Positions 1-64,000 of a stretch of DNA of 64,000 nucleotides are shown here, one piece after another. Within the stretch, counting starts at the first letter, position 1, and each line of letters opens with the position of its first letter. The position numbers and the translations under genes were made by a program. The notes beneath the pieces were generated by a model. The model saw only the letters and a program-made list of their open reading frames with translations. It did not search any database and was not told the DNA's origin. The stretch comes from Alphaproteobacteria bacterium (GTDB lineage: Bacteria; Pseudomonadota; Alphaproteobacteria; GCA-2731375): the NCBI GenBank assembly GCA_965225945.1, contig CBDDBZ010000035.1, forward strand, positions 64,001 to 128,000, in the 5' to 3' direction.

Positions 1-42
1 CCTCTTCGTGGAGGGCCGCGTGGCGGGGATAAGGGCGAGGCG

Positions 43-930
43 ATGACCAAACCGGACTGGCGGCCCGTGCTCGGAGTCATCGGTGGCAGCGGTCTCTATG
101 AAATCAAAGGGTTGAACGAACTGCGTTGGGAGACCGTCGAATCGCCTTGGGGCACGCCGTCGGATGCGCTGCTCAGGGGCCGCCTCGGCGAGATCGAGAT
201 GGTCTTCCTGCCACGCCACGGCCGCGGTCACCGCCATTCGCCGAGCGACATCGATTACCGCGCCAACATCGACGCGCTGAAGCGGCTCGGCGTCACCGAC
301 ATCATCTCACTCAGCGCCTGCGGTTCGTTCCGCGAGGATTTGCCGCCCGGCACCTTCGTCGTCATCGATCAGTTCGTCGATCGCACGCTGGGCCGCGCCC
401 GAAGCTTCTTCGGCGCCGGCATGGTCGCGCATGTCTCGATGGCGCACCCCGTCTGTCCCCGGTTGGGTGACTGGTGCGAGGCGGCGGCCCGGGCCGAGGG
501 CATTCCGGTCCATCGCGGCGGGGCCTATATCGCCATCGAGGGACCGCAGTTCTCGAGCCTGGCGGAATCGAGGATCTTTCGCGAGTGGGGCCTCGACGTC
601 ATCGGCATGACCAACCTGCCGGAGGCGCGGCTCGCGCGGGAGGCGGAGATCTGCTACGCCACCGTCGCCATGGTGACCGACTATGATTGCTGGCATCCCG
701 ATCACGACGCCGTCGAGGTGCGGGCGATTCTGGAGGTGCTACTGGCCAACGCCGAGAAAGCCCGCCGACTGGTGAGCCGGACGGCACCATCGATGGCGGA
801 TCGACCCGAGGTCTGTCCGCACGGCTGCGACCGGGCCCTGGAGCACGCGCTCATCACCGCCCCGGAGGCGCGCGATCCGGCGCTTTTGGCGAAACTGGAC
901 GCGGTCGCGGGCCGCATTCTCGATGCTTGA
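43..930 (+). CDS. mtnP: S-methyl-5'-thioadenosine phosphorylase
   Basis: GVIGGSG, FLPRHG, YRANIDALK, EGPQFSS.AES, GMTNLPEA.LAREAEICY, VTDYDCW motifs of the MTAP family; followed by apt. Confidence 0.93.
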   Translation: MTKPDWRPVLGVIGGSGLYEIKGLNELRWETVESPWGTPSDALLRGRLGEIEMVFLPRHGRGHRHSPSDIDYRANIDALKRLGVTDIISLSACGSFREDLPPGTFVVIDQFVDRTLGRARSFFGAGMVAHVSMAHPVCPRLGDWCEAAARAEGIPVHRGGAYIAIEGPQFSSLAESRIFREWGLDVIGMTNLPEARLAREAEICYATVAMVTDYDCWHPDHDAVEVRAILEVLLANAEKARRLVSRTAPSMADRPEVCPHGCDRALEHALITAPEARDPALLAKLDAVAGRILDA

Positions 931-1013
931 AGCGCTCCGGGTTCGACGCCGATCGCCGGGCCGACCGATCTTGAACCACCACAGGCGTCGTCTGGTTTAG
1001 GGGAGGGAGCGTG

Positions 1014-1541
1014 ATGGATCTGAAATCTCTCGTCAGGACCATTCCGGATTATCCCGAGCCGGGTATCCTGTTCCGCGACATCACCACGCTGCTGCAGGAC
1101 CCCTTGGGGCTGCGCGAGGCAGTGGACGAAATGGTGCAGCCCTTCGCCGGGCTCGCCATCAACAAGGTGGCGGGGATCGAGGCCAGGGGCTTCATCCTGG
1201 GTGGCGCCGTCGCGCATCAGCTTTCGGTCGGCTTCATCCCGATCCGCAAGAAGGGCAAGCTTCCCTGGCGGACGATCAGTGTCGAATACGAGCTGGAATA
1301 CGGCACCGACGAGGTCGAGGTCCATGTCGACTGCCTGACGCCGGGCGACCGCATCCTGATCGTCGACGATTTGATCGCCACCGGTGGCACGGCCTTGGCG
1401 GCGATCCGGTTGGTCCGCGAAGCCGGTGGCGAAGTCGTCGGCACCAGTTTCGTGATCGATCTGCCGGAACTCGGCGGCAGCGGGCGAATCGAGGCGGAGA
1501 ACGTGCCCGTCCGCACCCTCATGGCCTTCGAGGGCAGCTGA
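1014..1541 (+). CDS. apt: adenine phosphoribosyltransferase
   Basis: [40 protein letters not shown]-binding [10 protein letters not shown]; GGAG RBS upstream (GTG at 1011 is an alternative start). Confidence 0.96.
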
Positions 1542-1554
1542 TCGGGGGGGGGCT

Positions 1555-2016
1555 GTGAAGACCAGGAAGTTCGGCGAGGTCGACCCCGAAACCGGCACGA
1601 AATGGGGTGGCTCGCCCCGCACCCATTGGCGTTATCTGAAGCGCGCGCTCGCCGAGGGCGAGGTCCTGATTCCCTGCGGCGACTGTTCCGCCTGCTGCCG
1701 CTCGGGTGTGCCGATCTACGAAGACGACGGCCGCGAGGTGGCGAAACGCGCTGACGGCGCTTGCGTCCATCTGACCGTCGACGGCAAGTGCGAGCGCCAT
1801 GGCGACCGGCCGGAACAATGCCGCCTCTTCACCTGCACGCTGATGTCGATCGCCGGCGTGGTGACCGACAATTCAGCTATGAACGCGGCCCTCGCGCGCT
1901 GGGAATGGGATCTCTCCTCCGCCCAGGACCGGGAATTCGCCGAGGCGGCCCGCGAGAAGGAGGCGGAAAAGACCCGGCGCGAGAACCGAGCCGAAGAATC
2001 GAGGAGCCAGAAATAA
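1555..2016 (+). CDS. YkgJ-family cysteine-cluster (putative Zn/Fe-chelating) protein
   Basis: CGDCSACC, CVHL..DGKC, RP..CRLFTC pattern; stop codon overlaps the next ATG (TAATG). Confidence 0.7.
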   Translation: MKTRKFGEVDPETGTKWGGSPRTHWRYLKRALAEGEVLIPCGDCSACCRSGVPIYEDDGREVAKRADGACVHLTVDGKCERHGDRPEQCRLFTCTLMSIAGVVTDNSAMNAALARWEWDLSSAQDREFAEAAREKEAEKTRRENRAEESRSQK

Positions 2017-3359
2017 TGAGCCGATACGACCTGATCGTCCGGAGTGCGACGGTGGTGAACCACGACGGCATCGCTACCGCCGACGTCGGCGCCCTGGACG
2101 GCAAGACCACCCTGATCGGCGATCTCGGCCAGGCCTCTGCCGAGGTGGAGATCGATGCCCGGGGCCTGCATTTGCTCCCCGGTGTGATCGACACCCAGGT
2201 GCATTTCCGCGAACCGGGCATGGACGGGATGGAAGACCTCGAATCAGGCAGCCGCGCCGCAGTGTTGGGCGGCGTCACCGCCGTCTTCGAGATGCCGAAC
2301 ACGCGGCCCACCACCAGCACGGCGGAGGCGCTGGCGGACAAGCTGGCCCGTGCCCGCGACCGGATGTGGTGCGACCACGCCTTCTACATCGGCGCCACGG
2401 CGGAGAACGCGGAACAGCTCGACCAACTCGAGCGCCTGCCGGGGGCGGCCGGCGTGAAGATCTTCATGGGCGCCTCGACCGGAGATTTGCTGGTGGCGGA
2501 CGACGAGACTCTGTCGCGGGTACTGGCGACGATCAACCGGCGCTGTGCCGTCCATGCAGAAGACCAGCCGAGGCTCCAGGAGCGCCGCGCCATCGCCGAG
2601 ACCGCGGCAAACGTGCATGCCCACCCCGAATGGCGCGATCCCACCTCGGCGTTGCGCGCGACGGAGCGGATCGTCCGCCTCGCGCGGCGCCACGCCAAGC
2701 GGGTCCACCTACTCCACATCACCACGGCGGCGGAGATCGAATTTCTGGCCGGGCACAAGGATGTCGCCACGGTGGAGGTGACGCCGCAGCACCTGACGCT
2801 CGCCGCGCCCGAGTGCTACGACCGCCTCGGCACCTTGGCACAGATGAACCCGCCGATCCGCGACGAGGCCGAACGGGCCGGACTCTGGGGCGGCATCCGG
2901 CGCGGCATCGTCGACGTCGTCGGCTCCGACCACGCGCCGCACACGGCCGAGGAGAAGGCCGCGCCCTATCCGAAGAGCCCCTCCGGCATGCCGGGCGTGC
3001 AGACCCTCTTGCCGCTCCTGCTAGACCATGCGAACGCCGGGCGGCTGACGCTCCAGAGATTGGTCGATCTCACCAGCGTCGGCGCCGGACGGCTCTTCCA
3101 GATCGCCGGCAAGGGCCGTCTCGCCGCCGGTTACGACGCCGACTACACGCTCGTGGATGTCGGCTTGCGACAAACCATCACGGGCGATTGGCTGGCCTCG
3201 CGCTGCGGCTGGTCGCCTTTCGAGGGAGCCGAGGTCACCGGCTGGCCGATGATGACGGTGATCCGGGGCCGGTTGGTCATGCGCGACGGCGAGCTCCAGG
3301 GCACCGCCGGCGGCCGGCCCATCCGCTTCCAGGAAACCCTCGCACGAGAGACCTCCTAA
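2016..3359 (+). CDS. pyrC: dihydroorotase (cyclic amidohydrolase)
   Basis: PGVIDTQVHFREPG, GGVTAVFEMPNT, GVKIFMG, VHAED, MNPPIR, GSDHAPH, PSGMPG; start at ATG 2016 coupled to upstream stop. Confidence 0.85.
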   Translation: MSRYDLIVRSATVVNHDGIATADVGALDGKTTLIGDLGQASAEVEIDARGLHLLPGVIDTQVHFREPGMDGMEDLESGSRAAVLGGVTAVFEMPNTRPTTSTAEALADKLARARDRMWCDHAFYIGATAENAEQLDQLERLPGAAGVKIFMGASTGDLLVADDETLSRVLATINRRCAVHAEDQPRLQERRAIAETAANVHAHPEWRDPTSALRATERIVRLARRHAKRVHLLHITTAAEIEFLAGHKDVATVEVTPQHLTLAAPECYDRLGTLAQMNPPIRDEAERAGLWGGIRRGIVDVVGSDHAPHTAEEKAAPYPKSPSGMPGVQTLLPLLLDHANAGRLTLQRLVDLTSVGAGRLFQIAGKGRLAAGYDADYTLVDVGLRQTITGDWLASRCGWSPFEGAEVTGWPMMTVIRGRLVMRDGELQGTAGGRPIRFQETLARETS

Positions 3360-3456
3360 GGCGCGAGGCGGAGGGAATTGAGCACCACCAGGAATCATAT
3401 CCTCGCGGTTGGTTAGGAGCGGGACCGCGCGGGAGCATCCGTCGAGACGTTTGGTA

Positions 3457-5937
3457 TCAATCGCCGGCGGCCTGCGTCAACTGGTTGGTTTGGGACGAGA
3501 CGAAGGTGATCGCCGACTTGGCGTCGAGCGGCCGGCTGATCCAGTGGCCCTGGCCTTCGTTGCAACCTTGCTCGCGCAGGAAGGCCGCTTGGTCTTCGGT
3601 CTCCACGCCCTCGGCGGTCACCGAGAGGCCGAGATCGTGCGCCAGGTGGATGATCGCCTTGGTGATGGCCGTGCCGTCCTTTTCCCGCCCGAGGTTCTTG
3701 ATGAACATCTTGATTTTATCGACGGAGAAGCGCTGCAGATAGGCCATCGAACAGTAGCCGGTGCCGAAATCGTCGATGGCGAGCTGGAAGCCGAGCCCCT
3801 GCAGCTCATCCAGCACCCGACTCACCCGCCCGTCGGTCGACATCAGCAGACCCTCGGTGATCTCGAACTCGATCCACCGCGGCTCGACGCCGGTCGAGCG
3901 CAGCACCGACATGACGTTGGTGATGAAATCCTCGCTCTTGAAATCGACCGGCGAGAGATTGATAGAGACCTGGATTTCGGCGGATCCCTCCTCCCGCCAG
4001 GCCCGCATCTGCCGGCAGGCGAGCCGCAGCACGAGGTCGGTGAGATTGGTGATGAGGCCGGCCTGTTCGGCCACGGGAATGAACTCCAACGGCGGCACCA
4101 ATCCCCGGACGGGGTGCTGCCAGCGCACCAGCGCCTCGACTCCGGTAACCTCTCCACTCTCCAGGTGAACACGGGGCTGATAGGCGAGGAACAGGTCGTT
4201 GTTCTCGATCGCGCGGCGCAGATCGCGCTCCAGCGACTTGCGCTCGCTGATCTCGGCGTTCATCTCGGCATCGTACATCTGGTGCTTGTTCCGCCCTTCC
4301 TGCTTGGCGCGATAGAGCGCCAGATCGGCGTTCTTGACCAACTTGTCGGCGTCCTTGCCGTCGTGCGGGAAGAGGGTGATGCCGATGCTGCAACCGGTGT
4401 AAACCCGCTCGCCATCGAGATTGAACGGCTTCGAAAGCCGCTCGACGATACGTTGCGCCAGCACCTCGATGCCGTCCACCTTTTCCAGGTTGGTCTGAAT
4501 GATGGCGAACTCGTCGCCGCCGAGGCGCGCCACCGTGTCGGAGCGCCGGACGCAGTCGATCAAGCGCTCGGAGACCTGGATCAACAAGGCATCGCCCGCC
4601 GGGTGCCCGAGCGTGTCGTTGACGTCCTTGAAGTGGTCGAGGTCGAGCAACAGCACGGCGACGTTGCGGTCGACCCGCTGCGCTAGCTGGACGGCTTCGA
4701 TCAGTCGGTTCTGGAACAGTTTGCGGTTCGGCAGGTCGGTTAGCGCGTCCTGATGCGCCACGGTGCGAAGCGTCTCCTCGCTGCGCTGCCGATTCTCCGC
4801 CATGCGGTTGAACGATCGAGCCAACCGCCCGAGTTCGTCGTCGCCGACGACGTCGATCCGAAAGTCCAACTGGCCACTGCCGATCGCCTCGGCGCCCTCG
4901 GTCAGCGCCATGATCGGCCGGACGATGCCCCGGATCAGCACCAGCGCCGTGCCGGCACCCATCATGCCGCCGATGCCGGTCATCACGAGGAGGTAGATGA
5001 TCACCTCGTAGGTGGACTGCGCCAGGCCCGCCTCGGCGGTAATCTTGCGGACACGAATGGGGTCGATAATGTCGAACTCCAGGCGCCGCAGGATCTCGCC
5101 GAGGCCGGTCTCGAATTCCTTGATGCCGGCGGCGCGCCGCTCCGAGAAATTCATCGCCTTCTCGGCCGCCGTCCGCGCTTCGCTCAAGATCCGCTCCAGT
5201 GCCGCGAGCTGGCCCCTGGCTTCCTCGCCCGTGGCCCGGCCCTCGAAGACGGCGTTCAGCCGGGCGAAGACGACGGCCGCGCGACGCAAGGTCTCGCGGT
5301 GCGCGGGCTCCGGACCCCTCGCGTGCTGGCGTACCGACACCGTCAGGTCGGCGAGCCAGAGCCGCGCCTCTCGGGCCGCGTTGCGGAGCGCGAAGACCTC
5401 CTTGTCGGCGCCGGCGCCGGCGCTCGGCAGAAACCCATCGATCAGCGCGGTCGCCGCGCCGACCCGACCGACCAGCTTCTCCACCGCCGTCGATCCCTCC
5501 GCGTCCAAGGCGAAGGCGCGCTGCCCAATGCCGCGAATTCGCATCAGGCGGTCGCGGATGGCGCCGCCCCGCGCCTCGTCGAGCGCGCCCCCCGCCGAGC
5601 GTGCGAAGCCGTCCACGATGGTGTCGAAATCGGCGAGCCAGGCAATCACCGAGAGCTCGTTCGCCTGTCGGTCGTACGAGCGCGCGAACCGAGCGCCGAG
5701 CTGCACCGCGCTTTCCAGCAGCCGATAACGGAATTCAAGCACCACGTCCTGCTTGGGACTACCGGGGCCGACGATAGCCAGGACGTCGTCCTTGGGACTA
5801 CCGGGGCCGACGATAGCCAGGACGTCGTCCTTGATACGATTGGTCAATAGCAGAAATGATATCGCGCTGGTGCTGAAGAACAGGAACAGCAGGATGCCGA
5901 ACGCCAAGGCCACGCGTTTCGCGATTCCCAAGCTCAT
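3457..5937 (-). CDS. membrane-bound HAMP-GGDEF-EAL diguanylate cyclase/phosphodiesterase
   Basis: two TM segments, HAMP (DELGRLARSFNRM), DALTDLPNR, DLDHFKDVNDTLGH, RLGGDEF, GVEALVRW, EITEG, DDFGTGY, AEGVET. Confidence 0.93.
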   Translation of the reverse strand: MSLGIAKRVALAFGILLFLFFSTSAISFLLLTNRIKDDVLAIVGPGSPKDDVLAIVGPGSPKQDVVLEFRYRLLESAVQLGARFARSYDRQANELSVIAWLADFDTIVDGFARSAGGALDEARGGAIRDRLMRIRGIGQRAFALDAEGSTAVEKLVGRVGAATALIDGFLPSAGAGADKEVFALRNAAREARLWLADLTVSVRQHARGPEPAHRETLRRAAVVFARLNAVFEGRATGEEARGQLAALERILSEARTAAEKAMNFSERRAAGIKEFETGLGEILRRLEFDIIDPIRVRKITAEAGLAQSTYEVIIYLLVMTGIGGMMGAGTALVLIRGIVRPIMALTEGAEAIGSGQLDFRIDVVGDDELGRLARSFNRMAENRQRSEETLRTVAHQDALTDLPNRKLFQNRLIEAVQLAQRVDRNVAVLLLDLDHFKDVNDTLGHPAGDALLIQVSERLIDCVRRSDTVARLGGDEFAIIQTNLEKVDGIEVLAQRIVERLSKPFNLDGERVYTGCSIGITLFPHDGKDADKLVKNADLALYRAKQEGRNKHQMYDAEMNAEISERKSLERDLRRAIENNDLFLAYQPRVHLESGEVTGVEALVRWQHPVRGLVPPLEFIPVAEQAGLITNLTDLVLRLACRQMRAWREEGSAEIQVSINLSPVDFKSEDFITNVMSVLRSTGVEPRWIEFEITEGLLMSTDGRVSRVLDELQGLGFQLAIDDFGTGYCSMAYLQRFSVDKIKMFIKNLGREKDGTAITKAIIHLAHDLGLSVTAEGVETEDQAAFLREQGCNEGQGHWISRPLDAKSAITFVSSQTNQLTQAAGD
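5752..5833. repeat. perfect 39-bp in-frame tandem duplication (KDDVLAIVGPGSP x2)
   Basis: CTTGGGACTACCGGGGCCGACGATAGCCAGGACGTCGTC at 5752-5790 and 5791-5829, followed by CTTG. Confidence 0.95.
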
Positions 5938-6016
5938 GCCCCGCCGCCCTCGAGTTGTTTTTTTGGATGAATCTATCCAGCCTGATCATCGCCGATCACG
6001 CGGAAATTTGAAACGA

Positions 6017-6039
6017 CAAATCATTCGGCAAATCATTCG
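6017..6039. promoter_or_regulatory. 11-bp direct repeat CAAATCATTCG x2 upstream of the GGDEF-EAL gene; possible TF site
   Basis: copies at 6017-6027 and 6029-6039 in an AT-rich intergenic patch. Confidence 0.4.
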
Positions 6040-6356
6040 ACTGTCACATTTAAACATCACTCGAACCCATCTTCTCCCCCGGCGAAACCACCCCTGAATG
6101 GGAGCCGCGGGCATAGTTTGCCCAGGGGAAGGGGCTAGGGAGAGGGCCGGCTTCGGGAAATTTCGAGTCGGACTCTCAGGCCGGCTTGAAGCCGGTGACC
6201 CGGGTCAGCGTCTCGGGCACGAACTCGCGCGCGCTCAACGCTCCTCTCGAGGGAAGGGGTCGACACTCTATAGCAACGGAGATGAAGCTCGACCGCCCCG
6301 GATCCGGTGGCCTCGATCGATCCTGGAATTCTCCGACCGAGCGCGCCGCAGGCTCC

Positions 6357-8255
6357 TCAACGCGGTCGGTAGAGCCGAAACGGCGCCGCGACGGCCCGGC
6401 CGTCCGCTGCCGTGACCGCCTCGAGGAAGGCGGGCGGCACGCCCGCGACCAGGCGATCGTGAAGCGTGGCGCCACCCGCGCCGGCCACGCGAGCATACAT
6501 GGCCCGCTCCGCCGTGCCCGGACAGACGACGAGGAGATCGACGCCGCGATCCGCGAGCCGCCGGCGCGCCGCCGCGTCGTCACGCGAGGTCATGACGTCG
6601 AGGGTCGCGCGCAATCCGCCCTGCGCCCGATGCGTCGGCACCGAGAGCACGGCGTGCGGCGTGCGGTAGAGCAGTTCCGGCCCGAAATCGATGAAGGCCA
6701 TGACCTCGAGCGGCCGCGCGCCGAGGCCGGCGGGATCGGCCAATCGCTCGGCAAGCCGCGTCACCGGACAGTGGGCGTAGGCGGTGACGGTGCCGCCCGG
6801 CGCGGCACCCGCCTCGGCGCCGGGGCGGGTGCCGATCCAGAGGCTCGGCAGCAAGTACCAGAGCAGGATTGCAAGCACCAGCGGCGGGCGAACCGCGACC
6901 AGGGCCTTGGTGCCCAGGCGCTCGGGCAGCGCCGCCAGCAGGCGTCCCCCAAGTGCTACATAGGCCACCAGCAGCACGGCTTCCGCGTAGCCCGCCCAAC
7001 GGATCTGCGCCGCCGCGAGCGCGGTGAAGAGCAGACCACCGAGCCCGAGGTGAAGCCAGAGCGGCCGCGTCTCGCGCGGCCCGCGAACGATTCGCCAGGC
7101 GATCCAGGGCAACGCCGCGAGCGCGATGCCGAGCCAGGCGACGGCCCGGGCGAGGCCGTCGGGCAGCGCTCGTGGCAGATCGCCGAGCAACCACAGGACT
7201 GGCCGCCGCCCGGCGCTCTCGGTCAGATGGCTTGCCGCGTAGCTGTCATCGACCGTCGCCATCGGCCCCGCCAGGAAGCCGGGGTCGATCGCCCCCATGG
7301 CCGACACCACCAGGGCGAGGGCGAGGGCGGCGAGGGCGAGACGTGCCCCCGGTCCCCTCGGCCCTCGCGCCCCGCCTCGGAGCCATCCGGCGAGCGCCAG
7401 GCAGACGCCGGCGAGGAGGGCGAAGGGCATCAGATGGCGATAGGAAAGACGGTCGAGATCGTCGGCGCGCCAGGCGCCCTCGCCCCGCTCGACCAGCAGC
7501 GCGAGCGCCAGGGCGACGAGGCAGACCAGGGCCAGGCGGGCCAGCCGTCCCGCCATGCGATCGTCGCCCAGCGTCCAGGCGAGCACCATCGCCGCGACGG
7601 TGACCGCCACCGCCGGGGCGAACTCGATCCCGACCCAGATGCCGAGCGCGCCGGCGATCGCGGCCAGATCGGCGTCCCGCCCGCGCCCGCCCGGGCCCAG
7701 CAGACGTAGGCTCGCCCAAAGCTGGACCGCGAACAGCAGCAGTAGCAGGCCGTGGTGGTCCGGCCGGCCGAGGGCGAAGGCGCCGGCGATTCCCGGCTGC
7801 ACCACGGCGACCACCAGCACCAGCCAGAGCCAGGCGCGCCCGACCAACGGCGCCGCCACGCCCACCATGAGGCCAAGAAAACAGAGGTGGAGGACCGGCC
7901 CCAGGACCACGCCCCACCAATGCAATCCCGCCTCGAAGCCGACCAGCGGCGCCAGCGAGGCGGCGCCGGCCAGCAGGATGACATCGAGCGGCCGGGTCCA
8001 ATGGAGCACCAGGCCCTCGGGCGGGCTGACCCGCGCCAAGAGCGGGGAGAACCAATCGCCGCCGTGCCGGAGTTCGGCGACCCTGACCAGCCGCAGATAG
8101 GCGTCGGTGTCGACCAGCGCCCCCTGGAACACCTCAGGATGAAGCGTGAAGGCGTAGGCCAGGTGTTGCAGCGCCACCAGGGCGGCGCCGAGCAACAGCA
8201 GCCGGCCGAAGCCTCGGGTGGATATCTCGGCTGCGACGACGGGCCGCGCGCGCAT
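6357..8255 (-). CDS. polytopic membrane protein, GT-C fold / STT3-AglB-like glycosyltransferase candidate
   Basis: DTDAYLRL (DxD after TM1), HWTRPLD, RPDHH, about a dozen hydrophobic segments, soluble C-terminus with IDFGPELLYRT; start placed at ATG 8255 because the longer ORF overlaps the upstream gene. Confidence 0.6.
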   Translation of the reverse strand: MRARPVVAAEISTRGFGRLLLLGAALVALQHLAYAFTLHPEVFQGALVDTDAYLRLVRVAELRHGGDWFSPLLARVSPPEGLVLHWTRPLDVILLAGAASLAPLVGFEAGLHWWGVVLGPVLHLCFLGLMVGVAAPLVGRAWLWLVLVVAVVQPGIAGAFALGRPDHHGLLLLLFAVQLWASLRLLGPGGRGRDADLAAIAGALGIWVGIEFAPAVAVTVAAMVLAWTLGDDRMAGRLARLALVCLVALALALLVERGEGAWRADDLDRLSYRHLMPFALLAGVCLALAGWLRGGARGPRGPGARLALAALALALVVSAMGAIDPGFLAGPMATVDDSYAASHLTESAGRRPVLWLLGDLPRALPDGLARAVAWLGIALAALPWIAWRIVRGPRETRPLWLHLGLGGLLFTALAAAQIRWAGYAEAVLLVAYVALGGRLLAALPERLGTKALVAVRPPLVLAILLWYLLPSLWIGTRPGAEAGAAPGGTVTAYAHCPVTRLAERLADPAGLGARPLEVMAFIDFGPELLYRTPHAVLSVPTHRAQGGLRATLDVMTSRDDAAARRRLADRGVDLLVVCPGTAERAMYARVAGAGGATLHDRLVAGVPPAFLEAVTAADGRAVAAPFRLYRPR

Positions 8256-8334
8256 CGAGGGGGCCTCGCGCCGGTCCCGAGGGAAGCGGTTCAAGAGCGG
8301 GCGGCCCGGCGCGTCACGCGCATCGCGAAGCGGT

Positions 8335-9117
8335 TTAATCGCAATGCGCCAGCACCGCCGCCGCCACCGCCTCGGGCGCGTCGATCTCCGCCAGGTGGCC
8401 GGCGCCGGCGAGACGCCGGATCGTCGCCGAGGGACCGATGGCGCCGGCGACGCGTTCTGCATAACTCGGGGCTATGACCTTGTCCGCTTCGCCCCAGAGC
8501 ACCAGGGTCGGCTGGCCGATGCGCCCCAGGCGCTGCGCCAGGCCGGTGTCGGAGAGCGGCCAGAAGATTTGCGCCGCGGCTTCGTTGGCCCGGATCGTCA
8601 GGATCTGCCATTCGGTTTCGTCCTCGCCCTCCGGCATCGCCGTCACCGCCTCCAGCTTGGTCTGGTCCTCGACGTAGAGGGCGCCCTGCGTCCCCGGTAC
8701 CTGGGCCCAGACGTCGGTCACCGGGTCGGCCTCGTCGTAAATCCCGAGCGGCGAAATCAGCGCCAGACGAGGCACGGAGTCGGGCCAGATCGCGGCCATC
8801 TCGGCGGCGAACGAGCCGCCGGCCGAAACGCCGACCAGATCGGCCCCGTCGAGCCCGGCGCCGAGCAACAGGTCGCGCGTCGCCAGCAGCCAGTCGAGAT
8901 GGCTGTAGAGGCCGTCGTGGCCGCGCCCGCCACCGGGAAAGCCCGGGAGCGAGGGGACGATCACCCGGCGGCTTTTCGCCAGTTCGTCGAGGAACGGGGT
9001 CCAGCTCAGAAGGCCGCCGAGCCCGGCGAGGAAGCCGATCGGCGCCCCCTCGCCCTTCTCCCAGACCCGGCAGGTGGTCCCCTGGATCTCGACCCCACGT
9101 TCGCTCGGCCCGCTCAC
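8335..9117 (-). CDS. alpha/beta-fold hydrolase
   Basis: PSLPGF, nucleophile elbow GVSAGG, PTLVLWGEAD, AGHL; GTG start at 9117 with GGAGG RBS. Confidence 0.85.
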   Translation of the reverse strand: MSGPSERGVEIQGTTCRVWEKGEGAPIGFLAGLGGLLSWTPFLDELAKSRRVIVPSLPGFPGGGRGHDGLYSHLDWLLATRDLLLGAGLDGADLVGVSAGGSFAAEMAAIWPDSVPRLALISPLGIYDEADPVTDVWAQVPGTQGALYVEDQTKLEAVTAMPEGEDETEWQILTIRANEAAAQIFWPLSDTGLAQRLGRIGQPTLVLWGEADKVIAPSYAERVAGAIGPSATIRRLAGAGHLAEIDAPEAVAAAVLAHCD

Positions 9118-9289
9118 GGCGACGTCCTCCGGGCGACCTCGAAACCCTCGAGGCCGCGCCGGCGGCACGCCATATGTTGGATTCTATCCACTAGTCCCGC
9201 TCTCCGCTTGATCGTTCCCTGTGAAGACGTCCTTCGCTTCGCTTCACGTATACTTCCCCACATTCTCGAAAGGGCGAAAATGAAGCCCT

Positions 9290-9868
9290 TCAGCGTGCCT
9301 CGGTCCAGCTCTCGGAGAAGGCCAGCGCGCAGGTCGCGAAGGGACGGCCCTCGCGCTCGCGCGGCCAGGGCTGGCCTGCCGCCTGGACGCCGTTTATCGC
9401 CAGCCGCGCCCCCATTGCCGGGATCAGCACGGTGCAGACGCCCCAGGCCCGGCCGGGCGGCGCCTCGGGCGCGGTGTGGATCAGCAGCGGATCGCCCAGA
9501 TCGTGCCAGGTGAGGGTTATGTCCTCCAGGTCGGTCGTCACCCGTTCGGTCCAGAAGTAGGCCGGATCGCCGGACTTGGTGAATTCGGCGTCGTGCACCT
9601 CAATTGTGCTGTCGGCCGTCTCCTGGGCGAGCATCCCCTGGATCGTGGTCTGCAGCCAGCGGGCCATGGCGATGTTGTCGGAATAGATCCGCCACTCGTC
9701 GTCGGTGAGTTCGCTCTTCAGGTAGAGGACGTGCCCGGGCCCGGCGGGCGAGAACAGGATCCGCCAGAAGCTGGCGTCGGTCGAATTCTCGGCGCCGTCG
9801 GTGGCGCTCAGGCGGATGAAGGGATTCTCGCCGGTCAGGACGACGCGGTTGGGGTCGGCCGTGCTCAT
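9290..9868 (-). CDS. hypothetical protein (192 aa)
   Basis: clean ORF, GGAGGA RBS, typical codon bias; no recognised motif. Confidence 0.7.
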   Translation of the reverse strand: MSTADPNRVVLTGENPFIRLSATDGAENSTDASFWRILFSPAGPGHVLYLKSELTDDEWRIYSDNIAMARWLQTTIQGMLAQETADSTIEVHDAEFTKSGDPAYFWTERVTTDLEDITLTWHDLGDPLLIHTAPEAPPGRAWGVCTVLIPAMGARLAINGVQAAGQPWPREREGRPFATCALAFSESWTEAR

Positions 9869-10027
9869 GGTGGGATCCTCCGCATTGGCTCGCGCGCCAC
9901 AGTATAGACCGGCCGGCCCGGGCGCCCAGCGTTGTCCGACCCATTGTCCGGTCCGGCGGGCGATTCCGCACGAGCGGTTCGTGCATTAATATGCGGTACG
10001 GGTGACGGGGTGGCGAGGAGCGAAGCC

Positions 10028-11344
10028 ATGTTGACGGCGGCGGAGAACGCGTTTCTGACCCAAACCGGGGCGGAGACGGCGATGGGCCAATACTTCCGGC
10101 GCTTCTGGCAGCCAGCCGCCCTGGTCGAGGAGTTGGCGGCGCCGGACGGCCCGCCGCTCCGGGTGAAGCTGATGGGCGAGCGGCTGGTGGCCTTTCGCGA
10201 TAGTGTTGGCCGGGTCGGCTTGGTCGACGCCCGCTGCCCGCACCGGGGCGCCGATCTCTTCTGGGGCCGGAACGAGGACTGCGGCTTGCGCTGCGTCTAT
10301 CACGGCTGGAAGTTCGACGTCGCCGGCAAGGCGGTCGATCTGCCGAACGTGCTACCCGGCGCCCGCCACCACGATACGGTGAGGCTCCGGGCCTATCCGA
10401 CGCGGGAATACGGCGACATCGTTTGGGCCTATCTCGGGCCCCCGGCCGAATGCCTGTCGGGCGGACGCCTGCCGGAGGTGCCGGGGTTGGAGTTCGGCCG
10501 CATGACGCCGGCGCGCCGCCGCGTCTCCAAGCAATTGGTGGAGTGCAACTGGGCCCAGATCATGGAGGGCGGGCTCGACACCTCGCACTTTTCCTCCCTC
10601 CACATGCCAGCGCCGAACGTGCCGTCGGACGACAATCCCGACGCCCCGGCCGATGCCCGCCGTCTCGGCTGGATCCGCCGCGATTCCATGCCCAAATTCT
10701 CGCTGCTGGCGCATGAGGTCGGCTTCGTCGTCGGCGGTGCCCGAGCGGCCGATCCGGCGGAGACCTACTGGCGGATCACGCAATATTTGCTGCCGGCGCA
10801 CGGCACCGGGCCTTCGGCGATGCCGGGCGAGACCTATTACGGCTACACTTTGGCGCCGATCGACAACGAGGCCTGCTGGATGTTCACTTACGCCTGGAAC
10901 CCGGAGCGCGACATCGGAGCAGAGGAGCGGACCAAGATCGAGCGCGGTCACGGCATCGTGGCATCGGTCGACGAGAGTTATCGCCCGCTTGCCAACCGCG
11001 ACAACGATTTTCTGATCGATCGCGAGGCGCAGCGCCACCGGAGCTTCACCGGCGTACCGGGCCTCGCCGAACAGGACCTGATGATCCAGCAAAGCCAGGG
11101 CCGCATCGCCGACCGCGCGCGCGAGACCCTGACCGCGACGGATGGCGCCGTGGTCCGCTTCCGCCGCACGGTGATGTCGGCCGCCCGGGCGCTGGCGGAG
11201 AGCGGGGAAGAGCCGAGCGCGCCCTATTTGGCCGAGGCCTTCCGCACCCGACCCGGCAGTTGGGTCGCCGCCGAGGGCACCGATTTCGAGGCGGTGATGG
11301 TGGAGCGCTTCGGCGACCCCCTCGGCCGCGTCGCGGCGGAATGA
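10028..11344 (+). CDS. Rieske non-heme iron oxygenase, phthalate 4,5-dioxygenase-like alpha subunit
   Basis: Rieske CPHRGADL...CVYHGW; mononuclear Fe motif NW.Q.MEG.LD.SH...LH; QD...Q.SQG; GAGGAG RBS. Confidence 0.88.
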   Translation: MLTAAENAFLTQTGAETAMGQYFRRFWQPAALVEELAAPDGPPLRVKLMGERLVAFRDSVGRVGLVDARCPHRGADLFWGRNEDCGLRCVYHGWKFDVAGKAVDLPNVLPGARHHDTVRLRAYPTREYGDIVWAYLGPPAECLSGGRLPEVPGLEFGRMTPARRRVSKQLVECNWAQIMEGGLDTSHFSSLHMPAPNVPSDDNPDAPADARRLGWIRRDSMPKFSLLAHEVGFVVGGARAADPAETYWRITQYLLPAHGTGPSAMPGETYYGYTLAPIDNEACWMFTYAWNPERDIGAEERTKIERGHGIVASVDESYRPLANRDNDFLIDREAQRHRSFTGVPGLAEQDLMIQQSQGRIADRARETLTATDGAVVRFRRTVMSAARALAESGEEPSAPYLAEAFRTRPGSWVAAEGTDFEAVMVERFGDPLGRVAAE

Positions 11345-11429
11345 CGCCGCTGGGCATTGGGCTCGTCCGCCGCTGCGAGCCACCCGTGGGAGCCGTATTG
11401 CTGGGTGGATGGAAGGGAGAGCGGGGCGG

Positions 11430-11599
11430 CGCGCGGGGGCAACGGGTCGCGGAAGGCCAGCACGCGGTGGTCCTTGATGCCTGGTCGACCTCCGCCCAGG
11501 TCTCCGCGTCGATCGGCTCCGTCGCGTCGATGGCCACCACTTCCGCCAACAAGTCGTCTCCGAGCTCGCCTGCCTTGATTGCCCGCGCCGTCGCCTCAT
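11430..11599 (-). pseudogene. frameshifted N-terminal remnant of a TauD/TfdA-family dioxygenase
   Basis: after GGAG-ATG (11599), frames give IKAGELGDDLLAEVVAIDATEPIDAETWAEVDQ then IKDHRVLAFRD, matching the TauD N-terminus (GAEVxGxD...HxVLxFRDQ). Confidence 0.5.
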
Positions 11600-11608
11600 G
11601 ATCTCCAA

Positions 11609-12859
11609 CTATGGTCGCGCGACGCGGGGCGCGCGCGCAAGCAGGGCGATGACGGCACCGCCGAGCCCGAGTCCGCCGAGGCAGAGCAGCGACAAGGCAT
11701 AGTCGCCGGTCAGGTCGCGCAGCACGCCCGAAAGCAACGGCCCCGAGGCCTGGGCCAGCACCTGGATGGAGAGCGCGATGCCGCGGATGGCGCCGAAGCT
11801 GGCCCGGCCGAAGTAGTTCGCCCAGGCGAGCGGCAGCATGGTGATGAGGCCGGCGATACCGACACCGAAGAGCGCGGCGGAGAGGTAGGCCGAGCCCAGG
11901 CCGTCGATCTCGCGCATCGCCAGCGCGCTGAGCCCCAGCGCCAGGCCGGTCGCGACCAGCGCGAGGTTGAGCGGCAGACGCCTCGGCCAAAAGCCGTAGC
12001 CCAAGGCGACGAGCGCCGAGACGGCGGAAAAGGTGGCGACCACGCTCGCCGCGATGCTCGCGTCGAGCCCGCGCTCAATCAGGTGCGGTGCCTGGTGCAG
12101 GCTGACCCCCGCCTGCACCGGATAGACCGCCAAGGTGAAGAGGGCGAGCAGCCAGAAGGCTGGCGTTCGGAGCGCCTGGGCCCGGGTGAATGCGGGCTCC
12201 ACCACGGGCGCCCTGCCTTCGCCGGCGCGCCCGCTCTCCGGCGCCAGACCCAGATCCTCCGGCCGGCGGACCATCAGGAACCAGACCGGCGGCAGGCCGA
12301 CCAGCAGCACGGCGAAGCCGACGACCAGCCAACCGGTGCGCCAGCCGCCGCCCGAGATCGCCGCTTGCGCGATCAACGGCAGGGTGACCAGGCCCGCCAT
12401 CTGCGCCAGCGTCGCGATCGAGACGGCGCGCGCGCGACGGGCGACGAACCAGTTGGCGATGGCGCCGTGGATGGCGAGATCGAACGGCGCGGCGAAGTTC
12501 ATCCGCGCGAAGCAGAACAGCAGATAGAAGACGACCAGCGAGCCGGCCAGCGAGAGCAGCATCGTCGAGACCGCCGTCGCGAGCACGGCGAGGCACAGCA
12601 CCACCCTGGCGCCCTTGGCGTCGAGCCGGGGCCCGAGGAAGGGGGCGACCACGGCCGCCAGCACGCCGCCGAGCGAGACCGCGCCGGAGATCGCCGTCCG
12701 GGACCAGCCGAACTCGGCTGTCATCGGCTCGACGAAGATCGAGAGGGTGGCGACCGCCGGGGCCTGACGGGCGAAACCGGCGCAGCAGACCGTGGCGAGG
12801 ATCAGCCAGCCGTAGTGGAACGGCAGCCGGCGGGCGAGCCAGGACGCGAGGGGATGCAC
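11609..12859 (-). CDS. MFS transporter (OFA/MCT-like)
   Basis: FHYGW, FGWSRT, G.RLD.KG.R, W..FVARRARA, ANYFGR..FGAI.G; 12 hydrophobic segments. Confidence 0.88.
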   Translation of the reverse strand: MHPLASWLARRLPFHYGWLILATVCCAGFARQAPAVATLSIFVEPMTAEFGWSRTAISGAVSLGGVLAAVVAPFLGPRLDAKGARVVLCLAVLATAVSTMLLSLAGSLVVFYLLFCFARMNFAAPFDLAIHGAIANWFVARRARAVSIATLAQMAGLVTLPLIAQAAISGGGWRTGWLVVGFAVLLVGLPPVWFLMVRRPEDLGLAPESGRAGEGRAPVVEPAFTRAQALRTPAFWLLALFTLAVYPVQAGVSLHQAPHLIERGLDASIAASVVATFSAVSALVALGYGFWPRRLPLNLALVATGLALGLSALAMREIDGLGSAYLSAALFGVGIAGLITMLPLAWANYFGRASFGAIRGIALSIQVLAQASGPLLSGVLRDLTGDYALSLLCLGGLGLGGAVIALLARAPRVARP

Positions 12860-12899
12860 GGGCCGGCCGCCCGGCCGGGGACGCGCGGGCGGCCCCGGC

Positions 12900-13658
12900 T
12901 CAGAGACCGCCGGTGACGTCGATCGTGACGCCGGTGACGAAGTCCGCGTCCGAGGAGGCGAGGAAGCAGACGACGCGGGCCTGGTCGCTGGCTTCCGCCA
13001 AGCGGCGAAGCGGAATGCTCGCGATCTCGCCCGCCTGGTCCTCGGGGCTGCGCCGGTCCCATTGGGGGCGAATGCGCTCGGTCAGCGTGCGGCTGGGCGC
13101 GATGGCGTTGACGTTGATGCCGTGCGGGCCGAGCTCGAGTGAGAGCTTCTTGGTCAGCGCGATGATCCCGCCCTTGGCGGCGGCGTAGGCGGCGCTGGAG
13201 GTGGCACTGCGGCCGCGCCCGGCGATCGAGGCGATGTTGACGATTCTACCGCCGCCCTCCGCCTTCATCCCCGGCACCACGGCGTTGGTGAGGTTGAAGG
13301 TGCCGTCGAGGTTGAAGGCGACGATCCGCTGCCATTCCTCGGCCGTCAGCTCGTCGATGCCGGCGCCGGGGTTGGCGATGATGGTGCTGCCGCCGACGGC
13401 GTTCACCAGAATATCGATGTGGCCGTGCGCGGCCTCGGCCTCGGCCACGACGGTGCCCACCGCCTCGCCGTCGAGGGCGTCGACGTGGCGCGGCACCACC
13501 GCCTCGCCCAGCGCCGCCACCATGTCGTCGAGGCGGGCGGGATCGTTGTCGACGGCGATCACCCGGCCGCCCTCGGCCGCGATAATGTCGGCGCTGGCCC
13601 GCCCGATCCCGCTGCCCGCCGCGGTGATCAAGGCTATCTTGTCCTGGAAACGCGTCAT
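12900..13658 (-). CDS. short-chain dehydrogenase/reductase
   Basis: TAAGSGIG, DILVN, NIAS, YAAAK catalytic motif, INVNAIAP, V.GG end. Confidence 0.92.
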   Translation of the reverse strand: MTRFQDKIALITAAGSGIGRASADIIAAEGGRVIAVDNDPARLDDMVAALGEAVVPRHVDALDGEAVGTVVAEAEAAHGHIDILVNAVGGSTIIANPGAGIDELTAEEWQRIVAFNLDGTFNLTNAVVPGMKAEGGGRIVNIASIAGRGRSATSSAAYAAAKGGIIALTKKLSLELGPHGINVNAIAPSRTLTERIRPQWDRRSPEDQAGEIASIPLRRLAEASDQARVVCFLASSDADFVTGVTIDVTGGL

Positions 13659-13686
13659 GCTCGCCCCACCGTTATCCGTTGATTTC

Positions 13687-13823
13687 CTAGAGCAGCATCC
13701 GCCGGTTGGAATCGCTTTCAGCGATCCAACTGGCGGATAAAGCTGCTCTATCTACTTGAAGAATAGAGCAATATCCGAACGGATTGAACCGCACCGGTTC
13801 AATCCGTTCGGATATTGCTCTAG
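13687..13823. repeat. RIME/CIR-like double-hairpin intergenic element
   Basis: CTAG ends; hairpin 1 TAGAGC...GCTCTA 13688-13750; hairpin 2 13764-13822 has a perfect 28-bp stem and 3-nt loop. Confidence 0.8.
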
Positions 13824-13951
13824 GGCCCGATCTTGCCAGACCGCCCGGGCGCCGTCGATCCGGCCCCGCAGGCTTGCGACCCGGCGCTTGCGGCGGCGAG
13901 GGGGTTTCGAACAGACTGCCGACCCCTGTCCACGCTTCGGAGTTTCCGCCC

Positions 13952-15139
13952 ATGGCGCTCAGCGGCATTCGCGTGATCGACCTGACCCGGATTCTGGCCG
14001 GCCCCTTCTGCTCCATGCTGCTGGCCGACATGGGGGCCGACGTGATCAAGATCGAAGCCCCCGGCGCCGGCGATCCGGTCCGCCGACAAGGGGCTATCAA
14101 GCATGGGTTCAGTTGGTACTTCGCGCAGTTCAATCGCAACAAGCGCTCGCTGACACTGGACTTGCGCTCAGCAGCCGGCAAGGCGGTGCTGGCGGACCTG
14201 ATCGCGGGCGCCGACGTGCTGGTGGAGAACTACCGCCCCGGCGTGCTGGACGAGATGGGCTTCGATTCGGCGCGGCTCCAGGCCCTGAACCCCGACCTGG
14301 TGGCGACCAGCGTCAACGGCTTCGGCTCGAGCGGACCCTATCGCGACCGCCCCGCCTTCGATTTCATCGCCCAGGCGATGAGCGGCTTCATGTCGGTGAA
14401 CGGGCGCGAGGGCGAGGCGCCGATCCGCGCGGCACCGCCGCTGAGCGACCTGATCGCCGGGCTCTATGCCGCCTTCGGCACGGTCTCGGCGCTCCTGGCC
14501 CGGGGCCGCCTCGGCCAGGGCCAAGCCGGCCAGCGGGTCGAGGCGAGCCTCACCAACGGTCTCGTCTCCATGATGGCCTACCTCTCGGCCGAATGTCTGG
14601 CGACGGGCGAATTGCCGAAGCGGACCGGCAACGACCACCCGATCATGTCGCCCTACGGACTCTACCGCGCCGCCGACGGGGAGATCGCGGTCGCCGCCAG
14701 CCACGACGGCATCGTCCAGCGCTTCCTCGCGGCCCTCGGCCTCGAACACCTGCTGGAGCGGCCGGAGTTCGCGAACAACGATGTCCGCATGGCGAACCGC
14801 CGGGCGATCGACGCCCATATCGAGGCCCGGGTGGGCGAGGACACGGTCGAGGCCTGGATCGAGCGGCTGAACGCCGCCGGCGTTCCCTGCGGGCGGGTGC
14901 AGACCCTGAACGAGGTCTTCGCCGATCCCCAGATCCGGGCCCAGGAGATGGTGCTGGAGGTCGACCACCCGGGCCGGGGGCCGATCGCCATGACCGGCTT
15001 TCCGGTGAAGCTCGACGCCACCCCCTGCAAAATCCGCCGCCCGGCGCCTGAACTCGGCGGCCAGACGGAAGAGATCCTGGCCGAACTCGGCTACGATGCG
15101 GAACGGATCGGCGCGCTGCGCGCACGCGGTATCGCCTGA
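13952..15139 (+). CDS. CaiB/BaiF family (class III) CoA transferase
   Basis: LSGIRVIDLTRILAGP, GADVIKIE, NRNKRS, ENYRPG, PLSDLIAG. Confidence 0.92.
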   Translation: MALSGIRVIDLTRILAGPFCSMLLADMGADVIKIEAPGAGDPVRRQGAIKHGFSWYFAQFNRNKRSLTLDLRSAAGKAVLADLIAGADVLVENYRPGVLDEMGFDSARLQALNPDLVATSVNGFGSSGPYRDRPAFDFIAQAMSGFMSVNGREGEAPIRAAPPLSDLIAGLYAAFGTVSALLARGRLGQGQAGQRVEASLTNGLVSMMAYLSAECLATGELPKRTGNDHPIMSPYGLYRAADGEIAVAASHDGIVQRFLAALGLEHLLERPEFANNDVRMANRRAIDAHIEARVGEDTVEAWIERLNAAGVPCGRVQTLNEVFADPQIRAQEMVLEVDHPGRGPIAMTGFPVKLDATPCKIRRPAPELGGQTEEILAELGYDAERIGALRARGIA

Positions 15140-15163
15140 AGTGTCCGACCAGCGAGGCAACCC

Positions 15164-15796
15164 ATGACGATCACGATTCGCCTCTACACCGACTACAAGA
15201 GCCCCTACGCCTATCTGGTCAAGGATCTGGCCTACGCGCTCGAGGACGGGCGCGACGTCGCGCTCGACTGGCGGCCTTACACCCTCGACATCCCGGACAT
15301 TCTCGGCAGCGCCGAGGTCGACGGCGAGGGCAAGGTGGTCGCCGAGACGCGCACGGCGCACCAGTGGCGCCGCGTCAGATATTCCTACATGGACGCTAGG
15401 CGCCATGCCAATTTGCGCGGCCTCACCATTCGTGGCCCGCGGAAGATCTGGGATTCCTCGCTCGCGGCGATCGGCCTGCTCTGGGCCAAACCGGCCGGGC
15501 GCGAGGCGATGCGGCGCTATCACGACATCACCTTCGAACGTTTCTGGCGCCGCGAGCTCGACATCGAGGACATCGCCGTGGTCGAGGCGGTGCTGGCCGA
15601 GGCGGGGATCGAGGGCACCGGCTTCGCCGCGTGGGCCCGAGGCGAGGGCCGGGCGCACCACGTTGCCATCCGCGCCGAGGCGGAGGAGAGCGGCGTCTTC
15701 GGCGTGCCGAGCTTCGTCGTCGAGGGCGAATTGTTCTGGGGGCGCGAGCATCTGGCACTGATCGCCGATCGCCTCGACGCGCTCGGCGTCGGCTGA
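15164..15796 (+). CDS. DsbA/2-hydroxychromene-2-carboxylate isomerase (kappa-GST-like) family protein
   Basis: YTDYKSPYAYL, GVFGVPSFVV.GELFWGREHL. Confidence 0.85.
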   Translation: MTITIRLYTDYKSPYAYLVKDLAYALEDGRDVALDWRPYTLDIPDILGSAEVDGEGKVVAETRTAHQWRRVRYSYMDARRHANLRGLTIRGPRKIWDSSLAAIGLLWAKPAGREAMRRYHDITFERFWRRELDIEDIAVVEAVLAEAGIEGTGFAAWARGEGRAHHVAIRAEAEESGVFGVPSFVVEGELFWGREHLALIADRLDALGVG

Positions 15797-15914
15797 AAAC
15801 CGCGCTTTCGCGGACCTCACGAGCCGGCACCGTCGCGGTATAACCGGCACTTGTTTGGCGAATGTCCGATCGGACCGGTGATCCGTGCGGATTGGGCGCG
15901 TGTCGACCGGCCCC

Positions 15915-17423
15915 TCACCGTCCCGGGCGTTTGAAAAGAAAGACCAGCGGGATCGCCGCCAAGGTAACGACGGCGAGGAAGACGAAATCGTTCAGGAAGG
16001 CGATGGTCAGCGCCTCCGAGGACACCAGGTTCCTGAGCGCCAAGAGACCCTGGGCACTATCGGTATCGAATATTGTCGCCTGACCGGCGCGGGCCAGGTT
16101 CTGGTTGAAGTCGTGCACATGGTCCCGCAGCACGATGTAGTTCACCTGCGCCGAGCGGACCATGATGGCGACGATCACCGAGGTTCCCATGCTGGCGCCG
16201 ATCGCGCGCACCAGCGAAAACAGCGCCGCCGCCTCGACCCGGAACGCCGGCGCCAGGGTCGAGAAGGTGACCGTGGTCAGCACGACCCACATCATGCCCA
16301 TGCCGAAGCCGTTGACGATGGTGATCCAGATCACCTCGGTCATGGAGACGTGCGCGGTCCAGCCGGTCATCCACAGGTTCGACAGGCCGACGCAGGCGAG
16401 GCTGGCCAGGATCAGATGCTTGGGCGGAACCCGGTCGGCGAGAAAACCGCTCGCCATCATCGCCACCATCGTGCCCACGCCCCGCGCCGAGATCACCCAG
16501 CCGGCCGACAGCACCGGATAGCCCTGCACGTTCTGCAGGAAGAGCGGCAGGACGAAGAGGCTGGAAAACACGGCGATGCCGAAGACGAAGATCAGCGAGA
16601 GGCCGATCACGAAGTTGCGGTCGCGGAACACCACCAGATTGAGGTAGGGCTCGCGCGCCGTCAGGCAGTGGACCACGAAGATGTGGAAGGCGATCGCCGC
16701 CACGCCGGCCTCGAGGATGATTTCCGGCGATTCGAACCAGTTCTCGCCCTGCCCCCGGTCGAGCATCAGTTGCAGCGAGCAGACCGCGACGATGAGCGCG
16801 ACGACCCCCAGCCAATCCAGCGAGCGGGGCGAGGGCGGTGGCCTCGGCAGGGTCAGGAAGACGGCGGCGAAGGCGACCAGGCCCAGCGGAATGTTGATCA
16901 CGAAGAGGTAGCGCCAGCCGTACCACTCGGTCAGCAGCGCGCCGAGCGTCGGCCCCAGAACCGGGCCCAGGATCATCCCCATCGACCAGATGCTCATGGC
17001 GAAGCCGTGGCTCGCGCGGGGATAGGTGTCGAGCATGACGGTCTGGCTGAGCGGCATCAGCGGCGCGCTGACCAAGCCCTGCAGCGCGCGGAACGCCACC
17101 AGCCATTCCAGGTTCGGGGCGCCGACGCAGAGCGCCGAGGTGACGGTGAAGCCCAGGATCGAGCCGAGGAAGACGAAGCGCCGGCCGAGCCGCTGGCTGA
17201 GCCAACCGGTCAGGATCGTTCCGACCGCCGTTGCCACCACGAAGGCGGTGATGATCCAGCCGATCTGGTCCGGCGTCGCCGAGAGATTACCCTGGATGGA
17301 GGGGAGCGCGACATAGGCCGTGCTCATGTTGATCGAGTGCAGCAGCGAGGCCAGCAACACGGGCACGGTGATGACGATGCGCTGGGCGCGGGTGAACGGA
17401 CCGGTGGCCGAAATCGTCTTCAT
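15915..17423 (-). CDS. DHA2 (EmrB/QacA) MFS efflux permease
   Basis: NMSTAYVALPSIQGNL, FRALQG, GPVLGPTLG, LQLMLDRG...NWFES; 14-TM pattern. Confidence 0.9.
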   Translation of the reverse strand: MKTISATGPFTRAQRIVITVPVLLASLLHSINMSTAYVALPSIQGNLSATPDQIGWIITAFVVATAVGTILTGWLSQRLGRRFVFLGSILGFTVTSALCVGAPNLEWLVAFRALQGLVSAPLMPLSQTVMLDTYPRASHGFAMSIWSMGMILGPVLGPTLGALLTEWYGWRYLFVINIPLGLVAFAAVFLTLPRPPPSPRSLDWLGVVALIVAVCSLQLMLDRGQGENWFESPEIILEAGVAAIAFHIFVVHCLTAREPYLNLVVFRDRNFVIGLSLIFVFGIAVFSSLFVLPLFLQNVQGYPVLSAGWVISARGVGTMVAMMASGFLADRVPPKHLILASLACVGLSNLWMTGWTAHVSMTEVIWITIVNGFGMGMMWVVLTTVTFSTLAPAFRVEAAALFSLVRAIGASMGTSVIVAIMVRSAQVNYIVLRDHVHDFNQNLARAGQATIFDTDSAQGLLALRNLVSSEALTIAFLNDFVFLAVVTLAAIPLVFLFKRPGR

Positions 17424-17594
17424 CTGTGCCGCCGGTCGGGCCTCCGCCTCCGAGTCGGATGATCCATAGCATCATCCGCGTGCCGCCGTTTCGCCCGCTC
17501 GGTGTCTGACCGCAAAGCCGCTATAAATGGCGACGATGGCGAAATCGAACGCCTCGCCGTGACCAATTCGGGCGCCTCGCGACGAAAGCGGCGG

Positions 17595-18800
17595 TCAGGC
17601 GAGCGGCTTGAACTGCTTGGAGAGTCGCAGGCCCTGGCGCTGGTAGTTGGAGCCGATTGCGGGACCGTAGATCTTGTCCGCCACCTCGGTCAGCCGTTCG
17701 TAGACCAGTCGCGCGACGATCTGGCCGTGTTCCAGCATGAAGGGGACCTCGCGGCTGCGGATCTCCAGCACCGCCCGAGCGCCCGAGCCGGAGGCGCCCG
17801 CGTGACCGAAGCCCGGATCGAAGAAACCCGCGTAATGCACCCGAAATTCCCCCACCAGGGGATTGAAGGGCAGCATCTCCGCCGCGTAATCCGGCGGCAC
17901 CGTCACCGCCTCGCGCGAGGCCAGGATGTAGAAAGCGTCCGGATCCAGGATCAGCCGCGAATCGCGCCCACGCGCGATCGGCTCCCAGAATTCCAGCGGC
18001 TCGTAATGGCCGACCGCGCGAAGGTCGATCAGGCCGGTGTGGCGGCGCGCCCGGTAGCCGATGACGGGAGCACCCTCGTCTCCCTCGAGGTCGATGCTGA
18101 CGGCGATGCCGTGGTCGATGTTGGCATTCTCGCCATGCCTGTCGTGCACCAGGGTCACCTGCTCCTGCAACCGCTCGAGATTGGTGTCGGAGGTTCGCGG
18201 GCTGCCGCGGCGCACCCGAAGCTGGCTCAGCGTGTCGCCCTCGCGCGCCAGAATCGAGAAGGTGCGCGGCGCGATCTCGGCGTAGAGCGGTCCGGCGTGA
18301 CCAGCCTCGATGCGGTCGAAGGCGTCCGCCCCGTCGACGATCAATCGGGTGAAGACGTCGAGCCGGCCGGAACTGCTCTTCGGGTTGGCGAAGCCGGTCA
18401 TGCGGTAGCCGAGGCGGAGATGCTCCAACAGCGGCACGATATAGACACAGCCCCGCTCCAGCACCGCGCCGGCGGCGAGGTCGATCTCGTGCATGCCCAG
18501 ATCGTCGATCATGTCGGGCACCCGGTTGCCCGGGCCCGGCAGGAAGCTCGCGCGGACGCGGAAGGCTGTGGGCCCGAGCCGGAGGTCGAGGCTCGCCGGT
18601 TGGATCTGGGCTTCCCCGATCTCGCTCTGGGCGGCGATCTCGCCGCTTCGGATCAGCTCGCGCAGATGCTGGGCCGGCAGAATGCCGGTCGAATGGCGTG
18701 CCTCGGGCACGCCTTCGTTGGCGCGCGCGGTGGGCGCCTCCTCGGGAAAGAGCCCGAACGAAGGCTCGCGCCGGATCGTTGAGGAGGTTGGAGGTGGCAT
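17595..18800 (-). CDS. dcd: dCTP deaminase (alphaproteobacterial two-domain type)
   Basis: QIQPASLDLRLG, ANPKSSSGRLDVFTR, GEFRVHYAGFFDPGFG, SNYQ.QGL.LSK.F; exact start uncertain. Confidence 0.9.
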   Translation of the reverse strand: MPPPTSSTIRREPSFGLFPEEAPTARANEGVPEARHSTGILPAQHLRELIRSGEIAAQSEIGEAQIQPASLDLRLGPTAFRVRASFLPGPGNRVPDMIDDLGMHEIDLAAGAVLERGCVYIVPLLEHLRLGYRMTGFANPKSSSGRLDVFTRLIVDGADAFDRIEAGHAGPLYAEIAPRTFSILAREGDTLSQLRVRRGSPRTSDTNLERLQEQVTLVHDRHGENANIDHGIAVSIDLEGDEGAPVIGYRARRHTGLIDLRAVGHYEPLEFWEPIARGRDSRLILDPDAFYILASREAVTVPPDYAAEMLPFNPLVGEFRVHYAGFFDPGFGHAGASGSGARAVLEIRSREVPFMLEHGQIVARLVYERLTEVADKIYGPAIGSNYQRQGLRLSKQFKPLA

Positions 18801-18860
18801 CTGTTTCGCCTCGATAGATGGACCTTTCGAAGTTGCGAGTTTACGATGATTATCTTTTGA

Positions 18861-18873
18861 TTTCAATGGCTTG
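18861..18873 (+). promoter_or_regulatory. IHF-consensus-like site in divergent promoter
   Basis: TTTCAATGGCTTG differs by one base from WATCAANNNNTTR and follows an AT-rich tract. Confidence 0.35.
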
Positions 18874-19053
18874 TCCGATTTCATCCATCCCGATCCATGC
18901 ACAGGCGGGCGACGATGTCGCCTCCGGCATTATCCCTGCCCGATCATAGCGCTCGCCAAACGACACACCCAATCCCCGGGATTATCCCTCGTTCCTCCAC
19001 AGGGCGCGGCCGGCTATGCTCGCGAGGACCACCAACCACCGGGAGCTTGCGGT

Positions 19054-20187
19054 ATGATCATCTTGCCTATCCGGGATGTCCGCACCACCTTGCTGCGCAC
19101 GCCGTTCACGGGGGACGATCCGCCGCGCTGGAGCCATGACTACGACCGGCCGCGCGAACCCGTCCGCGCCTGGTGGTGGTGGAGATCGAGACCGCCTCGG
19201 GCATTACCGGCATGGGCTATCTAATGCCGCTCGGCGGCGGCATGACGACGATCCGCGCCTGCCTGGAAGAGATGATCGTGCCGCGCCTGATCGGTCGCGA
19301 TGCCACCGCCATCGAGGCGATTTGGCGGGACCTGGGCTATCTAATGCCGCTGTGGCAGGCCACCTACTGGGTCGGGCGGATGGCAGGGGGTGACGCTCTT
19401 CGCCCTCTCCGCCGTCGACATCGCGCTCTGGGACGCGCTGGGCAAGAAGGCGGGCCTGCCGCTGCACCGGCTTTGGGGCCACTTTGCCAGCGAGATCCCC
19501 TGCTACGGCAGCGGCTGCTGGCGCGGCCTCGGCTCGGAGGGGATGATCGAGAAGGCCAAGGCGTACGTCGAGGCCGGCTTCGACGCCATCAAGATGCAGG
19601 CCGGCCACATGTACGACGACCGCACGGACGTCCGCCACGTCGCCGAGATGCGCGCGGCGCTCGGCGAGGACGTCCGCATCCTGGTCGACGTCAACATGGG
19701 CTGGACGGCGGACCAGGCGATCGCCGTCGGCCGCAAGTTCGAGGATTACGACGTCTATTGGCTGGAGGAGCCGGTGCCGGCGGAGGACTTCAAGGGCTAT
19801 CTCCGGATCGCCGATGCCCTCGACCTCCGCGTCGTCGGCGCCGAGAGCCACTTCACCCGCTACGACATCCGACCCTTCCTGGAGCATCCGAAGCTGCCGA
19901 TCCTGCAGCCCGATCCGATGCGCGGCGGGCTCACCGAGATGCGCAAGATCGCGACCCTGGCGGACACCTGGGGGATGCGGATCGCGCCACATCTATTCCC
20001 CGAGCTGATGGTCCACCTCATGGCCTCGATCCCCAACGGCGAGCTGTTGGAATACGTCGACTTCCTGGACGACCTCTGGGTCGAGCCCCTGTTGCCGGAG
20101 AACGGCATGGTGGTGGCGCCGGAGCGTCCCGGCCACGGCCTCGTCTTCAAGCCGGAGGTGCTGCGCGATTGCACCGTCGAGGCATAG
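19054..20187 (+). pseudogene. mandelate racemase/muconate lactonizing enzyme family gene, interrupted by insertions
   Basis: VEIET..GITG.G, SAVDIALWD..GK, KMQAG, VD.N, WLEEP, GAES motifs; split across frames by insertions near 19159, 19335 and 19383. Confidence 0.85.
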
Positions 20188-20194
20188 AGGTAAC

Positions 20195-21127
20195 TCATCC
20201 AGCCACGCGGCCGGCGACGATCGCCGCCAGTAGCAGCCAGCCGAAGAGGGCATTGGAGCGGAACTTGGCGAGGCAATCGGCGGGATCGTCAAAGCGGACC
20301 CGCGCCGCCTGCCAGCCGAGTTGCAGGGCGGCGAGCGCCAGAGGCGGCCAGAACGGCCAGGCGAGACCGGCCGCCCCGCCGGCCCCGGCGAAACCGCCGA
20401 GCGCCAGCGCGTAGAAAATCACGAGCACCGGCCGCGTCTTCGCCCCCAGGCGACGGGCGGACGAGCGCACGCCGACCAGCGCGTCGTCCTCTTTGTCCTG
20501 GTGCGCGTAGATGGTGTCGTAGCCGAGGGTCCAGGCGATGCCGGCGAGGTAGAGCAGGATCGCCGGCAATTCAAGCGTGCCACGCGTCGCCGCCCAACCC
20601 AGAAGCGCCCCCCAATTGAAGGCGACGCCGAGGAAGAACTGCGGCCACCAGGTGATCCGTTTCATGAAGGGGTAGATCACGACGGGCCCCAGGGCGGCAA
20701 TGCCGACGAGGATGGCGAAGCCGTTGAAGCTCGCAAGGATGGCGAGGCCGACGAAGCCGAGGAGAACCATGAATGCCGCCGCGCGGCCGACGCCCACCGC
20801 GCCGGAGGGGATCGGCCGGCCGGCGGTCCGCTCCACCCTGCCGTCGACGTCGCGGTCGACGATATCGTTCCAGCAGCAGCCGGCGCCCCGCATCACCACC
20901 GCGCCGAGGGCGAAGAGGGCCATCAGCCAGCCCGAGGGCCAGCCCTCCGCCGCCAGCGCCAGGCTCCACCAACAGGGCCAGAGCAGGAGCCAGGTGCCGA
21001 TCGGCCGGTCGAGCCGGGCCAGCGAAAGATAGGGCCACCAGGGGCGCGGCGCATGGCGCACCAGCCAGTGGTCCGGGCGAATGTCGGTGAACCCGGCCGG
21101 CGCCTTGGTGTCTCCTCCGCTGGCCAT
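20195..21127 (-). CDS. ubiA: 4-hydroxybenzoate polyprenyltransferase
   Basis: RLDRPIGTWLL, MRGAGC.WND..DR..D..VERT..RP.PSG, YPFMKR, YDTIYAHQD.EDD. Confidence 0.95.
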   Translation of the reverse strand: MASGGDTKAPAGFTDIRPDHWLVRHAPRPWWPYLSLARLDRPIGTWLLLWPCWWSLALAAEGWPSGWLMALFALGAVVMRGAGCCWNDIVDRDVDGRVERTAGRPIPSGAVGVGRAAAFMVLLGFVGLAILASFNGFAILVGIAALGPVVIYPFMKRITWWPQFFLGVAFNWGALLGWAATRGTLELPAILLYLAGIAWTLGYDTIYAHQDKEDDALVGVRSSARRLGAKTRPVLVIFYALALGGFAGAGGAAGLAWPFWPPLALAALQLGWQAARVRFDDPADCLAKFRSNALFGWLLLAAIVAGRVAG

Positions 21128-21188
21128 GACCTATGCTCTTAGCGATTACCGAGGCTCGGCTCAACCGACGCGGCGGGGCGAGGGGGCA

Positions 21189-21917
21189 ATGACGGCGCGC
21201 GAGGAACCTAGGATCCGACTCCACGTCGAGGAGGTGTTCGTCGCCGGTGGCGTCGTCGAGGTCTCCGGCGGACAGGCGCACTATCTCCGCAACGTCATGC
21301 GCCGCGCGCTGGGCGACGCGGTCCTGCTGTTCAACGCCCGGGACGGCGAATGGCGGGCGGTGATCGAGACCTCGTCCAAGGCGCGGGTTCGGCTGACGCT
21401 AGGCCATCGGACGCGCCCGCCGAGGGCTGAGCCACCGCTCGGCCTCGCCTTCGCCCCGGTGAAGCGGGCGGCGGTCGAACTGATGGTCGAGAAGGCCTGC
21501 GAACTCGGGGCCACGGCCCTCCGGCCCATCGTCACCCGCCGCACGGAGGCCCGCCGGGTCAACCTGGCGCGGCTGCGCGCGATCGCCGTGGAGGCGGCGG
21601 AACAATCGGGCCGCCTCGACGTGCCGAGGCTCCACGAGCCGGTGTCGCTTTCGGCGCTGCTCGCCGGCTGGCCGGCCGGTGAACGCCTGGTCCATCTCGA
21701 CACCGACGCCGCCGCGCCGCCGCTCCTCTCGCTCGGCCCGGCACCCTCGGCGACTTTGTTGATCGGTCCCGAGGGCGGCTTCGACGATGGCGAGCGAGAA
21801 CTGTTGGCCGCATGTCCGAGCGTCGAGCGCGCCAGCCTCGGCCCGACCACGCTCAGGGCCGAAACGGCGGCGATCGCCGCGCTGGCGATTTGGCGGGCGG
21901 GGTTCGACCAAGCTTGA
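21189..21917 (+). CDS. rsmE: 16S rRNA m3U1498 methyltransferase
   Basis: HYLRNVMR, EKACELG, EAAEQ, IGPEGGF, LG...LRAETA; divergent from ubiA as typical in Alphaproteobacteria. Confidence 0.93.
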   Translation: MTAREEPRIRLHVEEVFVAGGVVEVSGGQAHYLRNVMRRALGDAVLLFNARDGEWRAVIETSSKARVRLTLGHRTRPPRAEPPLGLAFAPVKRAAVELMVEKACELGATALRPIVTRRTEARRVNLARLRAIAVEAAEQSGRLDVPRLHEPVSLSALLAGWPAGERLVHLDTDAAAPPLLSLGPAPSATLLIGPEGGFDDGERELLAACPSVERASLGPTTLRAETAAIAALAIWRAGFDQA

Positions 21918-21923
21918 AATGCT

Positions 21924-23078
21924 TTAGCCGGCTCGCCACTCCGCGCGGACGTCCCCGTCGCTCTCGCCCGCCGCGTGGCGTCGACGAAGGGTTTCGAAGC
22001 GGGCCCCGTCCAGCAGGCAGCGAAGCGCCCAGACCGCCATGGCGCGGACCAGGGCCGAGGGGTCGGCGAGCCGCGTCTCGGCGACCTCGGCCAGCGCCGG
22101 CTGGCCGCTGTTGGCGATCGCGATCAGGACGTTGCGGACGAAACGGTCGCGGCCCAGCCGCTTCACCGGGGATTTCGAAAAGAGCGCACGGAAGGCCGCG
22201 TCGTCGAGTTGGGCGAGCGCGGCCAGCCTGGGCGCGGTCAACTCGGTCCGGGGCCGGAGCCTCTGCTCGGCCGCAAGCTGAGCGAACTTGTTCCAGGGGC
22301 AGACGGCGAGGCAATCGTCGCAGCCGAAGATCCGGTTGCCGATCGGCCGGCGGAATTCCTCGGCGATCGTGCCGGCGTGCTCGATCGTGAGGTAGGAGAT
22401 GCAGCGCCGCGCGTCGAGCTGGTAGGGCGCGGGAAAGGCGCCGGTCGGACAGACGTCGAGACAGCGCCGGCAGCCGCCGCAATGGTCCGCCTCTGGCCGG
22501 TCGGGCGGCAGTTCCAAGGTGGTGAAGAGGGCGCCGAGAAAGAGCCAAGAGCCGAACTCGCGGCTCACCAGGTTGGTGTGCTTGCCGCGCCAGCCGATTC
22601 CCGCCGCCTCGGCGAGCGGCTTCTCCAGCACCGGCGCGGTGTCGCAAAAGACCTTCACACTCCCGCCGTGCGCCGCCACCAGCTCCCGGGCGAGCGCCTT
22701 CAAACGTTGCTTGACGACGTCGTGGTAGTCGCGGCCTTGGGCGTAGAGCGAGATCGCGCCCGCCTCCGGCCACTCGAGGATCTCCAAGGGATCGTCCTCG
22801 GGCCCGTAGTTCTGGCCCACCATGAGAATAGAGCGCGCCTCCGGCCAAAGCCTGGCGGGATCGGCCCGCCACTCAGGCCGGCGTGCCAGCCAGTCCATGT
22901 CGCCGTGGTGCCCGGCGTCGAGAAAGTCGCGAAACCGCGCTCCCGCCTCGCCCAGCGCCCCCGGCGCCGTGATCCCGACCGCCTCGAATCCAAGCCCGCG
23001 CGCCCGGGCCCGCAGCCACTCGCCAACCCTCCGTGCCGAAGCCGCATCGTCGTGCTCGGCGCTGGCGGTATCGATCAT
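21924..23078 (-). CDS. queG: epoxyqueuosine reductase
   Basis: [60 protein letters not shown]. Confidence 0.95.
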
Positions 23079-23082
23079 GGGT

Positions 23083-23892
23083 TCAAATACTGCTTTCCTT
23101 GGGGAAGTCGGGCTGGCGTTTCTCCAAGAAGCTGGCCAGACCCTCGCGCGGCTCCGGCCCGGTGAAGCCCAGCATTTCGAGCGCCAGCGAGGCGTCGAAG
23201 GCCGGCCCGGCCATGCGGTACCAGTTGTTGAGGGAATATTTGGTCCAGCGGATGGCACTCTGGGCGCCGTTCACCAGCTTGCCGCAGACTTCCAGCGACT
23301 TCGCCTCCAACTCGTCGTCCTCGACGCAGAGCGAGACCAGGCCGAGCCGCTCCGCCTCCTCGCCGCTCATCGGCTCGCACAGCATCAGGTAATATTTCGC
23401 CTTGGCCATGCCGCACAAGAGCGGCCAATTGATCACCGCGTGATCGCCCGCCGCGACGCCGAGGCGGGTGTGGCCGTCGACGATCTTGGCCGACTTGGCG
23501 GCGATCGAGATGTCGGCCAGGAGGGCGGCCACCAGGCCGGCGCCGACGGCGACGCCGTTGATCGCCGAGACCGTGGGCTTGCCGCAGTTGATGATGTTGT
23601 AAACCAGGTCGCGCGCCTCCTTCCAGGCGCGGATCAGGGCCTCGTGGCTGTCCATGTTCTCCTGGATCATGCCAAAATCGCCGCCTGAGGAGAAGGCCCG
23701 GCCCTTGGCGCGGAGGAGGGCGACGGAAATATCCTCGTCCTCGTCGATGTCGCGCCAGATGTAGGCCATCTCGCGATGCCCGTCCTTGTCGAGCGAGTTG
23801 TAGGTCTCCGGCTTGTTCAAGGTGATGCGCAGCACGCGATCCATCGGATAGTCGATCTCGAAGCTCTGGTATTTGGCGTAGCGGTCGCTCAT
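23083..23892 (-). CDS. enoyl-CoA hydratase/isomerase family protein
   Basis: [47 protein letters not shown]. Confidence 0.9.
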
Positions 23893-24000
23893 CGGTGGCC
23901 TCCCTCGCTCGGCGGTTCAACGCGTTTCGCGCGAGTTGTCGGCCAGCGCGGGAATGGAGTCAAATGGCCCGAGGGGTGGTGTAGCGCCGCAGCCCAAGCG

Positions 24001-24480
24001 TCAATCGAGGTAGCGGTCGAAGCGGACGCTGTCGTTCAGAATGTAACCCCTACCCTGGGCGTCGGTGCACCAGGTTCCGCGCATCAGGATGCTACGGCCG
24101 TCGGCGGTGGGGCGGGACCCGGTCGTCGGCCGGCAATTGGAGAGGCCGGCGGGCGGCGTCGGCACCCGGCTCGCGCGGGCGGGTGCCGGCCGGTCGTCGT
24201 CGCGCGGGTAGGGCCGGGTCAGCAAATAGGCGATCGCCAAGCTGCCCAGGATCACCCCGGCCACGGCATAGCCATGGCCGTGGTGACCATGACCGTGGCG
24301 GCGTCGATGGGGGCGGCGAAAGCGATTATGTCCACCGCGATGATTGTATTGGCCGTAGTGCCCCTTGACGAAGATGGCGCCGTGGCTGGTGTGGCCCCGA
24401 TGGCCCGCCGAGGCCGGCGTGGCGGCGGCGAGTGCCAAGCCCAACAACAGGGCGGCGACGGTCGGCAGGGCGAGGCGCAT
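24001..24480 (-). CDS. small exported/surface protein with His/Gly-rich segment
   Basis: Sec signal (MRLALP...ASA), GHRGH...HGHGHHGHG, hydrophobic GVILG segment, C-terminal CR...GTWC.D..G reminiscent of 17-kDa surface antigens; GGAG RBS. Confidence 0.6.
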   Translation of the reverse strand: MRLALPTVAALLLGLALAAATPASAGHRGHTSHGAIFVKGHYGQYNHRGGHNRFRRPHRRRHGHGHHGHGYAVAGVILGSLAIAYLLTRPYPRDDDRPAPARASRVPTPPAGLSNCRPTTGSRPTADGRSILMRGTWCTDAQGRGYILNDSVRFDRYLD

Positions 24481-24505
24481 GACGAAGTCTCCTTCGCCCA
24501 CACTC

Positions 24506-25646
24506 TAGTGTTCCGATCCTAACAAAAGTTTCCCAAAGGGCTTGCGTTCTGCGATTCTGGGGGAATGACGAAGACATTGGCATGCATCTGGCTGTCTCCC
24601 GCGGAGCGGGCGACGCTGGAAGGGTTGGTTTCTGGGCGGAACACGCCGCAGAAGCTGGTTTGGCGGGCACGGATCGTGTTGCTGTCGGCTGACGGGATCG
24701 GCACGATGACGATCGTCCGGTTGGTCGGCAAAAGTAAGGTGACGGTGTGGCGCTGGCAGGAGCGCTACCTTGCCAAAGGCATCGCCGGACTGCGCCGCGA
24801 TGCGACGCGACCGGGACGCAAGCCGCCGCTGAGCGCCGAGGTGATCGAGCGGGTTGTGCATAAGACCTTGCACGAGACGCCGGAGGCGGCGACGCATTGG
24901 AGCATCCGCAAGATGGCCCGTGCCGTCGGCCTCAGCTACACCAGCGTGCAGCGGATCTGGAAGGCGCACGGCCTCAAGCCGCACCTGGTGAAGACCTTCA
25001 AGCTGTCGAATGACGAGCACTTCGTCGAGAAGGTGCGCGATATCGTCGGTCTCTATCTCGATCCGCCGGACAAGGCGCTGGTTCTCTCGGTCGACGAGAA
25101 GAGCCAGATCCAGGCGCTCGACCGCACACAGCCCGGCTTGCCGATCAAGAAGGGCCGAGCCGGCACCATGACGCATGACTACAAGCGCCACGGCACGACG
25201 ACATTGTTCGCCGCGCTCGACGTCGCCACCGGCAAGGTCATCGGCCACTGCATGAAGCGGCACCGCCATCAGGAATGGCTGAAATTCCTGCGCCGTATCG
25301 ACGCCGAGACGCCCAAGAAGCTCGACCTGCATCTGATCGCCGACAACTACGCCACCCACAAGCATCCCAAGGTCAAGGCGTGGTTGGCAAAACATCCTCG
25401 CTTCCATATGCACTTCACTCCGACATCCGCCTCCTGGCTCAGCCAGGTCGAACGCTTCTTCGGCCTGATCACCAGCGATCAAATCCGTTGCGGCGTGTTC
25501 AAGAGCGTCGCCGAACTCGAAACAGCCATTCAGAAATACCTCGAGCACCACAATGCCGATCCAAAACCCTTCGTATGGACCGCTTCCGCCACCGCCATAC
25601 TCGAAAAAGTCGCTCGTGGGCGACAGGCGTTAGAGTCGGTACACTA
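24506..25646 (+). mobile_element. IS630-family insertion sequence, copy 1
   Basis: TIRs TAGTGTTCCGATCCTAAC / GTTAGAGTCGGTACACTA, both ends within CTAG (TA target). Confidence 0.93.
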
Positions 25647-25647
25647 G
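24565..25647 (+). CDS. IS630 transposase
   Basis: HTH N-terminus (WS.RKMA), DDE triad VDEK / ADNYATHK / SW.SQVERFF; KPFVW. Confidence 0.96.
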   Translation: MTKTLACIWLSPAERATLEGLVSGRNTPQKLVWRARIVLLSADGIGTMTIVRLVGKSKVTVWRWQERYLAKGIAGLRRDATRPGRKPPLSAEVIERVVHKTLHETPEAATHWSIRKMARAVGLSYTSVQRIWKAHGLKPHLVKTFKLSNDEHFVEKVRDIVGLYLDPPDKALVLSVDEKSQIQALDRTQPGLPIKKGRAGTMTHDYKRHGTTTLFAALDVATGKVIGHCMKRHRHQEWLKFLRRIDAETPKKLDLHLIADNYATHKHPKVKAWLAKHPRFHMHFTPTSASWLSQVERFFGLITSDQIRCGVFKSVAELETAIQKYLEHHNADPKPFVWTASATAILEKVARGRQALESVH

Positions 25648-25820
25648 CGCAAAACACCCCCCGGTGCCAAAGCCGCGACAGCCAATGATGGCAATTGCCC
25701 ATTGACGGTGGCGCCGGTGCCGATTACCTTAAAGCTAATGCTGCTCGCCGTCCTCTTTCCTACTCCCTCGGGAGAGGAAGGAGCACTGGCGAGCTTTATA
25801 TTTTGGCGATAGGTGGCGAC

Positions 25821-26453
25821 ATGGCATCCGAGCGTGTCGCGTTGTTTAGGGGCGGTTTCGCGCGGTAGACCAGTGACCACCAAAATGTCTACAAGGGTGC
25901 CCGCGAGACGTTTCTCGGCAGGAGGCCACCGCACTTCACGTTTGGGCAGTTTGATCCGCTCTCCATGGGGGAGTTCATCTGCGGCCGTCCGCCACCCGGG
26001 GTCACTCGCCACCTAGACCGGGTGCGTGTGTACACAGGGCAACCTGACAGCACAAAGCAGCCGAAAGGCTACGGCGCCAGTCGCAAGCAGTACCAGTTTT
26101 GGCGAAGGCGCGGCGTGGAGGTGGTTTCTCGACCGCTACGATACCCGCGTGACTTCCCCGCCGAACGGCCACATGAGAAGGGCGTCGATGTAGCCCTAGC
26201 CATCGATTTCATCCGTCTCGCGATAGAAGGCGCCTACGATGTAGGTTTCATTGCCTCGACGGATACCGATCTTATTCCGGCCATCGATTTCGTGATCGAG
26301 CGCTACCAAGGCGCCCCGAAAGTGGAGGTGACCGCTTGGACCGGGGCAGGAAGGCGACCACGCCTCAGTTCGGCCATTCGGCCGATCTGGTGTCACTGGC
26401 TCAATCGGGACGACTACGACGCAATCCATGATTTCACGGATTACACGCTGTAG
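25821..26453 (+). pseudogene. NYN (LabA/DUF88, PIN-like) domain nuclease with in-frame TAG in its N-terminus
   Basis: MASERVALF...DHQNVY, V.VY.G, EKGVDVALAID, STDTDLIPA motifs; stop at 25866; intact ORF only from 25965. Confidence 0.8.
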
Positions 26454-26638
26454 GTTCGATTGCTCTCAGTGGCGCGGCGCGATCGCGATGGCATCACGTG
26501 ATACCAGACCCGGGTGGGTTCGGTCGTGGCTAGATTGCCATGGGCGACGTGGCCCGAGTGTCGTCAGCGGACCCTGTCCAATGGAGTCGGCAACCGACCG
26601 GCCGTCGCTCCGCCCCACTCGAGACACCTCGCTTGGAC

Positions 26639-27721
26639 CTAGTGTACCGACTCTAACGCCTGTCGCCCACGAGCGACTTTTTCGAGTATGGCGGTGGCGG
26701 AAGCGGTCCATACGAAGGGTTTTGGATCGGCATTGTGGTGCTCGAGGTATTCCTGAATGGCTGTTTCGAGTTCGGCGACGCTCTTGAACACGCCGCAACG
26801 GATTTGATCGCTGGTGATCAGGCCGAAGAAGCGTTCGACCTGGCTGAGCCAGGAGGCGGATGTCGGAGTGAAGTGCATATGGAAGCGAGGATGTTTTGCC
26901 AACCACGCCTTGACCTTGGGATGCTTGTGGGTGGCGTAGTTGTCGGCGATCAGATGCAGGTCGAGCTTCTTGGGCGTCTCGGCGTCGATACGGCGCAGGA
27001 ATTTCAGCCATTCCTGATGGCGGTGCCGCTTCATGCAGTGGCCGATGACCTTGCCGGTGGCGACGTCGAGCGCGGCGAACAATGTCGTCGTGCCGTGGCG
27101 CTTGTAGTCATGCGTCATGGTGCCGGCTCGGCCCTTCTTGATCGGCAAGCCGGGCTGTGTGCGGTCGAGCGCCTGGATCTGGCTCTTCTCGTCGACCGAG
27201 AGAACCAGCGCCTTGTCCGGCGGATCGAGATAGAGACCGACGATATCGCGCACCTTCTCGACGAAGTGCTCGTCATTCGACAGCTTGAAGGTCTTCACCA
27301 GGTGCGGCTTGAGGCCGTGCGCCTTCCAGATCCGCTGCACGCTGGTGTAGCTGAGGCCGACGGCACGGGCCATCTTGCGGATGCTCCAATGCGTCGCCGC
27401 CTCCGGCGTCTCGTGCAAGGTCTTATGCACAACCCGCTCGATCACCTCGGCGCTCAGCGGCGGCTTGCGTCCCGGTCGCGTCGCATCGCGGCGCAGTCCG
27501 GCGATGCCTTTGGCAAGGTAGCGCTCCTGCCAGCGCCACACCGTCACCTTACTTTTGCCGACCAACCGGACGATCGTCATCGTGCCAATCCCGTCAGCCG
27601 ACAGCAACACTATCCGTGCCCGCCAAACCAGCTTCTGCGGCGTGTTCCGCCCAGAAACCAACCCTTCCAGCGTCGCCCGCTCCGCGGGAGACAGCCAGAT
27701 GCATGCCAATGTCTTCGTCAT
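26639..27721 (-). CDS. IS630 transposase
   Basis: same 360-aa protein as copy 1 except AIQKYL vs AIQEYL. Confidence 0.96.
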   Translation of the reverse strand: MTKTLACIWLSPAERATLEGLVSGRNTPQKLVWRARIVLLSADGIGTMTIVRLVGKSKVTVWRWQERYLAKGIAGLRRDATRPGRKPPLSAEVIERVVHKTLHETPEAATHWSIRKMARAVGLSYTSVQRIWKAHGLKPHLVKTFKLSNDEHFVEKVRDIVGLYLDPPDKALVLSVDEKSQIQALDRTQPGLPIKKGRAGTMTHDYKRHGTTTLFAALDVATGKVIGHCMKRHRHQEWLKFLRRIDAETPKKLDLHLIADNYATHKHPKVKAWLAKHPRFHMHFTPTSASWLSQVERFFGLITSDQIRCGVFKSVAELETAIQEYLEHHNADPKPFVWTASATAILEKVARGRQALESVH

Positions 27722-27780
27722 TCCCCCAGAATCGCAGAACGCAAGCCCTTTGGGAAACTTTTGTTAGGATCGAAACACTA
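26640..27780 (-). mobile_element. IS630-family insertion sequence, copy 2 (inverted)
   Basis: near-identical reverse complement of copy 1, CTAG at both ends. Confidence 0.93.
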
Positions 27781-27922
27781 GGACAGCGTCGACAGCCAAG
27801 CAATTGTTTCGTGAGGCGCGGCGCGCCGTGGCAAGCCAGGGTGGCGCGCCCCGCGTGTCGACGTCGCTTGGATGGCCGCGATTCACTCCGCTCGCTCGCG
27901 ACAACGGTGCCCTCGGCCTCCC

Positions 27923-28810
27923 TCAAGCCGCGTTGCGCTTGCGGCGGACGACGGAATCATAGTCCTCCATCATCGCCTTGCAGACCTCGCCGACGGTGAA
28001 GGCTCGACCGTCGATCTCGCCCACCGGCGTCACTTCGGCGGCGGTGCCGGTGACGAAGACCTCCTCCGCGTCGGCCAACTCCTCCGGCATGATCACCCGC
28101 TCGATCACCTTGATGCCGCGCGCCTCGGCCAGGGCGATCACGGTGCGCCGGGTGATCCCGTCGAGGAAGCAGTCGGGCGTCGGCGTGTGCAGGGTGTCGC
28201 CGATCTTGAGGAAGATGTTGGCCCCGGTGGTCTCGGCGATCCGGCCACGCCAGTCCAGCATCAGCGCGTCGTCGTAGCCCTCCGCCTCCGCCGCGTGCTT
28301 GGAAAGGGTGCAGATCATGTAGAGCCCCACCGCCTTCGAGTTCACCGGCGCGGTCTCCGGCGAGGGGCGCCGCCAGCTCGAGGTCTTGAGGCGGATGCCC
28401 GCGAGGCGCGCCTCCATCGAGAAATAGGAGGGCCATTCCCAGACCGCGATCGAAAGATTGATCCGGTTGGTCTGGGCGGAGACGCCCATCATCTCCGAGC
28501 CGCGCCAGGCGATCGGCCGGACGTAGCCGTCGACGATACCGTTGACCCGCACCACCTCGCGGCAGGCGGCGTCGATCTCGGCGACCGAATAGGGGATCTC
28601 GAAATCCATGATCCCGGCCGACCGGCACAACCGCTCGGTATGCTGGTTCAGCTCGAAGATCTCGCCGTCGTAGACCCGCTCGCCCTCGAAGACGGCGCTG
28701 GCATAGTGCAGGCCGTGCGTCAGGACGTGCACCTTGGCCTCCTTCCACGGCTGCATCTCGCCGTTCATCCAGATGAGGCCGTCCAGATCGTCGTAGGACA
28801 TCGTTGCCAT
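27923..28810 (-). CDS. ilvE: branched-chain amino acid aminotransferase
   Basis: HGLHYAS.VFEG.R.Y, GYVRP, K..GLY, E.TGANIF, L.GITR, GTAAEVTPV. Confidence 0.95.
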   Translation of the reverse strand: MATMSYDDLDGLIWMNGEMQPWKEAKVHVLTHGLHYASAVFEGERVYDGEIFELNQHTERLCRSAGIMDFEIPYSVAEIDAACREVVRVNGIVDGYVRPIAWRGSEMMGVSAQTNRINLSIAVWEWPSYFSMEARLAGIRLKTSSWRRPSPETAPVNSKAVGLYMICTLSKHAAEAEGYDDALMLDWRGRIAETTGANIFLKIGDTLHTPTPDCFLDGITRRTVIALAEARGIKVIERVIMPEELADAEEVFVTGTAAEVTPVGEIDGRAFTVGEVCKAMMEDYDSVVRRKRNAA

Positions 28811-28876
28811 GATCGTGCGCCTTTTGTTCGAAAGTGTCGCGAAACGAGAGCAGATGGTAACAATCGACCCAATTAT

Positions 28877-28891
28877 GTCAATAGTACTGAC
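28877..28891. promoter_or_regulatory. palindromic operator GTCA-N7-TGAC between ilvE and the MarR gene
   Basis: GTCAATAGTACTGAC in the AT-rich divergent promoter; probable MarR autoregulatory site. Confidence 0.45.
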
Positions 28892-28956
28892 CCAAAAATC
28901 TTATGGCCACGCAACAAACGGCAGCAACGCTGACGCATATGCGCTAGGATGACCCC

Positions 28957-29448
28957 ATGCTGGAGACCCCCGGATCGAACCCGCTGTTCTTACGCGAGGA
29001 GGAGTTGCGCAAGGGCATCGAGCTGTTGTTCTTCGCCTACCGCGACTTCACCAGCGATCCCGACGACATCCTCGAGGAATTTCGCTTCGGCCGCGCGCAC
29101 CATCGGGTGATCCACTTCATCGCCCGCAATCCCGCGATCTCGGTCTCGGAGCTGCTGGGCATCCTCCGGATCACCAAGCAGAGCCTGAGCCGAGTCCTGA
29201 GCCAGCTCGTGGCGCAAGGCTTCGTTCGCCAGGAACAGGGCGTGGCGGACCGCCGCCGACGCCTCCTCCACCTGACGGAGAAGGGCATCGAGCTGGAGCG
29301 CCGCCTCTCCCGTCCCCAGCGCGCCCGGGTGGCGCGGGCCTACCGGGAGGCGGGGGCAGACGCCGTCGCCGGCTATTGCAAGGTGCTGATGGGGCTGATC
29401 GACGAGGTCGAACGGGCCAGGGTCGTGAGAGCGCTGGAGCAGCCTTAA
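28957..29448 (+). CDS. MarR-family regulator (PetP-like)
   Basis: LFL.EEELR.GIELLFFAYRDFT, GRAHHR, ITKQSL.RVL, DRR.R.L.LT. Confidence 0.9.
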   Translation: MLETPGSNPLFLREEELRKGIELLFFAYRDFTSDPDDILEEFRFGRAHHRVIHFIARNPAISVSELLGILRITKQSLSRVLSQLVAQGFVRQEQGVADRRRRLLHLTEKGIELERRLSRPQRARVARAYREAGADAVAGYCKVLMGLIDEVERARVVRALEQP

Positions 29449-29451
29449 AGC

Positions 29452-30129
29452 ATGATCGAGCGTGGCGCCCATATCCTGGTCGTCGACGACGACATTCGAC
29501 TGCGCGAGCTCTTGCAGCGCTATCTGCTCGAGAACGGCTATCGCGTCAGCACCGCGCGGGACGCGGCCGACGCCCGCGAGCAGCTCGACGGCATCCGCTT
29601 CGACCTCGTCGTGCTCGACGTGATGATGCCGGGCGAGGATGGCATGTCGCTGGCCCGCGCGATCTGGGGCGCCGGAGGGACGCCGATCCTGATGCTGACG
29701 GCGATGGGCGAGGCCGAGAATCGCATCGCCGGCCTGGAATCGGGCGTCGACGACTATCTGACCAAGCCGTTCGAGCCGCGCGAACTGGTGCTTCGGATCG
29801 AGGCCATCCTCAGGCGGGCAGGCGATGGCGCCCCGGCGGAGCGGGTCCGCCTCGGCACTTGCGTCTTCGATATCGCCCGGGGCGAGTTGAAGCGAGCGGG
29901 CGAGCCGGTGCGTCTGACCTCCTCGGAGGTGGCACTCTTGAAGGTTTTCGCCCGCAATCCCGGCGGCACCATCACCCGGGAGGAACTGCTGCGACGCGCC
30001 GGCGAGGGCAATCCGCGTAACGTCGACGTGCAGATCACCCGACTTCGACGTAAGATCGAGGACGACCCGCGCGCGCCGCGCTATTTGCAGACCGTCTGGG
30101 GGCAGGGATACGTCCTATGGCCGGATTGA
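29452..30129 (+). CDS. OmpR/PetR-family response regulator
   Basis: VVDDD, LDVMMPG, MLTA, DDYLTKPF, VDVQITRLR.KIE..P. Confidence 0.93.
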   Translation: MIERGAHILVVDDDIRLRELLQRYLLENGYRVSTARDAADAREQLDGIRFDLVVLDVMMPGEDGMSLARAIWGAGGTPILMLTAMGEAENRIAGLESGVDDYLTKPFEPRELVLRIEAILRRAGDGAPAERVRLGTCVFDIARGELKRAGEPVRLTSSEVALLKVFARNPGGTITREELLRRAGEGNPRNVDVQITRLRRKIEDDPRAPRYLQTVWGQGYVLWPD

Positions 30130-31508
30130 CCAAGGACGCGGGGCCGGCGCCTTGGCCGGCATATGTCACCCGCAAGCTGGCGACCCGCCTCGGGAAGCTC
30201 GCCCGTACGCGCCTCGCGCCGCGCAGCCTCTTCGGCCGTTCGCTGGTGATCCTGGTGACGCCGGTCGTGCTGTTGCAGCTCATCGCCGGCGCGGTGTTCT
30301 TCGACCATCACCTGCACAAGGTGGCGAAACGGATGAGCCGTGCCGTCGCCGGGGAGATCGCCTTCCTGCGGCGGGCCTACGAGGAAATCGACGACGAGGT
30401 CGTGCTGGGCCAAGTGGTTGCGATGGCGAACCGTCACATGCGGGTCTCGGTTCGCCACGACCCGGACGCGAGCTTGCCGCCGGGACCGCGCGTCTTCGGC
30501 GACACGCCGCTACAGTCCGCCCTGCTGATCAGCCTGGAACGCTTCCTGGAGGCACCCTTCACCGTTTCCTTCAACCAGGAGAACCGCACCTACATCATCA
30601 ACGTCGAGATGAAACGAGGCGTGCTGGAGGCGATCGTGCCGTGCCATCGCTTCACCTCCTCCTCCGCCCACATCCTGCTCTGGTGGGTCGCCGGCTCTAC
30701 GGTGCTGCTGCTGTCGATCGCGATCCTCTTCCTGCACCACCAGATCCGCCCGATCCAGCGGCTCGCCGAGGCGGCCGAGCGCATCGGCAAGGGCCAGGCG
30801 GTGAGCGGCTTCGAGCCCGGCGGTGCGCTCGAGGTGCGCCAGGCCGGCATCGCCTTCGTCGAGATGAGCGAACGGATCGCCCGCCAAATCCGCGAGCGGA
30901 CGGAGATGCTGGCGGGCGTCAGCCACGATTTGCGTACGCCGCTCACCCGGATGCGGCTGGCGCTGGCGATGATTGCGGACGGCCCCGATACCCGGGGCAT
31001 GAAGGCGGACGTCGAGCAGATGAGCCGGATGATCGAGGGCTATCTGGCGTTCGCCCGGGGCGACGGCGGCGAGAGGCCCAGGGCGATCGACCTCGCCTCT
31101 CTGCTGAACGAGGCGGTCGACGCGGTGCGCCGACAGGGCGCCCGGATCGAGCTCCGGGTGGAGGGAGACCTCGCCGGCGAGTTCCGGCCCCAGGCGCTCG
31201 GCCGCTGCCTGGCCAATTTGCTGGAGAACGCGCGGCGCTATGCCGGGCGGACGGAACTCCGGGCCCGACGGGTGGCGGACGCCATCGTGGTGACCATCGA
31301 CGACGACGGCCCCGGCATCCCGGCGGAGCGACGTCGCGAGGTCTTTCGTCCCTTCCATCGCCTGGAAGCCTCGCGCAATCCGGATACCGGCGGCGTGGGC
31401 CTGGGGCTCGCCATCGCCCGCGACGCGGTGCGGGTGCATGGCGGCGAGCTGGCGCTGGAGGCCTCGCCTCTGGGCGGGCTCCGCGTTCGTCTCCGCTTGC
31501 CCGTCTGA
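30117..31508 (+). CDS. EnvZ-like sensor histidine kinase
   Basis: PRSLFGR, HAMP, H-box GVSHDLRTPLTR, N box, DDGPGI, GLGLAI. Confidence 0.92.
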   Translation: MAGLTKDAGPAPWPAYVTRKLATRLGKLARTRLAPRSLFGRSLVILVTPVVLLQLIAGAVFFDHHLHKVAKRMSRAVAGEIAFLRRAYEEIDDEVVLGQVVAMANRHMRVSVRHDPDASLPPGPRVFGDTPLQSALLISLERFLEAPFTVSFNQENRTYIINVEMKRGVLEAIVPCHRFTSSSAHILLWWVAGSTVLLLSIAILFLHHQIRPIQRLAEAAERIGKGQAVSGFEPGGALEVRQAGIAFVEMSERIARQIRERTEMLAGVSHDLRTPLTRMRLALAMIADGPDTRGMKADVEQMSRMIEGYLAFARGDGGERPRAIDLASLLNEAVDAVRRQGARIELRVEGDLAGEFRPQALGRCLANLLENARRYAGRTELRARRVADAIVVTIDDDGPGIPAERRREVFRPFHRLEASRNPDTGGVGLGLAIARDAVRVHGGELALEASPLGGLRVRLRLPV

Positions 31509-31528
31509 AGTTTTTTCCAGCACTCGGG

Positions 31529-31637
31529 CTCGCCGAGGCCGCCGGCGCCCGGGTGATCGCGGCCGCGCGCGGCGCCGCCGAGGCCGATTCCCTGGTCGAG
31601 CGGGTCCGGGAGTTGACCGACGGCAAGGGCGGCGCGT
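31529..31637 (+). pseudogene. short remnant of a zinc-type ADH / NADPH:quinone oxidoreductase gene
   Basis: translates LAEAAGARVIAAA...LVERVRELTDGKG, two hallmark MDR segments with the middle missing; no start or stop of its own. Confidence 0.45.
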
Positions 31638-31692
31638 GTAGGGCAAGCTCGCCCTTGAATCTTCGCGAGATTCCGCTATGGCTCGCGTTACC

Positions 31693-32748
31693 ATGAGCGA
31701 CGCGAACGAAGACGATTCAGCCACCCCCGGCGCGGCGCGGCACCGTGTTTTCGTGACCCTCGCGCTCCTCGTCGGCATCGCGCTCACCGTCGCCCTGGTC
31801 GCCTGGAGCGGCGCCGGCGACCTCGCCGCCCTCTTCACCCGGCTCGGGCTGGGCGACGGACTCCTCGCCCTCGCCGGCGTGATCGCCATCTTTTCCCTGG
31901 TGCAGCTCCTGGACGCGATTGGCTGGGGCGCCCTGATCGAGGCCGCCGCGCATCCCGGCTGGCCGCGGCTCTTGTGGCTCCGCTATCTCGGCAACAGCGT
32001 CAACACGCTGCTGCCGGTGGCCCAGGTGGGGGGCGAATTTGTCCGTGCCCTGCTGCTGGCACGCGGCGGCGTGGCCGCGTCGCGGGCCGGCGCGGGGGTC
32101 GTCGTCGACCTCACCCTCGGTCTCGCGACCCTGGTGGTCTTCGCCGCGCTGGGGGTGGTGATCGCCGTGCTGGGCCTGGGCGGCGGTGGTGGCGGCGGCG
32201 GCGACACCGTGCTCGGCGCCGGCATCGCCACCCTGGTGTTCGCGGGGCTGGTCGGGGGCTTCCTCTGGGCCCAGCGCAAGGGTCTCTTCGGTGCCATGGC
32301 GCATGCCATCGGCGGCTTCACCGTGGGCGCGCGCTGGCTCGCCGTGGTCGGCGGGGCCGAAGCCCTCGACCGGGAAATCGATGCGCTCTACCGCCGCCCC
32401 CGGGCGATCGGCCACTGCGCCTTCTGGCGCCTGGTGGGCTGGCTCGTCGGCGTGCTCGAGGTCTGGGCGATTCTCTGGTTTCTCGGGCAGGACGCGAGCC
32501 TGGCGGAGGCCCTGGTGCTGGAGAGCCTGGGCCAGATCATCCGCAACGCCGGTTTCGCCATACCGGGCGCTCTCGGCGTGCAGGAGGGCGGCTTCCTCGC
32601 CGTCGCCCTGCTGCTGGGCATGGGGCCCGAGGTCGGCCTCGCGATCTCCTTCGCCAAGCGGGCGCGGAGCCTCGTCGTCGGCCTGCCGATCCTGCTCGTC
32701 TGGCAGCTCTCGGAGGGCCGCGCGCTCGCCCGTCGCTTGGAGCGGTGA
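31693..32748 (+). CDS. lysylphosphatidylglycerol synthase TM-domain / HpnL-like flippase membrane protein
   Basis: VNTLLPVAQVGGE..R, ESL...IR..GF.IPGALGVQEGG, KR.R; alternative ATG at 31678. Confidence 0.8.
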   Translation: MSDANEDDSATPGAARHRVFVTLALLVGIALTVALVAWSGAGDLAALFTRLGLGDGLLALAGVIAIFSLVQLLDAIGWGALIEAAAHPGWPRLLWLRYLGNSVNTLLPVAQVGGEFVRALLLARGGVAASRAGAGVVVDLTLGLATLVVFAALGVVIAVLGLGGGGGGGGDTVLGAGIATLVFAGLVGGFLWAQRKGLFGAMAHAIGGFTVGARWLAVVGGAEALDREIDALYRRPRAIGHCAFWRLVGWLVGVLEVWAILWFLGQDASLAEALVLESLGQIIRNAGFAIPGALGVQEGGFLAVALLLGMGPEVGLAISFAKRARSLVVGLPILLVWQLSEGRALARRLER

Positions 32749-32751
32749 GCT

Positions 32752-34794
32752 TCAGTCCCCGACTTGGATGTCCAGCCAGCCGAGCGGCGTGACGACGGCG
32801 CGATCGCCGGGGCGGAGCAGCACGGTGGTGGTCGCGCTCTCGACGATGGCCGGCCCCGCGACGGCCTGGCCCGCGACCAGGTCGCCCAGCCGATAAATCG
32901 GCACCTCGCGCCAACCGTCGAGGTGGATTTGCCGCCGCTGGGCGGGCGGTGCCGGGGCGCCGGTGGCGATCTCCGGCTCAGCTGGCGCCGTCGCCATCAG
33001 GCCAACGGCCGCCAGCTTGGCGTTCACCAGCACCACGTCCGAAGCGGGCAAGGCATAGGTGAAAAGCTGTTCGTGGCGGGCATGGAAGGCGTCGGCCAGC
33101 CGATCCATCAGATTCCCCGCCGCCCAGTCGATCTCGTCCAACGGCACGTCGATCTCGAAGACCTGCTCGCCGTAGCGCATGTCGGCGGCGCGGCGGATCG
33201 CCACCTTGCCGTCGTGCCAGTCGGCCATGCGCGTGCGCGCGTCCGCCTCCAGCTCGCCGTAGAGGGCGCGAAGGGTGCCCGCGTCGATCCGGCGAGTGTC
33301 GCCGATATGGGTCCGCGCGACCTCGAAGCGCAGCTCGCTCGCCAGCATCCCCCAGGCCGAGAGCACCGAGGCCGCGCGCGGCACCACCACGCGGGTGATG
33401 TCGAGCTGGCGGGCGAGCGCGCTCGCGTGCAGGCCGGCCGCACCACCGAAGGCGAGCAGGGCGAAGCGGCGCGGATCGACCCCCCGGCGCACGACGGCGA
33501 GGCGAATCCCTTCCGCCATCTTGGTGTTGACCACCCGGTGGACGCCGGCCGCCGCCGCCACGCGGTCGAGCCCGAGGGACGCGGCCACGGGATCGAGCGC
33601 GGCCGCCGCCGCCGCCCGGTCCAACCGCACCCGGCCACCGAGGAAGTTCCCCGGATCGAGATAGCCCAGCACGAGGTTGGCGTCGGTCACCGTCGCCGAT
33701 CGGCCGCCCCGGCCGTAGCAGGCGGGTCCGGGATCGGCGCCGGCGCTGCCCGGCCCGACCTGGAGCACGCCGCCCGCGTCCACATTTGCGATCGAGCCGC
33801 CGCCGGCGCCCAGCGTCACGATGTCGAGGCTCGGCAGCGCGATCCTCTCGCCGGCGATGCCGCGATCGGCGGCCAGCGTCGGCTCGCCCTCGACGATCAG
33901 CGAGATGTCGGTGCTGGTGCCACCCATGTCGAAGGGAATGAGGTCACCGTGGCCGAGCAATCCGGCCGAGGCGCGCGCGCCCGCCACCCCGCCGGCGGGG
34001 CCCGACAGCACCGCGCCGGCGGCGACCCGCGTCGCCTCGGCGATCGGCACCACGCCGCCGTGCGACTGGATGATCAGGATCGGCGCCCGGCAGCCGAATT
34101 TCGCCATCCGCTCGCTCAGGCGCGCGAGATAGCCCTCGAGGATCGGCCCGACATAGGCGTTCGCCACCGTGGTCGAGACCCGCTCGAATTCCTTGAAGCG
34201 CGGATAGATCTCCGACGAGATCGAGACATAGGCCCGGGGGAGCGCGGCGCGCACCCGCATCGCGACCCGGCGTTCGTGGTCACCGTCGAGATAGGCGTGC
34301 AGGAAGGCGATCGCCACGGCCTCCACCCGGGCCCGCTTCAGGCGGCGCAGCGCGCGTTCGACGGAGGCCTCGTCGAGCGGGATCTCGACCCCGCCGTCGG
34401 CCCGGAGCCGCTCGGCGATCGGCAGCCTCAATTCGCGCGGGACCAAGGGGTCCGGCCGGGCGAGGCGGAGGTTGTAGCGGTCCCACTTCAGGCCCTCGCG
34501 CATCTCCAGGATGTCGCGATGGCCCTCCGTGGTCAGCAGCGCGGTGCGCGGTCCCCGGCGCTGCAACAGGGCGTTGGTGGCGACCGTGGTGCCGTGGACG
34601 ATCCGGGTGGTCTCGGCCAGCAGCCGCTCGGTTCCGATCCCCAGCGCCTCGGCCAGGCGTTTGAGTCCGTCGACCACGCCGAGCGAGGGGTCCTCCGGCG
34701 TCGAGGGTGCCTTGGCGATGGTGACCCGGCCGGCCTCGTCGAGGGAGACCAGATCGGTGAAGGTACCGCCGACGTCGATGCCGAGCAGATACAT
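32752..34794 (-). CDS. hydantoinase A / oxoprolinase family subunit
   Basis: GIDVGGTFTD, HGTTVATN, SGPAGG, DMGGTSTD, GAGGGSIA, SAGA.PGPACYG. Confidence 0.93.
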   Translation of the reverse strand: MYLLGIDVGGTFTDLVSLDEAGRVTIAKAPSTPEDPSLGVVDGLKRLAEALGIGTERLLAETTRIVHGTTVATNALLQRRGPRTALLTTEGHRDILEMREGLKWDRYNLRLARPDPLVPRELRLPIAERLRADGGVEIPLDEASVERALRRLKRARVEAVAIAFLHAYLDGDHERRVAMRVRAALPRAYVSISSEIYPRFKEFERVSTTVANAYVGPILEGYLARLSERMAKFGCRAPILIIQSHGGVVPIAEATRVAAGAVLSGPAGGVAGARASAGLLGHGDLIPFDMGGTSTDISLIVEGEPTLAADRGIAGERIALPSLDIVTLGAGGGSIANVDAGGVLQVGPGSAGADPGPACYGRGGRSATVTDANLVLGYLDPGNFLGGRVRLDRAAAAAALDPVAASLGLDRVAAAAGVHRVVNTKMAEGIRLAVVRRGVDPRRFALLAFGGAAGLHASALARQLDITRVVVPRAASVLSAWGMLASELRFEVARTHIGDTRRIDAGTLRALYGELEADARTRMADWHDGKVAIRRAADMRYGEQVFEIDVPLDEIDWAAGNLMDRLADAFHARHEQLFTYALPASDVVLVNAKLAAVGLMATAPAEPEIATGAPAPPAQRRQIHLDGWREVPIYRLGDLVAGQAVAGPAIVESATTTVLLRPGDRAVVTPLGWLDIQVGD

Positions 34795-34797
34795 CGG

Positions 34798-36465
34798 CTA
34801 GCGCGTCTTGGCCGCGCGGGCGCGAATCAAGCCCTCGCGACGGTCGCGCGCGTCGAGGCCGGCGTCACGCTGCGGGGCCGGTCCCCAGCCGCCACCACCG
34901 CCCGAGTGGATCTCGAAAACGACGCCCGGTTCCACCACCACGCCTTCCTCCTTGGTCAGCAGGCGGCGGCGCCGTTTGCCGGGGCTGCGGATGGCGTAAT
35001 CGTGCGGCCGGCCGTCCTCGCCACCGTTCATGCCGCAGGCGCCGTGGCGGGCGCCGTCGCCGGCGGTATTGACCACGGCCGGTTTCGCCGTCTCCAGCCT
35101 GAGTTCCAGATCGACGCCGGCGCCGCCCCGGTACTTGCCGGCGCCACCGGAATCGGGGCGGAATTCGTGCCGGCCGAAATAAAGCGGATAGCGCGCCTCC
35201 GCCACCTCGATGCTGCCGAACTTCAAGCCGCCGGCGGAATGCCATTCGCCGACCGCGTGCCAGCCGTCGCCGCCGGCCGACGCCCCACCCCCCGGGCGGG
35301 CATGGAAGAGGTGCCAGATGAACTGCTTGCCGGTTCTCGGATCCTCACCCGAGATGGCGATCCGGAAGCGCCGGCCCCAGCCGGCCATGGCCCGCTCGGG
35401 ACAGGCCTGGGCCAGCGCCTTGACGATCGCCTCGATGATCTCCTGCGCGCAGTGCGAGGTGCACAGCGTCACCGGCGCCCCCGGCGCGGCCCAGACCACC
35501 GTGCCCTCCCGCGCTTTGACGGTGACGGCGCGCAACATGCCGTCGTTCTTCGCCACCTCCGGGTCCACCATGTAGGCGATCGCCATGGCCACGGCGGAGC
35601 GCATGTTGGCGTAACTCGAGTTGATGAAGCTGGTGGTCTGGGGATCGGAGCCCTCGAGATCGATCACCAATTCGGAGCCCCTTACCGTGACCTCGGCGCG
35701 GACGGTGATGTCCTCGTTGCCGCGGCCGTCGTCGTCCAGCATCGCGCTCCCGTGGTAGGTGCCGTCGGCCCAAGTCGCGAAGATGGCGCGGGCCTGGCGC
35801 TCGGCCGCGTCCATGATCCGTTCCCCGGCCGCCAGCACGACCTCGGGCCCATATTCCGCCATCAGGGCGCGGACCCGCCGCTCGCCGATATGGACCGAGC
35901 CGATCATGGCGAAGAGATCGCCCTTGAAGTCGCTCGGATGGCGGACGTTGGCGGACAGCATCTCCAACACGTCCTCGCGCAAGACCCCCTGGTCGTGCAG
36001 TTTCAAGGGCGGAATTCTCAGCCCCTCGTGCCAGATCTCCGTCGCGTTCGCGTTGTAGGCGCCGTGGGTGGCGCCGCCGATATCGCTCTGATGTGCCCGG
36101 TTGAGCGACCAGAAGGCCAACTGCCCATCGGCGAAGACGGGGACCACGGCGGTGATGTCGGGCAGGTGGCTGCCACCGTAACAGGGATCGTTCAGCAGGT
36201 AGACGTCGCCCGGCCGGGCCTGGGCGGCGAAGACCTCGGCGACGCTGCGGGCGGCCCAGGGCATGGCGCCGACATGCACGGGGATGTGCTCCGCCTGGGC
36301 CACCAGGTCGCCCTCGGCGGTACAGAGCGCGGCTGAAAAGTCGCGGCTGGAGTTCAGGATCTGGGAATAGGAGGTGCGCAGCATCGCCTCCCCCATCTCT
36401 TCCACGATGGCCGTCAAGCGGTGCTGCATCACCGAGACGGTGATGGGGTCGACGTCGATGGTCAT
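34798..36465 (-). CDS. hydantoinase B / oxoprolinase family subunit
   Basis: EEM...LRT.YS, RDFS, HIPVH, NDP..GG.HLPD, RAH..DIGG, DSGG.G..RGG, GGGGWG. Confidence 0.93.
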   Translation of the reverse strand: MTIDVDPITVSVMQHRLTAIVEEMGEAMLRTSYSQILNSSRDFSAALCTAEGDLVAQAEHIPVHVGAMPWAARSVAEVFAAQARPGDVYLLNDPCYGGSHLPDITAVVPVFADGQLAFWSLNRAHQSDIGGATHGAYNANATEIWHEGLRIPPLKLHDQGVLREDVLEMLSANVRHPSDFKGDLFAMIGSVHIGERRVRALMAEYGPEVVLAAGERIMDAAERQARAIFATWADGTYHGSAMLDDDGRGNEDITVRAEVTVRGSELVIDLEGSDPQTTSFINSSYANMRSAVAMAIAYMVDPEVAKNDGMLRAVTVKAREGTVVWAAPGAPVTLCTSHCAQEIIEAIVKALAQACPERAMAGWGRRFRIAISGEDPRTGKQFIWHLFHARPGGGASAGGDGWHAVGEWHSAGGLKFGSIEVAEARYPLYFGRHEFRPDSGGAGKYRGGAGVDLELRLETAKPAVVNTAGDGARHGACGMNGGEDGRPHDYAIRSPGKRRRRLLTKEEGVVVEPGVVFEIHSGGGGGWGPAPQRDAGLDARDRREGLIRARAAKTR

Positions 36466-36592
36466 GGCCGTCCTCGCGCGGGTTTTGGCTGGGCGAGGAT
36501 AGCCCGCATCCGACGGCGCACAAGGGGCGGGGATGGCTTGCCCTCCTGGATGGTCGTAAGCTCGCGACCGGCGCGGGCGGGGAAAGCGAGGC

Positions 36593-38113
36593 ATGGTCTC
36601 GAAAATCAACACGGTCGCCTTCCAGGGCATCGACGTGGTCGACGTCGACGTGCAAGTGCAGATCGCGGGTGGCCTGCCGACCTTCACCATCGTCGGCCTG
36701 CCCGACAAGGCGGTGGCGGAGAGCCGGGAGCGGGTGCGCGCCGCGCTCTCGGCGATCGGCCTGGCGCTGCCGCCCGAACGCATTACCGTCAACCTGGCGC
36801 CGGCCGACCCGCCGAAGGAGGGCAGCCACTTCGACCTGCCGATCGCCCTCGGCCTGCTGGCCGCGATGCGGGTGCTGCCGGACGGCGAGATGGCGGGCTA
36901 CCTGGCGCTGGGCGAACTGTCGCTCGACGGCTCGCTCACCGCCGTCGCTGGCGTGCTGCCGGCGGCGATCCACGCCAGCGCCAAGTCCCTGGGCCTGATC
37001 TGTCCCCGGGCGCAGGGGGGCGAGGCGGCCTGGGCGGCGGAGATCGAGATCCTGGCGCCGGCCGACCTCTTGGGGCTGATCAACCACGTCAAGGGCGATC
37101 AGGTGCTGACCTCGCCCGAGCCGCGCCTGATCGAGACGCCGAAAAGCGGCCTCGACCTCGCCGACATCAAGGGCCAGGAAAGCGCCAAGCGGGCGCTGGA
37201 GGTGGCGGCGGCCGGCGCCCACCATCTGCTGCTGATCGGCCCGCCGGGCGCCGGCAAGTCGATGCTGGCGGAGCGGCTCCCTGGCCTCCTGCCGAACCTC
37301 GACGCGGGCGAGGCGCTGGAGGTCTCGATGATCCATTCGCTCGCCGGCGCGCTGCCTGAAGGCGGGCTGGTGAGCCGGCGGCCCTATCGCAACCCGCATC
37401 ATTCCGCCTCGATGGCGGCGCTGGTGGGCGGCGGCCGGCGGGGCCGGCCGGGCGAGATTTCGCTGGCCCACATGGGCGTCCTGTTCCTGGACGAGCTGCC
37501 GGAATTTCAGCGCCAGGCGCTGGAGGCACTACGCCAACCGCTGGAGAGCGGGCGGGCCATCGTCGCCCGCGCCGACACCCACGTCCCCTACCCCTCGCGG
37601 GTGCAGCTGGTGGCGGCGATGAACCCCTGTAAATGCGGCTATCTGGACGACCCGGCGCAGGCCTGCCCCAGGGCGCCGCGCTGTGCCCGGGAGTATCAGT
37701 CGCGGATCTCCGGCCCGCTGTTGGACCGGATCGACATTCACGTCGAGGTGCCCGCCGTCAGCGCCGCCGACCTGGGCCTGCCGGCGCCAGCCGAGCGCTC
37801 GGCCGACATCGCCGCGCGGATCGCCGCCGCTCGGCTGATCCAGAAGCAACGCTACGCCGAGCTGGCGCCCGACGCCGGCATCCGCACCAACGCGGGGGCC
37901 AACGGCGAACTGTTGGAGCAGGTCGCGGCGCCCGATGCCGAGGGCCGGCGTCTGTTGGCCGAGGCGACGGGGACCATGCGGCTCTCCGCGCGGGGCTATC
38001 ACCGGGTCTTGAAGGTGGCGCGAAGCTTGGCGGATCTCGACGGCGGCGGCCCCGTCCGCCACCTCCACGTCGCCGAAGCGGTGAGTTATCGCCGGCAGCG
38101 GTTCGTGAACTGA
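36593..38113 (+). CDS. comM: YifB/ComM Mg-chelatase-like AAA+ helicase
   Basis: IVGLPDKAV.ESRERV, KEGSHFDLPIA, GPPGAGKS, PHHSAS, PGEISLAH.GVLFLDE, SGPLLDRID, LSAR...R. Confidence 0.93.
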   Translation: MVSKINTVAFQGIDVVDVDVQVQIAGGLPTFTIVGLPDKAVAESRERVRAALSAIGLALPPERITVNLAPADPPKEGSHFDLPIALGLLAAMRVLPDGEMAGYLALGELSLDGSLTAVAGVLPAAIHASAKSLGLICPRAQGGEAAWAAEIEILAPADLLGLINHVKGDQVLTSPEPRLIETPKSGLDLADIKGQESAKRALEVAAAGAHHLLLIGPPGAGKSMLAERLPGLLPNLDAGEALEVSMIHSLAGALPEGGLVSRRPYRNPHHSASMAALVGGGRRGRPGEISLAHMGVLFLDELPEFQRQALEALRQPLESGRAIVARADTHVPYPSRVQLVAAMNPCKCGYLDDPAQACPRAPRCAREYQSRISGPLLDRIDIHVEVPAVSAADLGLPAPAERSADIAARIAAARLIQKQRYAELAPDAGIRTNAGANGELLEQVAAPDAEGRRLLAEATGTMRLSARGYHRVLKVARSLADLDGGGPVRHLHVAEAVSYRRQRFVN

Positions 38114-38120
38114 GCGAGTC

Positions 38121-39989
38121 TCACGACCTCCCCTCCGGCATCTCGTCCTCGATATCGTCGAAGCTGGCGTAGTTCATCGCGTAGAGCCGGCTGTAGAGCC
38201 CGCCGCTCGCCATCAGGCCTGCGTGGTCGTCGATCTCGTTCACCCGGCCGTCCTGCAACACCACGATTCTGTCGGCGTTCCTGACCGTCGCCAGGCGATG
38301 GGCGATCACCAGCGCCGTCCGTCCCACCAACAGACGCGCCAGCGCGCGCTGGATCTGCAGCTCGGTATAGCTGTCGACGCTCGCCGTCGCCTCGTCCAGC
38401 ACCAATATCCGGGCATCGGCGACCAGCGCGCGGGCGAAGCTCAGCAACTGGCGCTGGCCGAGCGAGAGATTGACGCCGCCCTGCTCGAGCTCGCTTCCAT
38501 AGCCCTTTTCCAGCCGGCGGATGAAGGCGTCGGCGCCCACCGCCTCGGCCGCGCGGACCACCTCTTCCTCGCTCGCCTCCGGGCGGGCATAGCGGATGTT
38601 TTCCAGGATCGTGCCGGTGAAGAGATAGGGCTCCTGCAGGACCATGGCGATATGGCGCCCGAGGGAGGCTTGCGTGAGGTCGCGGACGTCGTGGCCGCCG
38701 ATCCGGACCTCGCCCTCCCAGACGTCGTAGAAGCGGTGCGCCAGCGCCATCAGGCTGGTCTTGCCGGAGCCGGTGGGTCCGACCACGGCGACCGTCTCGC
38801 CCGGCGCCACCCGGAAGGAGACGCCGTGCAGGATTGGCTGGCCCGGCACATAGCCGAAGGTGACGTCGCGGAATTCCACCGCGCCGTCGATTTTCCCCGG
38901 AGCCAGCGCGCCCGGGCGGTCCTCGACCTCGATCTCCACGTCCATCACCTCGAAGATGCGCTGCCCCGCCGCCATCGCCCGCTGCATGATGGAATATTGG
39001 ATGGTCAGCGAGCGGATCGGATCGAAGAAGCGCTGCACATAGAACAGGAAGGCGACCATCACGCCGACGTCGAGCGCGCGCTCCAGCACCAGGCCGCCGC
39101 CGACCACGACGACGATAGCCATCGCCGAGCCGGTCATCGTGTCGACGATCGGGATCATCACGTTGGTGAATTTGGAGGCGGCGAGATGCGCCTTCAGGTT
39201 GTTGCGGGCCTTGTCTTCGAAGAGGCTGAAGTTGACGTCCTCGCGCCGGAGCTCCTGCACCACGCGGACGCCGTGGACGTTCTCCGCCAAGGCGGCGTTG
39301 ACGGCGCTGCTGGCTTCCCTGGCGGCCATGAAGGCGCGCCTCGCCATGGGCAGCCAGACGATCCGCACCAGGAAGATGATCGGCACGACCGAGAGCGTCA
39401 GCGCGCCCAATCTCGGGTCGAGCGCGAGGAGCACACAGACGATGCCGAGCAGCAGGACGAAGTCGCCGATCGCGAAAATCGAGGATTCGAGGAATTCCTG
39501 CAGCGCGTAGACATCGCCCTGCAGGCGCGACATCAGCCGGCCCACCTCGGTCTTGTCCATGAAGGAGAGCGAGACCACCTGAAGATGCGCATACATCGCC
39601 CGGCGCAGGTCGAACAGCAGATGGCTCGCGACCCGGCCGACGATGGTCTCCTGCGTATGGTTGGCGACGTAGTTGACGACGACGACGGCGAGAAAGATCC
39701 CGACCATGAGATCGAGCAGCGCCCGGCCTTCCGCCCCGCTTCCCACCGCGTCGTCGATCGCGTGGCGGATCACCAGGGGAATGGTGAGCTGGCTCGCGGT
39801 GTAGACCATGACGGCGGCGACGGCGATCGCCAGCCGCCGGCGATAGGGCCAGACATAGCCGAACATGCGCCGGACGACCCATTGGTCGAAGACCCGGCCG
39901 AACAGCTCCTCGTCTTGGGAGATCTGCGAGCCGACGACGGCGAGCGGCGGGCGGCGCTCGGCGGGCTCCAGGGTCCGGCCGGCGGTCAC
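38121..39989 (-). CDS. ABC exporter (TMD+NBD), heterodimer subunit 2
   Basis: GPTGSGKT, LSLGQRQ, LDEATA; GTG start overlaps upstream TGA. Confidence 0.9.
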   Translation of the reverse strand: MTAGRTLEPAERRPPLAVVGSQISQDEELFGRVFDQWVVRRMFGYVWPYRRRLAIAVAAVMVYTASQLTIPLVIRHAIDDAVGSGAEGRALLDLMVGIFLAVVVVNYVANHTQETIVGRVASHLLFDLRRAMYAHLQVVSLSFMDKTEVGRLMSRLQGDVYALQEFLESSIFAIGDFVLLLGIVCVLLALDPRLGALTLSVVPIIFLVRIVWLPMARRAFMAAREASSAVNAALAENVHGVRVVQELRREDVNFSLFEDKARNNLKAHLAASKFTNVMIPIVDTMTGSAMAIVVVVGGGLVLERALDVGVMVAFLFYVQRFFDPIRSLTIQYSIMQRAMAAGQRIFEVMDVEIEVEDRPGALAPGKIDGAVEFRDVTFGYVPGQPILHGVSFRVAPGETVAVVGPTGSGKTSLMALAHRFYDVWEGEVRIGGHDVRDLTQASLGRHIAMVLQEPYLFTGTILENIRYARPEASEEEVVRAAEAVGADAFIRRLEKGYGSELEQGGVNLSLGQRQLLSFARALVADARILVLDEATASVDSYTELQIQRALARLLVGRTALVIAHRLATVRNADRIVVLQDGRVNEIDDHAGLMASGGLYSRLYAMNYASFDDIEDEMPEGRS

Positions 39990-41872
39990 GGGCCCGCCTC
40001 GCCGCCCGCCCGCTCCGAGCCGGCGGCGCTGGCCTGTAGCCGATAGAGATCGCCATAGCGGCCGCCGAGCGCCAGCAGCTCGTCGTGGCTGCCGCGCTCG
40101 ATGATCCGTCCCGCCTCCAGGAACAGGATCTCGTCCGCGTGCATCAGCGAGCTGAGGCGATGGGCGATGATGACGACCGCCCGCTCCTGGACGATCTCTT
40201 TCAGCGCGGTGCGGATCCGCCGCTCGGTGGCGGCATCGACCGCGGCGGTGGAATCGTCGAACACGAGCACCCGGCTCTCCGGCAAAATGCCGCGCGCGAT
40301 CGCCAGGCGTTGGCGCTGACCGCCGGAGAGCGTCACGCCGCGCTCGCCGACCAGGGTGGCGTAACGTCCGGGGAGCCCGCGGATATAGTTGTGCAGCTGC
40401 GCCGCCGCCGAGGAGCGCTCGATGTCCGCGCGACCGGCCCAGGGATCGCCGTAGGCGACGTTGTGGTCGATGCTGGCGGTGAAGAGGAAGGGGTCCTGCT
40501 GCACGACCGCCACCGCCTGGCGCAGCGATCTGAGCGTGACCTCGCGGATGTCCTGGCCGTCGATGGTGATACGGCCGGCGTCGACGTCGTGGTAGCGGCC
40601 CATCAGATGGGCGATCGTCGTCTTGCCGCTGCCGGGCGGACCGACGATGCCGATGGTCTTGCCGGGCCGAGCCTCGAAGTCGATGCCCGAGAGCGTGCGG
40701 GCATCCGCCGCCCAGGCCGGGTAGCGGAAGTCCACGCCCTCGAAGCGCAGCACGCCGGCGCCGGCCTCCAGATCGGGGGCGCCCGGGCGGTCGGCGACCG
40801 AGGGCACCAGATCGAGAACGGCGAACAGCCGGCCACCGCAGGTCGACGCGCGGGCGAGCGAGTTGACCATCCAGCCGACCTGGCGCACCGGCATCTGCAG
40901 GATGGTCATGAAGGCGAGGAACTCGGCGAACTGGCCGAGCGTGATCTCGCCCTCGATGGTCTTGGCCCCGCCGACCCAGAGCACCAGTCCCAAGGTGAGA
41001 AAATAGACGAAGGTCATCTGCGTCGTGCTCTGGACGAAGTAGCCGATCCGCCGTTGCGAGATCGCCAGCGCGCGGGCCGAGATCACGTCGTAGCGCGCGA
41101 GCTCGTGCGCCTGCGCCGCGAAGGCACGGACGACGCGGATGCCGCCGAGGTTCTCCTCCATCACCTTGGTGAGCGCCGAAAGCTCGTCCTGAAGCGCGAG
41201 CCAGGTGTCCCTGAGCTTGAGCCGGGCGAAGGAGGCGCGGATGGCGACGATGGGCACGAAGCCGAGCGCCACGAGGCAGAGCGTGCCGTCGATCCGGTAG
41301 AGGATGGTGGCGCCGCCGCCGATCAGCACGGTCAGCAGGATCGATCGCAAGACGCCGGTGTCGACCCAGAGGCGGACCCCCTCGATGTCGAGGATGCCGC
41401 GAGTCATCAGGTCGCCGCTGTGCACCCGGTCGTGCCAGGAGAAACTCAGTTGCTGGAGCTTGCGATAGTAGGCCCGGCGCAGATCGAAGCCGATGCTCTG
41501 GCCCACCGCCTCGCCCTGGTAGTTCTGCATCATGGCGCAGAGGCCGCGGGCGACGCTGGCGCCGATCAGCAACATAGCGGTGGCGAACAGCGCCTCGGCC
41601 GCCGCCGCCTTGGCCGCCGCACCGCTGGTCTCGACCAGCAGGCCGTGGGCCTGGTCGATGGCGCGACCCAGAAACTGCGGCACGAACAACTGGAAGCTCG
41701 CGGCCATCAGCGTGGCCACGATGGCGATGGCCATGCGCAGGCGATGGCGGAACGCCATCGTGGTAATGCGCCACAGCACCGCCGAGTCGAGCCTGGAGAC
41801 GTCGATCCGATAGCTGGAGGACGCCTCGGTGTCGACCGTCCCGCGCCGCCGCGCGGCCCAATTCGATTCCAT
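39986..41872 (-). CDS. ABC exporter (TMD+NBD), heterodimer subunit 1
   Basis: GPPGSGKT, LSGGQRQR, degenerate Walker B FDDS typical of heterodimeric exporters; start approximate. Confidence 0.9.
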   Translation of the reverse strand: MESNWAARRRGTVDTEASSSYRIDVSRLDSAVLWRITTMAFRHRLRMAIAIVATLMAASFQLFVPQFLGRAIDQAHGLLVETSGAAAKAAAAEALFATAMLLIGASVARGLCAMMQNYQGEAVGQSIGFDLRRAYYRKLQQLSFSWHDRVHSGDLMTRGILDIEGVRLWVDTGVLRSILLTVLIGGGATILYRIDGTLCLVALGFVPIVAIRASFARLKLRDTWLALQDELSALTKVMEENLGGIRVVRAFAAQAHELARYDVISARALAISQRRIGYFVQSTTQMTFVYFLTLGLVLWVGGAKTIEGEITLGQFAEFLAFMTILQMPVRQVGWMVNSLARASTCGGRLFAVLDLVPSVADRPGAPDLEAGAGVLRFEGVDFRYPAWAADARTLSGIDFEARPGKTIGIVGPPGSGKTTIAHLMGRYHDVDAGRITIDGQDIREVTLRSLRQAVAVVQQDPFLFTASIDHNVAYGDPWAGRADIERSSAAAQLHNYIRGLPGRYATLVGERGVTLSGGQRQRLAIARGILPESRVLVFDDSTAAVDAATERRIRTALKEIVQERAVVIIAHRLSSLMHADEILFLEAGRIIERGSHDELLALGGRYGDLYRLQASAAGSERAGGEAGP

Positions 41873-41989
41873 GCAAGCGAGATTACCGCAAGCCGCGTCC
41901 CCGCGCCGCATCGTCACCGCCGCCGCGACGATTTTTCCGGCGCGACGCGCCCGGCGCCGGTGGACGGCGCCACGGCGGGGAGGCTAGCG

Positions 41990-42190
41990 ATGGCCTTGGG
42001 GACGATAACGGTCGCGCGGCGGCCCCGGCCCGACGAGACTTACGTCATCGTCGCCTGCGAGACGGGACGCGAGGGCTGCAAGCTCCTGGCCGAGGCGGCA
42101 ATCCGAGACACGGACGGCGCCACCCTCGCGGTCGCCAAGGGCACCTGGATCCTGGTCGTGCGCGAAGTCCAACTCGACGCGGCGCCCTGA
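41990..42190 (+). pseudogene. C-terminal half of a hotdog-fold (PaaI-like thioesterase) protein
   Basis: LGTITV..RP.P.E.YVIV....GREG.K......I.D.DG..LA.A.GTWI; N-terminal half absent. Confidence 0.45.
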
Positions 42191-42206
42191 GGCGTGCCCG
42201 ACGCCT

Positions 42207-43403
42207 TCACACCACGCCGCGCTGCTTGAGGCTCTGATAGTCGCGCTCGCCGACGTCGCAGAGCTCGGCCAGCAGACCTTCCGTGTGCTCGCCCAGCATC
42301 GGTGGCCGCTCGATGTCGGCGGGCGAGGCCGAGAGCTTTATCGGGCACCCCACCGTCTTGTAGAGGCCGCGCGTCGGGTACTCCAATTCCACGATCATGT
42401 CGCGCGCCTCAAGGTGCGGGTCGGACAGCACCTCGCCGGTGTCCTGGCAGGCGCCGGACGGCACCCCGGCGGCGCCCAGGACGCGCATCACCTCGTGCTT
42501 GTCGCGCCCGAGCGTCCACTCGGTGACGATTCGCTCCAGCGCCTCGCGGTTCTCCCAGCGCGAGTCCGGGTTCTGGAAGCGTTCGTCCTCGGCCAGCTCC
42601 GGCCGCTCGATGGCCTGGACGAAGGCGGGCCACATCTGCGGCTGGCAGAAAATGAAGACATGGTCGTTGGGACCGCCCGGGGCGCAGGGAAAAGTCGTGC
42701 CCGGCACCGTCTTGCCGAGCTGGTTGCCGTTGCGTCCCTGCACCTCGCCGTGGCGCTGGTGGTCGCGCAGGCTGACCCGCATCAGGTTGACCACCGCATC
42801 CTGCATCGCCACCTCGACATGCTGGCCCTCGCCGGTGGCATGGCGTTGCTGCAAGGCCGCCAGAACGCCGACCACCATGTGCATGCCGGTGCCGGAATCT
42901 CCGATCGAGGGCCAGACGTAGGTCGGCGGATTGCCCGGATGGCCGGTCGTCGTCATCGCCCCGCCCATGGCCTGGGCGATCGGCTCGAACGACTTGAAAT
43001 CGCTGTAGGGCCCGTAGGTGCCGAAGCCCTTGATGGTGGCGTAGATGAAGCCGGGGTTGATCTCCTTCAACACCTCGTAGCCGAGGCCGAGGCGGTCGAG
43101 GGCGCCGGGCGCGAAGTTTTCGACCAGCACGTCCGACTTGGCGACCAATTGCTTGAACAGCTCCTTGCCCTCGTCGGCCTTCAGGTTCAGCGTCAGGCTC
43201 CGCTTGTTGGCGTTGAAGGAGAGGAAGAACAGGCTGTCGCTCTCGGGGATGTCGCGCAGGTTGGTACGGGCGACGTCGCCCTTGCCCGGCTGCTCGAGCT
43301 TGATCACTTCGGCGCCGAGCCAGGCCAGGATCTGGGTGCAGGCGGGACCGGCCTGATTGTGCGTCAGGTCGATGATGCGAATTCCGTCCAGCGCCTTGCT
43401 CAT
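42207..43403 (-). CDS. class III CoA transferase, formyl-CoA transferase-like
   Basis: MSKALDGIRIIDLTH.QAGP.CTQ.LAW.GA, N.NKRS, ENF.PG, IKGFG, GDS.TGMH; GGAGG RBS. Confidence 0.88.
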   Translation of the reverse strand: MSKALDGIRIIDLTHNQAGPACTQILAWLGAEVIKLEQPGKGDVARTNLRDIPESDSLFFLSFNANKRSLTLNLKADEGKELFKQLVAKSDVLVENFAPGALDRLGLGYEVLKEINPGFIYATIKGFGTYGPYSDFKSFEPIAQAMGGAMTTTGHPGNPPTYVWPSIGDSGTGMHMVVGVLAALQQRHATGEGQHVEVAMQDAVVNLMRVSLRDHQRHGEVQGRNGNQLGKTVPGTTFPCAPGGPNDHVFIFCQPQMWPAFVQAIERPELAEDERFQNPDSRWENREALERIVTEWTLGRDKHEVMRVLGAAGVPSGACQDTGEVLSDPHLEARDMIVELEYPTRGLYKTVGCPIKLSASPADIERPPMLGEHTEGLLAELCDVGERDYQSLKQRGVV

Positions 43404-43476
43404 CTTCTTCCTCCCGCCTGTCAAACTCTCGCGAAACGCGGCCGGACGGTACCATGTCGCCACCCCGGCGGGCCAC

Positions 43477-44763
43477 TCAAGCCCAGGCGGCGACCCTCGG
43501 CGACGGCAGGATGGTGCCCGAAACCTCGCCGAAGCCGACCCGATGGCCCTCGCCCTGGCACCAGCCGGTGATGGTCACCGTGTCGCCGTCCTCCAGGAAC
43601 GTCCGCTCGCCACCACCCTCGAGGCGGAGCGGCGCCTGGCCGTTTCGCGTCAACTCCAGCAGGCTACCGAGGGAGTCCGGATCCGGCCCGCTGATGGTCC
43701 CGGAGCCCAGCAGATCACCCGGCGCCATGGCGCAGCCGCCGACCGCGTGGTGCGCGAGCTGCTGCGCGCCCGACCAATACATATGGCGGAAGTTGGTGCG
43801 GCAGATCACGCTTCCGCGCGATGCACCGGCCGGGCGAAGCGTGGTCTCCAGGTGGACGTCGAGGCCTCGTGGCTCCCCCTGGCGGAGGTAGGGCAGCGGT
43901 GGCGGTGCCTGCTCCGGGCCGGCCACGCGGAACGGCGCCAGCGCCTCAGCCGTCACCACCCAGGGCGAGATCGAGGTGGCGAAGACCTTGGACTGGAACG
44001 GCCCCAACGGCACGTATTCCCAGGTTTGAATATCGCGCGCGCTCCAATCGTTCAGCAGCACGTAGCCGAAGATCATCGCCTCGGCCTCGCCGAGGGTCAG
44101 CGGCCGGCCCATCGCGTTGCCGGTGCCGACCACGGCGCCCATCTCCAGCTCGATGTCGAGCTTGGCGCATGGCCCGAAGATCGGTGCCTCGGCCTCGGGT
44201 GGCTTGCTCTGGCCGAGCGGGCGGTGGATCGCGGTGCCGCTCGCGACGACGGTGCTGGCCCGGCCGTTGTAGCCGATCGGCAGATGCAGCCAGTTGGCGG
44301 GAAGCGCGTTCTCGGGCCCGCGAAACATCCGGCCGACGTTGCTGGCGTGCTCCTTGGAGGCATAGAAATCGGTGTAGCCGCCGACCTCGATCGGCAGGCG
44401 CAACCGCGCCTCGGGCGTCGGGACGAGCGCCCGGCCGCGCAGCGACTCGTCGTCCCGCAGGCGGTCGTTGTCGCAATCGAGCAGGTCCGCGACCGTGGCG
44501 CGGACCGAGGCCCAGACATGCGCGCCCCGGGCCATGAAGGCGTTGAGGCTGGCGCCCTCGAAGACCGCCTCGCCCGCGTCCACCAGGCCGGCCCGTTCCA
44601 ACACCGCGAGGTCGAGAATTTGCTCGCCGATGGCGATGCCGACGCGTGGCCCCGGCGCCGCCACCGTCTCGAAGACGCCAAGGGGAAGGTTCTGGATCGG
44701 AAAATGGCCTTCCGCGTCGTCGGCGCCGGCGACCAAACTCCGCCGTTCGGCGCCGATGCTCAC
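43477..44763 (-). CDS. fahA: fumarylacetoacetase
   Basis: FPIQNLP.G.F, YTDFYAS..HA.NVG, HLPIGYNGRAS, LD.ELE, NDWSARDIQ.WEYVPLGPF, GSGTISG. Confidence 0.95.
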   Translation of the reverse strand: MSIGAERRSLVAGADDAEGHFPIQNLPLGVFETVAAPGPRVGIAIGEQILDLAVLERAGLVDAGEAVFEGASLNAFMARGAHVWASVRATVADLLDCDNDRLRDDESLRGRALVPTPEARLRLPIEVGGYTDFYASKEHASNVGRMFRGPENALPANWLHLPIGYNGRASTVVASGTAIHRPLGQSKPPEAEAPIFGPCAKLDIELEMGAVVGTGNAMGRPLTLGEAEAMIFGYVLLNDWSARDIQTWEYVPLGPFQSKVFATSISPWVVTAEALAPFRVAGPEQAPPPLPYLRQGEPRGLDVHLETTLRPAGASRGSVICRTNFRHMYWSGAQQLAHHAVGGCAMAPGDLLGSGTISGPDPDSLGSLLELTRNGQAPLRLEGGGERTFLEDGDTVTITGWCQGEGHRVGFGEVSGTILPSPRVAAWA

Positions 44764-45902
44764 TCCGCCGCGGCCTTCCAGCTGTCGACATAGGCCTCGT
44801 TCTCGACGCCCGGGGGAAGCTCGCCCAAATCCAAGGCGTCGCGGGTGTCGATCATGACGGCGTATTCGTCGCTCACCGGCTTCGGCTGGGTGAACATGTT
44901 GCGGAGCGCCTTGGGATGCGGTCCGTGGGTGAAGCCGCAAGGATGGAAGGTCATCATCCCGGCCTCGATGCCGTCGCGAGAGAAGAAGTCGCCGGCGTGA
45001 TAGAACAACACCTCGTCATAGTCGTGATTGTCGTGGAAGAACGGCACCTTGAGCGCGCCCGGATCACTCTCGAAGGGGCGGGGTGCAAAGGTGCAGACGA
45101 CGAAGCGGTCGGCCATGAACGTGGTATGGGCCGAGGGCGGCAGGTGGTAGCGGTGGCTCGTCAACGGCCGGATATCACGAACATTGAGGCGGACCGGCGA
45201 GAGATCGCCCTTCCAACCCACCGCGTCGAGCGGATTGAAGGGGAAGGTGACGGTGCTGACGGCGTCGCGCCGCTTGATCCGGATCCGCCATTCTTCGTCG
45301 GCCGCCTTCCCGTCGCGCTGCGCCCGGAAGGCCTCGTCCAGCGCCGGACGCGCCAGGGTCGCGGGATCGAAGATCGCGTGCGCCCCCACCAGCCCCCTGT
45401 CGGGCAGGCCGTAGCTCGCATTGGTCGCCTCGATCATCAGCGCGCTCAGCGGCGAGGTGCATTCGAGCCGCCACATCGTCGCCCGGGGCAGCATGACGTA
45501 GTCGCCCACCTCGAGCGCGAGATGGCCGAAATCGCAAAACAAATCGGCCGCGCCCTGGTGGATGAACAGCAGATCGTCGCCGTCGCCGTTCCGGGCCAGG
45601 TGGTCCATCCGCTCCGGCGCGCGCCAGAAGCGGATTTTGCAATGGGCGTTGTGGAGCACGGTGGGCGCGTCCCAGGGCGAGGCTTCGATGCGGTTCAGCG
45701 CGCATAGATCGAAGGCCCGGGGTCGAAGCGGCCCCTCCCAATCGATCCAGCCGGTCGGCGGGTTGCGGTGATAGATATGCGCCGCCGGGCCGAAGAATCC
45801 GTTCTTGCTGATTTCCCTCTCGTAGGTGCCCTCGGGCAAATCGGCATGGGCCTGGCGGGTCGCCTCGCCCTCGACATGATGGATGGCAATGGGGTTCTTC
45901 AT
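44760..45902 (-). CDS. hmgA: homogentisate 1,2-dioxygenase (short bacterial type)
   Basis: GFFGP, RN.DGD, PLDAVGW.G, HLPPSAH.TF, PFFH.N.DYDEVLFYH.G.FFSR, HGPHP, AVMIDT. Confidence 0.92.
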   Translation of the reverse strand: MKNPIAIHHVEGEATRQAHADLPEGTYEREISKNGFFGPAAHIYHRNPPTGWIDWEGPLRPRAFDLCALNRIEASPWDAPTVLHNAHCKIRFWRAPERMDHLARNGDGDDLLFIHQGAADLFCDFGHLALEVGDYVMLPRATMWRLECTSPLSALMIEATNASYGLPDRGLVGAHAIFDPATLARPALDEAFRAQRDGKAADEEWRIRIKRRDAVSTVTFPFNPLDAVGWKGDLSPVRLNVRDIRPLTSHRYHLPPSAHTTFMADRFVVCTFAPRPFESDPGALKVPFFHDNHDYDEVLFYHAGDFFSRDGIEAGMMTFHPCGFTHGPHPKALRNMFTQPKPVSDEYAVMIDTRDALDLGELPPGVENEAYVDSWKAAAE

Positions 45903-45994
45903 CGTCGCTCTCCCGAAGTCGGCCGCGCCGTGCTTATGGTAGCATGCTCGGATCGTCTCGAGGCGACCCGCCGGACCCCTCGACTCAGGCTCCG

Positions 45995-47479
45995 TCAGTC
46001 CCTCCGGTCGCCGACGGCGCCGCGGTCGATCTGGTCGCGCTCGATCGATTCGAACAGTGCCTTGAAGTTACCCTCGCCGAAACCCTCGTCGCCCTTGCGC
46101 TGGATGAACTCGAAGAACACCGGCCCCAGCAGGGTCTGGGAGAAGATCTGCAGCAGCAGCCGGACGTCGCCCCCCATGGTGGTGCCGTCGAGCAGGATGC
46201 CGCGCGATTTCAAGCCCGCCACCGGTTCGCCGTGGCCGGGCAGGCGCTGCTCCAGCATGGCGTAGTAGGCATCGGACGGCGCCGGCATGAAGTCCAAGCC
46301 CGCCGAGCGCAACCTGTCGACGGTCGCCGGCAGGTCCTCGCAAGAAAGCGCGATGTGCTGAATGCCCTCGCCGTTGAAGGCCAGAAGAAACTCCTCGATC
46401 TGCCCCCCGCCGGCCCCAGATTCCTCGTTCAGGGGAATGCGGATCTTGCCGTCGGGCGCGGTGAGTGCTTTGCTGGTCAGGCCGGTGTATTCGCCCGAGA
46501 TGTCGAAATGGCGCAGTTCGCGGAAACCGAACAGATGCTCGTAGAAGCCCGCCCAATGCGCCATGCGGCCGCGATAGACATTGTGGGTCAGGTGATCGAT
46601 GAGCTTCAGGCCGTGCCCAACGGGGCGGCGCTCGGCCCCCTCGAGCCAACGAAAATCGATGTCGTAGATCGACGCGCCGTCCTCGAAGCGGTCGATCAGA
46701 TAGATCGACGCCCCGCCGATGCCCCGAATTGCCGGCAGCTTCAACTCCATGGGCCCGGTCGGAATGTCGATCGGTTGCGCGCCGAGCTCGATCGCCCGGG
46801 CGTGGGCGAGGTGCGAATCACCGACCCGGAAGGCCAGGCCACAGGCCGAAGGTCCGTGCTCGTCGGCGAAATAGGCGGCGAGCGACCGTGGTGCCTTGTT
46901 GACGATGAAGTTGATCCCGCCCTGACGCCAAAGATCGACCTCCTTCGAGCGATGGCGTGCGACCTTGGCAAAACCGAGCGTCGTGAAGGCTTGCTCGAGA
47001 AGTTCCGGGTTCGGTGCCGCGAACTCGACGAACTCGAAGCCCTCGAGCCCCATCGGGTTGTCCACCGTCGGCGCGGGCCGCGCGCCGACGGCGGAACTCG
47101 AGACGCTCGCCACCCCGGCTTCCGCCGCGTCGGTTTCCAGATCGATGAAATGCACGCCGAACTGATTGGCGGCCCGGTAGGCGACCTCGCACCACCTCGG
47201 TCCACTTTGGCCGAAATCGAGCTCAAACCGGTCGGGCACCTCCGACACCGTTTCGAAAAACAACCTGGCGCCGCTCCGCGACAGGTTTCGTACGGTGCAG
47301 TCGATCACGCTCTGGCGATCGTTGTAGATCACCTTGGCGGCAAGCAGCGTGCGTCGGCGACGGTCCGCCAACATTCGGCGCTCGTCGCCGCCGCGCTGCT
47401 CCGTCTCGGTCGGCGCCTCGACGATACGCCGCTCCTCACGGGCTCTGCGTTCCTCGGCTCGCCGACGTTTCTCGATCAC
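45995..47479 (-). CDS. hppD: PilZ-domain::4-hydroxyphenylpyruvate dioxygenase fusion
   Basis: HPPD 45995-47065 ([45 protein letters not shown]); in-frame PilZ-like domain ~47147-47374 ([12 protein letters not shown]...GVHF); GTG start at 47479 after GGGAG/GAGG. Confidence 0.88.
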
Positions 47480-47586
47480 GCCTCGCTCCCTATCTCGCTC
47501 TCGGCGTCGGCTCGTCCCGGCATTCGACGATATCCGAGCACCACGCGCGTTTCGCGACCGGTGCGCCTCGCCAAGCGCCATATTCG

Positions 47587-47610
47587 ATTGTTGTTACGAA
47601 ATCCAACAAT
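47587..47610. promoter_or_regulatory. inverted repeat ATTGTTG-N10-CAACAAT upstream of PilZ-hppD
   Basis: perfect 7-bp arms, flanked by TCG/TCGA. Confidence 0.45.
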
Positions 47611-47764
47611 TCGAGCATGGCGATAACGGAATAGACTCACGGCGTAACCATATAATATTTGTGCCTATTAAGGAACCCGCGCTCAGACGATTTCATTGGT
47701 TTTGAAATCGATATCAAGACATGTTGAAAGAATAGAGTCGCCGACACTTCAATTCGTTTTGCCG

Positions 47765-47780
47765 TTAAGGTGTCATTAAC
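47765..47780 (+). promoter_or_regulatory. CtrA binding site
   Basis: TTAA-GGTGTCA-TTAAC, an exact match to TTAA-N7-TTAA(C); unlikely by chance in GC-rich DNA. Confidence 0.75.
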
Positions 47781-47798
47781 CCATCAAGTGGCGGGAGC

Positions 47799-48335
47799 GT
47801 GGTCCGGACCACGGGGCAGCAAGCGTGGGAGACGAACACAGATGACGGCGATCAAGGGTTTTGCGATAGGCGCGATCGCAATGGGAACCATGTCGACGGC
47901 GGCAAGCTGAACGGCGCCAATGGTCATGGGCTGCATCACGGCACCGGCGGCAATGGCGTCGCGATGCCACCGACGCATCTGGTTTCGACGAACGACCGCT
48001 TGGAAAACCACCGGGATCCCAGCCGCCCACGACTGATCGACTCGATTGTCGATACCCGGCAGGCGCCGGTCGAGCGGACACCGCCACGGGCGTTGCGCCC
48101 GAGTCCCCGGCGCTGGACGGTAACCGGCGGCGCGGGCGATGCCGAGCAGAATCTCGACCGGCAGGCGACGGACGACCCGATCAAGCTGGTGCAAAAGCTC
48201 AATCAGGCGATGAACGCGGCGGATCGGATCGGCCTTGTCGTCAAACCGAACATCTCGACCGCGACGTCGCAGTTCGGTGGCACAGGCTCGGCCGGCCACA
48301 TGGCGAGCATCAAGGTCTCTCGCAAGCTCTGCTAG
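47799..48335 (+). CDS. hypothetical protein
   Basis: ORF with GGGAG before GTG; low-complexity N-terminus, compact C-terminal domain (LVQKLNQAM..A...GL.V...V.RKL); true start uncertain. Confidence 0.6.
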   Translation: MVRTTGQQAWETNTDDGDQGFCDRRDRNGNHVDGGKLNGANGHGLHHGTGGNGVAMPPTHLVSTNDRLENHRDPSRPRLIDSIVDTRQAPVERTPPRALRPSPRRWTVTGGAGDAEQNLDRQATDDPIKLVQKLNQAMNAADRIGLVVKPNISTATSQFGGTGSAGHMASIKVSRKLC

Positions 48336-48550
48336 AGCGTGCGACGGCCCTCACGAACAATTCTCCGCGCGGTCGCCCGCGACGGGGCGCGAGCGGGCAA
48401 ATGCCCGCTTGGCTTCGGTGCGCGCGTCTACAGGGTGGACGGTAATCGGCCTTGTCGTCAAACCGAACATCTCGACCGCGACGTCGCAGTTCGGTGGCAC
48501 AGGCTCGGCCGGCCACATGGCGAGCATCAAGGTCTCTCGCAAGCTCTGCT
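48228..48550 (+). repeat. exact 106-bp direct repeat (48228-48333 and 48445-48550)
   Basis: the second copy duplicates the 3' end of the upstream ORF up to the T of its stop codon; 111-bp spacer. Confidence 0.93.
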
Positions 48551-48597
48551 CGGGGGAGCGGCGCGGTCGGGACATCCGTCGATGGTATCACAAGGAG

Positions 48598-49869
48598 CTA
48601 CAGGATATCCGCCTTGGCGTACCAGGGCTCCGGGACCAAACTTTCGATCCCCAGCCATTCCGCTAGTTCGCGCGCCATGGTGGGACCACTACGGTCGCGC
48701 TCGGTGTCGATTTCCACGGCGACCGTCATGCCGGCGCGCAGCTTCGGCTGCCCTTCGGCCTGCTCCAGCTTGATCCTGACCGGCACCCGCTGCACCACCT
48801 TGACCCAGTTGCCCGAGGCGTTCTGCGGCGGCAGGAGAGAGAACTCGGCGCCGGTCGCGGGCGCGATGCTGTCGACCGTGCCGGTCCAGGTGACGTCGGG
48901 ATAGGAATCGACGACGAAATTGACCTTTTGGCCGATCACGACGTGCGTGAGCTGGGTTTCCTTCAGGTTCGCCTCGACCCAGGGCCGGTCGACCTGCACC
49001 AGCGAGAAGAGCGCATCTCCCTCTTCCACATACTCGCCCGCCTGCAGTTTGATGTTGGAGACGATGCCGTCGGCCGGCGCCATCACGTTGGTGCGATCGA
49101 AGTCGAGCTCGGCCCGATCCAGGGCGGCCAGCGCGCGCAGGAACTTCGGGTGATCCCCTACCTTGACCTTGGCGTTGCCGCCGAGCTCGGCTAACAGCAT
49201 GCGATTGCGCTCGCGCACCGTGTCGACCTCGCGCTTGGCCATCTCGGACAGATGCTCGGCCTGGTCGAGCTTGACGTTGGTGCCGACGCCGCGCCGGGTC
49301 AGGGTCTGCTGGCGCTTGTGCTCGGCGTCGAGATAGCGGACTCGTTCCTGCAATTGGTCGACCTGTCGGGCACCCGCGCGAAAGGCCGCCCGCATCGACT
49401 CGATCTCCGCGCGCACGCGATCGAGTTCCGCCTTTGCCTCCTGGATCTCGATCTCGAAGGGGCGGGGATCGATGCGGAACAGCACCTGTCCCCCGTTGAC
49501 CTGTTCGTTCTCGCGCACGTCGATGTCGATGATGCGGCCCCGCACATCGGTGCTGATGGCGATGACGTCGGCCTTCACATAGGCGTTTTCCGTCGTCACC
49601 CAACGCATGCTCTCGCCCCAGATCAGGGCGCCGTAGAACGCCGCCCAGAGCGGCAGGAGCACCATCAACACGAGGCGAATCAGCGGCCGAAAGAAGCGCA
49701 GGGTATGGCGCATCTTGTGCCGCGACCGGCTGGCCGTCGGTCCCTCGGAACGCGCCGGCGCGTCCGCGTCGGCCGCGAATTCCGGCGCGACCGGCTCGGC
49801 CGCGCTGTCCTGGTCGTCGTCCACCACCGCGACCGGAGCATCGCTCTTCCTCGCGGCCGGATCAGCCAT
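48598..49869 (-). CDS. HlyD/EmrA-family membrane fusion protein
   Basis: TENAYV, LF.IDP.PF, AP.DG.V, WVEAN.KETQL, GAEFSLLPPQNASGNWVKVVQRVPVRI. Confidence 0.93.
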   Translation of the reverse strand: MADPAARKSDAPVAVVDDDQDSAAEPVAPEFAADADAPARSEGPTASRSRHKMRHTLRFFRPLIRLVLMVLLPLWAAFYGALIWGESMRWVTTENAYVKADVIAISTDVRGRIIDIDVRENEQVNGGQVLFRIDPRPFEIEIQEAKAELDRVRAEIESMRAAFRAGARQVDQLQERVRYLDAEHKRQQTLTRRGVGTNVKLDQAEHLSEMAKREVDTVRERNRMLLAELGGNAKVKVGDHPKFLRALAALDRAELDFDRTNVMAPADGIVSNIKLQAGEYVEEGDALFSLVQVDRPWVEANLKETQLTHVVIGQKVNFVVDSYPDVTWTGTVDSIAPATGAEFSLLPPQNASGNWVKVVQRVPVRIKLEQAEGQPKLRAGMTVAVEIDTERDRSGPTMARELAEWLGIESLVPEPWYAKADIL

Positions 49870-50362
49870 GGCCGCCAGCCGCCTGTTTTTCGTCGCCCTC
49901 GCCCGCTCCGTTGGAGGACGAGGAGAGTAAATTTCCCTTGATCTGGACCAGCAGCGAGATCAGAAGCTCCTGCTCCTCCTGGCCGACGCCGTCGAAGGCT
50001 TGGCCCCTGACCTCGGCCGCCTTGGCCCGCATGGTCTGCATCAGGACTTCGACCTCGCCCGTGAGATAGACCCGCTTGACCCGTCGGTCGTCGGGGTCCG
50101 GCCGCCGCTCGACCCAGCTCTTTTCCGCCAGCCGGTCCAGCAGGCGGCCGAGCGTCGCCCGCTCGACGTCCAGCAGACCGGAAAGCTCGGTTTGCGTGAT
50201 GCCCTCGTTGAAATATAGATAGGTCAGCACCCACCATTGGGAGCGGGTCAATCCCAGGTGCCGCATCTTGCGGTCGTAGTCGGTGCGCATCAGTCGGGCC
50301 ACGTCATGCAGCAGAAAGCCGATGTTGCGGTCCGCCGACTCGCGCTGATCAAGTCGGGGCAT
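49862..50362 (-). CDS. MarR-family regulator (SlyA/EmrR-like)
   Basis: GFLLHDVARL.R, GLTRSQW, GITQ.EL, DP.DRR.KR.YLT. Confidence 0.92.
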   Translation of the reverse strand: MPRLDQRESADRNIGFLLHDVARLMRTDYDRKMRHLGLTRSQWWVLTYLYFNEGITQTELSGLLDVERATLGRLLDRLAEKSWVERRPDPDDRRVKRVYLTGEVEVLMQTMRAKAAEVRGQAFDGVGQEEQELLISLLVQIKGNLLSSSSNGAGEGDEKQAAGGHG

Positions 50363-50411
50363 CTTTCGAGGGCCTCGGATCGTTGCGCGACGATTTTCGT
50401 TGCCTAAACAA

Positions 50412-50429
50412 CAATAAGCAATCTTATTG
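50412..50429. promoter_or_regulatory. palindromic operator CAATAAG-N4-CTTATTG, probable MarR site
   Basis: perfect palindrome about 50 bp upstream of the MarR start, in the promoter divergent with mtnA. Confidence 0.55.
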
Positions 50430-50481
50430 CGGCGTTCGCGACAATTTTCTCGGCCGGCGGTCGAAGAAAGGAGACCAGGCG

Positions 50482-51579
50482 ATGAAGGTGGGCGAACGAC
50501 ACTATCGCAGTATCTGGCGGGAGCCGGAGGGGGCCTGCGTGGCGGTGATCGACCAGACCCTGCTACCGCATGAATTCGCCATCCGGCGGCTCCGGAGCCT
50601 TGACGACGCGGTCGCGGCGATCCGCGACATGGTGGTCCGCGGCGCGCCGCTGATCGGCGCCACGGCCGCCTATGGAATCTGCCTGGCCCTGGCCGAGGAT
50701 TCGAGCGACGACACCTTCCGGACCGCGCGCGAGGCGCTGTTCCAGGCCCGCCCGACGGCGGTCAACCTGGGCTGGGCGTTGGACGACATGGCCGCCCACG
50801 TTCTGCCGTCGCCCCCGGGCGAGCGGCTCGAGGCGGCCTGGCGGCGGGCCGAGGCGATCGCGGACGACGACGTCGCGACTTGTGCCGCCATCGGCCGGCA
50901 CGGCGAGGCCCTGCTGCGCCGGGCCTGGCAGGCCAAGGGGGAGCGCGGCCGGGTCAACGTGTTGACCCACTGCAACGCCGGCTGGCTGGCGACGGTCGAT
51001 TGGGGCACCGCCTTGGCGCCGATCTACCGAACCCATGATGCCGGCATCCCGGTCCACGTCTGGGTCGACGAGACGCGGCCGCGCAACCAGGGCGCGGGCC
51101 TGACCGCCTGGGAGCTGCTGAGCCACGGCGTTCCCCACACCGTCATCGTCGACAACGCCGGCGGCCACCTGATGCAGGCCGGCGAGGTCGACCTCTGTAT
51201 CACCGGCACCGACCGGACGGCGGCGAACGGCGACGTCTGCAACAAGATCGGCACCTATCTGAAGGCACTCGCGGCGCACGACAACGAAGTGCCGTTCTAT
51301 GTGGCGCTGCCCCATTCGACGATCGACTGGGACCTGGAGGTAGGCGTCGGCCGGGTGGCGATCGAGGAGCGCGCGGCCGACGAGGTGACCCATCTCGCCG
51401 GCCGAACCGAGGACGGCTCCGTGGTGCGCGTCGCGCTGACGCCCGAGGCGACGCCCGCCGCCAACTTCGCCTTCGACGTGACACCGGCCCGCCTGGTCAC
51501 CGCGCTGATCACCGAGCGGGGCGTCTGCCGGGCCAGCGCGGAGGGCCTGCTGGGGCTCTATCCGGAGCGCGGCGAATAG
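50482..51579 (+). CDS. mtnA: methylthioribose-1-phosphate isomerase
   Basis: IDQT.LP, VRGAPLIG, RPTAVNL, THCNAG.LAT...GTAL, DETRPRNQG, NKIGTY, FDVTP; AAGGAG RBS. Confidence 0.95.
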   Translation: MKVGERHYRSIWREPEGACVAVIDQTLLPHEFAIRRLRSLDDAVAAIRDMVVRGAPLIGATAAYGICLALAEDSSDDTFRTAREALFQARPTAVNLGWALDDMAAHVLPSPPGERLEAAWRRAEAIADDDVATCAAIGRHGEALLRRAWQAKGERGRVNVLTHCNAGWLATVDWGTALAPIYRTHDAGIPVHVWVDETRPRNQGAGLTAWELLSHGVPHTVIVDNAGGHLMQAGEVDLCITGTDRTAANGDVCNKIGTYLKALAAHDNEVPFYVALPHSTIDWDLEVGVGRVAIEERAADEVTHLAGRTEDGSVVRVALTPEATPAANFAFDVTPARLVTALITERGVCRASAEGLLGLYPERGE

Positions 51580-51663
51580 CGCCGACGGCGCGTTGCCGGC
51601 GCGACGGGGATTGGCTACAAGGCGCCGACGCGCTCGAGCGATGCGCCTTCGGAAAAGGATCGG

Positions 51664-53343
51664 ATGGCCTCCTACCAGTACATCTACGTCATGCGCGATC
51701 TGCGCAAGGTGCTCGCCACCGGCAAAGAGGTGCTGGGCAGCATCACGCTGGCCTTCCTGCCCGGCGCCAAGATCGGCGTCCTCGGCCCGAACGGCGCCGG
51801 CAAGTCGACGTTGCTCAGGATCATGGCCGGCCTCGAGACCGAGTTCGCCGGCGAGGCCTTCGCCGCCGAGGGCGTCAAGGTCGGCCACTTGGCGCAGGAG
51901 CCGGAGCTCGACCCTTCCAAGGACGTGCTCGGCAACGTCATGGACGGGGTCGCCGAAGCCCGCGCCCTGGTCGAGACCTTCGACGCGGTGAGCGCGCGCT
52001 TCGCCGAGCCGATGGGGGGCGAGGAAATGAACACCCTGATCGAGGAGCAGGGCCGCCTGCAGGAGGCGATCGACGTCGCCGACGCCTGGAATCTGGAACG
52101 CCATATCGAAATCGCCATGGACGCGCTCCGCTGTCCGCCGGGCGACGCCGACGTCGCCACCCTCTCCGGCGGCGAGCGGCGGCGGGTGGCGCTCTGCCGG
52201 CTGCTGCTCGCGAAGCCCGACCTTCTGCTGCTCGACGAGCCGACCAACCATCTCGACGCCGAATCTGTCGCCTGGCTCGAGCGCCATTTGCACGATTATC
52301 GCGGCACCGTGGTCGCCATTACCCACGACCGCTACTTCCTCGACAACGTCGCCGGCTGGATTCTGGAGCTCGATCGCGGCCGGGGCGTCCCCTACGAGGG
52401 CAACTATTCCGGCTGGCTGGAGCAGAAGGAGCGCCGCCTGATCCAAGAGGGCCGCCAGGAGGAGGCGCGCCAACGCCGCCTGGGCTCGGAGCTGGAATGG
52501 ATCCGCCTCTCGCCCCGGGCCCGCCAGACCAAGAGCCGAGCCCGCATCCGCGCCTATGAGGAGCTACTGCAGGCCGGCCAGGCGCAGGGCCCGGCCCGCG
52601 CGCGAATCTTCATCCCGCCGGGTCCGCGCCTCGGCGATCTGGTGATCGAGGCGGAGGCCCTGTCGAAGGGCCACGGCGATCGGCTGCTGATCGACGGTTT
52701 GAGCTTCAAGCTGCCGCCCGGCGCCATCGTCGGCATCATCGGCCCCAACGGCGTCGGCAAGACGACGCTGCTGCGCATGATCACCGGCGAGGAGACGCCG
52801 GACAGGGGGACGCTACGCCTGGGCGAGACCGTTCAGCTCGGCTACGTCGACCAGAGCCGCGACGACCTGGCGGGCGGGTCAAGCGTCTGGAGCGAGATCT
52901 CGGGTGGCCTCGACGAACTGGAACTCGGCAAGCGCCGCGTGCCGTCGCGCGCCTATTGTAGCTGGTTCGGGTTCCGGGGCGCCGATCAGCAAAAGCCGGT
53001 GAGCCAGCTTTCCGGTGGCGAGCGAAATCGGCTGCACCTCGCCAAGATGCTGAAATCGGGCGCCAACGTGATCCTGCTCGACGAGCCGACCAACGACCTC
53101 GATGTCGATACGCTGCGCGCGCTCGAGGAAGCGCTGCTGGAGTTCGCCGGCTGCGCCCTGCTGGTCAGCCACGACCGCTGGTTCCTGGATCGCATCGCCA
53201 ACCACATCCTCGCCTTCGAGGGCGACAGCCGGGTCGAGTGGTTCGAGGGCAACCATGAGGCCTACGAGGCGGACCGCCGCCGCCGGCTCGGCGAGATGGC
53301 GGCTCGACCCCGGCGCATCAAGTACAAGCCGCTCAGCCGCTGA
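51664..53343 (+). CDS. ettA: energy-dependent translational throttle protein (ABC-F)
   Basis: F.PGAKIGVLG.NGAGKS, LSGGE.RRVALC, GNYS.WLEQK, IP.GPRLG, IKYK end. Confidence 0.93.
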   Translation: MASYQYIYVMRDLRKVLATGKEVLGSITLAFLPGAKIGVLGPNGAGKSTLLRIMAGLETEFAGEAFAAEGVKVGHLAQEPELDPSKDVLGNVMDGVAEARALVETFDAVSARFAEPMGGEEMNTLIEEQGRLQEAIDVADAWNLERHIEIAMDALRCPPGDADVATLSGGERRRVALCRLLLAKPDLLLLDEPTNHLDAESVAWLERHLHDYRGTVVAITHDRYFLDNVAGWILELDRGRGVPYEGNYSGWLEQKERRLIQEGRQEEARQRRLGSELEWIRLSPRARQTKSRARIRAYEELLQAGQAQGPARARIFIPPGPRLGDLVIEAEALSKGHGDRLLIDGLSFKLPPGAIVGIIGPNGVGKTTLLRMITGEETPDRGTLRLGETVQLGYVDQSRDDLAGGSSVWSEISGGLDELELGKRRVPSRAYCSWFGFRGADQQKPVSQLSGGERNRLHLAKMLKSGANVILLDEPTNDLDVDTLRALEEALLEFAGCALLVSHDRWFLDRIANHILAFEGDSRVEWFEGNHEAYEADRRRRLGEMAARPRRIKYKPLSR

Positions 53344-53453
53344 AGGAAGAGTCGGGCTCGAAAGTCCACTAGACCTCGGCGCGACGGGCGCGCGGCGGAT
53401 TCCGTGATGAAATGCGCTATAATCGTGGGCGCGCGAGGTTGCGGAGGCATCAG

Positions 53454-55088
53454 GTGGCGAAATTGCCCGACAGCGAGAAAAGCTCGGTCGGCTGGACCGG
53501 CCAGGTGGCCGATCGGCCGAACCTGGGCGTGCCCGTGGTGCTGCTGCTGATGGTCAGCACCGTGATGATGACCGTGCTGACCTTTGCCGGCGCCGCCAGG
53601 CTCGATCGTAACGCCGAGAGCTCGGCCCAGGCGATGGCCCAATCACTGCTGCTGCAGGCCCGTCGTGATCTCGCGCAATCGGCGCTCGACGTCGCCGGCA
53701 CCGGCGAGTTCGCGCACCGGCTCGCCGGTGATGGGCAAGAGGCCTGGCTCGCGAACTACCTGGGCGAACAGCTTCGCCACCCCCTCGGTCTCGACAGCGG
53801 CTGGATCCTGGACGGCGATAATCGCCCCCGGATCGGCTTCATCGGCGATCGACCGGCCGCGGCCGATCCGTTCGACGTGATGCCGTCCGGGCTCGTCGAC
53901 CTGGTCGCGGCGGCGCGACGCGAGCCCTCTCCCGCCACGACGGGGCACCATGGCCTGCTGCTGTTCGATGGCGCGATCCACGTGGTGGCCACGGTGGCGG
54001 TCGATTTGCCGGACACGCCGGGTTGGAAGCGGTCGGTCCTGGTCTTCACCAAGGCCCTCGAGGGGTCCTATCTATCGAAGCTGGAGGCGCTCAATTTCGT
54101 CGACGAGGTTGCCCTTGTCGGCACGCTCCCGGAGCCCCTGCCACCGACACCGCCGTCGGGTCTGTTCGACCCGGAGGGCAGGATTCTCGGCTACCTCAGC
54201 CTAGAAATCGTGCCGCCGGGAACCGATCTCTTAAAGCAGATCTGGCCGGCCGTGGCGAGCGCTTTCGCCTCCATGCTGCTGCTGGTCGGCCTCTTCGTGC
54301 GCCGCGTGGATCGGGCCCGCCAGCAGCGTCGACGGCTCGAGGAATCGCTGGATCGCGAGCGCGATCTGCGCCAGATCAAATCCCGCTTCGTCAACATGGT
54401 CAGCCACGAGATCCGCACGCCGCTGACGACGATCCGGGCGGCCACGGATCTCCTCGAGCGCTACGGCGAGCGGATGGAACGGGGCGAGCGGAGCCGAGAA
54501 TTGGCCGCGATCCAACACGAAATCGACGTCATAACCGTGCTGGTCGAAGACGTGATGGCAATCGGTCGCACCGAGGGCGAGGACTTCAGCCTGCGGCGGC
54601 GGGCGACCGACCCGGCGGAATTCACCAAGCGGATTTGGGAGGAGTTGGCCCGCGCCCACGGGACCACGCGACGGCTCGATCTCGATAGCGCGGAGGTGGG
54701 CGGCGAACTCGATCTCGACCCGACCTTGTTGAGGCCCATCCTCGCCAACCTGCTGGGCAACGCAATCAAGTTCTCGCCCGAGAACCAGCCCATCCATGTT
54801 CGACTGGCGAGCGACGAGAGGGAGCTCACACTCTCCGTCCGCGACCACGGGATCGGTATCCCCGCCGACCAGATGGAGGCGGTCTTCACGCCTTTTCATC
54901 GCGCCGACAACGTGGGCGCCGTTTCCGGCAGCGGCCTGGGGTTGACCATAACCAAGCAGGCGGTGGAACGTCACGGCGGGGTCTTGAAGATAGAGAGCAC
55001 CGTCGGCGAGGGGACGCGGGTGTTCGTGCGCCTGCCGCTGGTGGTGGACGGCGAGGACGCGACCGGGAGCGAGGCGGAGGTGGCCTGA
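53454..55088 (+). CDS. sensor histidine kinase with CHASE4-like periplasmic domain
   Basis: two TMs, H-box VSHEIRTPL, NL..NAIKFS, D.GIGI, GSGLGL; start approximate. Confidence 0.88.
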   Translation: MAKLPDSEKSSVGWTGQVADRPNLGVPVVLLLMVSTVMMTVLTFAGAARLDRNAESSAQAMAQSLLLQARRDLAQSALDVAGTGEFAHRLAGDGQEAWLANYLGEQLRHPLGLDSGWILDGDNRPRIGFIGDRPAAADPFDVMPSGLVDLVAAARREPSPATTGHHGLLLFDGAIHVVATVAVDLPDTPGWKRSVLVFTKALEGSYLSKLEALNFVDEVALVGTLPEPLPPTPPSGLFDPEGRILGYLSLEIVPPGTDLLKQIWPAVASAFASMLLLVGLFVRRVDRARQQRRRLEESLDRERDLRQIKSRFVNMVSHEIRTPLTTIRAATDLLERYGERMERGERSRELAAIQHEIDVITVLVEDVMAIGRTEGEDFSLRRRATDPAEFTKRIWEELARAHGTTRRLDLDSAEVGGELDLDPTLLRPILANLLGNAIKFSPENQPIHVRLASDERELTLSVRDHGIGIPADQMEAVFTPFHRADNVGAVSGSGLGLTITKQAVERHGGVLKIESTVGEGTRVFVRLPLVVDGEDATGSEAEVA

Positions 55089-55091
55089 ATC

Positions 55092-55505
<414 letters not shown>

Positions 55506-55682
55506 GGCTTCGGCGCCTCGACCCAGGGGCGTTACACCAACCGCCATGAATGGCGGCCGGGACTTACGTCGATTGGCACGACAACACTCGTTGCAACGGC
55601 TCGTCCCAGTCGATAAAGAAAGCCACGCCGGGGGGCGATAACCGAGCGCCGTCGGGCCGGACACAAGCGAAGGGGGGGACGG

Positions 55683-57323
55683 ATGCGCGGATTGATGCAG
55701 GACCGGCCGCTTCTGATCTCGTCGCTGATCGACTATGCGGCCGAATACCACGGCGCAACCGAGATCGTCTCGAGGACGGTCGAGGGTCCGATTCATCGCC
55801 ATGACTATGGCGCGGCGCGGCGCCGCGCCATGCGGCTCGCGAACGCGTTGCAGGCCCTCGGCGTCGGCCAGGGTGATCGGATCGGCACGCTCGCCTGGAA
55901 CGGCTACCGCCACTTCGAGCTCTATTACGCCGTCTCCGGCATGGGCGCGGTGCTGCACACCATCAACCCGCGGCTCTTCGCGGAGCAGATTGTCTACATC
56001 GCCAATCATGCGGAGGACCGCTACATCTTTGCCGACCTCACCTTCGTGGCGCTGCTGGAGCAACTGGCGCCCGAGCTCGAAGGGGTCGCCGGCATCGTCG
56101 TGATGACCGACGAGGCGCATATGCCGGAAACGAACCTCGCGAACGTCCACTGTTACGAGACCCTGCTCGCCGGCGGCGCGGAAAGCTTCGATTGGCCGGC
56201 GTTGGACGAGAACGCCGCCTCCTCGCTCTGCTACACCTCGGGCACGACGGGAAACCCCAAGGGCGTGCTCTACAGCCATCGCTCGACCGTGCTGCACACC
56301 TATGCCGCCTGCATGCGCGACGTCATCGGGCTGGGCGCCGACGACGTGGTGATGCCGGTGGTGCCGATGTTCCACGCCAATTCCTGGGGCATCGCCTACG
56401 CCGCGCCGATGTCGGGCGCCAAGCTGGTGCTGCCGGGGCCCAGGATGGATGGCGCCAGCATTCACGAGCTGATGCGGGGGGAACGGGTCACCGTCTCCGC
56501 CGGCGTGCCGACGGTCTGGCTGATGTTGCTGCAATATTTGCGCGAGAGCGGCGAGAGCTTGCGCGATTTCAAGCGCTGCGTGATCGGCGGCTCGGCGGCG
56601 CCGCGCTCGATGATCGAGGCCTTCGAGACCGAGTACGACACCACCGTGCTGCATGCCTGGGGGATGACCGAGATGAGCCCCTTGGGCGTCGTCGGCACGA
56701 TGACGCCGGAGTTACTGCAACTGCCCTACGAACGCCAGCTCGACTACAAGGAAAAACAGGGTCGCGGCGTCTACGGCGTCGAGATGAAGATTATCGACGA
56801 CGACGGCAACGAGCTGCCACGCGACGGCGAGGCCTTCGGCCATCTGATGGCACGCGGGCCCTGGATCGCCAAGAGCTACTTCAAGGGCGAGGGTGGCGAG
56901 ATCCTGGACGGCGAGGATTGGTTCGATACCGGTGACGTCGCCACGCTCGACCCGTTGGGCTTCATGCACATCACCGACCGGGCCAAGGACGTCATCAAAT
57001 CGGGCGGCGAGTGGATCAGCTCGATCGACCTGGAGAACCTGGCGGTCGGCCATCCGGGCGTCGCCGAGGCGGCGGTGATCGGCGTGCCGCACCCGAAATG
57101 GGCCGAGCGGCCGCTGCTGATCGTGGTCCGCGCCGCTGGAGCCGAGCTCGGGGCCGCCGACCTGCTGAGGTACATGGACGGCAGAATCGCCAAGTGGTGG
57201 ATGCCGGACGACGTCGTCTTCGTCGAGGAGATCCCGCATACCGCGACCGGCAAGATCCAGAAGGTGCGCCTGCGCGAGCAATTCAAGGACCACCGGCTGC
57301 CGACCGTCGACGCGGCGCAATAG
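55683..57323 (+). CDS. medium/long-chain acyl-CoA ligase (AlkK/DmdB-like)
   Basis: [55 protein letters not shown]. Confidence 0.92.
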
Positions 57324-57730
57324 CCGCCGTCGACGGTTGGTCTGTGGCCGGTGGGCATCTCGGCGCGGGAAAGTCTGAAATGCCGCTAAAATTTTCGCAA
57401 AATTCGACGCGATTGCCGACCGGTGCCAGTGACGGCGGTCATTGTCGAAAGGGCGAGGGAACCCCAGATTGAAGGGAGGCCGCGCGGGCGTCGCGCCCCG
57501 GGCGAGAGATCAAGGGCGAGGAGGCTTGGAATTGTCCGACAAAGCCCGACGTCGAGAGTTCGCGAGGCCGGAAAACTTTCCGTTTCGCCACCACCATGGT
57601 GCTATCCGGCGGGGCGTCGAGGAGGGCTTGAGGGACGATTCACGAGGATTGAGAAATGACCGATAGTTCGAAGCGCCGCCGGGGGGCGGAGACCCGTGCA
57701 CCGGGAGGCGGCCACCCCCGTGGAAAATTC

Positions 57731-59248
57731 ATGGCCGACATGCGCCGCTTCGCCCGCGATCGCGGCGGTGCGGGCGCGATCATGTTCGCCTTCGCGCTGC
57801 CGATCATGATCCTCTTCACCGCCCTCGCGGCCGAGGTGGGCGTGTGGTATGTCGAGAAGCGTCGACTCCAGGAGGCCGCCGACTCGGGCGCGCTGATGGG
57901 CGCCTTCGAGGTCAGAAGCGACAGCACCCTCACCGAGGCAGGTCTGCAGACGCCGGTGGAAAATGCCGTCGAGAACAGCTATTCGCGGATCGACACCGAA
58001 GGCAGTATGAGCGAAGTCACGGTCAACTTCCCGCCACACCAGGGCAGCTTCACGGCTGATGTGGCGGCGGTCGAAGTGATCATCGACCGCGACCATCCAA
58101 CCTTTTTCCTGCAGCTTATCGGCCGGACGTCGATCCCGATGAACGCCCGCGCGGTGGCGACGCAAAACCCCTACGGAGGTATCGCCGACGCCTGTATCCT
58201 GGCCCTCGGTACTGGCGCCTGCCCGGCGATCAACATCGCCGGTAACTCGAATGTCCAATTGACGGATTGTGCGATACATTCAAACGGGCCGTGCGACCCG
58301 GCGGTGGATTTAGACGGTACCGTCACCATTGTTGCGGATTGCATCACAGCGAGCACCAGCCTGCATAGCGACGTGACGGACGCTTACGTAGGCGACATTG
58401 CCGACTACGATGGATCCACCTCCGGCATCTACATGGACTGCGGCAATTATCCCCCGCCCATGGGCCCAATTACCGATCCGTTCGTAGGTTTGACGTATAA
58501 CGATCCAGTCGGCATGTGCGACCCCACCTTCGCCTACCTGGAAGAAAAGCATTGGCTGATCAACTTCGCCGAAATGCTCAACCCGATTCCGGCGGCACGC
58601 GCCGGCAACCACGGCGGCGGCGGTGGCGGCTTGGCGACCGAGATCGGCCCCGGCTTCTACTGCGGCGGCGTGATCAACGCCGATTTCGATCTGCTTCCGG
58701 GCGTCTACTACTTCAGCGGCAATACCACCTTTCACGGCACTATCGCCAGCAAGGCGGACGCCAACGGCGTCGAAGGCGTCGTCATAATCATGGTCGACCC
58801 GAACGATTCCACCGCAAGGTTCGATTTAAGTATCAATGGCGACGCCGCGACGCCGCTGAAGGCGCCGACCCTCACCGACATCCAGAATGACCTCATGAAC
58901 GGCACGAACTACTACGCCGCGCTCGCTGGCGAACAAAGCACCAGGACGGGCAGGGAGGCCTGGGCCGGGATGCTCTATTACGCCGCCAATCCGGCCAGCA
59001 ATTCCTGCACCACGTTCAACGGAAACTCCGAGCTCGCCTTTCAGGGCGCCGTATACCAACCCGAGGGCTGCATGAAGTTCGCCGGCACGACCGACGCCAG
59101 CGGCAGTTCGTGCCTGTTCTTGGTAGGGGAAGAGATCAGAATTAGCGGCACCGCGGGCTTGGACGTCACTGGCTGCGGCACGCAATTCGGCCTCGGAGGC
59201 GGCAGCTTCGGCGCTTCGGGCGTACAGTCGGTCGGACTGGTCGAATAG
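57731..59248 (+). CDS. TadG-like pilus-associated protein
   Basis: D.GG..AIMFA prepilin-like TM, RLQ.AAD..A..GA, A.A.A...AC(I)LAL, PG.Y repeats, terminal LVE; alternative start at 57656. Confidence 0.8.
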   Translation: MADMRRFARDRGGAGAIMFAFALPIMILFTALAAEVGVWYVEKRRLQEAADSGALMGAFEVRSDSTLTEAGLQTPVENAVENSYSRIDTEGSMSEVTVNFPPHQGSFTADVAAVEVIIDRDHPTFFLQLIGRTSIPMNARAVATQNPYGGIADACILALGTGACPAINIAGNSNVQLTDCAIHSNGPCDPAVDLDGTVTIVADCITASTSLHSDVTDAYVGDIADYDGSTSGIYMDCGNYPPPMGPITDPFVGLTYNDPVGMCDPTFAYLEEKHWLINFAEMLNPIPAARAGNHGGGGGGLATEIGPGFYCGGVINADFDLLPGVYYFSGNTTFHGTIASKADANGVEGVVIIMVDPNDSTARFDLSINGDAATPLKAPTLTDIQNDLMNGTNYYAALAGEQSTRTGREAWAGMLYYAANPASNSCTTFNGNSELAFQGAVYQPEGCMKFAGTTDASGSSCLFLVGEEIRISGTAGLDVTGCGTQFGLGGGSFGASGVQSVGLVE

Positions 59249-59249
59249 G

Positions 59250-59771
59250 ATGGTGGCAATGCGGAACGGGGACAGGACGAAGAGGCGGCCCGGATTGCTC
59301 GCCAGGTTGCTTGCCGATCATCGAGGCTCCATCGCGGTCGAGGGCGCCTTCGTCGTAATTGCGCTGATGGCCTTGATGATGCCGTTGGTCGACTTCTCCC
59401 GCTATGTCTCGACGCAGGTGGAGTTGAAACAGGCGCTCAGGGCCGGTGCCCAATACGCTCTCTACGACAGCAAAGCCACGGCCTCCGGCAACAACGGCCC
59501 CATCGAACAGGCGATCATCGCCGCAACCAACGTGACGATTACGGCCTCCGACATCACCATCGATCCCTTGAGCTGCGAGTGCACCGACGGAACCGCCACG
59601 GTTTGCGTCGGCGAGGCGAGCTATACCGGCTGTGGTACCGGTGGCCTGATCGCGCCGGCGCATTTCATGACGATCACCGTCTCGGTCACCTTCGATCCGT
59701 TCTTCCCGCATCTACCCTGGTTCTCGGAAAATATGACGTTGAGTGAAAAATTGACCATGCGGGTCAGGTGA
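59250..59771 (+). CDS. TadE/TadF-like pseudopilin
   Basis: DHRG/SIAVE prepilin motif, TM, A.RAGAQYA, C.C.DG. Confidence 0.82.
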   Translation: MVAMRNGDRTKRRPGLLARLLADHRGSIAVEGAFVVIALMALMMPLVDFSRYVSTQVELKQALRAGAQYALYDSKATASGNNGPIEQAIIAATNVTITASDITIDPLSCECTDGTATVCVGEASYTGCGTGGLIAPAHFMTITVSVTFDPFFPHLPWFSENMTLSEKLTMRVR

Positions 59772-59781
59772 GGTGTGGACA

Positions 59782-60366
59782 ATGCGACTCCTCGAGATGA
59801 AAAGAGACGCGGACGGCAACGGGACCGCGAGGCGGCGGGGCATCCGCCTGGCCGTTCGCCGTATGATCCGTTCCGAGGTCGGTGCGGCGGCCATCGAGTT
59901 CGCCTTCATCGGGCCGATCATCATCCTCATGCTGATCGCGGTCATCGAGTTCGGCCGGATGTTCTATACCCAGGCGAATCTGCAATATACGGCGGACGAG
60001 GCCGGCCGGGCGGTCATGGCCCATTTCACCCGCGAATACTTCATCGAATCCGATTCCGGCAATTGCTACGCCAAGGCGGGCGAGGTGCCGACGGACCAAG
60101 AGTTCACCGATCTGACCACCTGCGTCAAGGCGGAAATAACCAACTACATCTCCCAGAACGTCGTCGGTTACGACGAAGGCGACATTGTGCCCGACGTGAC
60201 CCACGTTTTGCCGAGTTCCACCGGCGGCAACAGCGTTCCGGGATTCGTCCGGATCCGCTTGAACTACAGCTACAACTTCATAATTCCCGTACCCTACTTC
60301 GGCTGGACCGGCGGCATGCCGCTGCACGCGGAGACGCGCGTGCCCTTGATCTGGTGCCGGAGCTGA
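59782..60366 (+). CDS. TadE-like pseudopilin
   Basis: SEVG/AAAIEFA motif, IEFGR, LQY.A..A.R; start uncertain (59773-59797). Confidence 0.85.
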   Translation: MRLLEMKRDADGNGTARRRGIRLAVRRMIRSEVGAAAIEFAFIGPIIILMLIAVIEFGRMFYTQANLQYTADEAGRAVMAHFTREYFIESDSGNCYAKAGEVPTDQEFTDLTTCVKAEITNYISQNVVGYDEGDIVPDVTHVLPSSTGGNSVPGFVRIRLNYSYNFIIPVPYFGWTGGMPLHAETRVPLIWCRS

Positions 60367-60809
60367 CGATCGGTACCCTGGCCCGATCCCCCGCCGCGGC
60401 GTTCCCGACGCTCGGACCCGGTTTGAAGGCTCCCTGACATGACCGGCGACGTCGAAGGCACGCGAGGAAGCCTTCCGCCGAGCTGTACCGACATGCGGAT
60501 CAACGCGGTCGGAATCCTCAACTTCCCTTGAACCCTGCCACCGTCGTTGTGCATGTGGAGATGTGGGCAAGTCACGGAACCAATTGTTCCATCACACCCA
60601 CGGGCCTGTTGCCTCGCTAGACCTCCGCCGGCGGGCGGTGACCCGTTCGCCTTCGTCGCTCACTCGGGGCGATTCTCAGGGGAATCGGAAGAAGTTAGGC
60701 TCTCGTGCCCGGGCGGAATTGCGACCGGCCGACCGCGCGCGGTCGACGCATGGCGGGGCACGGCAACGGGCGCACGACGACGGGATGGGCGTTCGGGCTC
60801 GGAGGCGTT

Positions 60810-61034
60810 ATGATGACGCCCATGATCCTGGCCTGGAGACGACTGGCGCTGATCGCCGCCCGCAAGCTCGCCGAGAACCCCGACGCGCGGGCCAAGGCGG
60901 CGGACCTCGCCCGCAAGGCGAGGCGCGAGGTCGGCCGCATCGTCGACAGCGACGATCCGGCCCATGCCGCCGGCCGCGCGGTCCGCCGCGCCCGCGACGA
61001 TCTGCGCCGCCGCTTGCGTGCGCGCGACCCGTAG
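60810..61034 (+). CDS. small basic hypothetical protein
   Basis: GGAGG RBS, GC3-rich codons, helical 74-aa product. Confidence 0.6.
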   Translation: MMTPMILAWRRLALIAARKLAENPDARAKAADLARKARREVGRIVDSDDPAHAAGRAVRRARDDLRRRLRARDP

Positions 61035-61094
61035 CGCCATAACCCGACTTCGGCGCCGCCGGACCCTGTGGCGCACCCTGGGGAGGACGAGCTG

Positions 61095-61910
61095 ATGGCG
61101 GTGGTCGAGACGGAAATCCACGGACAGATCATGATCGTGCGGATGAATCGGCCGGAGCGGCTGAACGCGCTCGGCGGCGAGATGCGCAATCTGCTGGCGG
61201 AGGCCTGGATCGATTTCCGCGAACGCGACGACTTGGAGGTCGCGATCCTCACCGGCACCGGCCGTGCCTTCTGCGCCGGCGAGGATATGAAGGAATCGCT
61301 CGCCGACGGCGCGCCGGGCGGCCGCCAGGCGGCGCGGGAGGATCCCTTCATGACCGGCGCCCTGGAGAAGCCGGTGATCGCGGCGGTGAACGGCTATGCC
61401 ATGGGCGGCGGCTTCATGCTGGTGGAGCGCACCGACCTCCGCGTCGCCCAGCGCGAGGCGATCTTCGAGGTCTCGGAGGCGAAGCGCTGGCTCTTGGGCG
61501 GCTACAACCACGGCCATATCGCGGCGCTGCCCTATCCGATCGCGATGGAGATGGCGCTCGGCTACCGTTTTACCGCCGAGCGGTTCCACCAGATCGGCTT
61601 CGTCAACCGTCTGGTCGAGGCGGACGCGCTGATCCCGACGGCGATCGAGATGGCGGAACATCTCTTGACGCTGCCCCCCGCCTCCCGGGTCAACACGGTG
61701 GCGATGATGCGCGAGATGCGCCCGCGCGTGGCGCCGGAATTGGAGCGGCTCGGCACCGCGCTGCACGAGCACGGCGCCAGAAGCGATTTGATGGAATCCC
61801 GCGCCGCCTTCGCCGAGAAGCGCCCGCCCGTCTTCAAGGGCTGGGACGACCCCGAGGACCGCCACAATCCCCCGACACTGGCCCCCGACACTGGAAAATC
61901 GACCGGGTAA
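61095..61910 (+). CDS. enoyl-CoA hydratase/isomerase family protein
   Basis: NRPERLNAL, GRAFCAG.D, KPVIAAVNG.A.GGG, AF.EKR.P.F; GGAGG RBS. Confidence 0.9.
   Translation: MAVVETEIHGQIMIVRMNRPERLNALGGEMRNLLAEAWIDFRERDDLEVAILTGTGRAFCAGEDMKESLADGAPGGRQAAREDPFMTGALEKPVIAAVNGYAMGGGFMLVERTDLRVAQREAIFEVSEAKRWLLGGYNHGHIAALPYPIAMEMALGYRFTAERFHQIGFVNRLVEADALIPTAIEMAEHLLTLPPASRVNTVAMMREMRPRVAPELERLGTALHEHGARSDLMESRAAFAEKRPPVFKGWDDPEDRHNPPTLAPDTGKSTG
61869..61894. repeat. 13-bp perfect tandem duplication CCCCCGACACTGG x2
   Basis: 61869-61881 and 61882-61894, within the last codons of the hydratase gene. Confidence 0.9.
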
Positions 61911-61940
61911 AAGCCCCTCGGTAACGCCGGCGCGTCGCGT

Positions 61941-62807
61941 TCAGATCCCGAAGATGGAGGCGAGGCCGGCGCGTTCGGCGTGCGCGCCCATCAGGGTCGC
62001 GCCGGGCGCTTCGATCTCCTCGCCCGCCGCCCGCAACACCAGCGGCAACAGCGCGACGTCGCCGACCGAATTCAGGAACAGCCCGGGTTGCGCCAGCAGC
62101 CAATGTACCGCCTCGCGGATGTCGTCGGGCTCTTCCAGTGGCTGGTACCAAGTGGCCCGGTCGCGCGTCTGACCGGCGGCCCAGGGGCCCCGCGCGATGC
62201 CCTTGATGGTCTGCACTGCGAGGTTCCGCTCTTGGGCGATCGCCCGCACCGCCGCGAAATCACGGGCATAGGCCTCATGCGCGGCGCAGAACCAGTTCCA
62301 CGGCAGCAGCACCGAATCGAAGTCGAAGCGGTCCAGGCTACGGCGATGCATCGCGGCGACGTTCCAGCCGTGGCCGGTGACGCCGATGAAGCGGACGAGG
62401 CCTTCCTCGCGGGCCTCGATGGCCGCCGCCAGCGCGCCACCGGGACCCATTGCGCGGGCCCAATCGTCGGGGTGGGTCAGGGCGTGGAGCTGCAGCAGAT
62501 CGACCCGGTCGGTCCTCAGCCGCTCCAGCGAGCGATGGAGCTCCGCCTTGGCACTCCCGTGGTCGCGGAGACGAGTCTTGGTGGCGAGGAAGAAGTCGTC
62601 CCGGTGGCGCTCCATCCAAGGCCCGATGCGGAGCTCGCTCTCGCCGTAGCTGGGCGCCGTGTCGATATGGTTGATCTCGTGCGCCAACAGCAGCTCGAGG
62701 GTGCGGTCCGCGGTCGCCTGATCGACGTCCTTGAGCGCGGCGGCGCCGAAGATCACCGCCGTGCTCTGGTGACCGGTGCGCCCGAAGGGCCGTTTCTCGA
62801 TCGCCAT
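61941..62807 (-). CDS. aldo/keto reductase
   Basis: R.FGRTG, IDTA.SYG.SE..IG, LATK, SL.RL.TD.VDL.QLH, IGVTGH. Confidence 0.92.
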
Positions 62808-62826
62808 TCGCGCTGTCTTCCGCCTC

Positions 62827-63969
62827 TCAGTCGATCAGGCCGTAGAACTTGCCGGCATTCTCGCAGGTGATCTTCCGCACGACGTCGGCTGGGAGATGCG
62901 CGAACTGCTCCTCGATGTATTTCGAGCTCTCCGGCCAGACGCCGTCGCCGTGGGGATAGTCGGAGCCCCACATCACGGTCTCGACGCCGATGTCGTCGAC
63001 CAGCTTGGCGCCGATGACGTCGTACTGGAAGGTCGCCTTGCACTGGCGGCGCCAATACTCGCTCGGCTTCATCTTCAGACCGAGGTCCTGGAAGCGGTCC
63101 TCCCATTCGAAGTCCATCCGGTCGAGGGCATAGGCGAGCCAGCCGATGCCGCTCTCGCCCAGCGCGATGCGCAGATTCGGATAACGCTCCAGGACGGCGC
63201 CGCCGATGATCGCCGCGATGATGTTGATCAGGTTCATCTGAAACCCGGAGACCACGGTGAAGAAGGCCGCCCGGCGCGCCTTGCCGGTGAGGTTGACCAA
63301 CTGCGCCGGCGGCACCGCCGGGAAGGTGTGGAAGTGGAGCGGCAGGCCCACGTCGTCGACCGCCTTCCAAAGCGGCTCCCAGGACTCGTGATACATCGGC
63401 TCCATGTCCCACGAGCAGGAGAGCTCCAGGCCCTTGATGCCGAGATTGGTGCAGCGATAGACTTCGCTCGCCGCCGCCTCGACGTCGCCGTAGGGCAGAC
63501 TTCCGAGACCGATTTGGCGGTCCGGATAATGCTTGCAGAAGTCGGCCAGCCAGTCGTTGTAGATCCGGAACATCTCACTCGCCGCCTCGTGGTCGGCGAG
63601 GCGGGTGGCGGCGCCGAGGATACCGTACATCACCTCGGCGTCGACGCCGTCGAGTTCCATGTCCTTGATCCGCATATGCGGGTCGGAGATCCGGCGGATG
63701 TCCCGCTTGCCGTCCTCATAGAGGTTCGTCGCCGCCATCAGGTCGGCCCGGGCATGCTTGCCGGGCTCGTACTTCTGGCCGGCCGGCCCGACGCCGTTCT
63801 TCAGCCCGAAGGACATGCCGTTGCGCGCCGTCCAGTAGGGCCCGTCCGGCCCGTCGGTGACGTAGGGCATGCGCTCCTTCATCGCCGGCGTCGCCTCGGT
63901 GACGAACAGGTCGGGTGGCATCCATGGCAGGTCGATGTGGCAGTCGGCCGAAATCCGGTTGTATTGCAT
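62827..63969 (-). CDS. amidohydrolase_2 family protein
   Basis: [40 protein letters not shown]. Confidence 0.9.
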
Positions 63970-64000
63970 GGCAGTCCTCCCTACGTCACCGCGCCCGGGC

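Follow-up and report, generated by a model that had tools for sequence, protein, structure and literature searches.

To what extent can a lifestyle signal act directly on a catabolic enzyme? PilZ receptors control motors, polysaccharide synthases, chemoreceptors, and transcription, and PilZ domains bind c-di-GMP through two motifs, RxxxR and [D/N]hSxxG. HPPD makes homogentisate, and pyomelanin is an extracellular, redox-active, protective pigment. In the window, that is, the whole stretch of 64,000 nucleotides analyzed, one gene joins a PilZ domain to an HPPD, and it raises the question of whether this fusion is genuine and whether c-di-GMP gates the enzyme through it. The gene, its parts, and the genes that follow it are listed below.

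45995..47479, minus strand: whole PilZ::HPPD coding sequence, 494 aa plus stop (frame listing, Pfam, orthologue alignment)
47381..47479, minus strand: N-terminal Glu/Arg-rich segment with repeated ERR units, residues 1-33
47138..47380, minus strand: PilZ domain, residues 34-114 (Pfam PF07238, structure model, dN/dS)
47351..47380, minus strand: Arg-rich loop, residues 34-43, occupying the RxxxR place (alignment A3)
47270..47287, minus strand: second c-di-GMP motif, NLSRSG, residues 65-70, fitting [D/N]hSxxG
47066..47137, minus strand: Ala/Ser/Pro-rich linker, residues 115-138, about 24 aa
45995..47065, minus strand: HPPD part, residues 139-494, complete save for the usual initial M-x-D-L-F
44760..45902, minus strand: divergent HmgA-like cupin, 380 aa, 92 nt downstream of the fusion, with GGGAGAG ahead of its ATG
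43477..44763, minus strand: fahA (fumarylacetoacetase), TIGR01266 555.1 bits against a cut-off of 375.3
42207..43403, minus strand: Family III CoA-transferase, formyl-CoA-transferase-like, about 73 nt downstream of fahA

The fused gene lies in a single, stop-free frame (45995..47581, minus strand) of 528 aa when counted from the first ATG. The GTG at 47479 is the likely start, giving a product of 494 aa, because the orthologues in two other species of the genus (G001 and G002) align there and GGGAG stands at 47486-47490, 6 nt upstream; a sequence-only reading of this DNA had likewise noted a ribosome-binding site ahead of the PilZ part. In both orthologues the aligned start is an ATG, preceded by GGAG and GAGGAG, respectively, and an entry in the protein collection (P0010) is identical to the window fusion across all 494 aa. 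The domain scan proposed by that reading places PilZ and the two glyoxalase families in the same protein, and its claim of one uninterrupted ORF is borne out: PF07238 matches residues 77-152 (25.7 bits against a cut-off of 22.5; 29.0 bits in the genome-wide scan), Glyoxalase_5 residues 174-310 (205.9 bits), and Glyoxalase residues 328-443, all in the 528-aa numbering, the latter two being the two VOC barrels of HPPD, while the NCBIfam equivalog TIGR01263 (4HPPD) scores 375.9 bits against a cut-off of 277 over profile positions 2-352 of 353. The 494-aa protein reads, in order, as a Glu/Arg-rich N-terminus, PilZ, a variable linker, and a complete HPPD. The N-terminal segment changes quickly, with 15-16 of its 33 residues shared between species and a dN/dS of 0.37-0.64, and its ERR units are also present in stand-alone PilZ relatives.

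A chimeric join or a missed stop, which the earlier reading had listed among the possible flaws in the linker, is refuted in practice. Its one foothold is P0016, an assembly of a near-identical strain in which the frame breaks directly after VDNP. Against it, the junction is identical in contigs from three runs of three studies, an RNA library included: X4 (2581 nt) and X5 (1326 nt), which come from runs of other studies and are flagged as near-identical and possibly the source of this DNA, show 0 differences in 46700-47700, and the RNA-library contig X10 (639 nt, 46889-47527) spans PilZ, linker, and HPPD, also with 0 differences; X12, from a fourth run, covers the PilZ part plus most of the linker. 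Furthermore, 14 member sequences in three 90% clusters carry the fusion, on contigs of up to 9 Mb, and the orthologous fusions of G001 and G002 show about 80% identity, their linkers differing in length but staying in frame. Each of the three species sampled in the genus (G000, G001, and G002) has the architecture, which has been retained over a dS of about 0.7-1.25. It is a genuine, conserved, and selected translational fusion.

Outside the genus, the domain-architecture search suggested earlier returned no further case: the fusion is missing from 30 further genomes of the order and from 114 others of the class that encode an HPPD, and a search of 5.8 billion proteins found no PilZ-HPPD fusion beyond this genus. 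The sister genera carry an unfused HPPD with no PilZ of this type adjoining, so the pathway does not generally require the two to be coupled, a point against gating. DNA of the genus is found in sponge- and sediment-labelled runs. The belief that no such fusion had been described agrees with the literature as represented by titles and the opening parts of abstracts, where no description of a PilZ-HPPD fusion was found among the co-mentions, and with the Galperin & Chou PilZ survey preprint (10.1101/814665), in which "dioxygenase" has 0 occurrences.

A single frame may nonetheless yield two products, with most HPPD translated separately from a start inside the frame, either the GTG at V139 or the ATG at M143, and the fusion as the minor form. 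The window does hold both codons in frame: the GTG at residue 139 and, within NPMG, a conserved ATG with a weak GGTGG 9 nt ahead. However, at the position of the GTG the orthologues in G001 and G002 carry Ala and Pro codons, and ahead of the NPMG ATG the three species share no conserved Shine-Dalgarno-like sequence, in keeping with the earlier remark that the HPPD part has no obvious site of its own. Unfused HPPDs, moreover, begin 4-5 residues ahead of (D/E)NPMG and not at its Met, and the linker is in frame in all variants except the damaged P0016. Such an arrangement is very improbable.

What kind of PilZ domain has been joined to the enzyme? Structure prediction, another of the steps suggested from the sequence, models residues 20-125 (pLDDT 78.4) as six strands and one C-terminal helix, the PilZ barrel. 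By VIA, the model superimposes best on the BcsA PilZ domain (Z 10.6, rmsd 2.1 Å across 72 residues), and every one of the 26 highest-ranked rows is a PilZ domain, most of them solved with c-di-GMP; the best Foldseek E-value is only 2.2e-3. By sequence, phmmer collects 1965 relatives, the best 150 of which are almost all PilZ proteins of 80-200 aa with 27-57% identity. Among solved PilZ chains the best sequence match has an E-value of 1.4, the subfamily being without a solved structure. Between species the PilZ part has a dN/dS of 0.12-0.19 and is under purifying selection. The fused domain belongs with the small stand-alone, single-domain PilZ receptors, and it is set before the cell's only HPPD. 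The organism has c-di-GMP signaling, its genome holding 15 GGDEF matches and 12 other PilZ matches.

The two c-di-GMP motifs fare unequally. In a canonical receptor, RxxxR lies in the N-terminal loop some 20 residues ahead of [D/N]hSxxG, which is placed where strand 2 ends. The second, described earlier as D/NxSxxG, is present as NLSRSG; its N, L, S, and G are invariant across the five aligned fusion rows (three distinct sequences), and in alignment A3 G70 never varies, while S67 reaches a conservation of at least 90%. The RxxxR claimed alongside it falls away, the RRRRT of the loop containing no such motif. R35 (at least 90% conserved) and R41 (invariant) do align with the two motif arginines of the subfamily, yet they are separated by 5 residues in the window protein as against 3 residues in 101 of the 117 A3 rows. 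The longer spacer occurs in 6 of the 117 rows, namely, the three fusions plus P0017, P0018, and P0030. Four of the five distinct fusion variants lack R-x-x-x-R in the loop, and in G002 the final arginine of the run is replaced by Leu, both of which count against gating by c-di-GMP. The fifth, the natural variant P0005 of the G001 cluster, has the canonical register R-SAD-R-R-R-T. Binding of c-di-GMP by the PilZ part is plausible and, given the 5-residue spacing, less certain than the sequence-only reading assumed.

These departures bear on a different view of the module, in which PilZ is a ligand-independent or other-ligand adaptor that sets the localisation, partner, or oligomer state of HPPD and does not read c-di-GMP. 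The absence of strict RxxxR and a loop two residues longer than in those 101 relatives are in line with it; purifying selection on PilZ would be equally expected; and according to the survey, c-di-GMP is not bound by PilZ domains that lack the motifs, and even members of a single genus can differ through loss of binding (10.1101/814665). What speaks for a retained ligand site is that NLSRSG is intact and invariant, that both motif arginines stand in their aligned columns flanked by extra arginines, that P0005 keeps canonical spacing, and that P0017 and P0018, the nearest stand-alone PilZ proteins, have the same loop form, so that the long Arg loop looks like a subfamily trait and not decay. 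We regard such an adaptor as unlikely. We know of no c-di-GMP binding assay for any relative in this subfamily, which also weighs against a gating model.

The enzyme half shares 67-75% identity with its unfused counterparts in related genomes, evolves at a dN/dS of 0.10-0.13, and is modeled with a pLDDT mostly of 80-97 in the full-length prediction. Among 44 aligned HPPDs, neither H375 nor E457 varies, and the conservation of H296 is at least 90% (494-aa numbering). The window protein has all three, so the His-His-Glu set named earlier is kept, these being the residues that we take to be the iron ligands by analogy with the P. fluorescens and plant enzymes. No other HPPD in the genome passes the cut-off. 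In two assemblies of near-identical strains the HPPD part is damaged, by the frame break of P0016 and by H296K in P0002, and both count against gating.

Between the halves lies the Ala/Ser/Pro linker recognized earlier. It differs by 3 codons in frame between species, with 7-8 of 21 residues identical, has a dN/dS of 0.39-0.87, and falls below a pLDDT of 50 in the full-length model, in which the PilZ part itself reaches only 33-51, so that its placement relative to HPPD is not informative, a further point against the gating model. A long, fast-evolving, low-confidence linker gives no sign of a fixed interface, as would be the case if PilZ bound c-di-GMP with an output other than HPPD, serving as a co-expressed or tethered receptor for another target, or with HPPD as an abundance-controlled carrier or c-di-GMP sink; relatives of this PilZ do function as stand-alone proteins of 80-200 aa. 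This is decidedly improbable, considering that the covalent tie to the only HPPD has been kept over the divergence given above and that covalent PilZ-enzyme fusions such as BcsA control their fused enzyme (PMC12564702).

The fused gene stands at the head of a tyrosine/homogentisate catabolic row of PilZ::hppD, the hmgA-like gene, fahA, and perhaps the CoA-transferase. The hmgA annotation given to the second gene does not stand: it scores 73 bits against TIGR01015, far under the cut-off of 510.75 and over profile positions 129-424 only. With Pfam matches to HgmA_N (50 bits) and HgmA_C (19.4 bits) and homogentisate dioxygenase 9pz4_A as its best solved relative (E 1.5e-9), it is, by profile, a distant HmgA relative and not a canonical HmgA, and it adjoins HPPD in 10 genomes. 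The assignment of fahA downstream on the same strand is sound; its likely GTG start overlaps the stop of the HmgA-like gene as GTGA, and the G002 orthologue has 422 aa. The CoA-transferase (PF02515, 389 bits; NF003809, 466 bits against a cut-off of 442), whose start at 43403 is inferred from 398-aa orthologues, also follows the fusion locus in G001 and G002 and possibly belongs to the same operon. The maiA gene is located elsewhere in the genome.

Taken as a whole, the fusion suggests, from its sequence, a lifestyle signal acting directly on HPPD. The best explanation, which we adopt tentatively as a working model at somewhat less than an even chance, is an HPPD gated by c-di-GMP through its fused PilZ domain. 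The original coupling idea is supported in part, by the real and conserved fusion, the c-di-GMP enzymes, and the sole HPPD; its RxxxR and a canonical HmgA do not stand. In this working model, c-di-GMP would be bound by the PilZ module through its Arg-rich N-terminal loop and NLSRSG; the ligand would order the Arg loop and shift the PilZ barrel, itself tethered by the flexible 24-aa linker to the N-terminal barrel of HPPD; and the output of HPPD would be altered via active-site access, oligomer assembly, or stability. Homogentisate formation would then track the c-di-GMP level, feeding Tyr/Phe catabolic flux or pyomelanin spill-over. We infer the binding of c-di-GMP, its effect on HPPD, and the direction of that effect alike. 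The fuller proposal, that c-di-GMP allosterically switches a soluble catabolic dioxygenase on or off through a lengthened Arg loop so that the motile/sessile decision sets homogentisate output, is rather doubtful.

How does such an arrangement compare with known systems? The nearest parallel is the BcsA cellulose synthase, in which PilZ is likewise covalently joined to the enzyme that it gates, a glycosyltransferase, and whose PilZ domain (9fnn_A) is the best structural match at a sequence identity of only 18%. BcsA is, however, a membrane glycosyltransferase with a C-terminal PilZ and a canonical RxxxR, whereas the fusion has an N-terminal PilZ, a flexible 24-aa linker, a soluble non-haem-iron dioxygenase, and a 5-residue Arg spacer. 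YcgR, MapZ, Alg44, MrkH, and PlzA share the same fold (Z 7.3-8.8) and are c-di-GMP receptors that alter the activity of a partner, but their targets are motors, methyltransferases, polymerases, or DNA, mostly in trans, and we know of none of the five joined to a catabolic enzyme. The stand-alone PilZ proteins (consensus ERRxxxRxRTLK...C.VRNLSxxGA), the nearest relatives in sequence, have the fold elements and the second motif in common with the fusion; unlike it, they are unfused or lie C-terminal to REC or REC-GGDEF (P0086, P0090), and among the best 150 representatives none is of about 490 aa or HPPD-bearing. Unfused bacterial HPPDs of the P. fluorescens type (TIGR01263) have both barrels and the His/His/Glu positions, while the fusion has 138 extra N-terminal residues, with the linker in place of M-x-D-L-F.

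Although the fusion is restricted to a single genus and c-di-GMP binding and regulation are putative, the locus serves as a natural "Rosetta stone" that names HPPD as a probable c-di-GMP target. If the model is true, c-di-GMP would directly control a central catabolic enzyme, extending the signal into primary metabolism and pigment formation, and the motile/sessile decision would balance tyrosine catabolism against pyomelanin; PilZ control of an enzyme would then have its first example beyond polysaccharide synthesis, and the R-x5-R loop would be a working variant of RxxxR. Both halves are easily assayed, by nucleotide binding, HPPD kinetics, and culture browning, and since spacers of 3 and 5 residues coexist in one genus, the fusions provide a natural test of how variable the RxxxR loop can be.

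A single open frame on the minus strand (45995..47581; 528 aa counted from its first ATG) joins a PilZ domain to a complete hydroxyphenylpyruvate dioxygenase (HPPD), as the sequence-only reading had claimed of an uninterrupted PilZ-HPPD gene. Its likely start was set at the GTG at 47479, which has GGGAG 6 nt 5′ of it, on the basis of this upstream sequence and of alignment with the orthologues of the other two sampled species of the genus, G001 and G002, where the aligned start is an ATG preceded by GGAG and GAGGAG, respectively. The resulting 494-aa product, whose numbering is used unless the 528-aa form is stated, is identical to protein P0010 of the public collection and comprises four parts.

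Layout of the fused protein (494-aa form, minus strand)
Residues 1-33: Glu/Arg-rich segment with repeated ERR units
Residues 34-114: PilZ domain
Residues 115-138: linker, Ala/Ser/Pro-rich
Residues 139-494: complete HPPD

The Pfam scan that had been proposed recovers PilZ (25.7 bits against a cut-off of 22.5) together with Glyoxalase_5 (205.9 bits) and Glyoxalase (55.8 bits) in the HPPD part, which also scores 375.9 bits on the NCBIfam equivalog TIGR01263 (4HPPD; cut-off 277), covering profile positions 2-352 of 353. Since unfused HPPDs (34 loci) start with M-x-D-L-F, 4-5 residues ahead of (D/E)NPMG, the fused enzyme is without only this short start. The His-His-Glu site described earlier is intact: H296, H375 and E457, which we take to be the iron ligands from the P. 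fluorescens and plant enzymes, are all present in the window's protein; across 44 aligned HPPDs, H375 and E457 show no variation, and conservation of H296 reaches at least 90%. A ribosome-binding site ahead of the HPPD part had been found wanting, and indeed no Shine-Dalgarno-like sequence is conserved there in the window, G001 and G002; the other two species lack the GTG that encodes residue 139 in the window.

The fusion is confirmed as genuine, conserved and under selection. Among 41 related genomes, matches spanning the full length (residues 32 to 518 or 528 of the query) occur in the window's own genome (G000), G001 and G002, with 75-80% identity overall among the three orthologues, and all other HPPD matches begin at residue 157 at least of the 528-aa query. 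When a collection of 5.8 billion proteins was searched with the N-terminal 175 residues, proteins of 290-924 aa yielded three clusters only, all carrying PilZ and HPPD Pfam domains, with 2, 5 and 7 member sequences on contigs reaching 9 Mb. The stretch is present, whole or in part, in 20 of the 24 public sequencing runs listed (11 studies; runs with a share below 0.2 were left out of habitat claims). Contigs from two runs, X4 (2581 nt) and X5 (1326 nt), both flagged as possible sources of the window DNA itself, span 46700-47700, and a contig from an RNA library, X10 (639 nt; DNA carry-over possible), equals 46889-47527, running from 5′ of the start through PilZ and linker into HPPD. All three cross the PilZ-linker-HPPD junction, which had been singled out for checking, with 0 differences. 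The X10 contig ends at 47527, 48 nt 5′ of the GTG, a possible hint of a short 5′ leader, although contigs cannot mark where transcripts end.

Pairwise dN/dS (Nei-Gojobori) among the three species (dS 0.66-1.48 over parts and species pairs)
PilZ part: 0.12-0.19
HPPD part: 0.10-0.13
Linker: 0.39-0.87
N-terminal segment: 0.37-0.64

Between species, linker length varies by three codons, in frame. This in-frame difference and the low dN/dS mark the PilZ part as a translated domain under selection, carried on a tolerant spacer. Two assemblies of near-identical strains carry HPPD lesions, possibly true loss-of-function alleles, possibly errors of assembly: in P0016 (276 aa) the frame is lost directly after VDNP, as if ~10 nt were missing (window ~47050-47060), and in P0002 a Lys replaces the presumed iron ligand His296 (window 46592-46594).

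In the genomes searched, the fusion is restricted to one genus. Across the order (33 genomes), the N-terminal 138 aa match the three species of the genus, the sole further match being weak and stand-alone, in genome G013. Of 401 genomes drawn from the class, 115 carry an HPPD (E <= 1e-60), and among the matches listed that of G000 alone starts at residue 1, the others at residue 112 at least. A contig scan with the N-terminal 170 aa, which relies on exact peptide patterns, is blind to diverged PilZ parts and missed even G001 and G002, returned 34 loci, all via the HPPD N-terminus (query residue 119 at least); the ESM Atlas, in which clusters of fewer than 50 members cannot appear, returned ordinary HPPD clusters only, all with score 0.76. 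With this genus-only distribution, the fusion looks like one event in the ancestor of the genus, within the genomes searched.

A stand-alone PilZ neighbour was considered as the source of the fusion and, for the genomes searched, rejected. The profile of A3, an alignment of the fusions' PilZ part with relatives (117 rows), has no match at E <= 0.01 in six-frame translations of 48 unfused-HPPD loci with flanks of 1.5 to 6 kb; the same profile found the three fusions only. Judged by this comparison, the fusion is not a merger of habitual neighbours within the genomes searched. Four long open frames 5′ of HPPD elsewhere were also set aside, as their sequence resembles noise from a wrong frame that runs into an ordinary HPPD start, and in a fifth (locus L068) the A3 profile gave no PilZ.

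The best-matching relatives of the PilZ part are mostly small proteins. HMMER with residues 25-118 against 1.84 billion representatives found 1965 relatives at E <= 0.001, and the best 150 of these are nearly all 80-200-aa proteins of 27-57% identity; five of the 150 exceed 250 aa, among them one REC-GGDEF-PilZ, one with a REC Pfam match only and one frame-broken copy of the fusion. A sequence search of solved structures gave nothing significant for this part (best overall E 0.25-0.52, not PilZ proteins; best solved PilZ chain VCA0042, E 1.4). In the structure prediction suggested by the sequence-only reading, AlphaFold on residues 20-125 with 117 aligned sequences yields a PilZ-like model of six strands and a C-terminal helix (mean pLDDT 78.4). 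Foldseek against the PDB returns weak E-values (best 2.2e-3) with top matches that are nearly all PilZ domains, and VIA places the model at Z 10.6 and rmsd 2.1 Å over 72 residues from the E. coli BcsA PilZ domain, its first 26 rows being all PilZ (PP4397, PA0012, MapZ, VCA0042, MrkH, MotI, PlzA, Alg44, YcgR).

Of the two c-di-GMP motifs, the second, [D/N]hSxxG, reads NLSRSG, with its defining positions invariant in the fusions. The first had been identified as an RxxxR within RRRRT, an assignment that fails: the arginines lie 5 residues apart in the fusions, as against 3 in 101 of the 117 rows of A3. A spacing of 5 occurs in six rows (the three fusions and the public proteins P0017, P0018 and P0030), the subfamily consensus is ERRxxxRxRTLK, and the final arginine of the run is Leu in G002. 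By regular expression, RxxxR stands 14-36 residues ahead of the second motif in 134 of 153 sequences; the failures include the fusions P0002, P0003 and P0004 plus P0016, P0017 and P0018, and in 7 of the 19 the second-motif pattern itself is unmatched. P0005, a natural variant of the G001 cluster, has R-SAD-R-R-R-T, the canonical register, and most other PilZ domains of the window's genome carry a canonical RxxxR. Both conserved arginines are retained in the fusions, with a loop 2 residues longer, as in the nearest stand-alone relatives, and we read this lengthened Arg loop as a probable subfamily variant, not decay. Because the first motif is non-canonical, we lowered our estimate of c-di-GMP binding by the PilZ part; we still consider such binding somewhat more likely than not. 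Ahead of the PilZ barrel, (D/E)RR units recur 5-7 residues apart in the fusion (47381-47479, minus strand) and in many stand-alone relatives (P0017, P0039, P0043, P0055, P0130); they might provide additional nucleotide contacts or form a helical arm.

The fused gene encodes the genome's only HPPD over cut-off and is flanked by the following genes.

43477-44763, minus strand: fahA
44760-45902, minus strand: HmgA-like cupin, 380 aa
47799-48335, plus strand: small gene, divergent from the fusion

The cupin gene begins 92 nt 3′ of the fusion with its own GGGAGAG-ATG, its stop codon and the likely GTG of fahA overlap in the sequence GTGA, and a family III CoA-transferase follows ~73 nt after fahA. 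The call of a downstream, same-strand fahA was sound (555 bits on TIGR01266). That of hmgA must be revised, the cupin scoring 73 bits on TIGR01015 against a cut-off of 510.75, and it is thus not a canonical HmgA; its match to the nearest solved homogentisate dioxygenase has E 1.5e-9. No better candidate and no canonical hmgA were found in the window's genome. Among the 14 related genomes with the short form, 10 have it immediately next to HPPD, and canonical hmgA is over cut-off in 1 of 41; the cupin is thus probably the lineage's homogentisate-cleaving enzyme, and may represent an uncharacterised homogentisate dioxygenase subfamily. Two maiA matches over cut-off lie elsewhere in the genome. 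No terminator-like site and no promoter match were detected in 42000-48700, nor an Rfam match at E <= 1 in 47400-48800, and thus no c-di-GMP riboswitch.

Gene order in G002 is that of the window, from MarR-HlyD through the ABC transporters. At the G001 locus (L072, G001:C4:114000-133900) there is no fahA, the CoA-transferase directly follows the hmgA-like gene, and other DNA takes the place of the upstream MarR-HlyD genes. In another genus, g5, an unfused HPPD ~70% identical to the window's occurs in 8 of 13 sampled genomes and an HmgA-like match at E <= 1e-10 in 0 of 13; the g5 enzyme may have a role outside complete tyrosine breakdown.

Taken together, the data establish that a PilZ domain under selection is permanently linked to the N-terminal barrel of the sole HPPD of the cell, in a genome where c-di-GMP signalling is present, given its 15 GGDEF and 13 PilZ matches. 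In the working we propose, the NLSRSG motif together with the Arg loop would form the binding site for c-di-GMP, with the loop becoming ordered on binding, as in known PilZ complexes. The re-positioned PilZ barrel could then alter HPPD activity, assembly or stability, in either direction. Pyomelanin forms spontaneously from homogentisate, and the catabolic branch after HPPD would proceed through the HmgA-like enzyme, MaiA and FahA; because HPPD feeds both, any shift of its output against that of the downstream enzymes would tip the balance between catabolism and pyomelanin. Such a c-di-GMP-gated HPPD, as the sequence-only reading envisaged, is plausible, a reading weakened by the non-canonical first motif. 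In the full-length AlphaFold model the PilZ part has pLDDT 33-51, since only 6 fusion rows cover PilZ, and prediction of a complex of the HPPD part with two c-di-GMP and the PilZ part scored 0.08 and 0.06 against a mark of 0.32, a result that favours neither side; both were run on P0002, the H296K variant of the window's protein. An alignment combining short PilZ proteins and HPPDs (A2) was discarded, the short PilZ rows being misplaced onto HPPD.

The nearest working analogue is BcsA, whose fused PilZ gates its enzyme; the fusion differs in its soluble dioxygenase, N-terminal PilZ, flexible linker and lengthened Arg loop. Known PilZ fusions include those with PilZN, PilZNR, HlyD, REC, GGDEF, EAL, HD-GYP, MCP, CheC and BcsA, according to the accessible portion of a PilZ survey preprint (10.1101/814665). 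In that portion and in the accessible portion of the review PMC12564702, "dioxygenase" has 0 occurrences. Likewise, the available texts on PilZ with hydroxyphenylpyruvate dioxygenase treat no such fusion, and those on c-di-GMP with pyomelanin and homogentisate treat no PilZ-HPPD protein. Within the literature searched on PilZ/enzyme fusions, c-di-GMP and pyomelanin, we thus found no description of a PilZ-HPPD fusion, in line with the earlier remark that none was known. Its novelty lies in a PilZ receptor joined to a new output enzyme.

The small divergent gene is present in all three species at 48% identity, with a well-conserved C-terminal 85 aa. It has no Pfam match, and the 1-kb spacer that holds it has no Rfam match. 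In the window, a second copy of the last 119 nt of the gene, stop included, lies 217 nt 3′ at 96% identity (48228-48346, 48445-48563).
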